A stretch of DNA of 64,000 nucleotides from Centroscyllium fabricii (taxonomy: Eukaryota), in NCBI GenBank assembly GCA_051313645.2, contig JBNRSN020000002.1, positions 519,684,001-519,748,000 on the forward strand, written 5' to 3'. The translations under genes and the position numbers were made by a program. This document shows, piece by piece, positions 1 to 64,000 of the stretch. Position 1 is the first letter of the stretch; each line of letters opens with the position of its first letter. The notes beneath the pieces were generated by a model that was given only the letters and a program-made list of their open reading frames with translations, was not told where the DNA came from and did no database searches.

Positions 1-81
1 ACATACTCATGGGCAATTTTTAGTATTTCCAATTCACCTGACCTGGGTGGTGGGAGGAAACCGGAGTACCCGGAGGAAACC
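1..81 (-). mobile_element. tRNA-derived V-SINE/HE1-like SINE, 3' part (split by the Gypsy element; head continues at 7111-7230)
   Basis: gggaggaaaccggagtacccggaggaaacc continues as cacacaaacatggggagaacatgcaaactcc at 7111. Same subfamily as the copy at 61957-62342. Confidence 0.8.
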
Positions 82-3000
82 TGTAGAGTCCGTGCTATGT
101 GTCTATTATAACAACGGACTAGACTCCAAGGTATAAAACAAGGAGGTGTTTATTCTACATTACAGAGTCTGGAACTGAGCATATCGCTCCACGTACGAAC
201 TTATATACACTTGTGGTAGACTGCGGTACTGCAGGATTACGGCACTACACAAAGTAGTGCCCAGTATTATTTCTTAAAGGCACATACACAACATTCCTCC
301 CCTCTTAATTTACCTTTACGGTTACAATGTTTTAGAATACGAGGGGACTAACAATGAACGATTTATACAACAGTAAAATATGTACATGTTTAAAGGTTCA
401 GTCTCTGAGGGGGTTTGCGGTCTCTTGCCGGATACCGTCTTCTAACGGCCGGTGTGGCAGTGGTCCTTGATGACTCACTGTCCACGTCTACCTCTGCTAG
501 ACCATCCTCAAGCGTCTCGTCTTCTGTGTTAGTGTCTTGGGAAATCAGCTGTTCTGTCGGTACCGTGGTCTGAGGCAACTCTTTAGTGGCTACGGTAGCC
601 TTCACGATTTGATCAGCGTGTCTTCTAATTTGTCCCTCTGGTGTGTCCACAGTGTATGATAATGGCCTGCCATTTATCATTTCTATAGTCTCTGGCCATT
701 ACATCTTGATCCACATCGAAGCTCCCGCTTTCCCTGTCAGAAGCTCTTTGGAACATTCGGTTTTCCACATCTCGTCTGATGTTAGGTTGTAACAGATCCA
801 GTCTGTTGCGCAATCTCCTATTAAAAAAACAAGACTGCAGGCGCTTGATTAGTTACTGCGTGGGCAACATTACGGTACGCAAATAGGAAATTATCAATTT
901 TGTGTTGTAAATCCAACTTTCCTTCCCCCCGTGGCCTTGATGGCCTTTTTGAACGTCTGGACGAACCTTTCGGCCAATCCATTAGTGGCCGGGTGATACG
1001 GCGCTGACCTATAATGTCGTATTCTGTTCCTTTTCAGGAACGATTGAAACTCTTCAGAAACGAATTGAGGTCCATTATCTGAGCAGATTTGTTTCGGAAC
1101 GCCATTTCTGGCGAACATGGTCCGGAGAACCGTGATTGTCTTCTCCGCTGTGGTGGAGGACATTTTTATGACCTCTGGCCATTTGGAATGAGCGTCCACT
1201 ACCACAAGGAACATGGCGTCTATAAATGGCCCAGTGAAATCAATGTGAATCCTTTGCCACGGCGATGATGGCCACTCCCAAGGGTATAGGGGTGCCTGGG
1301 GACCATCTGGCAACCTGAACATTCTTTTGCCAGTTGTTCGATGTCTCTGTCGATTCCCGGCCACCACACATATGCTCTGGCTAGGGAATTCATCTTTGAC
1401 CCCGCCCAAGTGTCCTTCGTGTAGATCACTTAAGATTTTCTTTCTTAATTTGAGTGGAATCACCACTCTGGCCCCGCACATTAGCATGCCCCGGCAGACC
1501 GACAACTGGTCTTTTCTTGATACGTAAGCTGGCCATAGGTTCAGATCCTCCCTGGACCAACCTTTTGTCGCGATGCTGTGAATTTTTGACAGGATGGGGT
1601 CATTCCTTGTTTCCCTTTCTATTTGCTGGCTGGTAACGGGTAATTGTTCCACCACTGCCGTGTGATACAGTTCTGAAGGATCTTGTTGTCCCCCCCTCTC
1701 CTGTTTCTGGCAAGGGTAACCAAGACAGGCCATCCGCATTGCCATGCTGCTTGGTTCCCTTGTGTTCGATGGTGTACTGGTGTGCACCTAAGAACAATGC
1801 CCATCGCTGCAGCCTCTGAGCTGTCATCTGGGGTACCCCTTTTTCTGGGTGAAATATTGAGACCAAGGGTTGGTGGTCAATTAATAGTGAATTTTTGCCC
1901 ATGTAAGTAGTGATGAAACTTTTTCACTCCCCACACCAGGCTGAGTGCTTCTCGGTCTATCTGGGCGTAATTTTTCTCTGCTGTAGTGAGTGATTTAGAC
2001 GCAAATGCGATTGGTCTTTCTGAACCATCTCGACATTTGTGAGATAGCACCGCACCAATGCCATACGGGGATGCATCACACGCCAATCTGATGGGTAAGC
2101 TGGGATCAAAATGAACCAACACCTCTTTGGAGGTGATCATGTTTTTACTTTTCAGAAAAGCTGCCTCACGGGTTTTCTCCCACCTCCAGGGTGTTCCCGC
2201 TTGGAGTAGTGCATTGAGTGGATATAGCACTGTTGATAAGTTGGGTTGAAACTTGTGGTAATAATTTATGAGGCCCAGGAATGACCGTAACTGGGAAATG
2301 TTTTCTGGGTGTGGGGCATTTACAACGGCCGCAATCTTGTCTGGCGATGTATGGAGACCCTCGCTATCTATTTCGTGACCGCAATATGAAATGCGGTCTT
2401 TGAAGAATTCGCACTTTTGTTTGTTGGCCCGCAGACCATACTCTTTTAGTCTCTCTAATACCATTTCTGGATTGGCCAAATGTTCCCCATCCGTTTTTCC
2501 CGTTACTAGAATGTCATCCAGGTAGCATTGTGTTCCTGGAATACCCTGCAATACCTGGTCCATGGCCCTCTGCCATATGGCTGGAGCTGACGCAATCCCG
2601 AATACCATTCGGTTGTATTGATACAGCCTTTTATGTGTATTAATGGTCAGCAGCTCCTGGAATCCTGTTCCACCTCCATTTGTAAGTACGCTTGCGAAAG
2701 GTCAATCTTACAAAAGTGTTTCCCACCTGCTAAAGAAGCAAAAATGTCTTCAATTCTTGGTAATGGGTACTGTACAACCTTCAGAACAGGATTAACGGTC
2801 ATTTTGAAGTCCCCGCAAATGCGGACTTTTTTCTGTTGCCCCTTTTTGTGCTGTGTTTTTTTTATAACTGGCACAATGGGCGTTGCCCACTCGCTCCATT
2901 TGACCTTCGACAAGACCCCTTCTGCCTCTAAAGCCTCTAACTCTGCCTCCACAGACGGTCTTATGGCGTATGGTACCGGCCGTGCTTTCACAAATTGTGG

Positions 3001-3547
3001 TGTGTGCAATCATCACTTTAGCACTAATGTTTTTTAATTTCCCCAGCCCAGGCTGGAAAACCTCTGGGTTTTTCTCTAATATTGTAGTTAGTCTCCCAGC
3101 AACCAATGGTCTATCGTCGGTCTTATTCGAAACCTGGAGCTTGTTTATTGTACTCCAGTTGAGGTGGATCCTCCTGATCCATTCCTGCCCCAGAAGTGGT
3201 GCTCCACCATCCCTCAGGACATATAGGTATAGTCCCTTTACTTCTTTGTCTTTATATTGGACTGTTACGGGCAGCCTCCCCATTGTCCGAAATTTCTGTC
3301 CCGTATGTTTTTACAATAACCGGGGATTCTAATAAAGGCCTCTAAATGCCTTTTTGTAAACTTTTTCATTGATAACGGAGAGTGCTGACCCCGTATCTAA
3401 TTCCATTGTTATCTCAACTCCCGCAACTTTGAAGGGAACCAACATAACACTGCGGTCTGTAGAATTGACCATATTGTGGACTTTGAGACTTCCGAGACCC
3501 CATTCTTCTCTATTTGAATTTTCTGATTCGTTACCCAAACCATCTTC

Positions 3548-3953
3548 GAAACATAGAAACATAGAAGATAGGAGCAGGAGTAGGCCATTCAGCCCTTCGA
3601 GCCTGCTCCGCCATTCAATGAGATTATGGCTGATCATCCAAACCCAGCACCCCGCCCCTGCCCTCTCCCCACATCCCTCGATCCCTATCGAGCCTACACC
3701 GACACATATCCCACCCTATCCCCGTAACCCCACATATTCAATCCCCCTAACACTAAGGGTCAATTTATCATGGCCAATCAACCTAACCCGCACATCTTTG
3801 GACTGTGGGAGGAAACCGGAGCACCCGGAGGAAACCCACGCAGACACGGGGAGAATGTGCAAACTCCACACAGATAGTACCTGAGGCTGGATTTGAACCC
3901 GGGTCTCCAGAGCTGTGAGGCAACAGTGCTAACCACTATGCCACCGTGCCGCC
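3548..3953 (-). mobile_element. HE1/V-SINE-like SINE inserted in the Gypsy gag-pol region
   Basis: tRNA-like head with A/B boxes (ggcacggtggcatagtggttagc...gggttcaaatcc), central V-like domain, CR1-derived 3' tail ending in (ttctatgt)n. Confidence 0.9.
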
Positions 3954-5104
3954 CTCTTCAGAGAGTTTGTGTAATTTCTTAGACCTGGTCTGTTTCTGTA
4001 ATGTTTTAGGTAGCTTCCCAGATCTGCAAACCGCCGCTATGTGGCCTATCTTGCCGCACTGTCGACAGTCTTTATCTTTAGCCCAACACCTGCTCTGGTC
4101 GTGCGTGGTCTTGCCACGGGTAGCACTTTTTAGTGCGAGTTGTAATTTCATGGGTATCGTGGTAGATCCCGTTGTTTCTTATCTCTGCTGCCCCCACAGC
4201 AGCTGCCTCATGTGCTGCTGCGGTTTCTATTGCCTGCTCCAGCGTGAGCGTCTTTTTGGCTAATAGTCTCTTTTGGGTAGATTCATCCAAAATTCCACAC
4301 ACAAATCTGTTCTTTAAATAGTTTGGTAGCTCATCCCCAAATTCACAGTTCTTAGACAGTCTTCTGAGTTCCGTTAAGTACTCTGAGTGTGACTCTCCTT
4401 TTAGTTGGTCCCGTTTAAAGAACTTGAAGCATTCTGCTATAAATGGGGGTTTGGGGTTTAAGTTTGCTTTTAGAATGTCTATAATCTGTTGTAGCGTTTT
4501 GTCCGCTGGCTTATCTGGGGACACCAGGGTTCTCAACAACCCGTAGGTTTCAGACCCCATTGCATTCAGCAGGGTGCTGGCTTTGTTTGCCTCAGTGACT
4601 GCCTGTACTTGGCAATAAATGTCAAAGTGTTCTCGGTATGCCTCCTAGTCTTCCTTTTCTGGTTGGAAGGCCCCGAATGTGTTTGATCTTGCCATGTTTA
4701 AATTTCCCAATGCGTCCAAAATGGCGTCTTTTCCCGACTTTTTGCTTCTCTTCCGGCCCTTTTCCCGCCTCAAAATGGCGTTTTCCCGCCTTTTTATTTC
4801 TCTTCCGGCGCTGAGTTTCCAATTACCCGCGATCGCTGGGAAGGATTACACTCTACCTGCACTCGCCCGTTGTCCCATGGCTGGAGGACCAACCCTGATC
4901 CTCGGCAGCTTCCATGTACGACTGTCTCTGCCGCGCTGGCTCTCTTCTGCTGACGTCCGACTGCCGCTGCCGTTGTCTACCTCTCTTTCAACGTCCGACT
5001 GCCGCTGCCGTCGTCTACCTCTCGTTCGACGTCCGATGTCCGACTGCTGCTGCAGCACTGGCTCTGCCTCGAAGTCGATGTCCGATGTCCAGCTGCCGTT
5101 GTTA

Positions 5105-6585
5105 AATTCGAGTTAAATGACTCCGAGGTTAAATTCCTCCTGTATGCAGATGATCTGGTTCTGCTGTCACCGACAGAGGAGGGTCAACAGCAGAACCTTG
5201 ATCGGCTGGAGTCGTTCTGCCAGAATTGGGCCTTGAAAATAAACCCCCAAAAAACTAAAGTTCTTGTGTTCCAGCAAAGATCCAGACATCAGGGAACCAA
5301 AATAAACTTCACACTAGGAGCAACAAAAATTGAACAAACTACAAACTACACATACTTAGGCTTAAAAATCAGTTCCACGGGAAATTTTCACTTGGCTGTG
5401 AATGAACTGAAAGAGAAAGCTAAAAGGGCATTCTATGCCATTAAGAAGTCAATCCAAATAGAAATTCCACCTGGCATTTGGATCAAAATTTTTAATTCAG
5501 TAATTGAACCAATCGCACTTTATGGCAGTGAGGTGTGGGGTCTGCTAACACACCACGAATTTGCAAAATGGTACAAACACCCAATTGAGACCCTACATGC
5601 TGAATTCTGTAAGAGTATCCTCCGGACTCAGGAAAACCACAAACAATGCATGCAGGGCAGAGTTAGGCTGATATCCACAATTAATATCCAAAAAAGAGCC
5701 ATCAAATTCTGGAAACATCTAAAACTGAGCAACCCCCACAGCTATCACTACAAAGCCCTGAAATGCCAAGAAGCGAACATAAAGAGAAGTCCCCTCAGCC
5801 AACTGGTCCTGGGACTTAGCGAAGTAACTACTAACACTATTGGTAACAACCAACTTAGCAAAGTAACTGCTAACACTATTGGTAACAACCAGCCCCAGGA
5901 CAGTGACATCCTAGCACTCAGAATCCGACCCAACGCAATTATTACTAAACAAAGAGAAAAATACTGGACAGAAATGACAGAAACCCAAAACAAACTAGAT
6001 TGTTATTTGGCCCTAAACAGACAGTACACCATGGCTGATTACCTGACTATGGTGAAAGATAGCAAACAGAGAAAAATCCTGACAATGTACAGACTTAGTG
6101 AGCACAGCCTAGCCATCGAAAAAGGCAGACACAGAAAGACTTGGCTGCCCAGAGAGGAAAGGCTATGCTCCCACTGCAGTCAGGGAGTGGTGGAGACAGA
6201 GCTGCATTTCCTCACAACTTGCGAAAACTATCAGGGCATAAGGGGGAATTTCGACCCAAAATTTGTAACAACATGCCCTGAATTCAAAAATTTGAACGAC
6301 CACCAAAAACTCCCATATCTATTGGGGGAACAGAGGGACTGTATAAAATTAGCAGCTAACTAAGTCACAGCTTGCCATAAGCAGAGGGACAACCAGTGAC
6401 CACTGAAGCTAGGAAGAGCATACGAGATCTATATGCGGGTATATATGCATGTGTTTGCATAGTTATCCATTCACTATGTCTAGTTATGCATTTGTATGTC
6501 CAATTGTATATGTCCTTTTTCTGTGCTTTGGCAACATAAGATGTATCTTGTCATGCCAATAAAGCAATTTGAATTGAATTGAATT
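5105..6585 (+). mobile_element. 5'-truncated LINE, RSg-1/RTE-X-like, inserted in the Gypsy 5' untranslated region
   Basis: FLLYADDL at ~5133, ORF 5233-6363 with YLGL and a C-terminal RLSEHSLAIEKGR...RLCxxC...ETELHFLxxC motif. 3' end aataaagcaat(ttgaa)n. ttgtta occurs at both junctions. Confidence 0.85.
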
Positions 6586-7110
6586 GTTATGCTGGGTCCC
6601 CGCGTTCTGCGGTCTACCTGCCATTGCTGAGCTGGGTCCCCGATTTCTGCTGCTTCCAACACTCTTGTCAACGCTTCTCTCTGCGATGTTGAAGAGCTGG
6701 CTGTCTCTGATAGTGCCAACGCCACTCCCAGTGTTGGAGTGCTGGCTGTCTCTGCGTCACTGGAGAATCGCTGCCGCTCCCTCTTTTGGAGTGCAGGGTG
6801 TGTCGTTGTAGTCAATGGTCGCTGGTAAGAATTTATTTTTATTTTTCTTGTAAACCGATTACACTGCTGTGGATTCGACCAACCTCGTCGCAATTGTTGA
6901 GTCCGTGCTATGTATCTATTATACAACGGACTAGACTCCAAGGTATAAAACGAGGAGGTGTTTATTCTACATTACAGAGTCTGGAACTGAGCATATCGCT
7001 CCACGTACGAACTTATATACACTTGTGGTAGAACGCGGTACTGCAGTATAACGGTACTACACAAAGTAGTGCCCAGTATTATTTCTTAAAGGCACATACA
7101 CAACAAAAGC

Positions 7111-7230
7111 CACACAAACATGGGGAGAACATGCAAACTCCACACAGAGGGGTCCCGGGCCAAGCAGGATTCAAACCCAGGAGCTCCTTATTGCAAGGCA
7201 GCAGTGCTAATCACTGCACCACCGTGTTGT
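7111..7230 (-). mobile_element. SINE head (5' part of the SINE at 1-81)
   Basis: Reverse complement of the tRNA-like head: gcagtgctaatcactgcaccaccgtg. Confidence 0.75.
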
Positions 7231-7304
7231 CCTGGTATCGAAAGAAAGAAACATTTTCCATTTATTTTCAGCTTATCCCTGTCACTGTCCCCCGCCCTGT
7301 CCCC

Positions 7305-7887
7305 CTTTCTTGGGCTAAAGCTGCAGAAGGATTTGCTTCACTCCTCAAATTTGCTGAAAGCCATTCTTGCTGCTCTGCCCAAGAAGTTCTGCACCTCCAT
7401 ATTCTGCATACCACCTTTCTACAAAAAAGGCAAGAGTCCACTAAGCAAGCAGACATCCGGGACATGTTTAGGAAAGCTTCCAAAAGAGTTGAAGCAGTAG
7501 AAGTGCCTGAAGAATCTGTTGAAGTGCATGATCCTGATGACCCAGCTGACTTGGATATTTCTGATGAACCCGCTGACTTGGAATAAGTGTCCAGTCAACC
7601 ACAGTACTTTATACTGTACAGTCGTTTATAAGTTTTGTTTTACTGTTAAGTAATTGAAGAGTTATGGATTACCCTCAACTGGCAGTACTGTACTTAATCA
7701 AGCATCTTCCACCATCCATTTAACACAATATTCTGTAGGTGAGTACCCAATTACTGTATACTGCACATTTCTTGATTTTTTTAATTTTTGTTTGTTAAAA
7801 ATAGCCTCGGTAGATAAACTTCTCCGTCATCCGGAATTTTTGATTAACCAGCAACACGTCAGTGCCGGATACCAAAGAGTTTCCTGT
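7305..7887 (+). mobile_element. Tigger/pogo-like transposon 3' remnant
   Basis: Basic/acidic tail resembling a transposase C-terminus (KRQESTKQADIRDMF...) followed by an AT-rich stretch and a Tigger-type end ccggataccaaagagtttcctg|ta. Confidence 0.45.
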
Positions 7888-8727
7888 ACTCATAAAATCC
7901 TTTAAAGTTGTTCTTGATATTCCTTGCAAGTTTTCCTTTTTGCAGCTCTTACCACTTTCTCCAGATACAGGGTGGGGAGGAGGACCGGTAGGGGAGGGGG
8001 TCCGAGCGTGGAGGGGGACAAGAGGGGGGGAAGCGGGACAGGGCGGGGGACAGTGACAGGGATAAGCTGAAAATAAATGGAAAATGTTTCTTTCTATACC
8101 AGGTCACCGTTTACCACCCCCCATCCGACCTCACATACGTGGAGGCATTGCCTCAAGAAGCAGGACCACGTTATAGCAAGCAATGAAAGAGGAGCTGCAT
8201 GGAGGCAAGATCTACACCTCCCATCCTAGTGAGTGTCCTCTGGGATCAGCCTGTGTGCTATCCCATAGAGCAGGCTCTGTTTGCACTGTCCAGGAGCATG
8301 GCCAGGCCCACAAGCAGCACTGCTCTCTGTCTAACAGAGTAATATTTATCGAGAGCAATGACTGATGGAAAATATGTCACCAGTCATCCCTCTCGGTGCA
8401 AGTGCAATGAGAAAGGAATTTCCAGTCCATTTGCTGCAAGCATCAAGAAATTATGATGTAATCAAACTCCTGACTGCCGGTTTAGCAAATCCTTTGTACA
8501 CACATTGATATTTTCAATGACAAAATCGTGTTAATTTAATCTAAGGTATTTGATTCACTTTCTCCCACACAAGCCACTGCTAGCCAGTGGGCTATTCTCT
8601 AAAGAAGCCTTAGCCAACGTTCAAGGATTAACTGACTCCAGTCTATATGACTCGTTAGGTAGTAGTTGTGAGATGCTAGTTCTGGAAGTAGTTAGTCAGA
8701 ATATTTTGTTATCAGACAACCCTGAGG

Positions 8728-9566
8728 GGACTGGGAGTGTGTGGGAGTGAGAGGACTGGGAATGTGTTGGGGTGAGGGAACTGGGAATGTGAGGGGACTG
8801 GGAATGTGTGGGAATGAGAGGACTGGGAATGTGTTGGGGTGAGGGGACTGGGAATGTGTGGGGACTGGGAATGTGTGGGAGTGAGAGGACTGGGAATGTG
8901 TGGGAGTGAGGGGACTGTGGGAGTGAGGGGACTGTGGGAGTGAGGGGACTGTGGGAGTGAGGGGACTGTGGGAGTGAGGGGACTGTGAGTGTGAGGGGAC
9001 TGTGAGTGTGAGGGGACTGTGAGTGTGAGGGGACTGTGAGTGTGAGGGGACTGTGAGTGTGAGGGGACTGGGAATGTGTGGGAATGAGAGGACTGGGAAT
9101 GTGTTGGGGTGAGGGGACTGGGAATGTGTGGGGACTGGGAATGTGTGGGAGTGAGAGGACTGGGAATGTGTGGGAGTGAGGGGACTGTGAGTGAGGGGAC
9201 TGTGAGTGAGGGGACTGTGAGTGTGAGGGGACTGTGAGTGTGAGGGGACTGAGAGTGTGAGGGGACTGGGAATGTGTGGGAATGAGAGGACTGGGAATGT
9301 GTTGGGGTGAGGGGACTGGGAATGTGTGGGGACTGGGAATGTGTGGGGACTGGGAATGTGTGGGAGTGAGAGGACTGGGAATGTGTGGGAGTGAGAGGAC
9401 TGTGAGTGTGAGGGGACTGTGAGTGTGAGTGTGAGGGGACTGTGAGTGTGAGGGGACTGGGAATGTGTGGGAGTGAGGACTGGGAATGTGTGGGAGTGAG
9501 GACTGGGAATGTGTTGGAGTGAGAGGACTGGGAATGTGAGGGGACTGGCAAATCTGGGAATGTGTG
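8728..9566. repeat. G-rich compound minisatellite (gggactgggaatgtgtgggagtga / gggactgtgagtgtga units)
   Basis: Directly visible tandem units. Accounts for the low-complexity ORFs 8692-9573 and 8712-9650. Confidence 0.95.
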
Positions 9567-11777
9567 GAAGCACTCCTGGGAATGTTTTTTGGAGACAGGT
9601 GCTCCTGATCTTACAAACCAGTCAAATGTTTTTTCTGGGCCACTGACCAATCACCATCCAGATGATGAGAGGGTAGCTGGACCTTTGTCTGCTGCTTGAA
9701 AGCTGGCAGCCGGGAAGTGCTGAAAGCAACCTCCGCTACTACCCTCGCCCAGGGACATGCTGAGCTCATTCCTCGCACCTTCCCATGGCAGCAGGGCCCA
9801 GCCTGGGAACTGTGTGAAGGGCGTAAAGGTACTTTTTGGCAGCTTAAAAGGAGGGATCATTGTATAACTGGAGGATGAGCAATCCAGACTGACCCCGGAG
9901 TGATGGATCAGAAACCTGCGGCAAGGACAGCCGATTGCAGCGAGTAAAGCACAAGGGAATACATTCTGGGCATTTCTCACTCTTGGAGTAAGCTTTTGGA
10001 AGAAGTTGTCCAAATTCTCAGTTGTGAACCTTAAAGCGCAGAGAATAAAAGTCCTGGTCTGTGTGTGTTGCCCAGGAGAGGCCCTAGTGGACCCATGGCC
10101 CCCTCCTCCACAGCCTTTCTGGCTCTCACTCTCTCCCCTCGCCCCACCTAAGGGGAGATCATTGGCAGGCTGCTCTGTCCTGAGAAGTGGTGTATTGACA
10201 GAGGCTGTGGGTTCAGTGTTTTGTCAGCAAAGTCTGACATACACTGATTTTAAAAGTATAAAGAGTCTGTTTTGGCTCCCAGAGTGGAGCAGATTCCTAC
10301 AATATAGAACCTGCAGTGATCGCCCTCCTCATTTTAATCAAAACACAGGAATCCATTTCAAGTGAGTGGACCAAGTCTGAACGTAGCAATAATGTCTAAG
10401 TGAATATCAGGGTGAAGCATTCCTTTATTCAGGCCTCTCTTGCTCAGGGGTACCTGTTTGTACGTGTTTATAAAGCGTAGGGCGATAAAATGGATAAATG
10501 ATCAGGATGCTGCAGACAGCTGGACATCTGGCAGGATGGTCAGAACCACACTGTGTGACTTTACACACCTGACATGTCCCATCAGGCTCACTGCGTAAGA
10601 ACATGTTAATGGGAGCAGGAGTAGGACATTTAGCCCTTCGAGCCCGCTCCGCCATTCAATAAGACCATGGCTGATCTTCTACCTCAACTCCACTTTCCTG
10701 TACTGTCCCCATATCACTCGGGTCCCTTAGCATCCAAAAATCTCTCAATCTCTGTCTTGAATATACTGAATGACTGAGCGTCCACAGCCCTCTGGGATAG
10801 AGAATTCCAAAGATTCACACCCACTTGAGTGAAGAAATTTCTCCTCATCTCTGTCCTAAATAGCCATCCTGAGGCTTTGACCCTTAGTTCTAGACTCCCC
10901 AGCCAGGGGAAACATCCTCCCTGCATCTCCCGTCAAGCCCCTTAGGAATTGTATACGTTTCAATGAGATCACACAGAGTCATAGAGTTTTACAGCACAGA
11001 AAGAGGCCCTTCAGCCCATCGTGTCCGCGCCGGCCATCAAGCCCTGTCTATTCTAATCCTATTTTCCTGCATTTGGTCCTCTCATTCTTGTAAGCTGTCG
11101 GCAATATAGGCCCATTCTACTCAATCTCACCTCATAGGACAATCCCCCCCACCCCAATCCCAGGAATCAATCTCGTGAACCTTTGTTGCACTCCCTTTAT
11201 GGCAAGTATATCCTTCCTTGGGTAAGGAGACCAAAACTGTACACAGTACTTAAGGTGTGGTCTCACCAAGGCCCTGTATAATTGCAGTAAGACTTGTTTA
11301 CCCTTATATGCCAATCCTTTCGTAATAAAGACTAACATACCATTTGCTTTCCTAATTGCTTGCTGTACCTACATATTAACTTTCAGTGATTCGCATACAA
11401 GGACACCCAGGTACTTATGAATACCAACATTTCCCAATCGCTCACCACTTAAAAAATATTCTGCTTTTCTATTTTTCCTACCAAAGTGAATAATTTTGAA
11501 TATTAAGGGAATCAAGGGATATGGGGATAGCGCAGGAAAGTGGAGATGAGGTAGAAGATCAGCCATGATCTTATTGAATGGTGGAGCAGGCTCGAGGGGC
11601 CTAATGGCTGACTCCTGCTCCTATTTCTTATGCTTTTCACATTTCTCCACATTATAGTCCATCTGCCACGTTCTTGCCCACTCACCTAACCTGTCAACAT
11701 CCCTTTGCAGACTCTTTGCCTCCTCCTCACAACTTGCATTCCCACCCAGCTTTGTATCATCAGCAAACTTGGATATA

Positions 11778-12785
11778 CAGGTTGAGCACTGAAAATCCAG
11801 TAACCAAAAAGCCGGCAACTTCAGTCGCCCGGCACAAATTGCCCCGCAGATCATTCGTCGAAGCCTCAATCGCGGTGGCCATTTTGCGCATGCGCAGGGC
11901 GACAAGACAGGAGAGGACAGGCGAGAGGAGCAGAGCCCAGTCCAGCCTTTGATCAGCCAGCAGGCCCGGCACACTCACACTCACCGTCCCGATGATTTCA
12001 GGAGACGCCGACCTCATGGAAGGCAGCAGCGACTTGGACTCGGGAGGCCGAGAGTTCCGGCACCTCAGAGGAGGAGGCCTTCTCCGACCTGTCGGATGAG
12101 GAGCAGATGCCCCACATCGGTGTTTACCGCGCGCCCTCAACCGCGCTTGAAACGGGGACAGGTCCTGCCTGGCTGGCCTTGATTGTGGGGTGGTGTGGGG
12201 TGGGGGGGAGGGTGGCAGGAGGTTTGTGATTGGTGGAATGGCCTGTCAATCCCATGGCTGAGGGGAGGGGAGGGTGGGAGGAGCCTTGTGATTGGTGAAG
12301 CAGCCTGTCAATCCTGCGGCTAGGGTGATAGCAGGCTTGTGATTGGTGGAGCAGCCTGTCAATCCTGCGGCTTAGGGTGATAGGAGGTTTGTGATTGGTG
12401 GAGAGGCCTGTCAATCCCGTGGCTGGTGGGGAACAGGAGGCTTATGATTGGTGAAGCAGCCTGTCAATCCTGTGGCATGATGTGGAGGTGCCGGTGTTGG
12501 ACTGGGGTGGACAATTGTAAGAAGTCACACAACACCAGTTATAGTCCAACAGTTTTATTTGAAAGCTTGGTGATTTCAAATAAAACTGTTGGACTATAAC
12601 CTGGTGTTGTGTGAATCCTGTGGCAAGGAGAGGGAGGCGATTTTGTGATTGCAATGTTATGCGCATGCGCACGGCCATTTTGAATGGCGCACGCATGCGC
12701 ACTGGCCAGCTTCATTCTTCTGTTTTTTTCGCTATACCGGCCCGGGCCCAGTCCCGCCCGTGCCGGTATAACGGTGCTCAACCTG
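11778..12785. mobile_element. Tigger/pogo-type MITE, long variant with internal ~58-bp degenerate repeats
   Basis: TIRs CAGGTTGAGCAC...GTGCTCAACCTG, flanked by TA, inserted in a CR1 RT region. Confidence 0.9.
12478..12613. mobile_element. Penelope-like pLTR fold-back fragment inside the MITE
   Basis: 12-bp TSD aatcctgtggca (12466-12477 and 12614-12625), ~40-bp inverted arms, same sequence family as 32421 and 48790. Confidence 0.8.
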
Positions 12786-13323
12786 TATTACATTTGGTCC
12801 CCTCATTGATATAGGCCCAAGCACTGATCCTTGCAGTACCCCATTAATCTGCCAACCTGAAAATGATCCATTTATTCCTACGCTCTGTTTTCTGTCCGTT
12901 AACCAATCCTCAATCCATGCTGATATATTACCCCAATCCCATGAACCCTAATTTTGTGTAATAATCTCTTGTGTGACCTTTATTGAATGCTTTCTGAAAA
13001 CCCAAATACACTACATCAACTGGTTTCTCCTTAGCTACCCTGCTAGTTACAATCTCAAAAAACTAACAGATTTGTCAAACACAATTTCCCTTTCAATCCA
13101 TGTTTACTCTGCCCAATCATATTATGATTTTCTAAGTGCCCTGTTACCATATTCCTAATAATAGATTTTAGCATTTTCCCTACTACTGATGCCAGGCTAA
13201 CTGATCTATAATTCCCTGTTTTCTCTCTTCCCCCTTTTTTGAATACATTTGCTGCTTTCCAATCCATGGGGACTGTTCTAAAATCTAGGGAATTCTGGAA
13301 GATCAAAACCAATGCATCCACTG

Positions 13324-13862
13324 GGCTGAATTTTGCTGGCGCTCAGAGGGCGGGTCAGCTGTCAAAATAGCAAAGATTGATAGCGGGTAGTGAACCCGCC
13401 TCCACGTCAGTCACCCAGGTGTCGGGTCTGGCGGCACTGAACAGACCCAACACCAAGCGGCAGGGGAAGCAATTCACATCATTTAATGAGTTGTTAACAT
13501 CCAATTAAAATGTTATTTTAAGCCTATATTTCAATTTTCCCGCCCATTGGAAGGGAAGAGAACCTCCCTGTGTGCTGTGGCTCCTTCCATAAGCAGTGCT
13601 TGTCAGTGTTTACAGCACCTAAATGCTGTAGAACACTGACAGCAGAACTGTCAAAATCAATTTGGACATGGCCCCTTTAAGGAAACCGGCTGATGACGCA
13701 TCATCAAATGACATCATCAGACCCGCTTCCTTTTAATTGTAGTGTGGGCTTAACAAGCCCGATTAAAGTAAAATCACTTGGAGAGTGTGGGCTGCAACAG
13801 GCTGGGACTGCGGCACCGACCCCAGCCGCCCCAGACCCGCCTCAGTCGGCAAAATCGCAGCC
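13324..13862. mobile_element. Non-autonomous TIR element (Harbinger-like MITE)
   Basis: Imperfect TIRs ggctgaattttgc...gcaaaatcgcagcc with actg on both sides, splitting a CR1 segment. Confidence 0.6.
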
Positions 13863-13980
13863 ACTGTCTCTGTCGCCAACTCTTTTAAAACCCTAGGATG
13901 TAGGCCATCGTGTTCAGGGGATTTGTCAGCTTTTAGTCCCATTAATTTTTCCAGTACAGGGTATTATTTCTTTGCAAATA

Positions 13981-14510
13981 CAGGTTGAGCACCGTTAATC
14001 CGTGTCCCTAATAGCCGGCAGCTTCAGTCTGCCGGCACAAATTGCCCCGACTGCACTGCGCATGCGCAAAATGGCAGCCCCCATCGTGGCTTCAGCGAAT
14101 GATCTGCGCATGCGCCGAGCGCATGCGCAGATCATTCAAAACAGCTGCGGGTGTTTTGAATGATCTGCGCATGCGTCACCGGACGGTTAGCGCATGCGCA
14201 GATAATTCAATACGGCCGCCCGTTATTTTCTCGACAGCTGAGCCCCGTGACTGAGGCGGACAGTCACTAGGCAACAGCTGTCAGCCTGAGTCCGGCTCGG
14301 CGGCAGCAGCAACCCGAAAGGCGATGGAGAGGGAACGCGGACCCGTGCCCGATCTGCGCATGCGCGCGCCAGCCAATCGCAATGCTGCGCGCATGCGCGT
14401 GGCCATTTTGAATGGCGCGCATGCGCAGTGTCCAAACTCGTTCTCCCGGTTTTTTCCATTTCCCGGCACGGGCCTGGTCCCGCCCGTGGCGGATTAACGG
14501 TGCTCAACCG
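13981..14510. mobile_element. Tigger/pogo-type MITE, ~530 bp, rich in GCGCATGCGC
   Basis: TIR caggttgagcaccgttaatcc...ggattaacggtgctcaacc(t)g, TA flanks. Near-identical to 32224 and 53356 but in opposite orientation. Confidence 0.92.
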
Positions 14511-14716
14511 TACTAATATCTTTAAGTTCCTTATTCTCACGAGACCTTTGGTTCCCCATTATTTCCGGAATTATTTTGTGTCTTCTGTGAAGACAGATAC
14601 AAAGTATTTGTTTAATGTCACTGCCATTTCCATATTCCCCATTATAATTTCCTCTGTCTCTGCCTATAGGGGACCCATGTTTACTTTCACTAATTGCTTC
14701 CTTTTTACATACCTAT

Positions 14717-16680
14717 AGAATTGAGGTTAGGATCAGATCGGCCATGATCTTGTTGAATGGCGGAGCGGGCTCGGGGGGCCGATTGGCCTACTCCTGCTCC
14801 TATTTCTTATGTTCTTATGTACTTATTCAATTGATCTGCCATTTCTTTGTTCCCCATTATGACTTCCCCTGTTTCTGACTGCAGGGGACCTACGTTTCTT
14901 TTTACTAACCTCTTTCTTTTTACATATTTATAGAAGCTTTTGCAGTCCATTTTAATGTTCTCTGCAAGCTTCCTTTCATATTTTATTTTCCCTGCCCTAA
15001 TCAAACCCTTTGTCCTCCTCTGCTGAGTTTTAAATTTCTCCCAGTCCCCGGGTTTGCTGCTGCTTCTGGCCAATTTGTATGCCACTTCCTTGGTTTTAAT
15101 ACTATCCCTGATTTCCCTTGTTAGCCATGGTTGAGCCACCTTCCCTTTTTTATTTTTACGCCAGACAGGGATGTACAATTGTTGTAGTTCATCCATGCGA
15201 TCTCTAAATGTCTGCCATTGCCCTTCCACTGATAACCCCTTAAATATCGCTTGCCAATCTAACCTCGCCAATTCACGCCTCATACCCTCAAAGTTGCCCT
15301 TATTTAAGTTTTGGATCATGGTCTCTGAATTAACTGTTTCCTTCTCCATCCTAATGTAGAACTCCACCATACTATGGTCACTCTTCCCCAAGGGGCCTCA
15401 CACCACAAGATTGCTGATTAGTCCTTCCTCATTATATAACACCCAGTCCAGGATGGCCTCCCCTCTAGTTGGTTCCTCAACATATTGGTTTAGGAAACCA
15501 TCCCTTAAACACTCCGGGAAATCCTCCTCCACCGTATTGCTTCCAGTTTGAGTAGCCCAATCTATATGCATATTAAAGTCACCCATGATAGCTGCTGTGC
15601 CTTTTTTGCACGCATCTCTGATTTCCTGTTTCATACCCTCCCCCACCTCACTACTACTGTTTGGAGGTCTGTACACAACTCCCACTAACGTTTATTGCCC
15701 TTTGGTGTTCTGCAGCTCAACCCATATTGATTCCACATCCTCCAAGCTAATGTCCTTCCTAGCTATTGCATTAATCTCCTCTTTAACCAGCAATGCTACC
15801 CCACCCCCTTTTCCTTTTATTCTATCCTTCCTGATTAGGCAGATGTATGGCTGATGCAGTATAGTGTGGATAAATGCGAGGTTATCCACTTCGGTGGCAA
15901 AAACAGGAAGGCAGATTATTATCTGAATGGCAATAGATTGGGAGAAGGGGAAGTATAACAAGACCTGGGTGTCCTTGTGCACCAGTCGCTGAAGGTAAAC
16001 ATGCAGGTGCAGCAGACGGTTGGGAGGGCGGATGGTATGTTGGCCTTCATAGTGAGACGATTCAAATACAGAAACAGGGATGTCCTGCTGCAGTTGTGCG
16101 GGGTCTTGGTGGGACCACACCTTGAGTATTGTGTGCAGTTTTGGTCACCTTGTCTGAGGAAGGATATTCTTGCCATGCAGGGAGTGCAGCAAAGATTCAC
16201 CAGACTGATACCTGGGATGGCAGGAATGACATATGTGGAGAGATTGGGTCGATTGGGCTTATACTCACTCGAGTTTAAAAGAATGAGAGGGGATCTCATT
16301 GAAACTTATAAAATTCTAACAGGACTAGACAGACTAGATGCAGGAAGGATGTTCCCGATGGCGGGGCAGTCCAGAACCAGGGGTCACAGTCTAAAGATAA
16401 GGGGTAAGTCATTTAGGACAGAGATGAGGAGGAATTTCTTCACCCAGAGTGGTGAACCTGTGGAATTCTCTACCACAGAAGGCAGTTGAGGCCAATTCAT
16501 TCAATATATTCAAGAAGGAGTTAGATATATTTCTTAAGGCTAAAGTGAAAAAGGGATATGGGGATAAAGCAGGGACAGGGTACTGAGTTTGGATGATCAG
16601 CCATGATCTTAATGAATGGCGGAGCAGGCTTGAGGGGCCGAATGGCCGACTCCTGCTCCTATCTTCTATGTTTCTATGTT
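14717..16680. mobile_element. Nested CR1 block: short + tail (14717-14819), minus-strand endonuclease/RT piece (14820-15832), plus-strand RT end and 3' UTR (15833-16680)
   Basis: ORFs 14807-15391(-), 15398-15685(-) and 15977-16489(+) are CR1 ORF2-like. The host CR1 resumes at ~16681. Confidence 0.75.
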
Positions 16681-19600
16681 AATCTTTTACAATCTGTTTT
16701 TATGTCCCTTGCTAGATTACTCCCATATTCCATCTTCTTTCTTGGTCATCCTTTGCTGAATTCTAAAATCCTCCCAATCCTCAGGTTTACTATTCTTTTT
16801 GGCAACATTATAAGCCTCTTTTACAGTGTTTGCCATTGCTTATCTACCATCATATCTTTTTATCTAGTTTCCCAATCTGCCTTAGCCAAATCACCCCTCA
16901 TACCTACATTGTTTGCTTTGTTCAGATTTAAGACCCTGGTTTTGTACATAACTAAATCACTCTCAAACTCAACATAAAATTCCAGCATATTATGATCACT
17001 GTTCCCCAGAGACTCCTTTACAACAAGGTTATTAATTAACCCTGTCTCATTACACAATACTAGATCTAAAATAGCATGTTCTCTAGTTGGTTCCTCGACA
17101 TACTGATCTATCTGTGCATTACATGAATTAGTCCTCCACACTACCACTGAAAATTTGGTTTGCCCAGTCTATATAAAAATAAAAGCCCCCCATGATTACT
17201 GTATTACCCTTGTTACATGCACCTCTTGTTGCTTGGCTCCACCCAAAGTGATTATACATCTTGATTCTCTGAGCTAAGATCCTTTCTCTCTACTGTCGTT
17301 CTGCCATTGTGTATTATCAGGGCTGCCACCCGCACACTGCCAACGCCCCCCCCCCCCCGCCGCACACACACCTCCTTTTCCAAACTGCCGATCTCTTCTA
17401 AAAGTCAAGTATCCTGGAATATTTCGTTCCCAACCTTGGTCACTCTGCAACCACGTCTCCATAATGGCTATTAAATTAAACCTATTTATTTCTGTCTGTG
17501 CTATTAATTCATCTATTTTGTTGTGAATGCTTTGGGCATTCAGACATAGTGCCTTTAGTTTTAACTTTTTTCTATTCTCCCCACCACCCCCCCCCCACCC
17601 CGAGTCATTAATGCCGTATTATCTTTGTTAAGCTCTCTGTCCCTTCCTGATCCACTCTGCTTATTTTTACCCAAATCACTACTCTGCACTACAGCTTTGA
17701 CATTTCTCTTACTGCTTTTGAATTTACCCTTTCCTGAATCCTCCCACCCCCACTTCACTCGTTTAAGGCCTTATCTACCGCCTCAGTTATTTAATTCGCC
17801 AGGACACTGGTCCAAGTGGAGCCCATCCCAACGGAACAGCTCCCTCTTTCCCCGGTACTGGTGCCAGTGCTGCATGAAGCGAAACCACTGACTCCCACAC
17901 CACTCTTTCAGCCACGCATTCAACCTTCCAATCTGTTTGTCGTACTTCATACTTTAGAGGGTCCAGTGCCAATAAGTCTACGGTATCCTCTTATTGCATC
18001 TATATTACTTGTGAAAACATATATCAGCATTAAAACTCCTAAAGGTAGCATTGCTGGTCGGCTGCATCAAGAGAGATATATTTTACAAAGGGTGAGTGAT
18101 GTTAGGCTCACCAATAGTCCACAGGAATTCACTTCAATGACCAATAACCCTCCCTGCGCTGGTCTGAAGAGCTTGATTTAAAGTGTTTGAACAGATGGTT
18201 CAGGGATCGGGATGATATGTACAAGGCTCCATCAATATGTCTTCGGCTGCTATTATGTTGATAGACCTCTGCTAGTGGGTAACTTTGGCAAAATAAACCC
18301 TTAAAGTTTTCAGTATGAAGCATTAGAATGTAGAAATACTGCCACAGAATAAGGCTTGGTTTCTTATTCTAATACATTCAAAATATAATCCTATATGTAT
18401 AAATCTCCATATTAAACTCAATTCCCTTTGATTCCGGTTCAGATCACACACATCTTCCATCACTTTATATTGGTTTTTAGTCCTCTTGATTACTGTCTGC
18501 TTCTCTTGCCATGCTGCTCACTCTGTTATTGAGGTTTTGAGAGACCAAGCTGATGTCAGCTTTACGTTTCCAGTCCAGGTCAGCTAGTGCCCTTCATGCT
18601 TCCTCGTCCCATGACATGGTAAACAGCATTTCTTCTCTTCTCTGCAGATTCGCCAGAGTTCAAAGTTGCATGAGGCTCCTATTGGTTTCTCATCAACTTA
18701 CCCAAGTCAGCATTAGATCTAGTTATGCTGTCCCTGCTCTCCTACCTTCCAATACTCAATGTCATGAGGCAAACTGGATTCTGTTGGTTAGAGCTGCAAA
18801 CCTGCCCTCTGCATCCTCCCCGCCCTGAAATAAAGCTCAATGCCGAGGTAATCTGTCCAAAGTCAGTGTTAGATCCAGCCATGCTTCTCCACCCCTCACC
18901 CTCCACTCCACCCCATCACCCCCCTCCAGCCCTACCTGCCTCCTCCAGCCCTACCCGCCTCCTCCAGCCTTACTTCTCCCCTCCAGCCCTACCCGCCTCC
19001 TCCAGCCCTACCTCGCCCCCTTCAAGAACCTCCTTAATCTCTCTGCTCTTTGACTATGCTTTTGCCATCTCCCAACTCTCCTTCCCCCACCCCATCCCCC
19101 GCACACAATGTGCACTCGCTATCCGATGCCCTGTTGAGTGCTACATGTATCATTGTCCACCAGTTGCACAGCAGTGTCAGTTGCATCTTTGTAACAGTCT
19201 TCATGCCTGCAATTTCTGTTCTCTACCTTTTCAGGTGCCCTGCCAAATATTTCTGGCCAATGTTGCTGTGTTAGGAGGTGTGGGAGAGTGTGTCTGGAGC
19301 ACGGGATATTTCTGATAGCAAGTGCTTGGTCTCCACATGGTGGCATTCATGAGTCATGAGTTGACCTTGAGTAGGTTATTGTGAGGACCACATGACTGTG
19401 TTGCCTCATGTCTGGGTCAGTAAGAACCTTGTGCAAGTGTTGGGAGTGTGCCGGCTGTAATGGTCTGCTGGGTCGGTGTGATATTGTACTGAATAGATTA
19501 CAGAGTCAATTTAGGGCAGTGCGAAGTCTGTCTTTATTGCTGTCGGTAAGATTAAAATGTTATTTTTGCTGATACTGAATTTTTGTAAATCTATATGCCA

Positions 19601-22600
19601 GAATTTTTATAAATGTACTCTAGTTTTGATTACACAATAAAATTTGCCCTAATATGAGAAGTTTCTGCAGTTAATTCTGGTTCAGTGATTGTGTTCATCC
19701 TCAATTTCTCAACCATTTGTTCAGGGCATGTACTTGAATTCTTATTCAGGTCCTTCTCCTGTTTCCATTTCTTTTCTCTCCTGGTTTTCATATCATCTGT
19801 TGTATGTAATCCAACCATTTTATCCTTTATTTCCCTTTTCTTTTGTGAGTGAGTGCTGAGTGAAGTCAATGGTTTTAGTGTGTGAGCAGGGGCAGCTCCG
19901 GTGGTGTGGAGAGGATCGGCATTGTATTGCAGGAAGAGAGAGTCTAGGCAGCAGTTTCATGGCTTTGCCACTGAGGAGTGATTGCAGCCAAGAGCCCAGT
20001 TGTGAGCATAAGAAAGACCTCCTCCACCCCCTCAATAACGAGACCAACACTCAATCTCTAGGTGGTCAAGTCTGGCCTGTATGGCAGAAGCTGCTGGCGA
20101 GTTCACGGGAGGTGAGCGCCTAGGATTTCCTGCATACTCCTCCAGTGGGAGCACTTGTCCCTGTGCTGTGGGCAGTGTCCTCACCAGCACTGGCTAATCT
20201 CAGGTCAGGGGCTGAAGGGTGTGGACGGGCTCACTGGGCAATCCAGAGCTGGCAGATACTTGACGTATCGTCAATCAAACACGAAAGACGAGTAGTTACC
20301 CAAACTACAGGCTTTTATTCACTTACAATGGAGCTAGTCTCCTGTCGAGTTCAAGGCGAGAATGAGCGGGGGCAGGGCAGCCCTCACCTATATGCTCCCA
20401 CCTGAGGAGAGGAGTTAGAGGTGTGGCTGACCTGGCCTTGCATACAATGTACAGTGTCAAAGGTGAGCACATCCATATATATATACACTGGTAATACGGT
20501 TACTATATACACTGGTAATACGGTTACTATATACACTGGTAATACGGTTACCACATTCACCCCTTCTTTAAAAACAAGTCCGGCGGGGTGAACGAGAGAA
20601 GATGATTTTTTTTTTTTTTAATGTCCGTTAGACGCAATCAACACTGCGCTATTAGTCTCTCTGGCGGTCGCGTCTGTCTCGAGGACCGGCGGGGTGCCGG
20701 TAACGGTGGTGGTGCCGGTTGCAGGGCCGGGATAGGGTTCTCCGCCAACGGTGCCGGCGGTGCGGTATCCGATCCCGGGTCGTTGATTGGTGGTGTTGAG
20801 GGCCCCGGTGTGTGTATGTATGGGGGCCAGTATTCGGTGGGTGGTGGCTGGTCGGGCTGAGGCTCGACCGGGGGTTCTGCCCTAGTGCTCCCGGCGGGCG
20901 CCAGGTCCCTGATCGGGACTGTGTCCTCGTGCCCGTCCGGGAATGTCACGTAAGCATACTGCGGGTTGGCGTGGAGCAGATGCACCCGTTCCACCAGGGG
21001 GTCGGTCTTGTGGCCGCGGACGTGTTTCCTAAGCAACACCGGCCCCTGCACTGTGAGCCACAGCGGGAGTGCTGTCCCCGAAGTCGACTTCCTGGGGAAG
21101 GAAAATAACAGGTCGTGAGGTGTGGAGTTAGTAGCGGTACACAACAGAGAGCGGATGGCATTGAGCGCGTCTGGGAGGACCTCCTGCCAACGGGAGACTG
21201 GAAGGCCTCTGGACTTCAGGCCCAGGTTGACCGCCTTCCAGATGGTCCCGTTCTCCCTTTCTAGCTGGCCGTTCCCCCGGGGGTTGTAACTGGTCATTCT
21301 GCTTGAGGCAACCCCTTTCTGAAGCAGAAACTGACGCAGTTCATCGCTCATGAACGACGACCCCCGGTCGCTATGGATGTAGCTGGGGAGACCGAAAAAT
21401 GGCGAACAGCGTGGTGAAGTGTTTGATCACCGTTGCGCTCATCATGTCTGGGCAGGGGAAGGCAAAGGGGAACCGTGAGAACTCGTCAATGACCATGAGG
21501 AAATACGAGTTGCGGTCAGTGGAGGGGAGGGGGCCTTTGAAGTCCACGCTCAGGCGTTCAAAGGGGCGGGTGGCCTTGATGACGTGCGCTGTGTCTGGCC
21601 TGTAAAATTGGGGTTTGCACTCGGCGCAGACAGGGCACTCTTTGGTCATAGCCTTTATCTCCATGATGGAGTAGGGGAGGCTACGGGATTTGACGAAGTG
21701 GGCGAGTCTGGTGACACCCGGGTGGCAGAGGCGATTGTGGAGGGCCTTCAGCCGGTCCAGCTGGGCGCTGGCGCACGTTCCCCTGGACAGAGCGTCCGGG
21801 GGTTCGTTAAGTTTGCCTGGACGGTAAAGAACGTCGTACTCGGAAGTCGAGAGCTTGATCCGTCACCGCAGGATCTTATCATTCTTGATCTTACCCCGTT
21901 GTTTATTATTAAACATAAACTCCACCGACCGTTGGTCGGTGAGCAGGGTAAAACGCTTACCGGCCAGGTAATGACTGCAGTAGCGCACTGCCTCCACAAT
22001 GGCCTGGGCCTCCTTTTCCACTGCTGAGTGGCGAGTTTCGGGTCCCTGTAGGGTCCGGGAGAAAAACGCTATGGGCCTACATGCCTGGTTCAGGGTGGCG
22101 GCAAGGGCGAAGTCCGAAGCGTCACTCTCCACCTGGAAAGGGATGGACTCATCAACGGCGTGCATGGTCGCCTTGATGATGTCTTCCTTAATCCGAGCGA
22201 ATGCCGTTTGGGCTTCTTCCGAGGGGGAAGACGTCGGCCTTGAGGAGAGGTCTGGCCTTATCCGCGTACTGGGGGACCCATTGCGCGTAATAAGAAAAGA
22301 ACCCTAGACATCTCCTCAGGGCTTTGGGGTTGTGAGGTAAGGGCAGCTCTTGCAAGGGGCGCATACGCTGTGGGTCGGGGCCGAGGACCCCGTTTTCCAC
22401 CACGTATCCGAGGATAGCGAGCCGATCCGTACTAAAGACACACTTGTCTTTATTGTACGTGAGATCCAGCCGTTTTGCCGTGTGCAGGAATTTGGCGAGG
22501 TTGGCATCGTGGTCCTGCTGGTCATGGCCACAGATGGTCACGTTGTCCAGGTAGGGGAAGGTGGCCTGCAACCCGTTCTGGTCAACCATACGGTCCATCT

Positions 22601-23559
22601 CCCTCTGGAACACCGACACTCCGTTGGTCACACCGAAGGGGACCCGGAGGAAGTGGTAGCGCCGGCAGTTTGCCTCGAAGGCGGTGTACTGGCGGTCGGA
22701 TTTCCGGATGGGAAGTTGGTGATACGCCGACTTAAGGTCGATTGTGGAAAAGACCTTGTACTGGGCGATCTGGTTTACCATATCCGAGATGCGGGGGAGG
22801 GGGGAGGCGTCGAGCCCGGTGTAGCGGTTAATCGTCTGGCTATAGTCGATGACCATGCGCAGTTTCTCGCCCGTCTTAACCACTACGACCTGGGCCCGCC
22901 AAGGGCTGGTGCTGGCCTCAATGATCCCTTCTTGCAGCATACGCCCGACTTCCGACCTGATAAACGCCTGGTCCCCGGCACTGTAACGCCGACTTTTAGT
23001 AGCAATGGGCTTGCATTTGGGGTCGAGATTGGCGAACAGTGAGGGGGGGTCGACTTTTAATGTGGACAGGCCGCAAGTCGAGCTCCGCTTTAAGTAGGGA
23101 TTGTCCCGGCTACTGACGGTGAGGGGGGCCAGGGTTCCACTGAAATCCATCGTCACGCTATTCAGATGGCACTGGAAATCCAGTCCCAGTAAGACTGGGG
23201 CGCACAACTGCTGGAGGATGTACAACTTAAAGTTGCGGTAAATGCAGTCCCTGATCGTGAGCGTGACGCTGCAGTAGCCGGTGACGTCCGCCGTGTGGGA
23301 CTTTGAGGCAAGGGAGATTTGGTAGTGCGTGGGCTGGGTCCGCAGTGCGTAGCGCCGCACTGTGTCGGGGTGTATAAAGCTCTCTGTGCTACCGGTGTCG
23401 AACAGGCAGTTAGTGACGTGCCCGTCCACCTTAATCCCCATCATGGATTTGGACAAGGTGTGCGGCCTAGCCTGATCGACAGTGGCTGAGGCCGAGGTGT
23501 ATGTGTGTGAGTGGGGGCCCTCCGCTAGCTGGGGCCCCGGCCGGGGCAGTTGGCAAGAT

Positions 23560-23905
23560 GGCCGCTCGTAGGATGGCGGCGCTGGCAATGTCCGGCTGCT
23601 GTGGACAAGATGGCGGCGCCCGTGGTGCGCACGCGGCTAGCTGCTGAGGATAAGATGGCGGCGCCCGTGGTTCGCACGCGGCCGAACGCGGTGCACAGGA
23701 TGGCGGCGCCCATGGTTCGCACGCGGCAGACCGCGGTGCACAAGATGGCGGCGCCCGTGGTTCGCACACGGCCGACCGCGGTGGACAAGATGGCGGCGCT
23801 GGGGTCACACATGGCCGACCGCTGACGATAAGATGCGGCGCCAGGGGGTCGCATATGGCCGGCCGCTGTCGATAAGATGGCGGCGCCGGGGGTCGCACAT
23901 GGCCG
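23560..23905. repeat. ~54-bp degenerate tandem repeat between gag and protease, each unit containing (A)AGATGGCGGCGC
   Basis: About 6-7 units visible; gives repetitive PPSCAPRSAACEP-like peptides. Confidence 0.8.
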
Positions 23906-25025
23906 GTCGCGGTCGCGTTTGGAGTGGCGGCGCCTGTGCCGCGCGCGCGGCCGATCTCCGCCGTACAGTTAAGGGGGACTGAGGCGCCCGCGATTTACCC
24001 CCGGCTGACCGCTGCTGGGTCGTGCTGCAACACCGTACCTTGGGCCATGGAGTGGCATCGCTGTTTTCACAGGCCACGCTGTTGGGTCTGGAGATGTAGG
24101 CTGGGCTGGACTTGCACGCCTTCGCGTAGTGCCCCTTCTTCGCGCACCGCTCGCAGGTCGCATTCCTCGCCGGGCATTGCGCCCGCGGGTGCTTCCCTTG
24201 GCCGCAGAAGTAGCATCTGTGCCCCGCCGGTGCCTTCGCAGCCGCCGCTGCCATCATGGGGGTCTCGGCCTGTCGCGGTGTCGTTCAGAGGTATCGGGAG
24301 GGCCGTGGTCTCCGTACGCCTCCAGCTTTCGGAGCGCTCCGTCCACCCCATTAGAAAGAGTTATTACGGACTCGAGTGACAGTGTGTCCTGCTCCAGCAG
24401 CCGCTGGCGGGCATGGCTAGACCTGAGGCCAGCCACATAGGCATCCCGGATTAGGAGGTTCGCTTCTTCCTCCGCCGTCCTTGGCTGGCAGTCGCAGGCC
24501 CGTGCGAGGGCTTGAATCGCCAGTAAGAACTGTTCATTGGACTCACCGAGTCGTTGTCATCTGGTCGCCAGAACATGCCTGGCATAGACCGAGTGGGCCG
24601 GGCGCATGTAGCAGTCCTTTAGTTTCTTCACCGCTTCCCCGTACGTCTTGAGGCCACGGATAAAGGAATACACCCGGCCGCTGATCCGCGATGAGAGTAC
24701 CTGGAGTTTGTCCTCATCTCTTGCAGCCTTTACGGCCTTCATGTAGACCTCGACCAGGCCGAACCAGTGTTCGAAGTTGTTAGCAGCATCGGGTGCCTGA
24801 GGATTGATGTCGAGGCGATCCGGTTTCACTGCGTTACTCTCCATGTTTTAAATTTAAGTGAATAAAATTGACGTATCGTCAATCAAACATGAAAGACGAG
24901 TAGTTACCCAAACTACAGGCTTTTATTCACTTACAATGGAGCTGGTCTCCTGTCGAGTTCAAGGCGAGAATGAGCGGGGGCAGGGTGGCCCTCACCTATA
25001 TGCTCCCACCTGAGGGGAGGAGTTA

Positions 25026-25409
25026 GAAACATAGAAACTAGGAGCAGGGGTAGGCCATTTGGCCCTTCGAGCCTGCTCCGCCATTCAATGAGATCATGGC
25101 TGATCATCCAAACCCAGTATCCCACCCCTGCCCTCTCCCCCTATCGAGCCTGCATCAACACATATCCCACCCTATCCCCATAACCCCACATATTCAATCA
25201 CCCTAACACTAAGGGTCAATTTATCATGGCCAATTAACCTAACCGGCGCATCTTTGGACTGTGGGAGGAAACCGGAGCACCCGGAGGAAACCCACGCAGA
25301 CACGGGGAGAATGCGCAAACTCCACACAGATAGTACCCGAGGCTGGATTTGAACCCGGGTCTCCAGTGCTGTGGGGCAACAATGCTAACCACTGTGCCAC
25401 CGTGCCGCC
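25026..25409 (-). mobile_element. HE1/V-SINE-like SINE inside the Gypsy 5' LTR
   Basis: Same head, body and tail as 3548-3953; absent from the partner LTR. Confidence 0.9.
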
Positions 25410-26249
25410 CATTGGAGGTGTGGCTGACCTGGCCTTGCATACAATGTACAGTGTCAAAGGTGAGCATATCCACATATATACACTGGTAATACGGTTACTA
25501 TATACACTGGTAATACGATTACCACACTTTTGAAAAGAGAGATCTTCCAAAACACATATACTCAAGAATAAAATTTTAAAAACACCACATTTTTTTTAAC
25601 AATACTCCAACTAACATAAATTACCTATTTTAAAGAAAAAATAAAAATTCTTTAACTGGCCTAAAAGAATACTTACCTGTCTTTAAAGTTTAAAAAAATT
25701 AAAAACCTGTAAGAACAATACTTAAATTGTATAAAATAAAGACTTGCCTGCTAAAAACAGCTGCTTACGTCTGGTATTTTCAAGCATAAAATCTTCAATA
25801 CTTACCCCAATGAAAACCTCTGGGAAAAAAAACCCAGAAGTTTGTTGCGCACCCCCTGGTGCCGCAGGCGAGTGCGATCTTCCTTGCAGCAGCTCTACCC
25901 CCCCCCCCCCCCCCCCCCCCCCCCCCACTGCTTATCGTTTTCGGAAATGCATGGAGCAGCTGGAAACGGCTGTTTCATGCGATTTGGAGCTCGGGTGCAC
26001 TTACACCCGGCTCCAAATCCAGGTACGAGCATCGGAAATACTGTGTCCCTGCTTTCTCCCCATGTCCCTCGATCCCTTTAGCCTTAAGAAATATATCCAA
26101 CTCCTTCATGAATATATTTAATGAATTGGTCTCTGGACTCTACGGGCGGCACGGTGGCATAGTGGTTAGACCCGGGTTCAAATCTGTGGGAGGAAATCCT
26201 TGTTTAAAAAAAAATCATTCTGTGGGATTTTCAAGGATAGCAGACTGTA

Positions 26250-26623
26250 TCGTTTGACCCTTTGTGACTGCACCCTTTGATCTCAGGCTGAGTGATATGT
26301 TAGAACACCTTTGATTGCTTTGATGTCCCTCAGCTGAGGTGTGATGTGAAACAGCGGGAGAGACCACATTGTTCTCTCTCTCTATATATGCTATGTTTAA
26401 ATGAATCTCTTAGAATATGTTAATACGCCTTTGTATGCTCTGTCTGGCTCTGCTAAGGTGAGATGTGGCCGAGATCCGATTTCTCCCTTCGTTCCATATG
26501 TGCGTTCTTCAAGTCAGTCTGTCTCTTTCACCTGACGAAGGGGCAAAAGCTCCGAAAGCTTGTGATTTAAAATAAAACTGTTGGACTATAATCTGGTGTT
26601 GTGTGACTTCTTGCATTTGTCCA
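26250..26623 (+). mobile_element. Penelope-like pLTR fragment carrying a hammerhead motif, fused to a CR1 fragment
   Basis: Shares blocks (tttgacc.tttgtgact.cacc, acacctttgattgct, ctatatatgct, hammerhead region) with the inverted copy at 27530-28249. Confidence 0.7.
26528..26565 (+). ncRNA. Minimal type I hammerhead ribozyme motif
   Basis: UCAC-CUGACGA-A-GGGGC-AAAA-GCUCC-GAAA-GC-UU-GUGA: stem I UCAC/GUGA, intact CUGANGA and GAAA core, 5-bp stem II, palindromic AGCU stem III. Predicted cleavage after 26561. Confidence 0.75.
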
Positions 26624-27277
26624 AGTTTGCAGATGACACAAAGCAGGAAGGGCGTGCGTGCTGCGAGGAGGATACCAGGAAGCTCCAGGATGATTTGGAC
26701 AGGTTGGGCGAGTGGGCTGAGACATGGCAGATACAGTATAATGTGGATAAATGCGAGGTTATCCACTTTGGGGGCAAAAACAGAAATGCCGACTATTATC
26801 TGAATGGCAATAGATTGGGAGAAGGGGAAGTACAACGAGACCTGGGTGTGCTTGTGCACCAGTCACTGAAGGTGAGCATGCAGGTGCAGCAAGCAGTTAA
26901 GGCAAATGGTATGTTGGCCTTCATAGCGAAAGGGTTTGAGTACAGGAACAGGGAGGTCTTGCTGCAGTTGTACAGGGCCTCGGTGAGACCACACCTTGAG
27001 TACTGTGTGCAATTTTGGTCTCCTTATCTAAGGAAGGACGTTCTTGCCATGGAGGGAGTGCAGAGAAGATTCACCAGGCTGATACCCGAGATGGCAGGAA
27101 TGACGTATGAGAGACTGGGTTTGTACTCGCTGGAGTTTAGAAGGGATCAAGGGATATGGGGAGAAGGCAGGGACAGGGTACTGAGTTTGGATGATCAGCC
27201 ATGATCTCATTGAATGGCGGAGCAGGCTCGAGGGGCCGAATGGCCTATTCCTGCTCCTATCTTCTATGTTTCTATGT
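26620..27277 (+). mobile_element. 5'-truncated CR1 fragment with an internal deletion
   Basis: ORF 26581-27204: SKFADDTK...VRPHLEYCVQFWSP, then the CR1 3' UTR. Confidence 0.9.
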
Positions 27278-27529
27278 AATTGATGAGTTGTATAAGTACT
27301 GTTGTACTTGAATGTTAAAAAAAAAGGAATTGCCAATAGGACTGGCGTAAAATTGTTTTTTGTTTCATTGTGTACGTTTATTGTTAATATTGTTCATTTG
27401 TCTGTAAAATTTGCTACTGCATTTGTACTGTTAACCCTAAAGCTGTTTTTAAGGTTTTGCTTTATTGCGGCTAGTGAATGTCATGGATTTATTATGTAAT
27501 TGATGAGTTGTATAAGTACTGTTGTACTT

Positions 27530-28249
27530 GGACTATAAACTGGTGTTTTTATTTTAATATTCAATAGTTTTATTTGAAATCACAAGCTTTTGGAGCGCTG
27601 CTCCTTCATCAGGTGAAGTGGAGAGATGGATATGAACACAGCATATATAGTCGGAGAACAATGCTAGATGGTTACAGGAAATCTTTCCAACTGCCCTTCA
27701 TCACACCTCGGCAGAGAGACATTCACAGCAATCAAAGGTGTGAATAGAAACATAGAAGATAGGAGCAGGAGTAGGCCATTCGGCCCTTCGAGCCTGCTCC
27801 GCTATTCAATGAGATCATGGCTGATCATCCAAACCCAGTACACCACCCCTGCCCTCTCCCCATATCCCTCAATCCCTATCAAGCCTGCACCGACACATAT
27901 CCCACCCTATCCCCGTAACCCCACATATTCAATCCCCCTAACACTAAGGGTCAATTTATCCTGGCCAATCAACCTAACCCGCACATCTTTGGACTGTGGG
28001 AGGAAACCCACGCAGACACGGGGAGAATGTGCAAACTCCACACAGATAGTCACCCGAGGCTGGATTTCAACCCGGGTCTCCAGTACTGTGAGGCAACAGT
28101 GCTAACCACTGTGCCACCGTGCCGGAATGGTGTCCAAACAGGTCAGTCAGGAAAACACCACACTGAAGAACAATGAGGTGGAGTCACAAATGGTCAAATG
28201 TTGCATATGCTGGGGTCTGTGTGAAAAACAAACACAGAACAGCAAAAAA
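27530..28249 (-). mobile_element. Penelope-like pLTR in inverted orientation, with a mutated hammerhead (27580-27616) and an inserted SINE
   Basis: Reverse complement reads tcac-ctgatga-a-ggagc-agc-gctcc-Aaaa-gctt-gtga (core G changed to A). Homologous to 26250-26623. Confidence 0.7.
27746..28124 (-). mobile_element. HE1/V-SINE-like SINE
   Basis: Same family as 3548-3953; gaat on both sides. Confidence 0.9.
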
Positions 28250-28449
28250 NNNNNNNNNNNNNNNNNNNNNNNNNNNNNNNNNNNNNNNNNNNNNNNNNNN
28301 NNNNNNNNNNNNNNNNNNNNNNNNNNNNNNNNNNNNNNNNNNNNNNNNNNNNNNNNNNNNNNNNNNNNNNNNNNNNNNNNNNNNNNNNNNNNNNNNNNNN
28401 NNNNNNNNNNNNNNNNNNNNNNNNNNNNNNNNNNNNNNNNNNNNNNNNN
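28250..28449. other. Assembly gap (200 N)
   Basis: Run of N. Confidence 1.
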
Positions 28450-28970
28450 ATTCACCCTGACAATGAAGTGATTTTTTAAATCACCAGTATGTGTGGAAAT
28501 GAAACGCTGTTTATTCTCCCTCTCCCAAAAGAGCTAAACCTCGCTGGGGTTCGGGTCTCAGGGCATCAGGCAGCCTCCAATACCTCAGCCAAGTGACCCT
28601 TGTTAAAGTGCAGGCCTAGCCAATGAAAGTGAGCAGGGCTATCTGACTGCAGAAGGCATTGCGGCAGAGCCTGATTCCTGTGCTCACCCGATGTCCCCAC
28701 ACAGGCACGCTCCAGCTTGAAGCCTCATGGCGAGCTCTGGGGCACCGAGGCTATTGGCTGTGAGAGGCACAGAACACACCCAGTGACTGGATAATAATGG
28801 GGCAGTCATCGCTGCACTTTGCCAACTGTTTTTTTTAAACAGAGAAAAGGACTCATTACGCGTCTAAAGCTCCCGAGTAAGAATGCTTCAGCTCTGGTGA
28901 AATTATTCCTCATCATTTGTTACAATGAAAATAAACGCTCAACCGATTTTCAAGTTAGCTGGCGCCTTAC

Positions 28971-29054
28971 CGGCTTCCCGAACTCCAACTCCGAAAAGAA
29001 TTTATACCATGGTTCATTCTTTAGATCGATTTCCTCTGGACTTATGTTCCGATT
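28971..29054 (-). CDS. SORBS1: SORBS1 internal exon, 84 bp, phase 0-0: NRNISPEEIDLKNEPWYKFFSELEFGKP
   Basis: Acceptor ttctttAG and donor CCG|GTAAGG. Nearly identical to SORBS1 SRDISPEEIDLKNEPWYKFFSELEFGKP. Confidence 0.93.
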
Positions 29055-29403
29055 CTAAAGAAGTAACGGCATGGGAGTGGAGGAGAAAGAAGAAGATTGA
29101 GTGAAGGCTACAGAACAGCAGGAGGTAAACCATGGAATGCAGGAGCAGTCGTATGTATGGACAACCCAGCAGAACCCCGGCACCTGAGTCCAAACACACG
29201 CACCAGAATGGGCCAAAGGTATCCGAGGATTCCTTGCTGTTTTTTTAAAAAAAGACTGATTTGTCTCAGTTCAGTTGTCACTGGACATGGATCCTTATAA
29301 CTGCATTAATCTCATTCCCAAAGGCCTGAAGACTGCTAGGATGGTAAATAGAAAAATGGCACATTGGTACAGCAGGATGCGCTCTACTAAGGTCAGGGCT
29401 GAG

Positions 29404-30776
29404 GTGTTTGATGGGACAGTGTAGAGGGAGCTTTACTCTGTATCTAACCCGTGCTGTACCTGCGCTGGGGGTGTTTGATAGAACAATGCAGAGGGAGCTT
29501 TAATCTGTATCTAACCTGTGCTGTACCTGCCCTGGGAGTGTTTGATGGGATAGTGTAGAGGGAGCTTTACTCTGTATCTAACCTGTGCTGTACCAGCCCT
29601 GGGAGTGTTTGATGGAACAATGTAGAGGGAGCTTTAATCTGTATCTAGCCTGTGCTGTACCTGCCGGAGTGTTTGATGGAACAATGTAGAGGAAGCACGG
29701 TGGCATAGTGGTTAGCACTGTTGCCTTACAGCACTGGGGGCCCGGTTCAAATCCGGTCTCGGGTGACTATCTGTGTGGAGTTTGCACATTCTCCCCGTGT
29801 CTGCGTGGGTTTCCTCCGTGTGCTCCGGTTTCCTCCCACAGTCCAAAGATGTGCTGGTTAGGTTGATTGGCCAGGATAAATTGACCCTTAGTGTTAGGGT
29901 GATTAAATATGTGGGGTTACGGGGATAGGGTGGGATATGTGTCGGTGCAGGCTCGATGGGCCGAAATGGCCTCTATCTGCACTATAGGGATTCTATGATA
30001 AGCTTTACTCTGTATCTAACCCTGTGCTGTACCTGACCTGGGAGTGTTTGATGGAACAATGTAGAGGGAGCTTTAATCTGTATCTAGTCTGTGTTGTACC
30101 TGCCGGAGTGTTTGATGGGACAGTGTAGAGGGAGCTTTACTCTGTATCTAACCTGTGCTGTACCAGCCCTGGGAGTGTTTGATGGGACAGTGTAGAGGGA
30201 GCTTTACTCTGTATCTAACCCGTGCTGTACCTGCGCTGGGAGTGTTTGATGGGAGAGTGCAGAGGGAGCTTTACTCTGTATCTAACCCCGTTCTGTACCT
30301 GCCCTGGGAGTGTTTGATGGGAGAGTGTAGAGGGAGCTTTACTCTGTATCTAACCTCGTGCTGTACCTGCCCTGGGAGTGTTTGATGGGAGAGTGTAGAG
30401 CGAGCTTTACTCTGTATCTAACCCGTGCTGTACCTGCGCTGGGAGTGTTTGATGGGAGAGTGTAGAGGGAGCTTTACTCTGTATCTAACCCCGTGCTGTA
30501 CCTGCCCTGGGAGTGTTTGATGGGAGAGTGTAGAGCGAGCTTTACTCTGTATCTAACCCGTACTGTACCTGCCCTGGGAGTGTTTGATGGGACAGTGTAG
30601 AGCGAGCTTTACTCTGTATCTAACCCGTACTGTACCTGCCCTGGGAGTGTTTGATGGGACAGTGTAGAGCGAGCTTTACTCTGTATCTAACCCATGCTGT
30701 ACCTGCCCTGGGAGTGTTTGATGGGACAGTGTAGAGCGAGCTTTACTCTGTATCTAACCTGTGCTGTACCTGCCCC
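29404..30776. repeat. 67-bp tandem repeat (gggagtgtttgatgggacagtgtagagggagctttactctgtatctaacccgtgctgtacctgccct), interrupted by a SINE
   Basis: About 15 units directly visible. Confidence 0.95.
29695..30000 (+). mobile_element. HE1/V-SINE-like SINE, short-tail variant
   Basis: gcacggtggcatagtggttagc head, V-like body, gattctatga tail. Confidence 0.88.
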
Positions 30777-32223
30777 GCTTGATGCCAACACTAGTCTTTA
30801 GAATGGAAATTCTTCACATTAATGACATTAAATTCACAAAAGAGGTTTTTGTAAAAAGTGAACAATTTATCATATTAAACAGACACCGTCTTCACGGAAA
30901 AAAAATGCTGCAAACTGTGTTTGAAATATTCCTTAAAATTTTCATCAGTGATGTGTTCGGTTGAGTCAAGTGCACTGTTCAGGGGTGGAACCATACATAC
31001 CAGTAAAATGGACAGATAGATCAAGTGATAATACACAAAGACAAAAGCACTGAATGAATAGAGACAGACATTCTGGAATACGAGATGCTTTGAAAGAGAG
31101 TTAGATATCAGAGAGCATAGAAGGGAGGCTCTATCCTTGTACAAGAGACTGCACGGAACTTTCTGCACTGCCTCGTAGGCAAAGGGACCAGGTGGTGTTG
31201 TACTGAGCCACACAGATCAGAAGGTTGAATCGCTACTCGGTGCTGAGCGAGGTCAGCTGGGTGGTATCTGAGCCCACAGGTTAAAGGAGGGTAGAGAGAA
31301 AAAGAAATCAGCCAGGGTTCCTATTCCTAACGATTGCCAACAGACTCCTCTCGGTAAGTGGACATGTGCATGTTTGAAAAGGTTTCAGCTCAGCTGTCAT
31401 AACTTCCCTGATTGGCTATTCTGCCAGTATTTGCTGTACAGGTCACACGGCCAGTGGCCAAGATATTCACGGGCCACCTGCGCCCGCGAGACCACACCCC
31501 AGCACGATTCACACCACGCCCGCACAACCCCAGCACGGTTCACCACCCGCACAACCCCAGCATGATTCGGCACCCTCGCAACCCCGGCCCGATTCGGCGC
31601 CCGCGCAACCCCGGCCTGATTCAGGGGACATAGACAGGCTAAGTCAGTGGGCAGAGATTTGGCAGATGGAGTACAATACTGGAAAGTGTGAGGTTATGCA
31701 CTTTGGCAGGAAAAATCAGAGCGCGGATTATTATCTTAATGGCAAGAAACTGGAAAGTACTGCAGTACAAAGGGATCTGGGGGTCCTGGTGCACGAAACT
31801 CAAAAGGTTAGTATGCAGGTGCAGCAAGTGATTAAGAAGGCCAATGGAATGTTGTCTTTCATTGCTCGGGGGATAGAATATAAAAATAGGGAGGTATTGC
31901 TTCAGTTGTACAAGGTATAGGTGAGACCACACCTGGAATACTAAGATGAGGAGAAACTACTTCACTCAGAGGGTAGTAGGTCCATGAAACATGCTGCCCC
32001 AAAAAGCTGTAGAAGCTACTTCATTACATAAATTTAAAACAGAAATAGACAGTTTCCTAGTAGTAAAAGGGATTAAGGGTCACGGGGAGCGGGCAGGAAT
32101 TTGGACATGAGTCTAGGTTCAGATTGGTCATGGCCCTGTTGGTAGTGGAGCGGGCCCAGGGACCGTGTAGCCTGATCCTGCTCCTATTTTGTGTGTCTAA
32201 TTCTGTTAGATGCTTCTGTGATA

Positions 32224-32940
32224 CAGGTTGAGCACCGTTAATCGGGCACGGGCGGGACCAGGCCCGTGCCGGGAAATGGAAAAAACCGGGAGAACGAGTT
32301 TGGACACTGCGCATGCGCGCCAGGCAAAATGGCCACGCGCATGCGCGCAGCATTGCGATTGGCTGGCGCGCGCATGCGCAGATCGGGCCCGGGTCCGCCG
32401 TCCCTCTCCATCGCCTTTGGACAAATGCAAAAAGTCACACAACACCAGGTTTAAAGTCCAACGTTTTATTTTAAATCACAAGCTTTCGGAGCTCCGAAAG
32501 CTTGTGATTTAAAATAAAACGTTGGACTTTAAACCTGGTGTTGTGTGACTTTTTGCATTTGTCCACCCCAGTCCAACACCGGCACCTCCGCATTATCGCC
32601 TTTGGGGTTGCTGCTGCCGCCGAGCGGGACTCAGGCTGACAGCTGTTGCCTAGTGACTGTCCGCCTCAGTCACGGGGCTCAGCTGTCGAGAAAATAACGG
32701 GCGGCCGTATTGAATTATCTGCGCATGCGCTAACCGTCCGGTGACGCATGCGCAGATCATTCAAAAACACCCGCAGCTGTTTTGAATGATCTGCGCATGC
32801 GCTCGGCGCATGCGCATATCATTCGTTGAAGCCACGATGGGGGCTGCCATTTTGCGCATGCGCAGTGCAGTCGGGGCAATTTGTGCCGGCAGACTGAAGC
32901 TGCCGGCTATTCGGGACACGGATTAACGGTGCTCAACCTG
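32224..32940. mobile_element. Tigger/pogo-type MITE containing a Penelope-like insertion
   Basis: TIRs caggttgagcaccgttaatc / gattaacggtgctcaacctg, TA flanks. Confidence 0.92.
32421..32594. mobile_element. Penelope-like fold-back insertion (perfect 148-bp palindrome 32418-32565)
   Basis: TSD atcgcctttgg (32410-32420 and 32595-32605). The sister MITE at 53356 shows the empty site. Confidence 0.85.
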
Positions 32941-33812
32941 TAGTAGGTTCGTTGTTAGGATCAGATCAGCCATGATCTTGTTGAATGGCGGAGCAGGTTC
33001 GAGGGGCCGATTGGCCTACTCCTGCTCCTATTTCTTATGTTCTTATGATTCGGCACCCTCGCAACCCCGGCACGGTTCACTGCCCGCGCAACCCCGGCAC
33101 AGTTCACCGCCCGCGCAACCCTGGCACGGTTCACCGCCCGCGCAACCCCGGCACGGTTCACCGCCCACGCAACCCCAGCACGGTTCACCGCCCACACAAC
33201 CCCAGCACGGTTCACCGCCCGCACAACCCCGACACGGTTCACCACCCGCGCAACCTCGGCACGGTTCACCACCCGCACAACCTCGGCACGGTTCACCGCC
33301 AGGGCAACCCCAGCACGGTTCACCGCCCACACAACCCCGGCACGGTTCACCGCCCACACATCCTCGGCACGGTTCACCGCCCGCGCAACCCAAGCACAGT
33401 TCACCGCCCGCACATCCTCGGCACGGTTCACCGCCAGCGCAACCCCGGCACGGTTCACTGCCTTCCAGAGAGGAAAGGAAGGAATAAATGTAGGTAACTG
33501 GCCGCAGCCGTCAGTTATGGGACAGGAGCAATTCTAACACCACTGACTCCAGCTGCTGCTCGCTCAGTTCCTTCAGGAACTTTCATTTCCAACCTTCTCA
33601 CAGCTTACTGACCTTTTCACTCTCCGTTAAGACTCCAGCAGGAAGCTCATGCTGTAGAGAGCAGCAAGCAACCAAGACTGAATCTTCAACCCAACCAACA
33701 TTTTGTTTTTTGTTACCCTCGCCTCAAACCGCCTGCAATTTTATTTTATCCAACAAAAGAAGCGACATTGGATAACGCAAACGCTGCGTCAAGCAGCCTG
33801 TCTCGGTGTCGG

Positions 33813-34283
33813 CTGTGGCTCAGTGGACAGCACTCTAGCCTCCGAGTCAGAAGGTCGTGCGTACAAGTCCCACTCCAGAGGCTTGAGCACAAAAATCTGG
33901 GCCGACACTCCAGTGCAGTGCTGAGGGAGCGCTGCACTGTCGGAGGTGCTGTCTTTCTGATGAGATGTTAAACCGATTCCCCGTCTGCCCTCTCAGGTGG
34001 ACGTAAAAGATCCCATGGCAGTACAGTATTTCAAAGAAGAGCAGGGGAGTTCTACTCGGTGACCTGGGCCAAAATAAATCCCTCAATCAACAAAACAAAA
34101 ACAGATTATCCGGTCATTATCACATTGCTGTTTGTGGGAGCTTGCTGTGAGCAAATTGGCTGCCGCGTTTCCCACATTACAACAATGACCACACTTCAAA
34201 AGTACTTCATTTGCTGTAAAGCGCTTTGAGACGTCTGGTGGTCGTGAAAGGCGCTATAGAAATGCAAGTCTTTCTTTCTTTTC
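33813..34283 (+). mobile_element. tRNA-derived SINE, SacSINE1/DeuSINE-like
   Basis: tgtggctcagtgg...gagtcagaagg head, ctctcaggtggacgtaaaagatcccatggca core, gcgctatagaaatgcaagt(cttt)n tail. Confidence 0.8.
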
Positions 34284-35629
34284 TACAACACACCCTGCAA
34301 ACAGGCCACCCGGTTGTACATTACACCCCAACCCTGCTGGCTAATGCCACCGCCTCATCGGGTTGTGACAAGTCCAGTCGCTCCTGCACATTCAGTACAA
34401 GGTCTCTTTACTCTGCTTCGCTCTCAGTGCGGAACCTTACTAGACAAGGAGCACTGGTGCCAGAATGGGGCATCTCCGTGCCCTCATAACAGGACCATTT
34501 CAGTTGGTGGAGCAGTCTTTTGTCTATGCTTCGTGCATTGGTTGAGATACAGCTCCTGCACTGGGAGAACATACGGGCAAAACAAGGTCCCCTCTCGATG
34601 ACAACGCACCGAGTCCCTTTTCAGCCAATCATCAGCTGCTCACAATTTGGGCACATGACTTGTTACTGCTGACTGCCTCTGGAGAGGGGGTTTTATGCAG
34701 GATGTGCAAGACTTGGCAATCTAACATCATCGAATGTGGTAAGCGGAGAAGTTTTGTGGGATTTGTTATGGGATGTCACACACCGCGACAAATCACTCGC
34801 TCGGTTTAGCATTTCATTAGCTCCAACCTCAAGAAGGATGTGGTACAGAACTACGTTGCAATGCATCTGCTCATCCCCCCGCCTTTGCTGTGATCACAAT
34901 TGAGCTGAATCCATCGCATCACCCAGGAATCCATTTGTGGTGGTTCACTTCAGACAGCTGGGTTCACTCTCAGGCAGCCACGTTTCAATTATTTGAGTTG
35001 TGCAGACAGTGCTGTTAGCAGCTCCTCTTCCTGTTCCACGTCGATAAGGAGTGGAATTTTTACAAGTTCTGAGATGGTACCAGACTCTCAAAAAGGGCCC
35101 TGAACGATCCTAACCAGCCAGCACTTCCTTATCCTCAGTGCGGTCTCGGGTCTGAAAGTCCAACTTCCAGTGCTTTGGAATAAAACAGGTTTGAAAATAC
35201 AGCTGCTTGCGATGAATGGCTCTGCCTGGCAATTGTAAGAATCCTACCTTAAATGAATCCGTCCAGTTTAAGTTCCACATACGACCACTTCTTATTTGAC
35301 AGCCAATTAGCAACCTGGCTCTGATGGGTGGTTGGAATCTGGAACTCACTGCCTGAAAGGGTGGTAGCGGCAGGAACCCTCACAACATTCAAGAAACATT
35401 TAGATGAGCACTTGAAATGCCATAGCATACACGGCTACGGCCCAAATGCAGGAAAATGGGATTAGAATAGAGAGGGCTTGATGGCCAGCGCGGATGCGAT
35501 GGGCCAAAGGGCCTCAGTCTGTGCTGTATAATGACTATGGCCGAAAAATTGGTCAGCGCACGTTTTGGGGCGCTAACCTTGGCGCAGCGCTAAAATTAGC
35601 GCCGGGCATAAATTAGCGCCGGAGCCCAT

Positions 35630-36100
35630 TGACGTATCGTCAATAAGACTAAAAGACGAAGAGTTACCTTAACTAAAGGCTTTTATTTACTAAAGAATGG
35701 AGTGTGTCTCGGCTGAGCTCCGGGCAGTACTGACCGGGGGATGGTAAGTAGCCACCTATATACCTAGACCCAGAGGAGGAGTCAGAGGCGGGGTCAGCCG
35801 AGGCAATCAGGTATTTACAGGTATGTACAGAGTTAATAGCCAGGTATTTACAGGTACATTATGGTATCATGACAGTGGTATAACACAGGTTTACCATATT
35901 CACCCCTTCTGTAGAATGAGTCCGGCGGGGTGAATGCATGTCCGTGTCCGCCCTCAACATTTCGTGATCAGTCTCTCCGGGGGTTTCGCCTGTCGGAGGG
36001 ACCGACGGGGTGCCGGTTTCAGTGGTTCCGGCAGCGGGGTCGGGGGCGTGTTGTCAGCCATGGGTGCTGGCGGCGTGGTGTTAGTCCCCCAGACGTCGGG
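35630..36100 (-). mobile_element. Gypsy 3' remnant (LTR 35630-35898, PPT, integrase C-terminus), related to the element at 20261
   Basis: Same LTR terminus tgacgtatcgtcaat and PPT. PAPRRSLRQAKPPERLITKC parallels PAPRRSSRQTRPPERLIAQC. Confidence 0.8.
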
Positions 36101-36354
36101 AATATGGTATTGAGATAGAGGATCAGCCATGATCATATTGAATGGCGGAGCAGGTTCAAAGGGCTGAATGGCCGACTCCTGCTCCTATTTTTCTAGGTTT
36201 CTATGATTCTAAATTGGTTCTCAATTGTAATTGGTGAGTAAGGAAATGTTGAAACGGCTGTACTCCCAGGATATGAGTTACAGGAGAACGGGAACGTCAG
36301 TAAGCTAACAAAACCTCCAACATGGGTCTGTGGAGAATGTTGAAGCTGTTCGGA

Positions 36355-37150
36355 ATAGAATCATAGCAAGGTTACAGCACGGAAGCCGGCCATTCGGCCC
36401 GACAAGCCCCTGCCGGCTCTCTGCAAGGTCACTTCAGCTAGTCCCACTCCCCCGCCCTTTCCCCGTAACCCTGCAAATTGTTTTCCTTCAGGTACTTATC
36501 CAATTCCCTTTTGAAAGCTGCGATTGAATCTGCCTCCACCACCCTTTCAGGCTCAGGCAGTGCATTCCAGATCCTGACCACTCGTTGCGTAAAAAAGTTT
36601 TTCCTCATGTCACCTTTGGATATTCTGCCAATCACCTGAAATCCATGTCCTCTAGTTCTCGACCCTTACGCCAATGGGAACAGTTTCTCTCTATCTACTC
36701 TATCCAGACCCCTCATAATTTTGAATACCTCGATCAAATCTCCTCTCAACCTTCTCTGCTCCAAGTAGAACAACACCAGCTTCTCCAGTCTATCCACGTA
36801 ACTGAAGTCCCTCATCCCTGGAATCATTCCCGTAATTCTTTTCTGCACCCTCTCCAAGGCCTTCACATCTTTCCGAAAGTGCGGTGCCCAGAATTGGACA
36901 ATACTCCAGTTGGGGTCGAACCAGTGTTTTAAACCAGGTTCATCATAACTTCCACACTTTTGTACTCTCTGCCTCGATTTATGAAGCCCAGGATCTCGTA
37001 AGCTTTTTTAACCAGTTTCTCAACCTGCCCTGCCATCTTCAATGATTTGTGCACATATACCCCCAGGTCTCGCTGTTCTTGCACCCACTTTAAGATCGTA
37101 CCTTTTAGTTTATATTGTCTTTCATTCTTCTGACCAAAATGTATCACTTT
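36355..37150 (-). mobile_element. CR1 3' fragment
   Basis: ORFs 36438-36635, 36666-36866 and 36929-37147 match the CR1 RT C-terminus (RRLRGDLIEVFKI, FFTQRVV). Confidence 0.88.
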
Positions 37151-37216
37151 GAAATGGAATGGAGCGTAAAAGCTTTATCTGTACCCAAAGATCATACGAA
37201 CGTAAATTCCACTTAC

Positions 37217-37345
37217 GTCTCTCCCTGTCTCTTCTCCGTGGTGGTTTGAATGATCTTCGCTCTGCACCTGATCACTCTGGTAGCCCAAGGTGCTGTTCTT
37301 CGGGAGTGGCTGCCTTGGGTCTCTCTCACTGTTGTCTTCTGTCTT
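37217..37345 (-). CDS. Candidate in-frame SORBS1 cassette exon, 129 bp, phase 0-0: KTEDNSERDPRQPLPKNSTLGYQSDQVQSEDHSNHHGEETGRD
   Basis: Acceptor tctcttgaacttttcacaccAG, consensus donor GTAAGT, 43 codons with no stop, phases fit the flanking exons. No homology recognised. Confidence 0.5.
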
Positions 37346-37588
37346 CTGGTGTGAAAAGTTCAAGAGATAAACCTCCAACATCTCTCTCTGTCCAGCATCA
37401 TGCACTTGGGTTTCAGGCTTCACCACCAAAAGGCACCTCTCTCAAAGAGTGACAAGGCAACAACGCATGCAGAGTGATAGATGCCTGTCGGCGCGCTGCT
37501 ACTGTGCACCTTTCATGGCCAAACTATCAATAGGTTGCGTTTCCTTTAAATACAAATGGCAGCCTCCTGTACCTCCAACAAAAGTTAC

Positions 37589-38532
37589 TGTCTGTGGAAC
37601 TGTACCCCAGTGAGAGTCAGTGCCTGTGGAACTGTACCCCAGTGAGAGTCAGTGTCTGTGGAACTGTACCCCAGTGAGAGTCAGTGTCTGTGGAACTGTA
37701 CCCCAGTGAGAGTCAGTGTCTGTGGAACTGTACCCCAGTGAGAGTCAGTGTCTGTGGAAATGTACCCCAGGGAGAGTCAGCGTCTGTGGAACTGTACCCC
37801 AGTGAGAGTCAGCGTCTGTGGAACTGTACCCCAGTGAGAGGCAGCGTCTGTGGAACTGTACCCCAGTGAGAGTCAGTGTCTGCGGAACTGTACCCCAGGG
37901 AGAGTCAGTGTCTGCGGAACTGTACCCCAGGGAGAGTCAGTGTCTGTGGAACCCGTACCCCAATGAGAGTCAGTGTCTGTGTAACTGTACCCCAGTGAGA
38001 GTCAGTGTCTGTGGAACTGTACCCCAGTGAGAGTCAGTGTCTGTGGAACTGTACCCCAGTGAGAGTCAGTGTCTGTGGAACTGTACCCCAGTGAGAGTCA
38101 GTGTCTGTGGAACCTGTACCCCAGTGAGAGTCAGTGTGTGTGGAACTGTACCCCAGTGAGAGTCAGTGTGTGTGGAACTGTACCCCAGTGAGAGTCAGTG
38201 TCTGTGGAACTGTACCCCAGTCAGAGTCAGTGTCTGTGGAACTGTACCACAGTGAGAGTCAGTGTCTGTGGAACTGTACCCCAGTGAGAGTCAGTGTCTG
38301 TGGAACTGTACCCCAGTGAGAGTCAGTGTCTGTGGAACTGTACCCCAGTGAGAGTCAGTGTCTGTGGAACTGTACCCCAGTGAGAGACAGTGTCTGTGGA
38401 ACTGTACCCCAGTGAGAGTCAGTGTCTGTGGAACTGTACCCCAGTGAGAGTCAGTGTCTGTGGAACTGTACCCCAGTGAGAGTCAGTGTCTGTGGAACTG
38501 CACCCCAGTGAGAGACAGTGTCTGTGGAACTG
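37589..38532. repeat. 32-bp minisatellite (tgtctgtggaactgtaccccagtgagagtcag)
   Basis: About 29 units visible. Confidence 0.95.
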
Positions 38533-40164
38533 TCCTCACGAGTGTGTAGGAGGGTGAAACTGACCATCGTGTTGTGCAGAAGTTTTGCTCCTTTTGGCCT
38601 TTCAGAGTTAAGTGCTGCGCATTGATCCAGGGCAAAAAGCAAACCACGACACCCACAAGACTCTGCCCTCTGCGTATGTTGCATGCATGGCAAGAGCGGA
38701 GAATCCAGCCGCTGTGACAAGATAACCAATGAAAGCGTTCGAGATAATCCTCGGAAATCCCTCCCAGCCCCAAAGCCCACAAGCAGCATGCAAGAGCCAA
38801 ACGGTCTCCCCTCAGCCAGCATGTCCAAGCATCAACATTCCGGGCCCTTCGCTCTTAAAATGTGTTGGCTCCCAGAGCTTCCTATCCAACAGCTTGATCT
38901 TTTTACATACACTAGCTGATCTTTTGTAACACTGCTCACGCACAAGAAAAAGTCAAATTTATAAATTAATAAATTCAAACAAAAATTGCGTCATTAATTT
39001 GAGTGAACTTATTGATTTATGAAATGTATTCAAAATATGGATTTGTGTTAGCTTAATGAATATTATTAACTGCAGTGAGAACTTTCAATTAAGTGTAGTC
39101 AGTTGTTTCATTTTTCCATCTAAAAATATCAGAGCTATCTTCTGTAACTGTAGGAGATCGAGTTTCCATTTGGCTGCCATTAAGGACTAGCGATTTTGAA
39201 AATTGTAATCTGCTTCAAGTATAATCATCCTATTTCTCGAGCAAAGAAAAAAACCAATCAATATTCAGAAGCCATTGCAGTAATCAATATGGAGGTGGGT
39301 TTTGCAAGTTGCCGCTCACAATAAAGAGCCTTGGTTGTTGGGAGAGCAGCCCCAATGGTCAGGAGTGAAGATTTGAGACCCGCCCAAATTTCTGGCCATT
39401 AATGTTGAGGTTTGGGAATCTGGAAGGCCAAGAATCAGGTGAGGCTTCACTCTGGAAGCTCCAACTTATAAAATTTACCCTGCAATCCCTTCCCGTTAAT
39501 TAAGGTGCAATGATATTGTAGCGACACTGATCAAAAATGAATCCAGTCAGTTCAGATTACTGCTCAAAGCAGAGCCTCAGCCCCACCGAGCTAATCCATC
39601 TCATTCGGTCGGACGCTGCCTCCGGTCACCTGCCTAAACTTTCTGCGTGTAATCAATGGATCGAAGATGGCGGACAGCACACTGCTGGTTTTCTGGTAGG
39701 TGGTGACAGCAGGCGAGAGTCCTTGCCAGGGGCACCTACTCCAGAGAATCACCCGCAGTGCGCGTCCTGGTGCAGAAGCTGCTGTCCGGTTGAGAGGCAT
39801 GGAAACCATCCGGACCCAGGCTCAACCAAACAATCCCAGCTCGCGCAACGGAGCTAAAGGCAAATTCTAGGCTACACAGAGGACAGAGCAATGCAGGCAA
39901 AGGTTGCGTTAAGTGTTCGAAGATGTGTTTATTGGCAAGTTTTGTAATCTTTTCAGAATTTGATATTTCTTTATGTATTAATGTCATTTTAAGAGTTGGG
40001 TGAAATATAAAAAATGGCCACCGAAAGAAGTTGGCAAAAACATTTCCAGGTATTTGATTGGTTGTCTTTTTGATTGCTGTCAGCCATTCACTGGTGGCTC
40101 TTTAAACCAATGACAATTTGTATAAAAGTGATATCGTAAAGTATGATTGGCTGAATATCTGTCC

Positions 40165-40803
40165 CTTCATAGCGAGAGGGCTTGAGTACAGCAACAAGGA
40201 TGTCCTGCTGCAGTTGTACAGGGCCTTGGTGAGACCACATCTTGAGTACTGTATGCAGTTTTAGTCACCTTATCGGAGGTGGGATGTTCTTGCCATGGAG
40301 AGAGTGCAGTGAAGATTCACCAGACTGATACCTGGGATGGCAGGAATGACGTATGAGGAGAGATTGGGTCGATTAGGCTTGTACTCGCTGGAGTTTAGAA
40401 GAATGAGAGGGGATCTCATTGAAACTTATAAAATTCCAACAGGACTAGACAGACTAGATGCAGGAAGGATATTCCCGATGGTCGGGGAGTCCAGAACCAG
40501 AGTTCACAGTCTAAGGATAAGGGGTAAACCATTTACGACAGCGATGAGGAGGAATTTCTTCACCCAGAGAGTGGTGAACCTGTGGAATTCTCTACCACAC
40601 AAGGCAGTGGAGGTCAATTCATTAAATATATTCAAGAAGGAGTTGGATATATTTCTTCAGGCTAAAGGGATCAAGGGATATGGGGAGAAGGCAGGTACGG
40701 GGTACTGGGTTTGGATGATCAGCCATGATCTCATTGAATGGCGGAGCAGGCTCAAGTGGCCGAATGGCCGACTCCTGCTCCTATCTTCTATATTTCTAGG
40801 TTT
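40165..40803 (+). mobile_element. CR1 3' fragment
   Basis: ORF 40337-40882 (YEERLGRLGLYSLEFRRMRGDLIETYKI) plus 3' UTR. Confidence 0.9.
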
Positions 40804-40942
40804 CTTTTACAATGGCGGAGGTGGGTGGGTATTTGAGCCAATCAGGATTTTGTACCTGCAGACATTTTTTTTTGCCTTGTAGACATGCACACAACAGAAG
40901 AGTTTTAAATTGGGAAGCTGGTTAGACAGAGACACAGACATT

Positions 40943-41700
40943 GGCCCAGAAATTCGGGGGCCAACGCGCGAGTACGGATGGTGTACTCACGCGTGGGCCC
41001 ATCGGAATTGCCGGTTTACGGCATGCTCCGCGCACGCACGAAACCGGCAATTCAGATCCGCTGAAAGAAGGGGTCAGGAGCCGGAGCGCGTTCACGTGCG
41101 CGGCAGGAGGTGCGCAATGCACTTCCGATTTTTTCACAGGTTTGTATCAGGGTAAGTATTTGAAATATTTACGGCTGATATTTTCAAGCGCAAGGAGTAG
41201 ATTTCATCGGGTAAGTCTTTATTTTATTCAAATTAAACATTTTTTTCCACAGGTTTTTCATTTTTAAAAACTTTAAAGAATGGTAAGTTGATTTTTAGGC
41301 CTGTTAAATACTTTAAATATTTTTTCCAAATTTTTAATTTTGGTTTAAAATAGCTCATTTGTGTCATTGAAAGTTATTTTAAAAAAGATTTTTTTTTAAA
41401 GTTTATTTTAAGGTTTAGTGTGGTTTTGGGGCTGTAGTATTCATAAATTTGACAGCTCTTCCTGTCAAACTTATGAATGGAGCAGTCTGTGCTCCGATTG
41501 GCTCCCCGCGGACCACGTGATCCCGCGGGAAGCGTCGCACTAACTCCGACGCGGAGATGCAGCAGCACAGCGCACCGGGATGTCAGGAGTGCCCCGGATC
41601 AGGATTTCATGCGGGTGAAATGGAGAACGGCCGGCGCGCTCCGTAACTGTGGGTTGGAGGCTTGCACTTGCGGGAAGCCTCCAACCCGAATTCCTGACCC
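40943..41700. mobile_element. Non-autonomous TIR element (Harbinger-like MITE) with GC-rich arms and an AT-rich centre
   Basis: Imperfect TIRs ggcccagaaattcggg...cccgaattcctgaccc. Confidence 0.55.
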
Positions 41701-41757
41701 AATATTTATATATAAAAGAGATTTTGAAGCGAGGATCAGCCGCGCTCGGCACAGTAC

Positions 41758-41872
41758 CGTTTTCTCGTGAGCAAGCAGTGATGACTTCCCAGGCTCATAA
41801 TCGAAAATGCTTCTTGGCTCCGCACGATACCTCTGCATATCCACTTTCTTGTCGAGAGGCCCCCAGTCGTTC
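41758..41872 (-). CDS. SORBS1: SORBS1 internal exon, 115 bp, phase 2-0: (R)[38 protein letters not shown]
   Basis: Acceptor cccccttctctcccAG and donor ACG|GTACTG. Matches the conserved SORBS block NDWxPxDKKVDxxxYRAEPxSIxxYxPGKSS. Lies within ORF 41599..41898. Confidence 0.92.
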
Positions 41873-42502
41873 CTGGGAGAGAAGGGGGGAAAAATCAACT
41901 GTGAATTCTTATGGCATCCATGGAAACGGAGAACTTCCTTGGGCCTCGGTCAGACACTCCAGTAAACCCCTTTTAAATCAGCACACCCTTTGAACTCTGG
42001 CAGGCCGAGTGCTCCACTGCCACTTCCTTGGCCACAGGAAAACATTTCTTTGCAGCAAGAACATTTCTGAGAGACCGGTCGTTGTAAAATTGACACAACG
42101 TCAAGAGAATAAAAACCACGCTATTTTAAGCTGGATAAGTATTTGCGGATTGTACCAAGGGTATGTAAACACTGATCAACAGAGCCGATTTTCTGACGGG
42201 GAAACCAACTGAAATCACACACTGTGCAGAGATGATTCTTCAAATTAGGGCTTCGCGTTACATAGAATTTACAGCCACTCGAAAACAGGCTGCTCGGCCC
42301 AACTGCCTTGGGACGTTTTACTATGTTAAAGGCGCTCGATAAATGCAAGTTGTTGTTGTTGTTGCTCTACGATTTTCTTATAGCATTATTTCATTATAAA
42401 ACCGTCAGTGGGTCACACACCACTCAAAATATAACTTAAAAAGTGTGAGTTAAGGAAAACTAAATCTGGTTATACAACCAAGTAGACCGTGGATTTACAG
42501 AA

Positions 42503-42938
42503 AAAGACTTGCATTTATATAGCACCTTTCACAACCTCAGGACATCCCAAAGTGCTTTACAGACAATGAAGCACTTTTTGAAGTGTTGTCACTGTTGTAA
42601 TGTGGGAAACGCGGCAGCCAGTTTGCGCACAGCAAGCTCCCACAAACAGCAATGTGATAATGACCAGATCATCTGTTTTTAGTGATGTTGATTGAGGGAT
42701 AATTATTGGCCCCAGGACACCAGCGAGAACTCCCCTACCCTTCGAAATAGTACCATGAGATCTTTGACGCTCACCTGAGAGCAGACGGGGCCTCGGTTTA
42801 ACGTCTCATCCAAAAGACTGCAGCACTCCCTCAGCACTGCGCCGGAGTGTCAGCCTAGATTCTGTGCTCAGGTCCATGGAGTGGGACGTGAACCCACAAC
42901 CTTCTGACTCGGAGGCGAGGGTACGATCCACTGGGCTA
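42503..42938 (-). mobile_element. SacSINE1/DeuSINE-like SINE
   Basis: Reverse-complement homolog of 33813-34283. Confidence 0.78.
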
Positions 42939-42977
42939 GGGAGAATCGTGTAAGGAAAGAAAGCGACAATTCCACCT

Positions 42978-44851
42978 GAGCGGGAGATTCTGTGAGCAAA
43001 CAGGGCGGGAGCTTGTGTGAGCAAACAGGGCGGGAGCTTGTGTGAGCAAACAGGGCGGGAGCTTGTGTGAGCAAACAGGGCGGGAGCTTGTGTGAGCAAA
43101 CAGGGCGGGAGCTTGTGTGATCAAACAGGGCGGGAGCTTGTGTGAGCAAACAGGGCGGGAGCTTGTGTGAGCAAACAGGGCGGGAGCTTGTGTGAGCAAA
43201 CAGGGCGGGAGCTTGTGTGAGCAAACAGGGCGGGAGCTTGTGTGAGCAAACAGGGCGGGAGCTTGTGTGAGCAAACAGGGCGGGAGCTTGTGTGAGCAAA
43301 CAGGGCGGGAGCTTGTGTGAGCAAACAGGGCGGGAGCTTGTGTGAGCAAACAGGGCGGGAGCTTGTGTGAGCAAACAGGGCGGGAGCTTGTGTGAGCAAA
43401 CAGGGCGGGAGCTTGTGTGAGCAAACAGGGCGGGAGCTTGTGTGAGCAAACAGGGCGGGAGCTTGTGTGAGCAAACAGGGCGGGAGCTTGTGTGAGCAAA
43501 CAGGGCGGGAGCTTGTGTGAGCAAACAGGGCGGGAGCTTGTGTGAGCAAACAGGGCGGGAGCTTGTGTGAGCAAACAGGGCGGGAGCTTGTGTGAGCAAA
43601 CAGGGCGGGAGCTTGTGTGAGCAAACAGGGCGGGAGCTTGTGTGAGCAAACAGGGCGGGAGCTTGTGTGAGCAAACAGGGCGGGAGCTTGTGTGAGCAAA
43701 CAGGGCGGGAGCTTGTGTGAGCAAACAGGGCGGGAGCTTGTGTGAGCAAACAGGGCGGGAGCTTGTGTGAGCAAACAGGGCGGGAGCTTGTGTGAGCAAA
43801 CAGGGCGGGAGCTTGTGTGAGCAAACAGGGCGGGAGCTTGTGTGAGCAAACAGGGCGGGAGCTTGTGTGAGCAAACAGGGCGGGAGCTTGTGTGAGCAAA
43901 CAGGGCGGGAGCTTGTGTGAGCAAACAGGGCGGGAGCTTGTGTGAGCAAACAGGGCGGGAGCTTGTGTGAGCAAACAGGGCGGGAGCTTGTGTGAGCAAA
44001 CAGGGCGGGAGCTTGTGTGAGCAAACAGGGCGGGAGCTTGTGTGAGCAAACAGGGCGGGAGCTTGTGTGAGCAAACAGGGCGGGAGCTTGTGTGAGCAAA
44101 CAGGGCGGGAGCTTGTGTGAGCAAACAGGGCGGGAGCTTGTGTGAGCAAACAGGGCGGGAGCTTGTGTGAGCAAACAGGGCGGGAGCTTCTGTGAGCAAA
44201 CAGGGCGGGAGCTTCTGTGAGCAAACAGGGCGGGAGCTTCTGTGAGCAAACAGGGCGGGAGCTTCTGTGAGCAAACAGGGCGGGAGCTTCTGTGAGCAAA
44301 CAGGGCGGGAGCTTCTGTGAGCAAACAGGGCGGGAGCTTCTGTGAGCAAACAGGGCGGGAGCTTCTGTGAGCAAACAGGGCGGGAGCTTCTGTGAGCAAA
44401 CAGGGCGGGAGATTCTGTGAGCAAACAGGGCGGGAGATTCTGTGAGCAAACAGGGCAGGAGATTCTGTGAGCAAACAGGGCGGGAGATTCTGTGAGCAAA
44501 CAGGGCGGGAGATTCTGTGAGCAAACAGGGCGGGAGATTCTGTGAGCAAACAGGGCGGGAGATTCTGTGAGCAAACAGGGCGGGAGATTCTGTGAGCAAA
44601 CAGGGCGGGAGATTCTGTGAGCAAACAGGGCGGGAGATTCTGTGAGTAAACAGGGCGGGAGATTCTGTGAGTAAACAGGGCGGGAGATTCTGTGAGTAAA
44701 CAGGGCGGGAGATTCTGTGAGTAAACAGGGCGGGAGATTGTGAGAGTAAACAGAGCGGGAGATTGTGAGAGTAAACAGAGCGGGAGATTGTGAGAGTAAA
44801 CAAAGCGGGAGATTGTGAGAGTAAACAGAGCGGGAGATTGTGAGAGTAAAC
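42978..44851. repeat. 25-bp tandem array (cagggcgggagcttgtgtgagcaaa), ~75 units, at the CR1 5' end
   Basis: Directly visible; variants are ordered in blocks. Confidence 0.97.
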
Positions 44852-47842
44852 AAGAGAGCGTGACAGTGGGAGATCGGGCCGGAGATAGAAAGAGCGTCAC
44901 TGAGCCGACCAGCGGGGCTACAAGACAGCGAGCCCGGAGCAGCCCTGACCGAGCTGGGAGGGCAAGAATCAGAAAGCTTCAAAGTGTGACATCACAGGAA
45001 AGCAGGGAAGCCATTGGTTGGTCAGTATTTCACTCTTTTTCGTGGGCATTGGTTTAAATTAAGAGCCGGGTTAAGAACTAAATGTTCAAAACTTAAACAC
45101 TTAATTAAATACATTAGAGATGGCAGGGCAGGCGATGTGTTACTGCTGCAATGTGTGGGAGCTGGAGGACACCATTGAGGTCCACGGCAACCACATTTGC
45201 ATTAAGTGTTGGTTGCTCGAGGAACTTTGGTCCCGTGTTGATGAGCTGGAGTCCGAGCTTCATACACCGAGACACGTCAGGGAGGGGGAGAGTTACCTGG
45301 ACGCTGTGTTCCAGGAGGCAGTCACACCCCTTAGATTAATTAATTCAAATTTGGTCCGTAGTCAGGGACAGGTGGGTGTGACTACGAGCGAGGCAGGTAT
45401 GGGGACCCCGGAGGTAGCGGTGGAGGAGCCTCAGCCCTTGCTCTTGTCCAACAGGTACGAGGTTCTTACTCCCTGTGCGGGCGAGGGCAGTGACTGCAGG
45501 GAGGATGAGCAATCTGACCACGGCACCGTGGTACAGGGAGCCATTCAAGTGGGGGGAGCCAAAAGAAATGCGGTAGTCGTAGGAGACAGTATAGTTAGAG
45601 GGATAGATACTGTTCTCTGCAGCCAAGAGCATGAGCCCCGAAGGCTGTGTTGCCTGCTGGTGCCAGGGTGAAGGACATCTCCTCTGGGCTGGCGAGGAAC
45701 CTGGAGTGGGAGGGGAAAGATCCAATTGTCGTGGTCCATGTAAGTACCAACGACATAGGTAGCAGGAGTGTCAGCAGCTGGGGGCTAAATTAAAAGCAGA
45801 ACCACAAAGATAACATTCTCTGGATTACTACCTGAGCCACGTGCAAATTGGCATAAGGTAAATAAGATCAGAGAGATGACTGAGTGGCTCAAATACTGGT
45901 GTGGGAGAAATGGGTTTCGATTCTTGGGGCACTGTCACCAATACTGGGTTAAGAGGGAGCTGTTCTGTTGGGACGGGCTTCATTTCAACCAGGCTGGGAC
46001 CAGTGTCCTGGCGAATCGAATAACTAGGGCTATCGATAGGGTTTTAAACTAAATAGTGAGGGGGAGGGATCCACTGAGCAGAAATTTAAAAAGTCAAAGG
46101 AAAATGAGAAGGCAAATGTGCAGGGTAGCGATAGGGGTAATGGTAACCAGAGTGTGACAGGTAGGGATATACACATAAGAATGCATCAGAAAGAGGTGTC
46201 AGAGTAGGGAAAAATAGCAAAAAGACAAAATTAAAAGCTCTATATCTGAATGCACACAGCATTCGTAACAAGATAGATAAGTTGACAGCACAAATAGAAA
46301 TAAATGGGTATGATCTGATAGCCATTACAGAGATGTACATGGTGACCAAGTCTGGGAACTGAATATTCAGTGGTATTTGACATTTTGTAAGGATAGGCAG
46401 AAAGGAAAAGGAGGTGGGGTAGCTCTGTTAATAAGGGATGAGATCATTGCAGTAGGGAGAAATGATATTGGCTTCGAAGATCAAGACACAGAATCAGTTT
46501 GGGTGGAGTTAAGAAATAATAAGGGTAAGAAGTCACTGGTGGGAGTGCTCTCCAAGCCCTCAAACAGTAGCCACACTGGAGGACAGAGAATAAATCAAGA
46601 AATAATAGAGGCTTGTAAGAAAGGTATGGCTATAATCATGGGAGATTCTAATCTTCATATTGATTGGACAAAGCAAATTGGCAAAGGTAGACTTGAGGAA
46701 GAGTTCTTAGAATGTATACAGGATGGTTTCTTGGAACAATATGTTGTGGAACCAACCAGGGAGAAGACTATTTTAGATCTGGTAATTTGTAATGAGGCTG
46801 GATTAATGAATGATCTCGAAGTGAAGGATCCTCTTGGGAAGAGTGATCATAGCATGGTAGAATTTCAAATTCAGTTTGAGGGGGAGAAAGCTCGGTCTCA
46901 AACTAGTGTCCTGAACTTAAATAAAGGTAATTACAAAGGTATGAAGGCAGACTTGTTTAAAGTGGACTGGGAAAATATATTACAGGGCAAGACTGTACAA
47001 AAGCAGTGGCAAACATTTAAGGAGATATTTCATAACTCTCAGCAAAGATATATTCCAGTGAGAAAGAAAGACTCTAAGAGAAGGATGAACCATCCATGGC
47101 TAACTAAGGAAGTAAAGGATGGTGTCAAATTGAAAACAAAAGCTTACAATGTTGCGAAGAATAGTGGAAGGCCAGAGGATTGGAACATTTTTAAAAACCA
47201 GCAAAGGACGACTAAAAAAGAAATGATAGAGAGAAGATAGCGTATGAGAGTAAGCTAGCAAGAAATATAAAAACAGACAGTAAGAGCTTCTACATGTATA
47301 TAAAAAGGAAGAGAGTAGCTGAAGTAAACATTGGTCCCCTAGAGGATGAGTCTGGGGAATGAGTAATGGGAAACAGGGAAATGGCGGAGACTTTGAACAA
47401 ATACTTTGTACAGTCTTCACGGTAGAAGACACTAAAAGCCTCCCAATAATGTTTAATCAAGGGGCTATTGGGAGCGGGGGGGAGGGAAATTTAAAACAAT
47501 CACTATTAGGGAAGAAGTTCTAAGCAAACTATTGGGACTAAAGGTGGACAAGTCCCCTGGACCAGATGGCCTGCATCCTAGGGTCTTAAGAGGTGGCTGC
47601 AGAGATAGTGGATGCATTGGTTGTAATCTATCAAAATTCCCTGCATTCTGGAGAGGACCCAGCAGACTGGAAAACCGCAAATGTAATGCCCCTATTTAAG
47701 AAAGGAGGGGGACAGAAAGCAGGAAACTATAGACTAGTTAGCTTAACATCTGTCATTGGGAAAATGCTGGAGTCCATTATTAAGGAAGTGGTAACAGGAC
47801 ATTTAGAAAATCAGAATATAATCAAACAGAGTCAGCATGGTA

Positions 47843-48576
47843 CCGGTTGAAGTTCATTAATCTGGCAGAGTCAGGACCAGCACCCTGCCGGGTTGTTGAA
47901 AACAGCGAATTATTGAAGTCACGGCAGCGCATGCGCAGAACATTCAAAATGGCCGCCGCAAAATTTTCAATGCTCTGCACATGCGCTCGCCGGTACCTGC
48001 CAGTTGATTTTCGGCCCAAGGGTCTGGTGGAACTCGCACTTGATTCTGCTGCAGGTCAGGGAGTGGGCTGCACGGCTCCAGCGGGCCTGAGGCCCAATGC
48101 GCGGCTCAAGCCTGGCTCACGTGACGCCACCGCACGTCAGCTTCGGAACGCGGTGACGTCAGCACGCAGCCATCGATTCTGCTGCGGGTCAGGGAGCGGG
48201 CTGCACGGCTCCAGCGGGCCTGAGGCCCAATGCGCGGCTCAAGTGACGCCACCGCACGCCAGCTTCGGAACGCGGTGATGTCCGCACGCAGCCAGGCAGG
48301 AGCCTCCGGCAGCGATGGGCACCAATAATTGCCTGTATCGTGTCCTGCGAAAGGCAGCTGGCACAACAGCTCGTCTTCTGGGCTTGTGATTCACCATCGG
48401 CATCGGGGTGGTCACTAAGCCGGGATCCAGTGAGTATATGTTAGGTGAAAGAGAAGCCCAGCCCCGACGGTGGCCATTTTGAATTGTCTGCGCATACGCC
48501 GGGCAGTCGGGAAAATCTGTGCCGAACGACTGAAGCTGCTGGTTTTTCGGGTGCCGGATTAATGAACTTCAACCTG
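47843..48576. mobile_element. Tigger/pogo-type MITE, divergent subfamily with an internal ~140-bp duplication
   Basis: TIRs c(c)ggttgaagttcattaatc / gattaatgaacttcaacctg, TA flanks, splits the CR1 RT at QHG|FMKG. Confidence 0.88.
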
Positions 48577-48877
48577 TATTATGAAAGGGAAATCATGTTT
48601 GACAAATTTACTGGAGTTTGAGGGTGTAAACAGCAGGGTGGATAAAGGGGAACCAGTAGATGTGGTGTATTTGGATTTCCAGAAGGCATTCGATAAGGTG
48701 CCACATAAAAGGTTACTGCACAAGATAAGAGCTCATGGGGTTGGGGGTAATATATTAGCATGGATAGAGGATTGACTAATCAACAGAAATAATGTGGAGG
48801 TGCCGGTGTTGAACTGGGGTGGACAAATGCAAGAAGTTACACAACACCAGATCATAGTCCAACAGTTTTATTTTAAA

Positions 48878-48915
48878 TCACAAGCTTTCGGAGCTTCTGC
48901 CCCTTCGTCAGATGA
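48878..48915 (-). ncRNA. Minimal type I hammerhead ribozyme motif, mirror copy on the SORBS1 sense strand
   Basis: Exact reverse complement of 48923-48960. Confidence 0.72.
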
Positions 48916-48922
48916 ACTTCTT

Positions 48923-48960
48923 TCATCTGACGAAGGGGCAGAAGCTCCGAAAGCTTGTGA
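48923..48960 (+). ncRNA. Minimal type I hammerhead ribozyme motif
   Basis: UCAU-CUGACGA-A-GGGGC-AGAA-GCUCC-GAAA-GC-UU-GUGA, intact core. Confidence 0.72.
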
Positions 48961-50064
48961 TTTAAAATAAAACTGTTGGACTATGATCTGGTGTTGTGTG
49001 ACTTCTTGTAATTAACAGAAAACAGAGAGTTGGGATAAATGGGTCATTTTCAGGTTGGCAAACTAACTAGTGGGGTGCCGCAGGGATCAGTGCTGGGGCC
49101 TCAACTATTTACAATCTATATTAATGACTTGGATGAAGGGACCGAGTGTACTGTAGTCAAATTTGCTGATGATACAAAGATAGGTGGGAAAGCAAATTGT
49201 GTGGAGGATGCAAAGAATCTCCAAAGGGATATAGATAGGCTAAATGAGTGGGCAAAAATCTGGCAGATGGAGAATAATGTGGGAAAATATGAGGTTATCC
49301 ACTTTGGTGGGAAAAATAAAAAAAGCAAATTATTGTTTAAATGGGGAGAGATTACAAAATGCTGAGATACAGAGGGATCTGGGGGTCCTTGTGAATCACA
49401 AAAAGTTAGCATGCAGGTACAGCAAGTGATTAGAAAGACAAATGGAAGGGAATTAAGTATAAAAGTAGGGAAGTCTTGTTATAACTGTACAGTGAGACCA
49501 CACCTGGAGTACTGCAAGCAGTTTTGGTCTCCTTATTTAAGGAAGGATATTCTTGCATTGAAGGCAGTTCAGAGAAGGTTCACGAGGTTGATTCCTGGAG
49601 AAGAAAGGGTTGTCTTATGAAGAAAGGTTGAGCAGGTTGGGCCTATACTCATTGGAGTTTAGAAGAATGAGAGGGGATCTTATTGAAACATATAAGATTC
49701 TGAGGGGGTTGACAGGGTAGATGCAGAGAGGATGTTTCCCCTCGTGGGGGAATCTAGAACTAGGGGGCATAGTCTCAGAATAAGGGGAAACCCATAAAAC
49801 CGGAAATGAGGAGGAATTTCTTCTCGGAGGGTTGTGAATCTTGGGAATTCTCTTCCCCGGAGAGCTGTGGAGGCTGGGTCATTGAATATATTTATGGTGG
49901 AGACAGACAGATTTTTGAATGGTAAGGGAGTCGAGGGTTATGGGGAGTGAGCAGAGAAGTGGAGTTGAGGCCAAGATCAGATATGATCTTATTGAATGGC
50001 GGAGCAGGTTCGAGGGGCCGACTGACCCACTCCTGCTCCTACATCTTATGTTCTTATGTTCTAC

Positions 50065-50194
50065 CTTTCAGAAAGTGGTTTGAGTGACGACGACCGGGTT
50101 GGTAGAGGTAGCGTGGCTGATCTCCTCTCGATGACCTCCGAGTCAATGGTGTCCATTGCACTTTTGGAACGAGGCACAATAGTCTGACTTTTCA
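50065..50194 (-). CDS. SORBS1: SORBS1 internal exon, 130 bp, phase 1-2: KSQTIVPRSKSAMDTIDSEVIERRSATLPLPTRSSSLKPLSE(R)
   Basis: Acceptor tttttgcAG and donor AG|GTAGAA. The VPRSKS...RSATLPLPxRSSSLK motif is characteristic of SORBS1. Confidence 0.9.
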
Positions 50195-51139
50195 CTGCAA
50201 AAAGTAGATCAAACTGGTTAGGGAAACATCAATGGCAGCGATACCCCTCTCCCCACCCTCTGGGGGCACGGCTGCTCAAGCCAGCGAGTAGCTGAGTTAG
50301 ACAGACCAAGATCTCAAGTTGCATCGCTGTCTGAATTGAGTTAGCTGATCGCCATTGGGCCGGCACTAGGGACATTATTATGGTCTCAGTGCAACTGGGT
50401 TAGAAAAAGAAAATTGTCCAAATTGCCAGCTCTTAATCACGAAGCAGTGACTCCTGCGGAAAGTGGGAATGCTGGGTGAGCACAGGCTGGCACTAGCCTG
50501 TTGTGCCCTCCACCACTGAGCTGCCTGTTTACTGTCTAGGCTCGTGGATGTAGAAAAGCCACTTAGGCTCGATTCTCCATGTGTGATGAGACTGTATTCC
50601 CACTTCAAGATAATCAGTTAGAGTCAGATGATTAACTCTGGACAATCGCTGTAAATAAGGAGGCCTCCCTTTGGCAGAGAGAGAGAGAGGAGTTCTGTAA
50701 TTGAGCCAAATAAAACAGTTCGTTTATTCTAATGAATAAACCTGTTTAAAAGCCAGGGGAAAGCGGAGGCCTGGTCTGATGATACCATGGAAATCGAGCC
50801 ACAGCAAGGAGTCAACGCCTTATGGAAACAAGGAAAGGAAGACAACAGGCCAGTGGAAAACAGGAGGGGGAAACAAAGGCATGGCCGAGTTCCCGATTGT
50901 AACAGACCAAAGACAGATTGTAGCTCCGTACTGGAGCTCCGCTCGGTGCTGTCCAACTCAGCAGATCAACCAGTACAAAACATGACAGGTAACATGCCCA
51001 GATTTTCAGGAGTTGCCCGTGTGCTGTCCCCTTTTAAATCAAGGTGGGGATACAGGTTTGCAAAGAAAGTTTGAGTCATGGCCTGCATCACTAATTTCTT
51101 CAAGCTTTGTTTCCCAATTTGCTCCCCTATTCTGAAAAC

Positions 51140-52292
51140 ACCGACTCTCGCTGGGGTTCGGGTCCACGGATCCTCACCGACTCTCAATGGGGTTCGGGTC
51201 CACGGATCCTCACTGACTCTCACTGGGGTTCGGTTCCATTGATCCTCACCGACTCTCACTGGGGTTCGGTTCCATTGATCCTCACCGACGCTCACTGGGG
51301 TTCGGTTCCATTGATCCTCACCGACTCTCACTGGGGTTCGGGTCCACGGATCCTCACCGACTCTCACTGGGGTTCGGGTCCACGGATCCTCACCGACTCT
51401 CACTGGGGTTCGGGTCCACAGATCCTCACCGACTCTCACTTGGTTCGGGTCCATGGATCCTCACTGACTCTCACTGGGGTTCGGGTCCATTGATCCTCAC
51501 CGACTCTCACTGGGGTTCGGTTCCATTGATCCTCACCGACTCTCACTGGGGTTCGGGTCCACGGATCCTCACCGACTCTCACTGGGGTTCGGGTCCACGG
51601 ATCCTCACCGACTCTCACTGGGGTTCGGGTCCATGGATCCTCACTGACTCTCACTGGGGTTCGGGTCCATTGATCCTCACCGTCTCTCACTAGGGTTTGG
51701 TTCCAGGGATCCTCACCGACTCTCACTGGGGTTCGGTTCCATTGATCCTTACCGACTCTCACTGGGGTTCGGGTCCACGGATCCTCACTGACTCTCATTG
51801 GGGTTCAGTTCCATGGATCCTCACCGACTCTCGTTGAGGTTTGGGTCCACGGATCTTCACCGATACCCTCACTGGGGTTCGGTTCCAGGGATCCTCACTG
51901 ACTCTCACTGGGGTTCGGGTCCACGGATCCTCACCGACTCTCACTGGGGTTCGGGCCCACGGATCCTCACCGACTCTCACTGGGATTCAGTTCCATTGAT
52001 CCTCACTGACTCTCACTGGGGTTCGGGTCCATTGATCCTCACCGACTCTCACTGGGGTTCAGTTCCATTGATCCTCACCGACTCTCACTGGGGTTTGGGT
52101 CCATGGATCCCCACTGACTCTCGTTGGGGTTCAGTTCCATGAATCCTCACCGACTCTCTTTGAGGTTCGGGTCCACGGATCTTCACCGATACCCTCACTG
52201 GGGTTCGGTTCCAGGGATCCTCACCGACTCTCACTGGGGTTCGGGTCCACGGATCCTCACCGACTCTCACTGGGGTTCGGGCCCACGGATCC
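51140..52292. repeat. 36-bp minisatellite (ccgactctcactggggttcgggtccacggatcctca)
   Basis: About 32 units visible. Confidence 0.95.
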
Positions 52293-52908
52293 CAGAATGC
52301 CCCCAATACTCTTGCTGGCATGGACATCCTTCACGTGTGGACCTACACAAGGTTCAGCATGGCACTCAACCACTGCAGACCTGGTCCTGTCTCCACCTGA
52401 TGTCCAGCACATCCATATCCTGCATGGATCGCTGGATAGCGAGATGGAGTAAACTGGCTCTCACCTAGCCGGAGGCCCAGAGGCTGTCGAACTACTGCCC
52501 CAGCTAAGATCAGCTAACAGCACAAACCAAGGATCAATCCTGATGTGTATAGCTTGGTATCACTTTCTTGTAGCAGACTGAACAGGATTTGCTGAGCACA
52601 CTTGCATCATCTAATCTAAACACAAGTGGCCAATGGGATCACTCCAATCTAGGACAGTTAGATGTTTGGGTCATATCCAATCTTCTTACTCTAGATTACT
52701 TCAGCTCTCGTATCTTAGGTCACTCTCATGGATGTGTCGCAGCTCCCCAGACCTTCGAGAGTATCTATTCTTGCCGTGACAGTGAGGTCAGCTTTGGCTA
52801 TTGTGCCCACAAAATATACAGCAAACTCTGTCTGGAGATTGCTTTCATCAACTGGACTCATCCTAGGCCTCCAAAAGGTCTTTGAAAATAGCAGAACACC
52901 ACACAGCA

Positions 52909-53037
52909 AAAGCAAAATACTGCGGATGCTGGAAATCTGAAATCGGGAAAGGTCATTGACCGGAAACGTTAATTCTGTTTCTCTCTCCACAGATGCTGCC
53001 TGACCTGAGTATTTCCAGCATTTTCTGTTTTTATATT
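52909..53037. mobile_element. Fragment of a second Penelope-like family with a partial hammerhead
   Basis: acagca on both sides, partly inverted ends (atgctggaaat / atttccagcat), and ggtca-t-tgacc-g-GAAAC-GTT without CUGANGA. Confidence 0.55.
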
Positions 53038-53355
53038 ACAGCATCACATAGACCCTATTTTAAGTTTAAAATATCAAATGAATTTATTTTAACAAGCTCA
53101 TAACCAACAGTAACATAGATTTATATTTACAGTAGGCATTCTTCTACCAAATTCCTCTAGTGGACAAATATTTTTTTTTTTTTAAATTTCAACTCTGAGA
53201 ACAAAATCAACTCTTTCTAAATAACTTTTAAATAAGAGTGTTTCTTTTCCTACATTTTTTTACCACTGTGAAAACCTAATCAATCTAAATTGCTGCTTGG
53301 AAATTCACTTATTTGTTCCTTTTCTGAGATTTTTATTTTTTTTATTTTTTTAATA

Positions 53356-53883
53356 CAGGTTGTGCACCATTAATCCGCCACGGGCGGGACCAGGCCCGTG
53401 CCGGGAAATGGAAAAAACCGGGAGAACGAGTTTGGACACTGCGCATGCGCACCAGTCAAAATGGCCACGCGCATGCGCGCATTGCGATTGGCTAGCGCGC
53501 ACATGCGCAGATCGGGCCCGGTTCCGCCGTCCCTCTCCATCGCCTTTGGGGTTGCTGCTGCCGCCGAGCGGGACTCAGGCTGACAGCTGTTGCCTAGTGA
53601 CTGTCCGCCTCAGTCACGGGGCTCAGCTGTCGAGAAAATAACCGGCGGCCGTATTGAATTATCTGCGCATGCGCTAACCGTCCGGTGACGCATGCGCAGA
53701 TCATTCAAAACACCCGCAGCTGTTTTGAATGATCTGCGCATGCGCTCGGCGCATGCGCAGATCATTCGCTGAAGCCACGATGGCGGCTGCCATTTTGCGC
53801 ATGCGCAGTGCAGTCGGGGCAATTTGTGCCGGCAGACTGAAGCTGCCGGCTATTCGGGACACGGATTTTCGGTGCACAACCTG
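53356..53883. mobile_element. Tigger/pogo-type MITE
   Basis: TIRs caggttgtgcacc / ggtgcacaacctg, TA flanks, near-identical to 32224 without its insertion. Confidence 0.92.
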
Positions 53884-53923
53884 TATAAACAAAATTGGTC
53901 ATTTACATCCCAGGAGAGAGTGA

Positions 53924-54313
53924 GTCTCATCGAAACTTATAAAATTCTGACAGGTCTGGACAGACTAGACACAGGAAGAATGTTCCTGATGGTCGGAGAG
54001 TCCAGAACCAGGGGTCACAGTCTAAGGATAAGGGGTAAGCCATTTAGGACAGAGATGAGGAGGAATTTCTTCACCCAGAGAGTGGTGAACCTGTGGAATT
54101 CTCTACCACAGAATGTAGTTGAGGCCAAGCCATTAAATATATTCAAGAGGGAGTTAGATATAGTTCTTAGAGCTAAAGGGATCAAGGGATATGGGGAGAA
54201 GGCATGGACAGGGTACTGAGTTTGGATGATCAGCCATGATCTCATCGAATGGTGGAGCAGGCTCGAGGGGCCGAATGGCCGACTCCTGCTCTTATCGTCT
54301 ATGTTTCTATGTT
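53924..54313 (+). mobile_element. CR1 3' fragment
   Basis: LIETYKILTGLDRLD...FFTQRVV plus 3' UTR. Confidence 0.88.
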
Positions 54314-54498
54314 ACTGGGACTTTATCTGATCACTCAAACTTGAAAAGATGTTCCAAGCACAGCGCATTGCTACTGTCGCTCCAGACCGTCACTTGCGAC
54401 ACTGTGTTGGTGTAGGGTTTGCTCAGTTGCTCTTAGGCAGTGTTCCTAGCACATGGGAGACATTGGTAAGGCCATGTTTATTTGGTCAAAAGGACCGT

Positions 54499-57400
54499 TG
54501 TGGCGGCACGCCCACTGGGACACCGAATCCGCCACGGGAACTCCGCGGAGCAGAGCCCCGCTCATCCGGGTGACGCGACGACATCACCACGTCTGCCGAC
54601 GTGATGACGTCACCAACCGCGGGACTGTTTAAATATGCTTGTTGCAAGTGGTTCAGTCTCTTTCTTGTTTAGGTCTCGTGTATTAAAGTTGTGTTTTCGC
54701 TAGCTCTGGCTCACGTGTGGTTCCTAGGCCTTGCCGGCGCTACAGTGGTGACCCCGAATTGGAACGACTTCCAAAGAAGAAAAGCTGCCGCAGGATCTGG
54801 GACCATCAGCCAAAGAACTTTTTAAACAGAAAACATGGCAAGACCAAGGAACCAAGCTCCACGAACGCAAGGACTTGGCCAGAACGTCGGACGTGGACTA
54901 ACTCTACCCGAGTTCTGGGAGCAACGGCCAGCGGCCTGGTTTATGTGCATCGAGACCAGCTGCCGCACACATGGCATCCAGGGGGACGACCGCTACGACC
55001 TGGTGTTCTCAGCCCTACCGCAGGCGACGATCGATCGGATGTGGTCAAAAATACAGCGTGTGCCCACTTCAGGCAGGTACGAATCCCTCAAGGCCGCGCT
55101 TATAATTTTTTTTACCCCCTCTCAATTTGAGCGCGACTGCCAGCTCCTCGACCTCCCCGAACTCGGGGACGCAGACCCATCGGACCTCTTAGGTCAGATG
55201 CAGGCGCTCACACCCAATCCGGCCTCCCTCTTCCGCACCGTCTTCCTCCTTAAACTGCCCCGCTCCATCAGACCGGCCTTGGCGGCCCTTGGCCAACGGA
55301 GCGATGACGAGCTCACGGAGGAAGCCGACAGGCTCATGGAGGCGCAGCGCACCCGCTCAACCACGTGCGACCCTAACTCCGCATCGGTAGAGCGCAGCCA
55401 ATCACCCCCCAGGCCTAACTTTACGCCTGAACCTAGGGCCCCGCGCCCACCTAGGCAACCGCGTCCCTCTAGCACCGGCTGGTGCTACTACCACACGCGG
55501 TTCGATAACAAAGCGCACCGCTGCGTCCAGCCATGCGCGTTCAAGCCACGGCCCAACTCAGCCCCCACCATGTCTGTAGGCCACACAGGAGCACTGCTCT
55601 TTGTTACAGACAGAGGCACAGGCCTTAGGTTCCTCTGCGACACAGGCGCGCAGCACAGCATCGTGCCAGCCTCCCCTGCAGAAACCAAACAAGGCACCCG
55701 GGGCCCGCCACTAGCAGCGGCCAACGGCTCCAGTATTAAAACGTACGGCACCCGCAAGCTTACTATTACACTTGCAAGCCACACGTACACCTGGGATTTC
55801 GTCACAGCCCAGGTCACATCGCCCCTCCTCGGGGCAGATTTCCTCTGCGCCTACGGCCTACTGGTCGACGTAACCCGGCGCCGCCTGGTCAACATGAATA
55901 CCATGACGACCATCCCATGCTCCACAGGGCCCGCACTCCTGGCCAACGCGGCCGCCCAATGCCGCTCTCGGAACTCAGATGCCTACGGCACACTACTCGC
56001 AGAGTTCCCCACCCTAACCAACCCCACGTTCACCGCCCGACAGGCCAAACACGGGGTGGAACACTTTATAACGACCACAGGCCCTCCCGTCCATGCCCAC
56101 GCCCGTAGGCTCGACCCGGCCAAGCAGGAGATCGCGCGCACCGAGTTCCGCACCATGGAGCAACTCGGTATTATCCGCCGCTCCAACAGCCCCTGGGCCT
56201 CTCCTCTCCACATAGCCCCCAAGCCCGACGGAGGTTGGCGCCCCTGCGGCGACTACCGCCGCCTAAACAACGCCACTACCCCGGATAGGTACCCCGTACC
56301 CCACATCCAGGATTTTTCCGCCAGATTAGCGGGCTGTACGATCTTTTCCAAGATCGACCTGGTGCGTGGCTACCACCAGGTTCCGGTGCACCCGGCGGAC
56401 ATTCCTAAAACGGCCGTTATCACCCCCTTCGGGCTCTTCGAGTTCCTCAGGATGCCCTTCGGCCTTAAAAACGCGGCCCAGGCCTTCCAGCGCCTCATGG
56501 ACTCGGTCCTACGGGACTTGAAGTTCATTTTCGTCTATTTAGACGACATCCTCGTGGCCAGCACCTCCCCCCAGGAACACCTTCTGCACCTCAGGACCCT
56601 GTTCCAGCGCCTGGCCGAACACGGCCTTATATTAAGCCCCACCAAGTGCAAATTCGGCCTCGATACTATTGACTTCCTCGGCCACCGCATTTCCCAAACA
56701 GGGGCCATACCCCTGCCCTCCAAGGTGCAGGCGGTACAGGAATTCCCCCGCCCGCACTCCATTAAAGGGCTGCAGGAATTCCTAGGCATGGTTAATTTTT
56801 ATAACCGCTTTATCCCGGGAGCAGCCGCTCTCATGGCCCCCTTATACCAGGCCACCCGCGGGCAGTCCAACAAGGCTGCGGTAGAGTGGACGGCCGACGC
56901 CGCCACCGCCTTCACCGCAACTAAAACCGCCCTGGCAAACGCCACCCTCCTAGCCCACCCTAGGCCCAACGCCAGAGTAGCCGACGCCTCCGACCACGCG
57001 GTCGGGGCCGTATTTGAGCAGTGGACCGGCAACTCTTGGCAGCCCCTGGCCTTTTTCAGCCGGCAACTGCGACCCCCAGAGGTTAAGTACAGCGCCTTCG
57101 ATAGGGAGCTACTCGCTCTCCATCTGGCAGTGCGACATTTTCGTTTCCTCCTGGAGGGCCGCCACGTTACAGCCTTCGTCGACCATAAGCCGCTCACGTT
57201 TGCGATGGCGAAGGTCGCCGAACCCTGGTCGGCCAGGCAGCAGCGCCAACTCGCGGCCGTGTCGGAATTTACTACCGACATCCAACACATTTCCGGCCGC
57301 GACAACGTGGTCGCTGACTGCCTCTCACGCCCCACCATTAACGCCGTCCAAATGGCGGTCGATTACGCCCAGCTGGCCGCTGACTAGCTGGCTGACCCTG

Positions 57401-58941
57401 ACCTGCTCAATGCAGCAGCAAATCTCCCTGGCCTCCGCTTGGCCAAAATCGCGCACGGCCCCGCCGCCACCGTCGTCTGCTGCGACGTATCCCTACCGCA
57501 GCCCAGGCCCGTCATCCCCCACGCTTGGAGGTGACACATATTTAGGACCCTCCATGACCTGTCCCACCTCGGCACCCGCGCGTCTATTAAATTAATCTCG
57601 GCCCGGTTCGTATGGCGCGGCCTGCGCAAGGACGTTCGCGCCTGGGCCAGCTCATGCATTGCCTGCCAGCGCTCCAAAGTGCATAAGCACATCAGGGCAC
57701 CGCTGGAAACTTTTAGAGTACCGGCCAGACGCTTTGACCACGTCCACGTTGATCTCGTCGGGCCACTACCGCCATCCCGGGGCCACACGCACGTTATGAC
57801 CATGGTCGACCGCAACACTCGCTGGCCAGAAGCAGTCCCCCTCACCGCCACCGGCACCACGGACTTGGCCAGGGCGTTCATCGCCACCTGGGTCGCCCGC
57901 TTCGGCGTGCCTACCGACATCACCTCTGACAGAGGACCCCAGTTTACGTCGGCATTATGGGCGGCCAACGCCCGCGACCTCGGGGTAACGCTACATCGAA
58001 CCACCGCATACCACCCACAAGCGAACGGGCTATGCGAACGGTTCCACCGCTCAATGAAGGCATCGCTACGGGCCACACTCAAGGACGCGTCGTGGACCGA
58101 CCGCCTTCCATGGGTTCTCCTCGGGCTGCGCTCGGCAGTTAAGGAAGACCTAAACGCCTCGGCAGCAGAACTCGTCTACGGCCAAACATTAACAGTGCCG
58201 GGCGAGTTCCTAGCCGAGCCCAACGCTCCCTGGTCAGCCGACCAGTATTTAAAAGACTTCGCCAATCCGGCACGAGCTTTCCAGCCACTACCAGTGGCCC
58301 GGCACGGAGAGCCGGCAGCTCGGGTGCCGGACGGCATCAAAAACGCAAAATTCGTGTTCGTCCGGCGTGACGGACACCGATCTCCACTACAGCCACCGTA
58401 CGATGGCCCCTACAGAGTGCTTCGGGCGGGAGCTAAAGCTTTTGAACTACAAATGGGCAATAGAACTGAAACGGTGACAATAGACCGGCTCAAGCCGGCA
58501 CACGTTATAGCAGGCGAGACGACTGTCCCCGCACAACCACCACAACACGGTCGCCCTCCCGCAACAAAACCCGCCCACACTCCACCGCAGAACCAGAAGC
58601 AACAGGCAACACGGTCCGGCCGCATTATCCGGCCACCACAACGGCTCACATAGACTCTTTCACTATTCCTCCCGCACGGATTCTGGGGGGAGCTGTGTGG
58701 CGGCACGCCCACTGGGACACCGAATCCGCCACGGGAACTCCGCGGAGCAGAGCCCCGCTCATCCGGGTGACGCGACGACGTCACCACGTCTGCCGACGCG
58801 ATGACGTCACCAACCGCGGGACTGTTTAAATATGCTTGTTGCGAGTGGTTCAGTCTCTTTCTTGTTTAGGTCTCGTGTATTAAAGTTGTGTTTTCTCTAG
58901 CTCTGGCTCACGTGTGGTTCCTAGGCCTTGCCGGCGCTACA
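54499..58941 (+). mobile_element. Gypsy LTR retrotransposon, CsRn1 clade, structurally complete; LTRs 54499-54744 and 58696-58941
   Basis: 246-bp TG...CA LTRs with 4 differences seen, perfect ccgt TSD, PBS tggtgaccccga (tRNA-Trp type), PPT before the 3' LTR, gag CHCC motif CYYH-x9-C-x3-C. Confidence 0.97.
54835..58653 (+). pseudogene. gag-pol polyprotein in a single frame with two premature stops (57385-57387 and ~57532)
   Basis: ORFs 54835-57387 and 57679-58653 share a frame. DTGA protease, YLDD RT, DAS RNase H, HVDLVGP/SDRG integrase, GPY motif. Confidence 0.92.
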
Positions 58942-59034
58942 CCGTTGTACATCTGAGCAGCTCACTGACGTCAACCCAGTACTGTGGGGGGCTAGTGTCA
59001 CGTTAGTCAGACCAGGTAGGGGCGTCAGATTACA

Positions 59035-59320
59035 TTAGAACAAAAGAAATAGGAGGAGTCGGCCATTTGGCCCCTCGAGCCTGCTCCGCCACTCAATGAG
59101 ATCATGGCTGATCTTTGACCTCAATTCCACCTTCCCGCCCTATCCCCATATCCCTTAGTTTCCTTAGTATCCAAAGATCTATCGATCTCGGTCTTGAATA
59201 TAATTAACGACTGATTCTCTTCCCCAAAGGGCACGAGTGAGCCATGATATCATCAAATGGTGGAGCTGGCTCGAGGGGCCGAATGGCCGACTCCTGCTCC
59301 TATCTTCTATGTTTCTGTGT
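59035..59320. mobile_element. Two short CR1 3'-end fragments in opposite orientation
   Basis: The ctcgaggggccgaatggcc tail motif appears on both strands. Confidence 0.7.
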
Positions 59321-59420
59321 TACTGGAACTTCCTGTTTTGGAATATCTGTTCCTATGTTTAGCTGGATCCTTTCTAGTTGCAATAATGGTTTGCAGTTTA
59401 TGTGAAAGCATGATACTCAC

Positions 59421-59468
59421 GGTCTTCAGAATAAAGGTACCGTGGGGAATAGTACTCCAAGTCGTCAT
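59421..59468 (-). CDS. SORBS1: SORBS1 internal exon, 48 bp, phase 1-1: (D)DDLEYYSPRYLYSED(L)
   Basis: Acceptor ctttactttcAG and donor GTGAGT. Resembles SORBS1 DDDSDLYSPRYSFSED. Phases fit both neighbours. Confidence 0.85.
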
Positions 59469-59934
59469 CTGAAAGTAAAGCACATGATATGAGAAGACCA
59501 ACCTCAGACAGTTAGTTTTAGCATTTCACACACGTTCCTGACCAACTGCTCAGTGGGCACAGATTGTCCTTCGATCGCCAACGCTGAGCTTCAGGGTAAC
59601 ATTTGGAAATTGGCCTTTCCTGTCCACTTCAAACTCTGGAGTTCTGTGAAATGTGTGTGAATTATCCTGACGCACGGTCTGATGTGCGGAGTTAGACACA
59701 TAGTTAGAAGGAGAAGTTGCACTCTTGAATCCAACCCCAGCACAGAGTTTTGCCTCATTCAATGTTGGGCTGAACAGTCAGCTTTTGCGTGGAGTTTTCA
59801 GAAGCTTCTAAAAATGTGCACTTCCGGAGCAAGACCTCCTCCGTCAAAACACATCTTTTGGAAAATTGGCTCTCAGGCCATCTTTTCTGCTTCTTTCCGT
59901 GCCTGATGATATGCCGGAATTACGAATATTTATA

Positions 59935-60349
59935 CAGGTACACAATCCTTTATCCGCTACTCCGAAAACCAAAAACCGAAATTGCAAATGACCAGAGTTG
60001 CGCGCGAAATATGACCCGGCGCTCAGGCCACGACAGCCCCGATGCTCCCGGCCACGCAGGCCCCGGTACCCGGCCCCCGATGCTCCCAGCACCCGACAGC
60101 CCTGATGCTCCCGGCACCCGACGGCCCCGATGCTCCCGGCACCCGACCGCTGATCTCTGATATTTTTACAAATAAACTTTACTAGAGTATTTATAAACTG
60201 CTTATAGTCTTTATTTATGCCACTTTGTGAATATTCACAAGGTTCATGCAGAAATATTAATGTTAATGTGACCATTCCGAAAACCGAAAATATCCGAAAT
60301 CCGATAACCGTCCGGTGCCAAGGTTTTCGGATAAAGGATTGTGTACCTG
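59935..60349. mobile_element. Tigger/pogo-type MITE (different family) with internal ~27-bp GC-rich repeats
   Basis: TIRs caggtacacaatcctttatccg / cggataaaggattgtgtacctg, TA flanks. Confidence 0.9.
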
Positions 60350-60544
60350 TATTGGGCATAAGCTTTTCAATGAATTTTCGTCTGCAATCCTCAGTGCTGA
60401 AGCCATGATTCCACTCTGCCCCACCCACCTGCTCCAAACCCAACATGCCCCTCTCCGCCCCCCACCCCCCACCCCGGTATTGGACTTGGTATAAAGTCAG
60501 CAGCCAGGTTCGGCTGGAAGTTTAACTGTCCAAGCTTACTTCAT

Positions 60545-61300
60545 TCATAGAATCTTACAGCTCAGGAGGAGGCCATTCGGCCCATCGTGCCTGTGCCGGC
60601 TCTTTGGGTCAAGCTCTCCAATTAGTCCCACTCGCCCCCGCTCTTTTCCCAAAGCCCTGCAAATTTCTCCTCTTCAAGTATTTATACAATTCCTTTTTCA
60701 AAATTATTATTGAATCTGCTTCCACCGCCCTTTCAGGCAGCGCGTTCCAGATCACAACAACTTGCTGCGGAAAAAGTGTCGCCTCGTCTCACCTCTGGTT
60801 CTTTTGCCAATGATCGTCAATCTGTGTCCTCTGGTCACCAACCCTCCTGCCACTGGACACGGTTTCTCCCCATCGACTCTATCAAAACCCTTCACGATTT
60901 TGAACACCTCTACAGGTTAAGCACCGTTAATCCGGACACCGGTAGTCCGGCAACTTCAGTCGTCCGGAACGAAACCGGCTGACTGGTGTGCACATGCGCA
61001 AAATGGCCACCGCGCTTGGCTGCGCATGCCCGGGCCTCCCCGAACGATTGATGTTTCGGCGAGCGCATGCGCAGACCACTCAAAATGGCTGCCGGCCTTT
61101 CGCGACGGCCATTTTTAATGGTCCGCGCATGCGCTCGCCAAAGCTTCACTCGTTCGGCTTTTTCAGTAATCCAGCACGGGCTGGTCCCGACCGTGCCAGA
61201 TTAACGGTGCTCAACCTGTATTAAATATCCAGTTAACCTTCTCTGCTCCGAGCAGAACAACCCCAGCTTCTCCAGTCTCTCCACACAACTGAAGTCCCGC
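60545..61300 (-). mobile_element. CR1 3' fragment interrupted by a MITE
   Basis: Similar to 36355-37150; resumes after 61218. Confidence 0.75.
60913..61218. mobile_element. Tigger/pogo-type MITE, short variant
   Basis: TIRs caggtt(a)agcaccgttaatc / gattaacggtgctcaacctg, TA flanks. Confidence 0.9.
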
Positions 61301-61505
61301 AACAGTGGTACTGAGCGACTGGGGAGCAGGACGCCACATGACAACAAACCTTTCATCGTCAGAAGCTACTGCCAGAGTCAAGAGCATGTTTGCATTGAGG
61401 CAACAGCTTCTGGTCACAGAGCAAAGGAAATTCTTGGGTTGTCAACTCCAGAGGCACACAAGAACTCCAGAGGCACACAAGAAGGCCAAAAAGAGAAAAA
61501 GGTAC

Positions 61506-61568
61506 CTTCCAGAATATCTCTCTTAGCAACCTCTGAGAAGACATAGGTTGGGGTGTAAGTGTCCTTTT
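61506..61568 (-). CDS. SORBS1: SORBS1 internal exon, 63 bp, phase 1-1: (x)KDTYTPTYVFSEVAKRDILE(D)
   Basis: Acceptor ttctttcctAG and donor GAAG|GTacc on the minus strand. YTPTYxF matches the motif I recall from mammalian SORBS1 just after the SoHo domain. Joins in frame to the next exon. Confidence 0.75.
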
Positions 61569-61956
61569 CTAGGAAAGAAATGGAAAGAAGGAACTAAGAT
61601 GGATGAGGAGAACAAGCAACAAAATAAAAGGATGGATAATCAACAGAAAAGGTCACACAGAAAAGCTGCAATAAATTGCATTGAAAGATGAGACTTTGAG
61701 ACCCGGGCCTGTTCCAACATGGAGCCTGCACTGAAAATATTTCTCCTCTTGCTCTCCTGAAGCCAAGGATTTTTTTTACTGGATACAGTTCCACAATGCT
61801 CTGGTGCAAAGTGACCATTCTTCATATGTGAGGAGGCGACTGAGCTGCGAGGGGACCTCCCAGCCAAGCCCAGTCCTCACCTCACCCACCACCCACATTC
61901 AAACAAGGGGCCACTGGGATAGATCCCGTAAATTGGAACCCGGCCATGGTTTCACA

Positions 61957-62342
61957 GATACATAGAAGATAGGAGCAGGAGATTCGGCCCTTCGAGCCTG
62001 CTCCGCCATTTTGATGAGATCATGGCTGATCATCCAAACCCAGCACCCCCCCTCCTACCCTCTCCCCATATGCCCCGACACCCCCAACTCTAAGAACTAT
62101 ATCTCACACACATACTCATGGGCAATTTTTAGTATCTCCAATTCACCTAACCTGCATGTCTTTGGGTGGTGGGAGGAAACCGGAGTACCCGGAGGAAACC
62201 CACACGAACACAGGGAGAACATGCAAACTCCACGCAGAGAGGTCCCCGGGCCAAGCAGGATTAGAATCCAGGAGCTCCTTATTGCGAGGCAGCAGTGCTA
62301 ACCACTGCGCCACCGTGTCGTCCACTGCGCCACCGTGTCATC
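61957..62342 (-). mobile_element. V-SINE/HE1-like SINE
   Basis: tRNA-like head, V-like body, CR1-type tail. Confidence 0.85.
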
Positions 62343-62389
62343 CGTTTCCTTTCTCAGCCCAGAGACATGGAGATCAACTGTAGAGCTAA

Positions 62390-62970
62390 TCACATCAGAT
62401 TACACAGGATATACAGCTCTGAGACAGGCCATTCGGCCCAACCAGTCCATGCCAGTGTTTATGCTCCACTCGAGCCTCCTCCAGTCTTTCCTTATCTCAC
62501 TCTCTCAGCGTAACCCTCGATTCCCTTCTCCCTCATAGGCTTTGTCCAGCCTCCCGTTAAATGTATCGATACTATTCGCTTCAACCACTCCCTGTGGCAG
62601 CGAGTTCCACATTCTCTCCACTCTCTGGGTAAAGAAGTTTCTTCTGAATTCTCTATTGGATTTCTTGGTGACGATCTTATATTGATGGCCTCTAGTTCTG
62701 CTCTTCCCCACAAGTGGAAACATTCTCTTTGTATCCACTCTATAGAAACCTTTTACAATTTTAAAGACCTCTATTAGGTCACCCCTCAGTCTTCTCTTTT
62801 CAAAAGAAAAAAAAGAGACCCAGCTTGTTCATCCTTTCCTGATATGTAAACCCTCTCATTTCTGGTATCATCCTTGTAAATCTTCTCTGCACCCTCTCCA
62901 GTACCTCGATATCCTTTTTATAATATGGTGGCCAGAGCTGTTCACAGTATTCAGAGTGTGGTCTAACCAA
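62390..62970 (-). mobile_element. CR1 3' fragment
   Basis: ORF 62505-62738: RTRGHQYK...RRNFFTQRV. Confidence 0.85.
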
Positions 62971-64000
62971 GGGAGTTCAATTAACAGAGGGCGCACCAGG
63001 AATACAACCTGGGGCCTCCTTTCCCGTATGGCTCAGTACAACACAGCATGGTGCCTGCATCCATTAAGCTATCTGGGGAGCAAGAAGATTATTGCTCAGT
63101 GCGGATTGGTAAATCACAGCCTCTGCTGCTCTAGAACATACAATCTGATTTAATTATGATGTTGAGTTCATTGGGTTTAAGCTCATTTTTTTCCCAAACA
63201 GTGAAGCTAATGGCACCAAAACAGTAGAATGGAAATGAAATAAAGTTCATGCAATGAAAAAAAATGAGTTAAGGTCACTGAACACACCCAACCAATGGTA
63301 TTAACTTAACTCGGTCCTCAATGGGTTTCACTGCACGCACAAAAGCCAACGAAAAACTTAGCAATGATTAAAATGCTCCAGTGTCTGGACAACTTTATAC
63401 ACCTTCCAACTCATCACAGCAGAACCTCCTCGAGCAGCAGAGAGCAGGGAGCGGAGGAGAAATGGATTTATCGTGTTGTGTATCTGGGAATACGTTATGT
63501 GATGTTATATTTATTAGTGGTCAGGGGAGGAGGATACAAAGGAGATGAATTGCTCAATGATGGGAAGATGAAGGGGATTTTTTTTTTTAAACTGCAAAAA
63601 CCTGAAGAAGCAAAATCACTTTGGGTCAAAGAAACAGGCTTCAATGACCTCTGTACATCTACGTGTCGATAATGTAACGCAGGCCCCCTCAGACATGGGA
63701 CTGCAGAGGGCGGAGAATGTCTTCTAATCTTCACTTGGAATGATCTACTCAACAGGCCAATAAGACGCCACGCAAGGGTTCCCCCAGTGGAGTATTAAAG
63801 ACACAAATCAGAAGGTCCCTGCTTTGTGCTGAATTGGTCAATCACAGAAGGGGCACAGTTGGGATAGGAGAGAAAAAATAAAATCAGCCAGGGTTACAGC
63901 TCCTGAAGGTTTTCTAGCAACGCCTGCTGGGAAGTATGTTTGTATATGCGTGTTGAATGAGCACAGACCGAGGCTCAACTGTGCAGTCCGTCACAGTCGA

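Follow-up and report, generated by a model that had tools for sequence, protein, structure and literature searches.

Positions at zero distance from an exon are normally purged of insertions, and a full-length LINE that is probably fixed at such a place, beside an exon that is probably constitutive, raises the question of how the splice donor outlived the insertion. The case considered here lies in a stretch of 64,000 nucleotides of Centroscyllium fabricii DNA (the window), where a CR1-type element stands at the donor of a SORBS1 exon (Table 1). The initial annotation of this DNA proposed that the insertion had duplicated the AG/GT of the donor (the slash marks the exon–intron boundary) and that the LINE tail had rebuilt the site from +3 onward. 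The first part of this proposal, including the retention of a donor, is upheld below, and the second is judged the less likely reading, since CR1 tails usually overlap their target and the ancestral donor that it implies is atypical. The survival of the splice donor is most likely due to duplication of the signal and not to bases supplied by the tail.

The 130-nt exon and the exon downstream of it are assigned to SORBS1 by protein matches, and the former is most similar, at 86–93% identity, to proteins of sharks and rays that carry the name SORBS1. Of 120 proteins retrieved from sharks and rays, 114 join the two exons directly; the other six were without the search motif and left out of the junction count. 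The 130-nt exon is probably constitutive, because its skipping shifts the frame, and the splice from 50065 to 41872 is predicted for this species. Weak GT sites are also present at 50030 and 50026. A search of the assembly for a second copy or an empty allele of the exon gave one match only. The exon is covered in none of seven sequencing runs of other organisms, which is uninformative on expression or an empty allele, and a metagenome scan for it gave one locus, in unrelated GC-rich DNA. The rest of SORBS1 is located elsewhere on the same scaffold. Its 3′ half is found about 3 Mb off on the opposite strand (G000:C711:522.69-522.76 Mb), past a 200-N gap (window 28250-28449), and is most likely a misoriented scaffold piece. 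The introns flanking the two exons hold tandem arrays of 32-bp and 36-bp units, which are related (about 72% alike) and lie on opposite strands (window 37589-38533 and 51139-52292).

Table 1. Features of the SORBS1 exon pair and of the LINE between them (window coordinates; a dot marks features without a strand)
Feature	Position	Strand	Remarks
Decayed full-length CR1-type LINE	42978..50062	+	7,085 bp; 5.4% from family consensus
5′ array; 25-bp 5′ monomer of the family, locally expanded to 75 units	42978..44852	+	
Broken ORF1, Cys/His-rich at its start, with a weak match to GDSL esterase	45119..46052	+	E 0.0037, below curated cut-off
Broken ORF2 with pieces of endonuclease and reverse transcriptase	46314..49620	+	
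Nested element, terminal inverted repeats, TA flanks	47843..48576	.	
Nested hairpin element, 92-nt arms, 8-bp duplication	48790..49013	.	
CR1 3′ tail, 8-bp units (CTTATGTT)	50046..50062	+	preceded by predicted stem-loop ~49996-50044
SORBS1 coding exon	50065..50194	-	130 nt; skipping shifts the frame
Downstream SORBS1 exon	41758..41872	-	115 nt
Remaining intron (inferred pre-insertion intron and any later insertions)	41873..42975	-	1,103 nt
Present donor AG/GTAGAA, exon-side duplicate	50059..50066	-	core ACCT 50063-50066; 50059-50062 tail or target
Orphan donor copy AG/GTGGAA; CAG/GTGGAA with the last base of the LINE	42970..42977	-	

The LINE is antisense to SORBS1, and its description in the initial annotation as a CR1 of about 7 kb is supported by protein matches and by comparison within its family. 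Pieces of the broken ORF2 match an AP endonuclease (PF14529, E 5.7e-7) and a reverse transcriptase (PF00078, E 4.6e-11), and an 8-bp microsatellite tail follows a predicted 3′ hairpin, as is characteristic of the CR1 clade; the fold of this stem-loop is not significant (z -1.39). Another feature of the clade is an ORF1 with a zinc finger and an esterase. The N-terminal piece of the present ORF1 gives no profile hit, and its esterase match is weak. The tail is the (CTTATGTT)n repeat of the family, found in 74 copies. A 3′ hairpin with an 8-bp microsatellite is described for CR1 elements (PMC5729268, partial text), and the present copy resembles these in its stem-loop and 8-bp tail units, in its endonuclease and reverse transcriptase and in the weak esterase match, and differs in its 75-unit 5′ array and its tail unit, which is ATTCTRTG in amniotes. 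The divergence of the copy was measured against a 17-copy consensus to which it contributed; the remaining 16 copies stand at 4.8–7.1%. Given its divergence, the insertion is probably old and fixed.

The 25-bp monomer of the 5′ array is present at 5 of 29 other 5′ loci of the family, and the array was rejected as a separate minisatellite because the monomer belongs to the 5′ end of the LINE family. The first unit, starting at 42978, retains the GAGCGGG form of other family copies. Though the LINE is 5% diverged, the units are 99% identical and arranged in variant blocks, with the outermost unit being the older form; a minisatellite-like expansion postdating the insertion is suggested. Different 5′ monomer arrays precede the same body in related CR1 copies (L020, L024, L028 and L030). 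Several CR1 copies (L034, L041 and other loci) are interrupted or cut near consensus position ~1313, two of them by about 770 bases, possibly by a site-preferring element. The TA-flanked inverted-repeat family nested in the LINE (47843-48576) has related pieces at window 13978-14516, 32595-32942 and 53350-53886.

The position of the insertion can be stated precisely, as both edges of the LINE are set by other family copies, independently of the flanking bases. On the forward strand the tail ends with GTTCT at 50062, the exon edge is at 50065, and ACCT, which is AG/GT on the gene strand, flanks the element at 42974-42977 and 50063-50066. These positions had been given in the initial annotation and are exact to the base. 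The two donors that it named can likewise be read directly: the gene strand has GAAAG/GTAGAA at the exon, and removal of the LINE in silico leaves GAAAG/GTGGAATTGTCG, i.e., AG/GTGGAA. The flank match extends to eight bases with one mismatch (TTCCACCT and TTCTACCT), an extension absent from the initial annotation. A direct repeat in exact register is thus found at independently defined ends, as expected of a target-site duplication made by target-primed reverse transcription (TPRT), and the duplication is accepted as real because both ends are fixed through the family comparison. The caution that a 4-bp match can occur by chance is justified for loose registers, where it occurs in 12.7% of mismatched pairs versus 13 of 59 family copies. 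Since such matches are common, the exact register is decisive; there, the same four flank bases are obtained in 0.4% of random draws, and seven of eight in 0.016%. The 5′-truncated copies were tried as a gauge of duplication length and rejected, as they show only that small excess over chance and their ends are uncertain.

Because of this uncertainty, CR1-tail insertions nested in other repeats of this genome were used as controls, the target sequence being thereby known. A total of 325 tails in 1.83 Mb yielded 56 nested candidates, of which 22 were dropped (10 with duplicated hosts and 12 unclear) and 34 kept, most of the latter being CR1-mobilised SINEs or members of another subfamily. The overlap between tail and target is 0 bases in 3 insertions, 1 in 6, 2 in 14, 3 in 7, 4 in 2 and 5 in 2, which amounts to at least one base in 31/34, at least two in 25/34 and at least four in 4/34 (shuffled, 18% and 3%, with a null that is biased low). 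At the target, outcomes range from small deletions to duplications of 12 bases; no duplication or a small deletion is seen in 8/34, a duplication of exactly 4 bases in 5/34 and one of at least 8 in 2/34, one of these two being partly explained by 5′ overlap. Imperfect likeness beyond the overlap is enriched, with the first base past the mismatch matching the tail in 19/34 cases versus 28% expected (p 0.0005). A 3′ overlap of 1–5 bases and short duplications are known for CR1, L2 and RTE LINEs (PMC6007223, partial text, citing Ichiyanagi and Okada 2008) and are reproduced in the 34 nested insertions. The present case differs in that the target overlapped by the tail is part of a splice donor, and this makes the source of donor positions +3 to +6 ambiguous.

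The properties of SORBS1 donors help to narrow this ambiguity. Apart from the donor under study, 28 were inferred from protein matches, not from RNA (23 picked by eye from 70 rows and five read separately). Those without G at +5 have A at +3 in 11 of 12 cases, and those with neither A at +4 nor G at +5 have it in seven of seven. GTGGAA, with A at neither +3 nor +4, is unmatched among the 28. In donor pairing, a key pair is secured when A occupies +3 or +4 (PMC8283771, in excerpt). Donors of the AG//GU type depend more on the exon end than on +3 to +5 (PMC9803359, in excerpt), so even a 4-bp copy would preserve the main determinants. A search of the open-access literature gave no paper on the +3 dependence of donors. 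Scoring of both donors by the energy of the U1 duplex gives -6.5 kcal/mol for GTAGAA and -6.1 for GTGGAA, a small predicted difference. These energies are crude, being calculated from the familiar U1 motif with pseudouridines treated as U. The present donor is thus predicted to be similar in strength to GTGGAA, as the initial annotation held in calling it similar or slightly better, and an improvement by the tail is not the best reading of the gain.

We consider it probable that the ancestral donor was already AG/GTAGAA and that a duplication of 8 bp copied it in its entirety, with the orphan copy later decaying to GTGGAA. The target strand would have been nicked beside TTCT, and the 3′ tail of the LINE RNA would have paired with these four target bases and primed reverse transcription. 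A staggered cut of 8 bp would then have carried AG/GTAGAA (-2 to +6) to both ends of the LINE and enlarged the intron from about 1.1 to 8.2 kb. Selection would have retained the exon-side copy, and a single A-to-G change on the gene strand would have turned the far copy into GTGGAA, from an ancestral empty site reading GAAAG/GTAGAATTG. At the present intron start, a LINE origin is certain only from +7 on; TTCT, with which the tail ends, could just as well belong to the target, given that overlap is the rule in the nested insertions. The match of seven in eight flank bases supports the copied donor, and T>C substitutions at 2.2% of T sites indicate that enough time has passed since the insertion for a single change in the orphan. 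Against it stand the rarity of duplications of at least 8 bp, compared with those of exactly 4 bp, the need for a specific later mutation, and the enriched tail likeness past the first mismatch, which favours a donor built by the tail.

In that alternative, to which we give a clearly lower but still appreciable probability, the old donor was AG/GTGGAA, only 4 bp were duplicated, and the tail supplied AGAA at +3 to +6, yielding a slightly better donor by the U1 duplex energies. It needs no later mutation, its duplication length is within the common range, and the mismatch of tail U with target G is wobble-compatible, and imperfect upstream likeness is enriched in the controls; wobble-type first mismatches as such are not enriched among these (11/34 versus 35%). 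It requires zero overlap, found in three controls, none of which has a 4-bp duplication, and three further upstream matches, found in 1/34. It also requires the ancestral GTGGAA, devoid of A at +3 and +4 (cf. PMC8283771, in excerpt) and of any counterpart in the other SORBS1 donors. Zero overlap with three chance matches and an 8-bp duplication with one T>C change have about equal odds, and it is SORBS1 donor usage that tips this near balance in favour of an ancestral GTAGAA. A rough calculation, some terms of which are guessed, gives GTAGAA a central value of 0.75 (mean 0.66, 10–90% range 0.34–0.92), while the tail-built donor receives 0.14 and a point mutation after the insertion 0.11. The last of these would start from the same empty site as the tail-built donor, GAAAG/GTGGAATTG, with an 8-bp duplication of GTGGAA followed by a gain of A at +3 in the working copy, possibly under selection. 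This course is unlikely, as the ancestral donor would have to be atypical, the duplication long and the priming mismatched, even though no change is more frequent in the LINE copy than C>T (at 5.5% of C sites, with CpG counted) and the course has rough odds of 0.11–0.13. Still less credence is due to a chance origin of the far ACCT, with a left flank that is not the original intron start (through target deletion or later rearrangement), or to an assembly error. Insertions without duplication or with a small deletion do occur among the controls, but the exact register on both sides and the identity of seven in eight bases speak against chance. A contig from run X1, which may be the source sample, is identical to 50034-50740 and speaks against misassembly at the exon-side junction, with just 29 letters on the LINE side, short of a 31-letter rule.

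The copied donor also leaves a juxtaposed acceptor and donor (YAG/GT) at the far junction, where the gene strand reads CTCAC-AG, a short pyrimidine run and then CAG/GTGGAA. This geometry follows by construction from the duplicated AGGT. The LINE could accordingly be a removable unit, spliced out between the exon donor and the CAG at 42976-42978, with AG/GTGGAA restored for a second splicing step; this is compatible with any other reading, and we regard it as quite improbable. As an intron within an intron, the element would draw its putative branch point, pyrimidine tract and CAG from the antisense 5′ monomer, and its removal would regenerate the old donor, a prospect that seems slim. Another CAG lies at 42990, from which a 14-nt exon could start. 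The site resembles the ratchet points and recursive sites of PMC8605326 and bioRxiv 2024.12.11.627982 (both in excerpt) in its intronic juxtaposed YAG/GT, and the regenerated donor has a U1 duplex energy of -7.6. It differs from them in its weak donor and its short intron of just 8.2 kb; AG/GTGGA is absent from the ten motifs by which recursive sites are recognised in the excerpt of bioRxiv 2024.12.11.627982. Moreover, the geometry is inevitable from any AGGT duplication, as in the intron-gain model in which a transposon inserts into AGGT with target duplication (PMC3443670, partial text). The two cases share a duplicated AGGT that gives GT at one end and AG at the other, with the coding sequence intact. 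Unlike in the model, it is a LINE that inserted, it struck an existing donor and so created no intron within the coding sequence, and use of the far AG is putative.

The locus thus represents a real, clean and tolerated LINE insertion at a donor, mostly an ordinary insertion scar, and all its ingredients are already known. A search of the open-access literature gave no published example of a donor duplicated by a LINE, or of a recursive site born from a retrotransposon, which is weak evidence given the narrow terms. A short duplication and tail–target pairing can render such an insertion nearly neutral. Splicing at the far site would mean that a recursive splice site can arise from a retrotransposon in one step, and that giant repeat-rich genomes have a general route to tolerate insertions at donors; as the evidence stands, the locus is an illustration and not a new system. 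Two observations concern splice-like sequence within the LINE itself. On the gene strand, 19 monomers of the array (window 42978-44852) read TTTGCTCACAG and are acceptor-like, and the 47 units adjoining the outermost one are without that CAG. The antisense CR1 tail, (ATAAGAAC)n (window 50046-50062), is donor-like; with one more base at its end, the tail would create AG/GTAAGA, with a U1 duplex energy of -9.5.
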